DNA of 14,203 nucleotides from Fidelibacterota bacterium (GTDB lineage Bacteria > Fidelibacterota > Marinisomatia > Marinisomatales > JABMOV01), in the NCBI GenBank assembly GCA_046861395.1, contig JBHHUC010000058.1, positions 1 through 14,203 of the forward strand, in the 5' to 3' direction. The position numbers were made by a program, and so were the translations under genes. The notes below the pieces were generated by a model, which saw only the letters and a program-made list of their open reading frames with translations, ran no database searches and was not told where the DNA came from. Below, piece by piece: positions 1-14,203 of the stretch. Positions within the stretch are counted from its first letter, which is position 1; every line of letters begins with the position of its first letter.

Positions 1-109
1 CCGGCGTACGGTTCGGCTCCGGGAGTAATTGATTCCGTTCATAAAACCGGATGGTCTCGATATTCAGCCCGGTCTCACGGGCTAGTTTTCCGATGGTGAA
101 TTCGGACAT
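1..109 (-). CDS. MerR-family (heavy-metal-responsive type) transcriptional regulator, 5' part only (runs off the window)
   Basis: Not in the ORF track. Manual translation from ATG at 109 (-) gives MSEFTIGKLARETGLNIETIRFYERNQLLPEPNRTP, matching the MerR HTH pattern (TIGxLAxxxGxxxETIRFYERxxLLxxPxRT). GGAG RBS at 116-119. Confidence 0.9.
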   Translation of the reverse strand, partial: MSEFTIGKLARETGLNIETIRFYERNQLLPEPNRTP

Positions 110-130
110 AGTCTTCTCCGTTTAAGGGGG

Positions 131-162
131 AATATAGTACCCTGTATCTAACTACAGGGCAA
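131..162 (-). promoter_or_regulatory. MerR-type promoter/operator for the merR-like gene
   Basis: The minus strand reads TTGCCC-TGTAGTTAGATACAGGGTAC(20 nt)-TATATT. A perfect dyad CCCTGTA-N6-TACAGGG at 140-159 overlaps the -35 and fills the spacer, as in MerR/CadR/ZntR operators. An alternative -10 TACTAT gives a 17-nt spacer. Confidence 0.75.
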
Positions 163-215
163 GGAGAAAAATCAATATGTTAAATGGAACATTGGCGGAG
201 GGTTGGAGTGGGGAT

Positions 216-246
216 AAAAAAAAGGGCAGCCTGGCTGCCCTTTTTT
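216..246 (-). terminator. Intrinsic terminator downstream of the cold-shock gene (potentially bidirectional)
   Basis: AAAAAAAAGGGCAGC-CTG-GCTGCCCTTTTTT: a GC-rich perfect stem flanked by A and T tracts, ~60 nt after the csp stop. Confidence 0.9.
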
Positions 247-303
247 GCTACTTAATCTAAATCTTTTGAATCTCGAATAAGTACTGCGTCGTCAATAAAA
301 CGA

Positions 304-513
304 TTAAATGACGGTGACTTTATCGGCCGCCTGACCCTTGGGGGTCGTAACGACTTCAAATTCAACTTTGTCATTTTCCTTCAATGAACGAAAGCCATCC
401 GAATCAATCGAATTGTGATGGACGAAAAGATCGTCACCGGATTCACGCGAAATGAATCCGAAGCCTTTTTTATCATTGAACCATTTTACTGTACCAGTTT
501 CACGGTTTGACAT
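304..513 (-). CDS. cspA: Cold-shock protein (CspA family)
   Basis: 69 aa with [15 protein letters not shown] (RNP1) and DLFVHHNSI (RNP2), plus a GGAG RBS upstream. The symbol is family-level only. Confidence 0.97.
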
Positions 514-631
514 GGTAACTCCATATGTATTGTAAAAGTGTGTCGTAATTACATCTGGATTTCGAAAATCTGGTCACAACGAATTGCTAAAGAGATCAAA
601 ATCGAACGAACTGCATTAGACATCAGACCCA

Positions 632-660
632 AGGTTAAGCAAAATATTGACCAAATGAAA
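632..660 (-). promoter_or_regulatory. Possible promoter for csp, implying a ~110-nt 5'UTR
   Basis: The minus strand reads TTTCAT-N17-TAACCT. The same stretch also contains TGG-N10-GC (sigma54-like spacing). Long 5'UTRs are typical of csp genes. Confidence 0.3.
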
Positions 661-826
661 CATATATTTACTAAAATGTTATTTCCTCGAAATTTCCGGT
701 ATTCGAAACCCTTCATGAAAAAGAATTGCCGACCTATCCTGGGAACCTTCTACCCGGGAATTAACTATTTCAGATTTTTCATAATGATGATAAATTGATA
801 TTGTTATCGCCCTTCAATAATTGCAG

Positions 827-3064
827 ATGACATCCTACTTATCATTCGAACGCTCCTTTCAGTCACGCAAGTTGCTATTGCAGCACTGTGATGGTTCGCG
901 GGCTGTCGTAACCGTTTTGATAGAAATCGTAAAGGAATTCCCGCCTGGGATTTCTCAGGATCGGTTAATTTCCTATTACCTGGAACTGGTGACCTATGTA
1001 ACAAGACATGTTTCCCGTGATTCACTGCGGTTTCGTCGTTTGGAAGATATGGATATCCTGCGAACCCATATCATGGGAATGAAAGACCTGATACCGGAAC
1101 CGGACTATCGCCGTGTAATCGAGGCTCTGACTTCCGTCATGGTGTGTACCTCATTGTATATCAGACAGTACGATCGTCTGGGGGCGTTGATCCCTGATCT
1201 GAATGATCTGGTGCCCAATTTACTTCGGAGCGGACCACGCCCGCCGGAAAATATGCTGGGCGACATATTGGACAAAGTGCCGGATAGTTCCCAATGGGAG
1301 GACCTGCAATTCTTTTACAATAAATTCCGGAAAAGGCAAGCCGGAAATAAGGCTCTGGTAGCCTTAGTGGAACAGATCTATGATGGGAACAGCGAGGCAA
1401 GAATATCCCATGGTTTGTTGAGTTCTTTAACGGTAACCATTGATGAACTCTCGGACAATGCAGAAGCGGATATCTTTACCTTCAATCATAAGACCATTTC
1501 CGGCAGTGATTTGATTTTCAGTCAGATTGAGAGTGCCTTTCAATTTGCCAAGCGCTATGTCCTGGGAGCTCACAACGCCCGGAATATGCATTATCATGCG
1601 TCTTTCTCCTTTGCCGATATTGAGGCGCTGTATTCGGGGAATTCCCTGGGATTGGCCATTGGTCTGGTGATGATATCGGCCTTGAGTCACCGGGAAGGAG
1701 CTACCTGGGAATATATCCTCAGACCGACCTTTGCCATGACGGGTACATTGGAATACACTGGCGAAATCAATAAGGTTGCGCCGGAAACAATTGTAGAAAA
1801 ACTGGAAGCGGCCTTCCTGTCTCCCGTAACGGCATTTGTCCTGCCGGCGGCCAACTATGCAACCGCTCAGAAGACTTGGGCTGACCTGAAAAAACGTTAT
1901 CCCCATAAAATACTTGACCTCATACCGGTAAGAACCATCCAGGATTGTCTTCATAACAACCAGTTGATTGTCCGGGAAAAACGCCGGCTGACACACCGTC
2001 TGAAATCCAAACGTTTCCAGCGACAGATCCCCACTTTTGCGGCATCCCTGATCACAGTGCTAATGGCCACCCTACTGGCCTATTTCATGATGGACAACAA
2101 CCCGGTAAAACTGGTGGCAAATGAAACGGAAATTCAAGCCCTGAACACGCGGGGACGCATCCTTTGGCGTCATGATTTTGATGAACCGCAATCCATTAAA
2201 TACACGGGTTTCCTGAGTCCGGTGGATATTCATGATTATGATGGGGACGGGGAAAATGAAATCTTCTATGTTGCCAAGACATTGCGAAGCCCTAATGCCG
2301 ATATTGTTTTCTTTTTTGATTCCGATGGCGAGGTAAAATGGTCGGCCCGCGAAACTCGTGCCATGGTTTTTGGCACGGAAGTCATGAATCCTTCCTATAC
2401 AGGTTATTATCTTATTCCGGTTGAAAAGAACAATGAACGTACGATTTTTACCGTTTTTAATCAAAAACCCTGGTATCCCGATGAAATTGTACAATATGAT
2501 TATCGGGGGAATAGACTGCAGGAGTTCTGGAATTCCGGACAAATTAAATACTTAGAATTGTATGATATGGAACAGGACGGTGAAGTGGAATTGATTGCCG
2601 GTGGTGGCAGTAATGATTACGATTCCCCCATCCTGGCAATATTTTCCCTGGATAAAGTATCCGGGTATTCACCGGTAGACGACCCCCATTATCGCCCTCA
2701 AGGCGTTCCTCCCGGGACATTCAAATATTTTATTCGTTTTCCCCGGCTTCATTCTTTAATGAGCACAAATTTACGCGAGTTCGTCCACCATATCAGGCTC
2801 GGCGATGCCAATCAAATACATGTATTTATTAATTCGGTATATGGACCGTATATCGTAACACTCAACTTTTCTCTGCAGGTTGTTGACTTTACTCCCGCTG
2901 ATAATTTTTTAAGTGATTATTATAAAAATTATGGTATCGAATATTTTGATGAATATCCCCGGGACAGCGTACTTGCCAGAATCAGGCAGATTGAATTCTG
3001 GGACGGCGATAGCTGGACCACAACACCGACGATCAATAAATACTGGTACGGGGACGGTGAATAA
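827..3064 (+). CDS. Membrane-anchored protein: N-terminal unknown region, Lon/S16-like protease domain, single TM helix, extracytoplasmic FG-GAP-like repeat/beta-propeller region
   Basis: YSGNSLGLAIGLVMISAL...FAMTGTLEYTGEINKV...IVEKLEAA...FVLPAAN aligns by eye to the Lon C-terminal pattern (DGPSAG...VAMTGEITLRG.V...LKEK..AA.....ILP..N). A basic stretch precedes the hydrophobic IPTFAASLITVLMATLLAYFMM (~2027-2092). DxDGDG-type motifs follow: DIHDYDGDGENEIF and LYDMEQDGEVELIAG. The start is ATG 827 or TTG 821. Confidence 0.75.
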   Translation: MTSYLSFERSFQSRKLLLQHCDGSRAVVTVLIEIVKEFPPGISQDRLISYYLELVTYVTRHVSRDSLRFRRLEDMDILRTHIMGMKDLIPEPDYRRVIEALTSVMVCTSLYIRQYDRLGALIPDLNDLVPNLLRSGPRPPENMLGDILDKVPDSSQWEDLQFFYNKFRKRQAGNKALVALVEQIYDGNSEARISHGLLSSLTVTIDELSDNAEADIFTFNHKTISGSDLIFSQIESAFQFAKRYVLGAHNARNMHYHASFSFADIEALYSGNSLGLAIGLVMISALSHREGATWEYILRPTFAMTGTLEYTGEINKVAPETIVEKLEAAFLSPVTAFVLPAANYATAQKTWADLKKRYPHKILDLIPVRTIQDCLHNNQLIVREKRRLTHRLKSKRFQRQIPTFAASLITVLMATLLAYFMMDNNPVKLVANETEIQALNTRGRILWRHDFDEPQSIKYTGFLSPVDIHDYDGDGENEIFYVAKTLRSPNADIVFFFDSDGEVKWSARETRAMVFGTEVMNPSYTGYYLIPVEKNNERTIFTVFNQKPWYPDEIVQYDYRGNRLQEFWNSGQIKYLELYDMEQDGEVELIAGGGSNDYDSPILAIFSLDKVSGYSPVDDPHYRPQGVPPGTFKYFIRFPRLHSLMSTNLREFVHHIRLGDANQIHVFINSVYGPYIVTLNFSLQVVDFTPADNFLSDYYKNYGIEYFDEYPRDSVLARIRQIEFWDGDSWTTTPTINKYWYGDGE

Positions 3065-3070
3065 AGTTTA

Positions 3071-3097
3071 TAACCTTTTGCCATATATTGCGTCTAA
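3071..3097 (+). promoter_or_regulatory. ECF sigma-type promoter upstream of the TonB-dependent receptor
   Basis: TAACC-TTTTGCCATATATTG-CGTCTAA, i.e. AAC-N17-GTCTAA, the classic ECF -35 AAC / -10 CGTC geometry. It ends ~33 nt before the ATG. Confidence 0.6.
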
Positions 3098-3130
3098 CCT
3101 TCCTTAACTGCATGCGATAACAGGAAACGA

Positions 3131-5575
3131 ATGAAAACGATAGTGATCTATGTTCTGGCCGGACTGACATTACTGGCGGCACAAAAACCCGGTCCCGGCC
3201 GAGTTCCACCCAAAATTGGCATTATTCATGGAACTGTTCTGGATTCCATGAACCGTTTACCCGTGGAATATGTTTCCCTGTCCCTGGTCAATCTGCGGAC
3301 CATGGAAATCACCACTGGGGGACTCACCGATAAGGCCGGGGCATTTTATATTAAGGACATTCCCCTGGGGAAATACCAGGTCGTTATTCAATTTATCGGG
3401 TATGAAACCCTGAAGATTGGACCGTTAGTTCTATCACCCCGCGGTGACGGGGTGAAGCAGGAGTTGGGAACCATCTTATTGGTACCCACCACGCTCCAAA
3501 TGTCGGAAGTCGCCGTGGAAGGTGAACGTCCCATGTTCAGTCAGACAGTGGAGAAGAAGATATTCAATGTGGAGCAGAATACCCTGTCCAGCGGTGGATC
3601 AGCCTTGGACGTCTTGCGGCAAGTACCCGGAGTGGATGTGGATATTGATGGCAACATTTCGGTGCGGGGCAATACCAATGTGAATATTCTAATCGATGGC
3701 AAGCCATCCACCATGACCAGCGGTGACAGTGAAATGCTCCTGGAAAACATTCCGGCCAATAATATTCAGGATGTTGAGGTATTGACCAATCCTTCCGTGA
3801 AATATGATCCGGAAGGCATGGCCGGGATCATCAATATTGTCCTGAAGGAAAATAAATTTGCCGGATTGAACGGTAATTTCAACCTGGGCGGGTCTTCCAA
3901 TCTGGGTTCAAATGTGTCGGGTCAGGTGAACCTGCGTAATGAAAAGATCAATCTGTTCCTGAATCTGGGAACGAGGAATGACGTTCGTGACGCCTTTGGG
4001 GATACGTATAAAGAAACATTTCTGGCGGATACCACGATTCTGGATCAGGTCATCTCCGGTAACCGGGGCGGTTCATCACTGCTCCTGAAATCCGGCCTTG
4101 AATATTATTGGAATCGTTGGAATACTCTGGGTCTCACGATTGCCGCCAATCGGCACCGCCATGACCATTACCGGCGGACCAATACCATTCAGACGGATTC
4201 GACGGTTTCACAATATTATCGCATCTCCGATCATGGCAACCAACGGTCCTCGCTGGATTATATTCTGACCTATGACCGCAAGTTTACCAACCCGCGTCGG
4301 ACCTTATCGTTATATCTACAACGCGCGACAGGAGAGAATATCCGTGATGATTTTCAGCAATCTCATTATCCGGTCGGGGCTCTGGTTACCCATCTTGATC
4401 CAGAACAATCTGATCTGACCGGATTGAATTCCAAGCTGGATTTCCAATTGGATTATGTCCATCCTCTGTCAGGCAAGAACAAGCTGGAAATTGGAGTGAA
4501 AAGCAGCACTGGTTCAATCGATACTGATTACCAGACCTATTTTGTGGACGACAATACAACCATCGTGGACAGCACCAGATCCAACCACTTCATTTTTACG
4601 GAATCCATTCACAGCGGTTATGGATTATTCAGTAAAAAAGGTGACCGGTTAGGTTATCAGATTGGTTTGCGCCTGGAACAGGCTACCAACCGATCCCAAT
4701 TGCTGGATACACGGGAGGAATTCAGGAATCCCTATGTCAGTCTTTTCCCCAGCGCTTCATTCACGCTGGGTTCACAAAAGACAATCCAGCTTCAGGCCAG
4801 CTATTCCAAACGGATAAAACGTCCTTCTTCGCGACAGCTTAATCCGGCCATTTTCCAATTTGATCAATCCAGCCTGCGGATGGGAAATCCCTTTTTAAAA
4901 CCAGAATACATTGATATTACAGAAATTGGTTTATCTACCTTCCGGCATGGCTTATCACTCTCCGCCACCCTGTATTATCGCTATGTTACAGATAAAATCA
5001 ATCGTTATAAATACACAACGGAAGACGGAGTGACCATCCTTACCTATGAGAATTACGATCATCTCCGTGCCTACGGCACCGAATTCATTGTGACGGGGAC
5101 ATTGCATCCGTCCCTACGCATCATGGCCAGTACCAATATTTACACGGATGAGACTCGCATTTCCGGTCTTACCGATGAGGACCTGGTACAGACTTCGACG
5201 GGATTCAATTCCCGGTTCACCACGACCTGGTCGGTTCGTCCTACCACGGAAGTAATGTTTATGGTATTTTATCGTTCTCCCCGGGAATTGCCATTCGGAG
5301 AAATGAAATCCATGTCATTTTCAAGTCTTTCCCTGAAGCAGTCATTCCTCTCAGACCGGCTGTCGCTCTCCCTCAGGCTGAATGATATCTTCGACACCAT
5401 GGGATTTGGGTTTAAAACTTGGGACCGTTATTATTATCAGGAAAATAATCGCAGTTTTGACAGCCAAATCGCCACCATCGCATTGGAATATAGATTCGGC
5501 AACATGGAAGACCGTAGCCGGTACAGCCGCCGCAACAGGGGAGGAGAGCGGGGTGATGAATTTGAGATCGAATAG
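3131..5575 (+). CDS. TonB-dependent receptor / outer-membrane beta-barrel protein with N-terminal carboxypeptidase-regulatory-like domain
   Basis: Signal peptide MKTIVIYVLAGLTLLA, then a carboxypeptidase-regulatory-like domain (IHGTVLDS...TDKAGAFYI...GKY....FIGY). Plug motifs SALDVLRQVPGVDVD-GNISVRG, ILIDGKPS and VEVLTNPSVKYDPEGMAGIINIVLK. Barrel motifs YSKRIKRP, GNPFLKPE and LEYRFG. Confidence 0.93.
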   Translation: MKTIVIYVLAGLTLLAAQKPGPGRVPPKIGIIHGTVLDSMNRLPVEYVSLSLVNLRTMEITTGGLTDKAGAFYIKDIPLGKYQVVIQFIGYETLKIGPLVLSPRGDGVKQELGTILLVPTTLQMSEVAVEGERPMFSQTVEKKIFNVEQNTLSSGGSALDVLRQVPGVDVDIDGNISVRGNTNVNILIDGKPSTMTSGDSEMLLENIPANNIQDVEVLTNPSVKYDPEGMAGIINIVLKENKFAGLNGNFNLGGSSNLGSNVSGQVNLRNEKINLFLNLGTRNDVRDAFGDTYKETFLADTTILDQVISGNRGGSSLLLKSGLEYYWNRWNTLGLTIAANRHRHDHYRRTNTIQTDSTVSQYYRISDHGNQRSSLDYILTYDRKFTNPRRTLSLYLQRATGENIRDDFQQSHYPVGALVTHLDPEQSDLTGLNSKLDFQLDYVHPLSGKNKLEIGVKSSTGSIDTDYQTYFVDDNTTIVDSTRSNHFIFTESIHSGYGLFSKKGDRLGYQIGLRLEQATNRSQLLDTREEFRNPYVSLFPSASFTLGSQKTIQLQASYSKRIKRPSSRQLNPAIFQFDQSSLRMGNPFLKPEYIDITEIGLSTFRHGLSLSATLYYRYVTDKINRYKYTTEDGVTILTYENYDHLRAYGTEFIVTGTLHPSLRIMASTNIYTDETRISGLTDEDLVQTSTGFNSRFTTTWSVRPTTEVMFMVFYRSPRELPFGEMKSMSFSSLSLKQSFLSDRLSLSLRLNDIFDTMGFGFKTWDRYYYQENNRSFDSQIATIALEYRFGNMEDRSRYSRRNRGGERGDEFEIE

Positions 5576-5600
5576 GATGAAAATTCCTGTATAAATCGAT

Positions 5601-5629
5601 TTGCCGTTCGCCGCTGTTCGCGATAGATT
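5601..5629 (+). promoter_or_regulatory. Sigma70-type promoter for the DUF3078-like gene
   Basis: TTGCCG-N17-TAGATT in the intergenic region, ending ~31 nt before ATG 5661. Confidence 0.5.
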
Positions 5630-5660
5630 AATTCCTTTTTCAACATCATACGGGACAACT

Positions 5661-6485
5661 ATGCACAATCAATGGAGTAAAATTCTGATTCTGAGCACAT
5701 CCTTGCTCTGGTCGCAATCAGAGCCGGTGATGACAAAGTCTTTGTTGGGGACCCTTCATTTCACACAAACGGCTCATGATAATTGGACCCCGGGCGGGGA
5801 GGATGTTTTAACCTGGTTTCTGGATGTCAAAAGCAAATTCAGTCGGGAAACCGAAGGGTCGGTATTCAAGGCTGAAGGTCATGCCAATTATGGTAAAACC
5901 AGGATTGCTGCGGCGGCGGCCAGAAAATCTCTGGATGAATTGAAACTGGATACATTCTACGCCCGGAAGCTGGATTGGGCGGTAAATCCGTACTTTTCGG
6001 CGCAATTGTCAACCCAGATGGCCGCCGGTTATACCTTTACCGACTCCTCACGTAAACAGGTATCCGCATTTTTGAATCCTGGGTATTTCATTCAAACCCT
6101 GGGGCTGGGGATTTCCCACGGTGAAGATTGGGCAGTAAGAATGGGTGCTTCCGTCAAAGAGACCATATCCCGACGATTTCCACTGCCCGTAATGGGAGAG
6201 CCCGGTGTTACGGAATCCTTTCGCCGGGAATTGGGTGTCCAGGCCGAAGGGGATTGGAAAAAACAGATCGGTGATGAATCATTACTCACGTCGGAGCTGG
6301 ATCTGTTCTCCAGCTTTAAGGGAATTGAACGCATTGATGTTTCCTGGGACAATAATATTACGACCCGGTTTGCGAAATATTTTCAGACCAGTTTTCAGTA
6401 TAAAATTGTTTACGATTGGGATTTATCCCGGCGCCGTCAGGTGAAATCGGTATTATCCTTCGGCGTACAATATACTATCATATAA
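5661..6485 (+). CDS. DUF3078-like putative outer-membrane beta-barrel protein
   Basis: Signal peptide MHNQWSKILILSTSLLWS. Motifs QTAHDNWTPGGE, RKSLDEL, SAFLNPGY and DVSWDN...KY resemble DUF3078. C-terminal amphipathic strand LSFGVQY. ATG 5661 is preferred over TTG 5601. Confidence 0.8.
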   Translation: MHNQWSKILILSTSLLWSQSEPVMTKSLLGTLHFTQTAHDNWTPGGEDVLTWFLDVKSKFSRETEGSVFKAEGHANYGKTRIAAAAARKSLDELKLDTFYARKLDWAVNPYFSAQLSTQMAAGYTFTDSSRKQVSAFLNPGYFIQTLGLGISHGEDWAVRMGASVKETISRRFPLPVMGEPGVTESFRRELGVQAEGDWKKQIGDESLLTSELDLFSSFKGIERIDVSWDNNITTRFAKYFQTSFQYKIVYDWDLSRRRQVKSVLSFGVQYTII

Positions 6486-6512
6486 AAAAGCCTCTCCGAA
6501 AAGAGGCTTTTT
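6484..6512. terminator. Bidirectional intrinsic terminator between convergent genes
   Basis: AAAAAGCCTCT-CCGAAA-AGAGGCTTTTT lies between the stop at 6485 (+) and the stop at 6515 (-). Confidence 0.9.
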
Positions 6513-6514
6513 GA

Positions 6515-6952
6515 TCACGGTGTCGTTACCGCCGTTACCACCGATGGCGTTGAAACGGCCGGTGGGCCGGAATCGGTGGAATCCAGCACAAGCTCATCCA
6601 AGTGCCTTTCATCCGCCAGATCCGTCGTATAGGCCTGACCGTTCCAATAAAACACCTGTCCCGGACCTAGGGTTTCGCGGGCGTCGGCGAAGGCTTCGGC
6701 AAAGGAAGGCATCAGCCGTTCCCCCGGTATATCCGGTACCGGTTCGGACCTGGTCTCGGCCGTCATTTCATTCAACCTGTCTACGGTTGGCAAGGAGACG
6801 GGAGTCTGGACAGTAGGTCTGACCGGAGATGGTTCGGGAATGATCAACGGAGCAGGGCGGTCATATTGCAGGACCAGGATCATGACGATGCCCACCGCTG
6901 CTCCGAGGAGTGCGACATTACGCTTCCGGGAAGTGTGCGCTTTTTTCCTCAT
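6515..6952 (-). CDS. Hypothetical N-terminally membrane-anchored protein (145 aa) with Pro-rich linker and small SFAEAF-ARx-GPG-F-WNG-YTT domain
   Basis: ATG at 6952 is preceded by the RBS AGAAAGGAAAACCT. Basic N-terminus, then TM segment VALLGAAVGIVMILVL, a Pro/Thr-rich linker and the compact motif SFAEAFADARETLGPGQVFYWNGQAYTTD. Confidence 0.8.
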   Translation of the reverse strand: MRKKAHTSRKRNVALLGAAVGIVMILVLQYDRPAPLIIPEPSPVRPTVQTPVSLPTVDRLNEMTAETRSEPVPDIPGERLMPSFAEAFADARETLGPGQVFYWNGQAYTTDLADERHLDELVLDSTDSGPPAVSTPSVVTAVTTP

Positions 6953-6988
6953 AGGTTTTCCTTTCTGTTTTGGTTCGATCAACGATTG

Positions 6989-7016
6989 TTCAACCGGAAA
7001 ATCATGCTGGGGTTCC
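6989..7016 (-). promoter_or_regulatory. ECF sigma-type promoter for the 6952 gene
   Basis: The minus strand reads GGAACC-CCAGCATGATTTTCCG(16)-GTTGAA, i.e. AAC-N17-GTTGAA. This predicts a TSS near 6984-6986. Confidence 0.55.
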
Positions 7017-7036
7017 TGGGAATTTCGGTAGGATGG

Positions 7037-7102
7037 AAAAATGGCGGCGCGAAGGTGTTGACCGAACCATAGAAAGGAAATCCTATGATCCCGCGCCGCC
7101 GT
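7037..7102 (-). ncRNA. Candidate small antisense RNA targeting the translation-initiation region of the neighbouring gene
   Basis: 9-bp GC stem (7100-7092 with 7051-7043) followed by AUUUUU. Inner hairpin GAUCAUAGGA/UUCUAUGGUU with loop UUUCCU. Positions 7057-7088 form an imperfect inverted repeat of 6949-6983. A -10-like TTGTAATTT lies immediately upstream. Confidence 0.6.
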
Positions 7103-7105
7103 AAT

Positions 7106-7118
7106 AAATTACAAAATT
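7106..7118 (-). promoter_or_regulatory. Putative -10 element (TAATTT) driving the candidate sRNA
   Basis: The minus-strand 13-mer AATTTTGTAATTT also occurs on the + strand at 11287-11299 upstream of pfp. It ends ~5 nt before the start of the GC stem. Confidence 0.45.
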
Positions 7119-7173
7119 GTCGCGAATTTGATCGACCCTTTCCTGGAATATTTTTAACTTATATCCTACGTAG

Positions 7174-7191
7174 TGACTCATTCCTGAGTCA
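7174..7191 (+). promoter_or_regulatory. Perfect 7-4-7 inverted repeat in the gap leader (operator or 5' hairpin)
   Basis: TGACTCA-TTCC-TGAGTCA lies just downstream of a -10-like TAACTT (7155-7160). Confidence 0.4.
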
Positions 7192-7227
7192 ATAAGCGCG
7201 ATGAAAGTTTTTGGAATTGGAGGATTG

Positions 7228-8247
7228 ATGAAAAAACCCTTGAAAATTGGATTAGTCGGATTTGGCCGAATCGGAAGAAATTTATTCCGGCTAGGCTATA
7301 AAAATCCGAGTTTATCATTCCAGGTGATCAGTGATTTTGGTCAGCCTGATGTATTACGGTATCTCCTGCTGCGTGATTCCGTTCACGGATTGATTGCGGA
7401 TGAAGTGGGCGTGGATGGTAATTACCTGGTGGTAAATAATCATCGGATCCGGGTTTTGCAGGGCGGTGAGCCGGGGTCCATTCCCTGGGATGCCTTTGAT
7501 GTGGACCTGGTGATCGAGGCCACGGGGAAATACCGGGGAGCGGCGGATTTACAGAAATATCTGGAAGCCGGGGCCAAGCGGGTTTTCGTAACGGTTCCCC
7601 CCGAAAATGCCATTGACCGGATTGTCATCCATGGTATCAATGAAGATACAATCCAGGCCGATGATAAAATTATTTCCACTTCGTCGTCTACCACCCATGT
7701 TCTGGCGCTGATGCTGAAAATCCTGGATGAATCGTTTGGGGTCCAGCGGGCCATGATGACGACGGTACACGCCTACACGTCGGACCAGCCGCTGGCTGAT
7801 GCCGTTCGTTCCGATCTCCGACGCAGCCGTTCAGCAGTGGAGAATATCATTCCCAATTCGACCTGGTCGCCGAAACTGGTGGAAGATTTAATGCCTCAGT
7901 TCCGTGGCAAACTGGAAGGCATTGCCTTCAACGTACCGGTCCCGGATGGCTCTTGTGTCGATTTGACTACCGAATTGAAAAAGGTCCCCACGGCGGAAGA
8001 AGTGAATGCGGTCGTTAAGGAATATGCCGAAGGATCATTGCAGGGAATTGTGGGCTATACCGACGACCCGATTGTTTCCAGTGACGTTATCGGCACCAGT
8101 GAAACAATGATATTTGACAGTCGTGCCACGATGGTGGCCAATGACAGTCTCCTGAAAACAATTTGCTGGTACGATAATGGCTGGGGGTATTCCAAACGAA
8201 TCCTGGAATTGCTGGAATCGTATGCCAATCTGGAGGTGGAAGCATGA
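7228..8247 (+). CDS. Type I GAPDH-like protein lacking the catalytic cysteine
   Basis: GFGRIGR, IEATGKY, TTVHAYTSDQ, RRSRSA.ENIIP, VPVPDGS.VDL and WYDNGWGYS are present. The active-site motif is STSSSTTHVLA instead of SNASCTTNCLA. Start is ATG 7228 (GGAGG at 7219-7223) or ATG 7201. Confidence 0.9.
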   Translation: MKKPLKIGLVGFGRIGRNLFRLGYKNPSLSFQVISDFGQPDVLRYLLLRDSVHGLIADEVGVDGNYLVVNNHRIRVLQGGEPGSIPWDAFDVDLVIEATGKYRGAADLQKYLEAGAKRVFVTVPPENAIDRIVIHGINEDTIQADDKIISTSSSTTHVLALMLKILDESFGVQRAMMTTVHAYTSDQPLADAVRSDLRRSRSAVENIIPNSTWSPKLVEDLMPQFRGKLEGIAFNVPVPDGSCVDLTTELKKVPTAEEVNAVVKEYAEGSLQGIVGYTDDPIVSSDVIGTSETMIFDSRATMVANDSLLKTICWYDNGWGYSKRILELLESYANLEVEA

Positions 8248-9245
8248 AAATTGCCATAAATGGTTTTGGACGAATCGGTCGTTCCGTTTTTCGTATCCTG
8301 AATACACGCGACGGGGTTGAGGTTGTGGCGATAAATGATTTAACCACACCTGACGCCCTGACCTATCTTTTGAAATATGACACCGTCATGGGCCGGTTTC
8401 CCGATACGGTGACGCTGGACGGCGACCGCCTGAAAACGTCCCGCAATACGGTGAAAATGCTGGCCGAACGTGATCCGGCGGCCTTGCCCTGGAAGGAAAT
8501 GGGAATCGACGTTGTGATAGAATCGACCGGTGTCTTTCGCAAACGGGCACAGATTCAGAATCATCTCGATGCCGGTGCCAGACGGGTCATCCTTACCGTC
8601 CCCGCTAAGGATGAAATAGATTATACGGTTGTCATTGGCGTCAATGATGACGGCTTAAAACCGGAGCATCGCATTGTGAGTAACGCCAGTTGTACGACGA
8701 ATTGTCTGGCTCCCATGGCCAAGGTTCTGAATGATAATTTCGGAATCGACCACGGTGTGATCAATACGATTCATGCCTATACCAACGACCAGCGTCTGGC
8801 GGATGTCCCTCACAGTGACTGGCGCCGATCCCGGGCGGCAGCGGAAAATGTTATTCCCACTACAACCGGAGCGGCGCGGGCCGTAGGGAAGGTTCTGCCC
8901 GAATTAAACGGAAAACTGGACGGCATTGCCATGCGTGTACCGGTTCCTGACGGTTCCGTCGTGGATTTTATAGCCCAGCTATCCCGTGACGTGACAATTG
9001 ATGAAATCAATGAAGCGGTTCTGGCGGCATCACGGACCGAACGCCTGTCCCGGATTCTGGAGTATTCCACCCTGCCGGTGGTATCATCGGATATTATCGG
9101 GAATTCCCATTCCTCCATTTTTGATGCCCCGTTCACCAAGGTTGTGGAAGGGAATCTGGTCAAAACGTTGAACTGGTATGATAATGAATGGGGTTACAGT
9201 AACCGGGTGGCGGATCTAATCGGTCTATTGGAGAAACTGGACTAA
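8244..9245 (+). CDS. gap: Glyceraldehyde-3-phosphate dehydrogenase, type I
   Basis: INGFGRIGR, an intact SNASCTTNCLAP, TIHAYTNDQ and WYDNEWGYSNR. The start overlaps the upstream stop (ATGA 8244-8247). Confidence 0.98.
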   Translation: MKIAINGFGRIGRSVFRILNTRDGVEVVAINDLTTPDALTYLLKYDTVMGRFPDTVTLDGDRLKTSRNTVKMLAERDPAALPWKEMGIDVVIESTGVFRKRAQIQNHLDAGARRVILTVPAKDEIDYTVVIGVNDDGLKPEHRIVSNASCTTNCLAPMAKVLNDNFGIDHGVINTIHAYTNDQRLADVPHSDWRRSRAAAENVIPTTTGAARAVGKVLPELNGKLDGIAMRVPVPDGSVVDFIAQLSRDVTIDEINEAVLAASRTERLSRILEYSTLPVVSSDIIGNSHSSIFDAPFTKVVEGNLVKTLNWYDNEWGYSNRVADLIGLLEKLD

Positions 9246-9257
9246 AATTTCAATCTG

Positions 9258-11207
9258 TCACGATTGCAGTTCCGGGATATGGCGGAACTGTTCCAGTGAT
9301 TCGGGATTTGCCAGGGCGTCACGGTTGCGGACATCCTGGCCGTGAATGATTTTTTTCACGGCGATTTCCACTTTTTTACCGTTTATCGTGTAAGGAATGT
9401 CAGAGACCGGTAATATGATCGCCGGTACATGACGAGGAGAACACTGGGACCTGATTTCGCTTTTCAGGCGGGAACGCAGCTCATCAGTCAGGGGTGCATC
9501 GTTTTTCATTTTTATGAACAGGATTACCCGTTCGTCTCCCTGCCATTGTTGTCCCACCACCAGACTATCGGTGATTTCCGGTCGGGCTTCCACGACGCGG
9601 TAAATTTCAGCCGTCCCGATCCGGACTCCCTGGGGATTGAGTGTGGCATCACTGCGACCGAATATTTTAACACCGCCATGGTCATTGATAGTGATGAAAT
9701 CGCCATGGTGCCAGACACCGGGAAAAATGGAAAAGTAGGCCGAATGATACTTTTTTCCGTCCGGATCATTCCAGAAATGAACGGGCATGGACGGAAACGC
9801 CTGGCGGCATACCAGTTCCCCTTTTTCATTGATGACGGGCCGGCCGGCATCATCAAAGGCCGCCACATCCATGCCTAGCCCCCGGCATTGCAATTCCCCT
9901 CGATACACGGGTAAGAGAGGATTTCCCAGGGCGAAACAGGAAATGATATCCGTTCCGCCGGAAATGGAAGCAAGCAGAATGTCCGGTTTGATTTCCCGAT
10001 ATACGTAGTCGAAACTTTCTTCCGTGAGGGGCGATCCGGTAGAAAGGATGGCTCGCAGGCGGGACAGGTCAAAGCGTTGGGGACGGATATCAAACTGTTC
10101 GCAACTGGCCAGGTATTTGGCACTGGTTCCGAATACAGTGATCCCGGTTTCTGCGGCCATTTCCCACAAACGATTCCCGTCCGGGTGGAAGGGAGATCCG
10201 TCATAGAGCACCACCGTGGACCCCACGGCAAGAGATGACACCACCCAGTTCCACATCATCCAGCCGCAGGTAGTAAAGTAAAAAATGACGTCATCCCGTT
10301 TCAGGTCCGTATGCAGTACCAGTTCTTTCAAATGCTGCAGCAGGGTTCCGCCGGCGCTGTGAACGATGGATTTGGGTAATCCGGTGGTGCCGGAACTGTA
10401 CATGATATAGAGCGGATGATCGAAAGGCAGCGGTTCAAACGTTAGTTCCGGTGCCTCCGGTTCGCCGAGAAAATTCTCCCAGAGCTCCAGGTTTGGGATT
10501 CCGGATTGGTGGGGATCGTGATCGGTATAGGGAATGACCACCACATGTTTCACACTGGGAAGTTCCGTAAGAATTCCTTCCAGCTTGGCCAGAGAATTGA
10601 AGGCTTTTCCGTTATAATAATAGCCGTTGGCGGCAAATAATATTTTAGGTTCAATCTGACTGAAACGATCCAGCACACCTTTGATTCCGAAATCAGGGGA
10701 TGAAGAACTCCAGATGGCGCCCAGGGAGGCGGCCGCCAGCATGGCAATCACGGCTTCCGGTCGGTTGGGCATGAAACCGGCCACCCGATCGCCCGACCGG
10801 ACCCCGGCTCGTTTCAGGGCGCGGGCACACCGGGAAACGTCCCGGTAAAGTTGGGCATAGGACAGTGTCAGGGAGACTTGATCTTCACCGCGAAAGATCA
10901 GAGCCGGATGATCATCCCGGTAGCGTAACAGGTTTTCGGCAAAATTGAGCCGGGCGCCGGTAAACCAGCGAGCTCCGGGCATTTTATGGATATCATCCAC
11001 GACCTGGTCATGGGGCTGGGAATATTGTACCTTAGTAAAATTCCATACTGATTCCCAAAAAGCAGCGGGCTGGGAAACAGACCAGTCATAGAGGTCCTGG
11101 TACGTGGGTACCTGAATTGAAAAAACCGTTTCCACATAATGTTGAAAGCGGGCCAGGTTGGATAGGGCGGCCTGTTCAGGATCGGGTTGCCAAAGTATTT
11201 CTGCCAT
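9258..11207 (-). CDS. aacS: Acetoacetate--CoA ligase (acetoacetyl-CoA synthetase)
   Basis: WFTGARLNFAENLL, SSPDFG..GVLDRF.QIEPK, YIMYSSGTTGLPKSIVH, FTTCGWMMWNW, SISGGTDI, GRSDATLNP.GVRIGTAEIY and GKKVE are characteristic of this ANL subfamily. The likely start is ATG 11207. Confidence 0.95.
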   Translation of the reverse strand: MAEILWQPDPEQAALSNLARFQHYVETVFSIQVPTYQDLYDWSVSQPAAFWESVWNFTKVQYSQPHDQVVDDIHKMPGARWFTGARLNFAENLLRYRDDHPALIFRGEDQVSLTLSYAQLYRDVSRCARALKRAGVRSGDRVAGFMPNRPEAVIAMLAAASLGAIWSSSSPDFGIKGVLDRFSQIEPKILFAANGYYYNGKAFNSLAKLEGILTELPSVKHVVVIPYTDHDPHQSGIPNLELWENFLGEPEAPELTFEPLPFDHPLYIMYSSGTTGLPKSIVHSAGGTLLQHLKELVLHTDLKRDDVIFYFTTCGWMMWNWVVSSLAVGSTVVLYDGSPFHPDGNRLWEMAAETGITVFGTSAKYLASCEQFDIRPQRFDLSRLRAILSTGSPLTEESFDYVYREIKPDILLASISGGTDIISCFALGNPLLPVYRGELQCRGLGMDVAAFDDAGRPVINEKGELVCRQAFPSMPVHFWNDPDGKKYHSAYFSIFPGVWHHGDFITINDHGGVKIFGRSDATLNPQGVRIGTAEIYRVVEARPEITDSLVVGQQWQGDERVILFIKMKNDAPLTDELRSRLKSEIRSQCSPRHVPAIILPVSDIPYTINGKKVEIAVKKIIHGQDVRNRDALANPESLEQFRHIPELQS

Positions 11208-11329
11208 TGATCTTTGTCCCTTACTATGATTCAAATGCGAATTCTACCATGAAATTTAGGAGAATCCATTAAGATGATGGTGATGAAATTTTGTAATTTG
11301 CCCGTTCATAAAGTAACGGTCAGGATGGG

Positions 11330-12532
11330 ATGAAAATAGCATTTCTTACGGCCGGTGGAATAGCCCCTTGTCTGTCGGCTGCCATTGGCGGATTAATTGA
11401 AAAATATAACAAAGTTGCCCCGGAGGCCGACCTGATCGGTTACCTGAACGGGTACCAGGGATTATTGCTCGGCGAATCCATCACCATCCCCGAACGGGTG
11501 AAACAATCGTATCAGATTCTGTATGAGTATGGTGGCAGTCCCATCGGTAACAGTCGTGTCAAACTGACCAATGTTCAGGATTGTGTCCGGCGCGGACTGG
11601 TTCCAAAAGGAGCCGATCCTTTGGCCGTGGCTGCCCGGCAACTGGCCCATGACGGCGTCGACGTTCTGCATACGATTGGTGGTGATGATACCAATACGGC
11701 AGCCGCTGATCTAGCCCGTTATTTACAGGATCACGATTATCAATTAACTGTTATCGGATTGCCGAAAACCGTCGATAATGATGTATATCCTATCCATCAA
11801 ACGCTGGGGGCCTGGACCGCCGCTGAACAGGGGGCCATCTTTTTTGAAAACGTAGCCAATGAAAATACGACCAGCCGGCGGCAATTGATTATTCATGAAA
11901 TCATGGGTCGGAACTGTGGCTGGCTGACGGCTTACACGGCCTGGGAATACCACCGCCGCCTGGCTCGCAGGAACTTTTTACCTGAAATCCTCATTGAACA
12001 AAGCCGCTGGGATATCGATGCCATTTTCCTGCCGGAACTTTCCCTGGATTTCGATCGGGAAGTGGAACGGCTGCGGGACTGCATGGATGAAAAGGATACC
12101 GTCAATATTTTTCTTAGTGAAGGGGCTGGCGTGGAAACCATTGTGGCAGATATGGAAGCGGCCGGAGAAACCGTCAGGCGGGATGCGTTCGGTCATATAC
12201 GGCTGGATGAAATCAATCCGGGCCAGTGGTTCGCCCGACAGCTCACTGATCGCCTGGGAGCCGAAAAAACACTGGTGCAGAAAAGCGGGTATTTTGCCCG
12301 GTCGGCAGCCCCCAATGCACAGGATCTGGACTTGATCAAAGCGTCCGCTGCCCTCGCCGCTGAATATGCCCTAAAGGAAAAAAGCGGTGTGATCGGCCTG
12401 GATGAGGATAATGAAAATACCCTGACCCTCATTGATTTTGCCCGTATCAAGGGACATAAACCATTTAATCCGAACCAGTCCTGGTTCACAGAATTGCTGG
12501 CCGAAATCGGCCAGCCCAATCATAATCATTGA
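11330..12532 (+). CDS. pfp: Pyrophosphate--fructose-6-phosphate 1-phosphotransferase (PPi-PFK)
   Basis: LTAGGIAPCLS, GGSPIGNSRVKLTN, IGGDDTNT (the GGDD Asp indicates PPi use), LPKTVDND, MGRNCGWL and QKSGYFARSA. 400 aa. Confidence 0.95.
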   Translation: MKIAFLTAGGIAPCLSAAIGGLIEKYNKVAPEADLIGYLNGYQGLLLGESITIPERVKQSYQILYEYGGSPIGNSRVKLTNVQDCVRRGLVPKGADPLAVAARQLAHDGVDVLHTIGGDDTNTAAADLARYLQDHDYQLTVIGLPKTVDNDVYPIHQTLGAWTAAEQGAIFFENVANENTTSRRQLIIHEIMGRNCGWLTAYTAWEYHRRLARRNFLPEILIEQSRWDIDAIFLPELSLDFDREVERLRDCMDEKDTVNIFLSEGAGVETIVADMEAAGETVRRDAFGHIRLDEINPGQWFARQLTDRLGAEKTLVQKSGYFARSAAPNAQDLDLIKASAALAAEYALKEKSGVIGLDEDNENTLTLIDFARIKGHKPFNPNQSWFTELLAEIGQPNHNH

Positions 12533-12550
12533 TGACACAAGGAGTAAACG

Positions 12551-13714
12551 ATGGCAAAACAACCGCCTGTTTTAAATAAAGAACGAAGATTTCCTGATAA
12601 TATGATGGCCGCTCACGCCCTGCTACTGAAAGCCAAACGGGGAGAAAAAGGGAATACGACCGGGAAGAGTTATGCCGTTCCAGCGTTCAATGTAACCACC
12701 TTCCAGGGAATTAACGCTGCCATGACGGCTTTTGATTTATTGGGTTCCTCCGGTCTGCTGGCGTTTTCCAATTCGGCTCTCAAACATTTCGGGGGTGGGG
12801 ATCAGGTCCACGGATTGGATGTGGCCACGACTTATATTGAAAAAATGGCAAAAAAATCGTCTGTCAAAATCGCTACGCATCTGGACCACGGTGATTACAT
12901 TTCCGATGGAGGCCGGAAAGTCGTTCAGGCCGCCGTGCAATATCTGACCTCCGTCATGGCCGACAACAGCACCGATCATGCCAATAAAACAGCCATGCCC
13001 CTGGCCGATAATATTGCCTTAACTCGGGAAGTAGTGGATATGGCTCATCCCCTGGGATTATCGGTGGAAGGCGAACTGGGCGTCCTGGCCGGGGAAGAAG
13101 ATGAAGATACGAAATCGGAATTTTCCACTTATACCAACCCGGATGAACTGGATCAGTTTCTGAAAGAAACAGGCGTATTGATGCTGGCTCCCACCATCGG
13201 TACCATGCACGGGCCAAATAAAGGGAAACCGGGTCATAAGGTAAAGTTGAACATTCCCCTGGCCCATGATCTCCTGAAAATCGCCAACGCCATCAATGAT
13301 GAAATCGTCTTTGTGGCCCACGGTGCATCCACGTTGTATGAAAATGTACGCAATTACGCCCTGGAACAACTGGAGACTTTGGGTGATCCTTCCGGTGCCA
13401 GCAATAAATGGCACGATTTTGTGGGTACGGACTGGGATCAGATTCAGGGACTGATTGGGGCCGGATTCTGTAAAATCAATACCGACACGGAAAACCGTCA
13501 GACCTTCCTGGCGGCCTTACTGGGAGCAATCAATACCAACAGTGCCAAAATCGATATTCGCTGGTACGACAATGTATGCACCGATGCCTTGACACAGAGT
13601 TATATCCAGAAACTGATCATGGCCGGAAATTACGGCGTCTGGCACGAACCCAAGATTGATGTGGCCAAATTCCGTTTTAATTTGCACCGATCGTTAAAAG
13701 ACATCATCAGTTGA
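12551..13714 (+). CDS. fba: Class II fructose-bisphosphate aldolase (divergent)
   Basis: YAVPAFNV, HLDHG, VEGELG, YTNP, IGTMHG, VAHGAS and KINTDT. AAGGAG RBS. Directly follows pfp. Confidence 0.9.
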   Translation: MAKQPPVLNKERRFPDNMMAAHALLLKAKRGEKGNTTGKSYAVPAFNVTTFQGINAAMTAFDLLGSSGLLAFSNSALKHFGGGDQVHGLDVATTYIEKMAKKSSVKIATHLDHGDYISDGGRKVVQAAVQYLTSVMADNSTDHANKTAMPLADNIALTREVVDMAHPLGLSVEGELGVLAGEEDEDTKSEFSTYTNPDELDQFLKETGVLMLAPTIGTMHGPNKGKPGHKVKLNIPLAHDLLKIANAINDEIVFVAHGASTLYENVRNYALEQLETLGDPSGASNKWHDFVGTDWDQIQGLIGAGFCKINTDTENRQTFLAALLGAINTNSAKIDIRWYDNVCTDALTQSYIQKLIMAGNYGVWHEPKIDVAKFRFNLHRSLKDIIS

Positions 13715-13715
13715 T

Positions 13716-14203
13716 TTGACTCAGAAAGCCATAATCAACCGGGTTCGGCCTGTTCCCGGGTTAGATGGCCTGGTGGGAAAAACCGCACTGATTACAGGTG
13801 CTTCCGCCGGCATCGGGAAAACATTTGCCGTAGATCTGGCAGCAGCCGGACTCAACTTGGTTCTCACCGCCCGCCGGGAAGACCGTCTGGCGGATCTGAA
13901 AGTAAAACTGGAAGCGAAATATGCCATTTCGGTTCACATCATTCCTCTGGATTTAAGCCAGCCTGAAGCCGTGGACACCTTGTTGCAGGAGGTGGGAGAT
14001 CAGGAAATTGATCTTCTCATCAATAATGCCGGAATCGGTATCTATGGCCCCTTCATTGATATCCCCTGGGAGCGTGAAAATACCATGTTAATGCTGGATA
14101 TTATCAATCTCGTCCGTTTGACAAAGGAACTGGCAATGAAAATGGTCAACCGAAATTCAGGCTATATTCTGAATGTTGCATCCATCGGAGCTTTTCAGGC
14201 GGC
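13716..14203 (+). CDS. Short-chain dehydrogenase/reductase (SDR), 3' end outside the window
   Basis: Not in the ORF track. The open frame from TTG 13716 (or GTG 13773) encodes KTALITGASAGIG, LVLTARREDRL, LDLSQPE, LINNAGIG and ILNVASIGAFQ. Confidence 0.92.
   Translation, partial: MTQKAIINRVRPVPGLDGLVGKTALITGASAGIGKTFAVDLAAAGLNLVLTARREDRLADLKVKLEAKYAISVHIIPLDLSQPEAVDTLLQEVGDQEIDLLINNAGIGIYGPFIDIPWERENTMLMLDIINLVRLTKELAMKMVNRNSGYILNVASIGAFQA

Follow-up and report, generated by a model that had tools for sequence, protein, structure and literature searches.

A conserved candidate antisense RNA encoded in tandem upstream of a membrane protein gene with an ECF-type promoter in Fidelibacterota

RNA-OUT, CopA and SymR are cis-encoded antisense RNAs in which pairing is initiated at a loop and leads to a near-complete duplex over the translation initiation region of the target. 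The cis-encoded Sib RNAs, as far as the source material available to us describes them, likewise show their seed in a loop and form a long duplex over that region. In IstR-1/tisB, AgrB/dinQ, OrzO/zorO and OhsC/shoB, the RNA gene lies 5′ of a single target without overlapping it, shows long complementarity to the 5′ UTR, and is expressed constitutively, the membrane-protein mRNA that it counters being induced by stress (PMC5668327, PMC4147584, PMC8594479). In the accessible parts of these papers the two genes are divergent, the RNA binds far upstream of the RBS, and the targets are peptides of ~30 aa with long processed leaders; type I toxins are 20-60 aa long (PMC8594479). OppZ and CarZ, in the sections of their description that we could consult, are same-strand sRNAs of 3′ UTR origin that repress translation of a gene at their own locus, being products of RNase E that act on their own upstream operon (PMC7398697).

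We analyzed a window of 14,203 nt (contig JBHHUC010000058.1; the whole stretch of DNA under study) from a genome of Fidelibacterota, the phylum to which its atlas neighbors also point and the former Marinimicrobia according to the part of PMC11652737 available to us. The original prediction, made from the letters of the window, had placed a self-contained sRNA upstream of a gene whose 5′ UTR, SD and AUG it could pair with. The features of the locus, with the evidence for each, are as follows:

6515..6952, minus strand: target gene encoding 145 aa (transmembrane helix at the N terminus, then a disordered linker and a small helix-beta-hairpin module)
6949..6983, minus strand: predicted 5′ leader, SD and AUG of the target (inverted arms, duplex, promoter position)
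6992..7016, minus strand: ECF-type promoter of the target gene, GGAAC, 16-17 nt, GGTT (motif common to homolog loci)
7037..7102, minus strand: candidate antisense sRNA of ~65 nt with predicted ends, here called the element (fold, covariance-model match, homologs)
7037..7041, minus strand: U tract past the stem, five U, a terminator-like 3′ end (5-8 T in the 8 nt 3′ of the clamp, 33/33 loci)
7043..7051, minus strand: 3′ arm of the 9-bp GC closing stem, here called the clamp (fold and covariation)
7057..7088, minus strand: antisense body, complementary to 6949-6983 (inverted arms, duplex energy, family comparison)
7075..7080, minus strand: hairpin loop displaying the anti-SD UUUCCU (unpaired probability ~0.9; predicted in all six families)
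7092..7100, minus strand: 5′ arm of the clamp (fold and covariation)
7106..7113, minus strand: housekeeping-type -10-like motif of the RNA, TGTAATTT (motif near the clamp in all element loci)

The element resembles the IstR-1 group in lying 5′ of a single predicted target without overlap, in its long complementarity to the leader, and in that a constitutive RNA would face the stress-induced mRNA of a membrane protein. It differs from that group in being in tandem with its gene (33/33 loci) and pairing directly across the SD and AUG, in having a target of 145 aa with a leader of ~35 nt, and in that the target has an ECF-type promoter instead of control by LexA and encodes a protein with no sign of toxicity. 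Since element and gene lie in tandem on the same strand, the complementary parts form an inverted repeat in the DNA, so that fold-back in cis is possible. At ~65 nt and with 30 bp in three blocks, the predicted RNA is within the range given for type I antitoxin RNAs (60-200 nt, at least 15 nt of complementarity). We do not place it among the non-overlapping type I antitoxins because in those, as described in the excerpts available, the RNA is divergently encoded, pairs far away from the RBS and acts on peptides of 20-60 aa. Like OppZ and CarZ, the element often lies at the 3′ end of an operon, a co-directional gene ending at most 130 nt upstream of it in 18 of the 27 loci inspected. Unlike them, it would act on the next, separately promoted gene; it also has a promoter motif of its own where the upstream gene is divergent, and Hfq was not found in the host genome. 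Whereas RNA-OUT, CopA, Sib and SymR overlap their targets and are thus automatically complementary, the two copies are separate here and must co-evolve, which they do. In the mostly open-access literature searched, we found no tandem upstream RNA of this kind, nothing on sRNAs of Marinimicrobia and no paper joining that phylum with antisense small RNAs, although the supplementary tables of large ncRNA screens could contain the motif; the accessible text of PMC12101431 held no matching case. Judged from its sequence, the element is probably a previously unlisted RNA family that works like the IstR-1-type antitoxins.

The all-GC closing stem and U tract noted earlier are both present, and the inner hairpin does display UUUCCU in the RNAfold structure of 7037-7102(-). 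This fold has an energy of -34.3 kcal/mol (z -5.96; none of 200 shuffles was as good), compared with a weaker -27.4 kcal/mol (z -4.56) for the plus strand of the element. When a clamp-plus-U filter was applied to 1090 crude gene starts of the host genome, 53 had any clamp and two reached -30, the element locus being the extreme. The loop of 40 nt enclosed by the clamp is unusual for an intrinsic terminator, and the element was not called by a simple terminator scan, which counts against the reading as an sRNA. No Rfam family matched the window's element at E<=1, and none scored near the gathering threshold in 11 homolog loci, in keeping with the earlier view that this is not a known RNA family. 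The element is a single copy in the host genome by both BLAST and covariance model, and an order-wide search gave one strong model match per genome. A MITE or REP-type repeat, the former of which had been named as a possible source of the inverted arms, is thereby ruled out.

The complementarity consists of two inverted arm pairs, 6949-6966/7071-7088 (18 nt, 94%) and 6971-6983/7057-7069 (13 nt, 92%). Computation of the RNA-leader duplex confirmed the blocks of 13, 10 and 7 bp that had been described, with a single G-U pair, within the 13-bp block. The duplex energy is -47.9 kcal/mol, compared with -20.6 +/- 3.7 for 500 dinucleotide shuffles (best shuffle -33.2), and once the cost of unfolding the two RNAs is counted, the gain left is modest, at -10.8 in the window and -3.3 to -24.8 in the eight loci tested, which counts against the sRNA reading. 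G-U pairs had also been used to argue for a minus-strand RNA. That argument stands for the RNA's own fold, since the gene-sense strand of the element folds better in 33/33 loci, and fails for the intermolecular duplex, where G-U accounts for 63/1066 pairs with the sense strand and 81/1065 with the opposite strand over all loci and gives no orientation. In a scan of 4155 crude start windows the element's own gene ranked second (-43.4, mean -17.9, sd 4.5); the top rank is a short ORF with a weak SD that looks spurious, and the third rank is 5.7 kcal/mol behind the own target. The element thus has one outstanding predicted target. A generic scan for upstream sequences antisense to each gene's own start gave an output dominated by GC-rich starts. 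Hfq and LSM were not found in the host genome, which is 94% complete; RNase III is present.

Homologs of the target protein, 134-200 aa long, occur in 156 of 384 genomes of the phylum. Our homolog set was drawn from the initial searches and from 60 further gene regions picked among the full-length matches listed, and comprises 93 loci once duplicates are removed; several g14 matches from small genomes, matches to the domain alone and 75 matches beyond those listed are not part of it. Conservation in relatives had been called for, and was found: an intact, clamp-closed antisense element is present at 33 of the 93 loci, 75-346 nt 5′ of the start codon, in six families of Fidelibacterota (f1, f2, f8, f10, f11 and f16). 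Stem pairing and the T-rich tail are partly selected features, because the filter required at least seven stem pairs and such a tail. The covariance model added a 34th locus, in G050, where the clamp is damaged. The homolog in G149 (L160 about 505-900) is pseudogenised by loss of its start codon and by an internal stop, and the element beside it has a decayed clamp, which speaks for the sRNA reading. Run on 151 genomes of the order, the covariance model gave 27 strong matches, 25 of them training loci and all 27 in genomes that bear the gene. In 101 genomes of the class, the model gave no strong match beyond the order, with limited sensitivity; in both searches 34-51 of several hundred candidates per genome were scored. 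Weaker model matches were rejected, one in G104 lying in a coding region and most others having no clamp and falling in sequence that is coding or antisense to an RBS. When genome contigs were scanned for a DNA pattern, the matches listed were mostly chance hits; the model was run on 80 of the 120 listed loci and recognised a single true homolog, whose sequence equals that of a known f2 element. A family-specific pattern recovered one metagenomic locus, nearly identical to that of G003, and a loose clamp pattern returned noise.

At 60 of the 93 gene loci there is no adjacent intact element, which counts against the sRNA reading and means that the element is dispensable in many lineages. Detached copies were sought in element-less lineages with the model (10 genomes), leader BLAST (9 genomes) and a duplex scan (10 long loci), with none convincing; the duplex scan recovered only the G160 copy described below.

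The sequences of both the clamp and the antisense body change between relatives in a way that preserves pairing. In the clamp, 99.3% of 288 cells are paired and there are 55 two-sided changes, a result reached in 0/500 shuffles, while slid registers are 29-65% paired; these counts are inflated by kinship, the 33 loci being kin that form about six to eight independent groups. As for pairing with the leader, 28 of the 33 RNAs pair better with their own leader than with the best leader from another family (exceptions: L025, L027, L009, L074 and L003), and cognate duplexes range from -30.0 to -52.3, compared with means of -20.0 to -29.6 with other families. Tabulated by family, RNAs pair best with leaders of their own family, apart from those of f11, for which f2 leaders are as good or better. 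At positions -6 to -1 before the AUG and at those flanking a GATC block, the families use several different types of Watson-Crick pair. In five families both arms are most conserved at this block; f16 lacks it but keeps the complementarity. The anti-SD is predicted in the loop of the inner hairpin in all six families, whose hairpin stems share little sequence. A check had been proposed of whether the loop varies with the RBS of each homolog while the GC stem is retained, and the comparison bears this out. On this comparative evidence, the element is a real, conserved RNA element with unusually clear co-evolution between RNA and target.

The motif GGAAC, 16-17 nt, [CTG]GT[AT] occurs 5′ of 73 of the 93 homolog genes, compared with 0.4% of shuffles. 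The separate ECF-like promoter that had been recognised between element and gene is conserved, facing the gene, in 32 of the 33 element loci. In 27 of these 32 loci the first block of at least six pairs begins 4-9 nt past the match to the -10, so that pairing begins at the predicted 5′ end of the mRNA, as the original prediction had it for the window. In the host genome the motif was found 5′ of 14 listed starts, among them genes for a DegP-like trypsin-PDZ protease, MsrB, HtpG and a PDZ protein, which we take to be an RpoE-like envelope/heat stress regulon. It also occurs 157 nt 5′ of an ECF sigma gene on contig C123. By motif match only, then, it is common to the sigma gene and envelope-stress genes, the pattern expected of an ECF (RpoE-like) regulon. 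For the RNA itself, TA[AG][AT]TT lies at most 25 nt from the clamp in 33/33 loci, compared with 13% of shuffles, for a pattern picked after viewing the alignment. The related motif YGTAWWTT was counted 5′ of 735 genes 43 times in sense and 21 times in antisense orientation (13 expected); the recurrence of the -10-like motif upstream of pfp, reported earlier, was reproduced, and similar hexamers precede many tRNA genes, the strict form only 6/39. In f10 the putative -10 motif overlaps the stop codon of the upstream gene, which counts against the sRNA reading.

The linker of the target protein is predicted with low confidence and the helix-hairpin module well. We found no Pfam match, one marginal PHROG match in 1 of 27 members, no match to a toxin family, and nothing better than E 0.2 against the PDB; a fold search with the whole protein gave a best Z of 3.1, on the membrane helix only, and no viral fold at E<=0.001. 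The 35-aa module recurs in 3687 clusters, often in 2-4 copies, and is a widespread repeat domain without a Pfam family (P0003, P0016, P0046, P0142 and others). The module also occurs in fusions, one with a long protein resembling outer-membrane receptors and another with an amidase, and among 48 long carriers scanned no family explained it.

At 26 of the 93 loci, all without the element, a longer ECF leader holds a hairpin that resembles a terminator; its 5′ arm is purine-rich and SD-like, and it has a U tract (L010, L012-L014, L016, L018-L020, L022, L024, L026, L029 and 14 more). Rfam gave no match in three of these loci. Possible roles of this hairpin are attenuation or service as an sRNA, ECF-dependent and 50-110 nt long. 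The two devices occur together in 0/33 element loci and neither occurs in 34 loci, including damaged and detached cases; we give no statistic for this exclusivity because the pattern is lineage-bound. The distribution suggests that basal output of the target gene is dampened in two different ways, other lineages having neither device.

From the sequence, its conservation and covariation and the promoter motifs observed, we infer transcription, termination, pairing in trans, a threshold and a role for RNase III. Transcription of the antisense sRNA would start at a housekeeping-type promoter of its own; in some lineages the RNA might be released from the 3′ end of an upstream operon instead. It would end at the clamp-plus-U tract. 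The anti-SD in its loop would nucleate on the SD of the ECF-promoter mRNA of the neighboring gene, and the duplex would then zip across nearly the whole short leader and the AUG, blocking ribosome loading and probably feeding RNase III. In this way basal ECF transcripts would be absorbed, and the membrane protein would be made only once envelope or heat stress lifts the mRNA above the RNA pool. Because the RNA lies in tandem with the gene, read-through transcripts could fold back on their own RBS, so that read-through from upstream would be silenced too. We consider a dedicated trans-acting antisense silencer with a cis back-up to be the best explanation, with a probability of about two in three. 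More tentatively, the locus may be a 65-nt tandem "mirror" module working without Hfq that combines termination of upstream transcription, silencing of read-through in cis and a trans threshold on the ECF-stress mRNA, co-evolving across six families of an almost uncultured phylum and replaced in sister lineages by a leader terminator; this fuller version is less likely than not. If true, such a three-job module would be an antisense layout absent from the literature searched.

An insulator acting in cis only, in which the element terminates transcription, read-through RNA folds onto the RBS, and only transcripts from the ECF promoter are translated, would need no RNA in trans. Read-through fold-back had been raised from the outset as an alternative, and predicted equilibrium folds agree with it in part: the leader is paired with the element in 27/33 loci, whereas the clamp wins in 6/33, which speaks against it. 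In the window, the SD is predicted to be unpaired at 0.02 in the read-through RNA and at 0.66 in the short ECF transcript. Taken together, the fold-back and the frequent co-directional 3′ ends upstream, both of which favor an insulator, indicate that termination and silencing in cis may be among the functions of the element, which might double as terminator where it lies at the 3′ end of a co-directional gene. Covariation would be expected of an insulator as well. However, the upstream gene is divergent in the window's own family (4/4), so the element cannot be that gene's terminator, and only the element's own promoter reads in from upstream there. Nor would action in cis need an anti-SD displayed in a loop, or complementarity that stops at the ECF start, and the spacer between element and gene is free to vary. 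A detached copy bears on the same question. In G160 the element is 5.6 kb away from the gene, beyond a cyanophycin operon on the opposite strand, and retains pairing with its own leader (-36.2). This is weak evidence for action in trans, because the copy stands at the end of an operon, its duplex with the leader of G161 (-39.5) is slightly stronger than that with its own leader, and G161, a sister with the same insertion, has lost the element, none being found at the equivalent site or elsewhere at E<0.005; the G160 copy may be kept as a terminator. Overall, we regard the insulator without a trans RNA as unlikely. The cyanophycin-type cluster inserted next to the gene in G160 and G161 (L152 1881-7228 and L153 1963-7310) comprises two synthetase-like genes and one resembling a cyanophycinase gene, as judged by eye in translation.

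Three further explanations are less likely still. If the locus were a type I toxin-antitoxin pair, the protein would be toxic when leaky and the RNA its antitoxin, and a single dedicated target, a membrane-anchored product, a stress promoter and the other dampening device (the leader terminator) at 26 other loci would fit. A protein of 134-200 aa is far from the 20-60 aa given for type I toxins in the available part of PMC8594479, no toxin family matched, and 32 loci have neither device nor a known remnant, so that we find such a pair improbable. It is also conceivable that the arms act as DNA, either as inverted repeats that flank and flip the ECF promoter (a phase-variable inverton) or as a cruciform. 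The two arms do flank the promoter and the G-U pairs of the duplex favor neither strand, but the arms differ by indels of several nt and by mismatches in all families, the promoter motif faces the gene in 32/33 loci, the additional clamp, the inner hairpin and the U tract distinguish one strand from the other, and no recombinase was recognised by eye among the neighbors of 27 loci, which together leave this explanation little credence. Comparison of contigs from four runs of a single sample revealed neither joints nor differences, with the proviso that contigs drop rare variants. Equally hard to credit is a decoy made from the plus strand, a transcript toward gap whose sense copy of the leader would sponge a regulator or protein binding the GATC-containing motif. 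Its basis would be the fold of the plus strand and the conservation of the GATC block in five families; yet the minus strand folds better in every locus and carries the U tract and the -10, and f16 is complementary without the block.

As the literature searched held no work on Marinimicrobia and antisense small RNAs, the element could rank as an early regulatory RNA family, with its target predicted, in a marine phylum of wide distribution. An RNA that follows a single target base by base without overlapping it offers a natural record of how sRNA and target co-evolve, and a simple origin by inverted duplication of a leader is suggested. The tandem layout lets cis and trans silencing be told apart experimentally, and the element could serve as a compact leak-suppression part for inducible promoters. 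The two mutually exclusive devices flag an uncharacterised envelope-stress protein as worth study.

Several further observations concern neighboring genes. Two tandem glyceraldehyde-3-phosphate dehydrogenase genes occupy 7201-9245 of the window, a pair also present in G161; the first has SSSTT where the second has SCTT. We take SCTT to be the usual GAPDH motif, and the first gap gene may presumably lack the catalytic cysteine. Just 5′ of this gene, at 7156-7209, is an imperfect 25-nt inverted repeat with a palindromic core, a possible operator. At 821-3064 we found a 747-aa ORF that combines a Lon-type protease-like segment, a membrane helix and a beta-propeller-like region, and that has only a sub-threshold FG-GAP match in Pfam. 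Elsewhere in the host genome (G000), at about 28600-32400 of contig C63, a FliA-like sigma factor gene was seen by eye beside an FlhG/MinD-like gene, which suggests the presence of flagellar genes in this organism.
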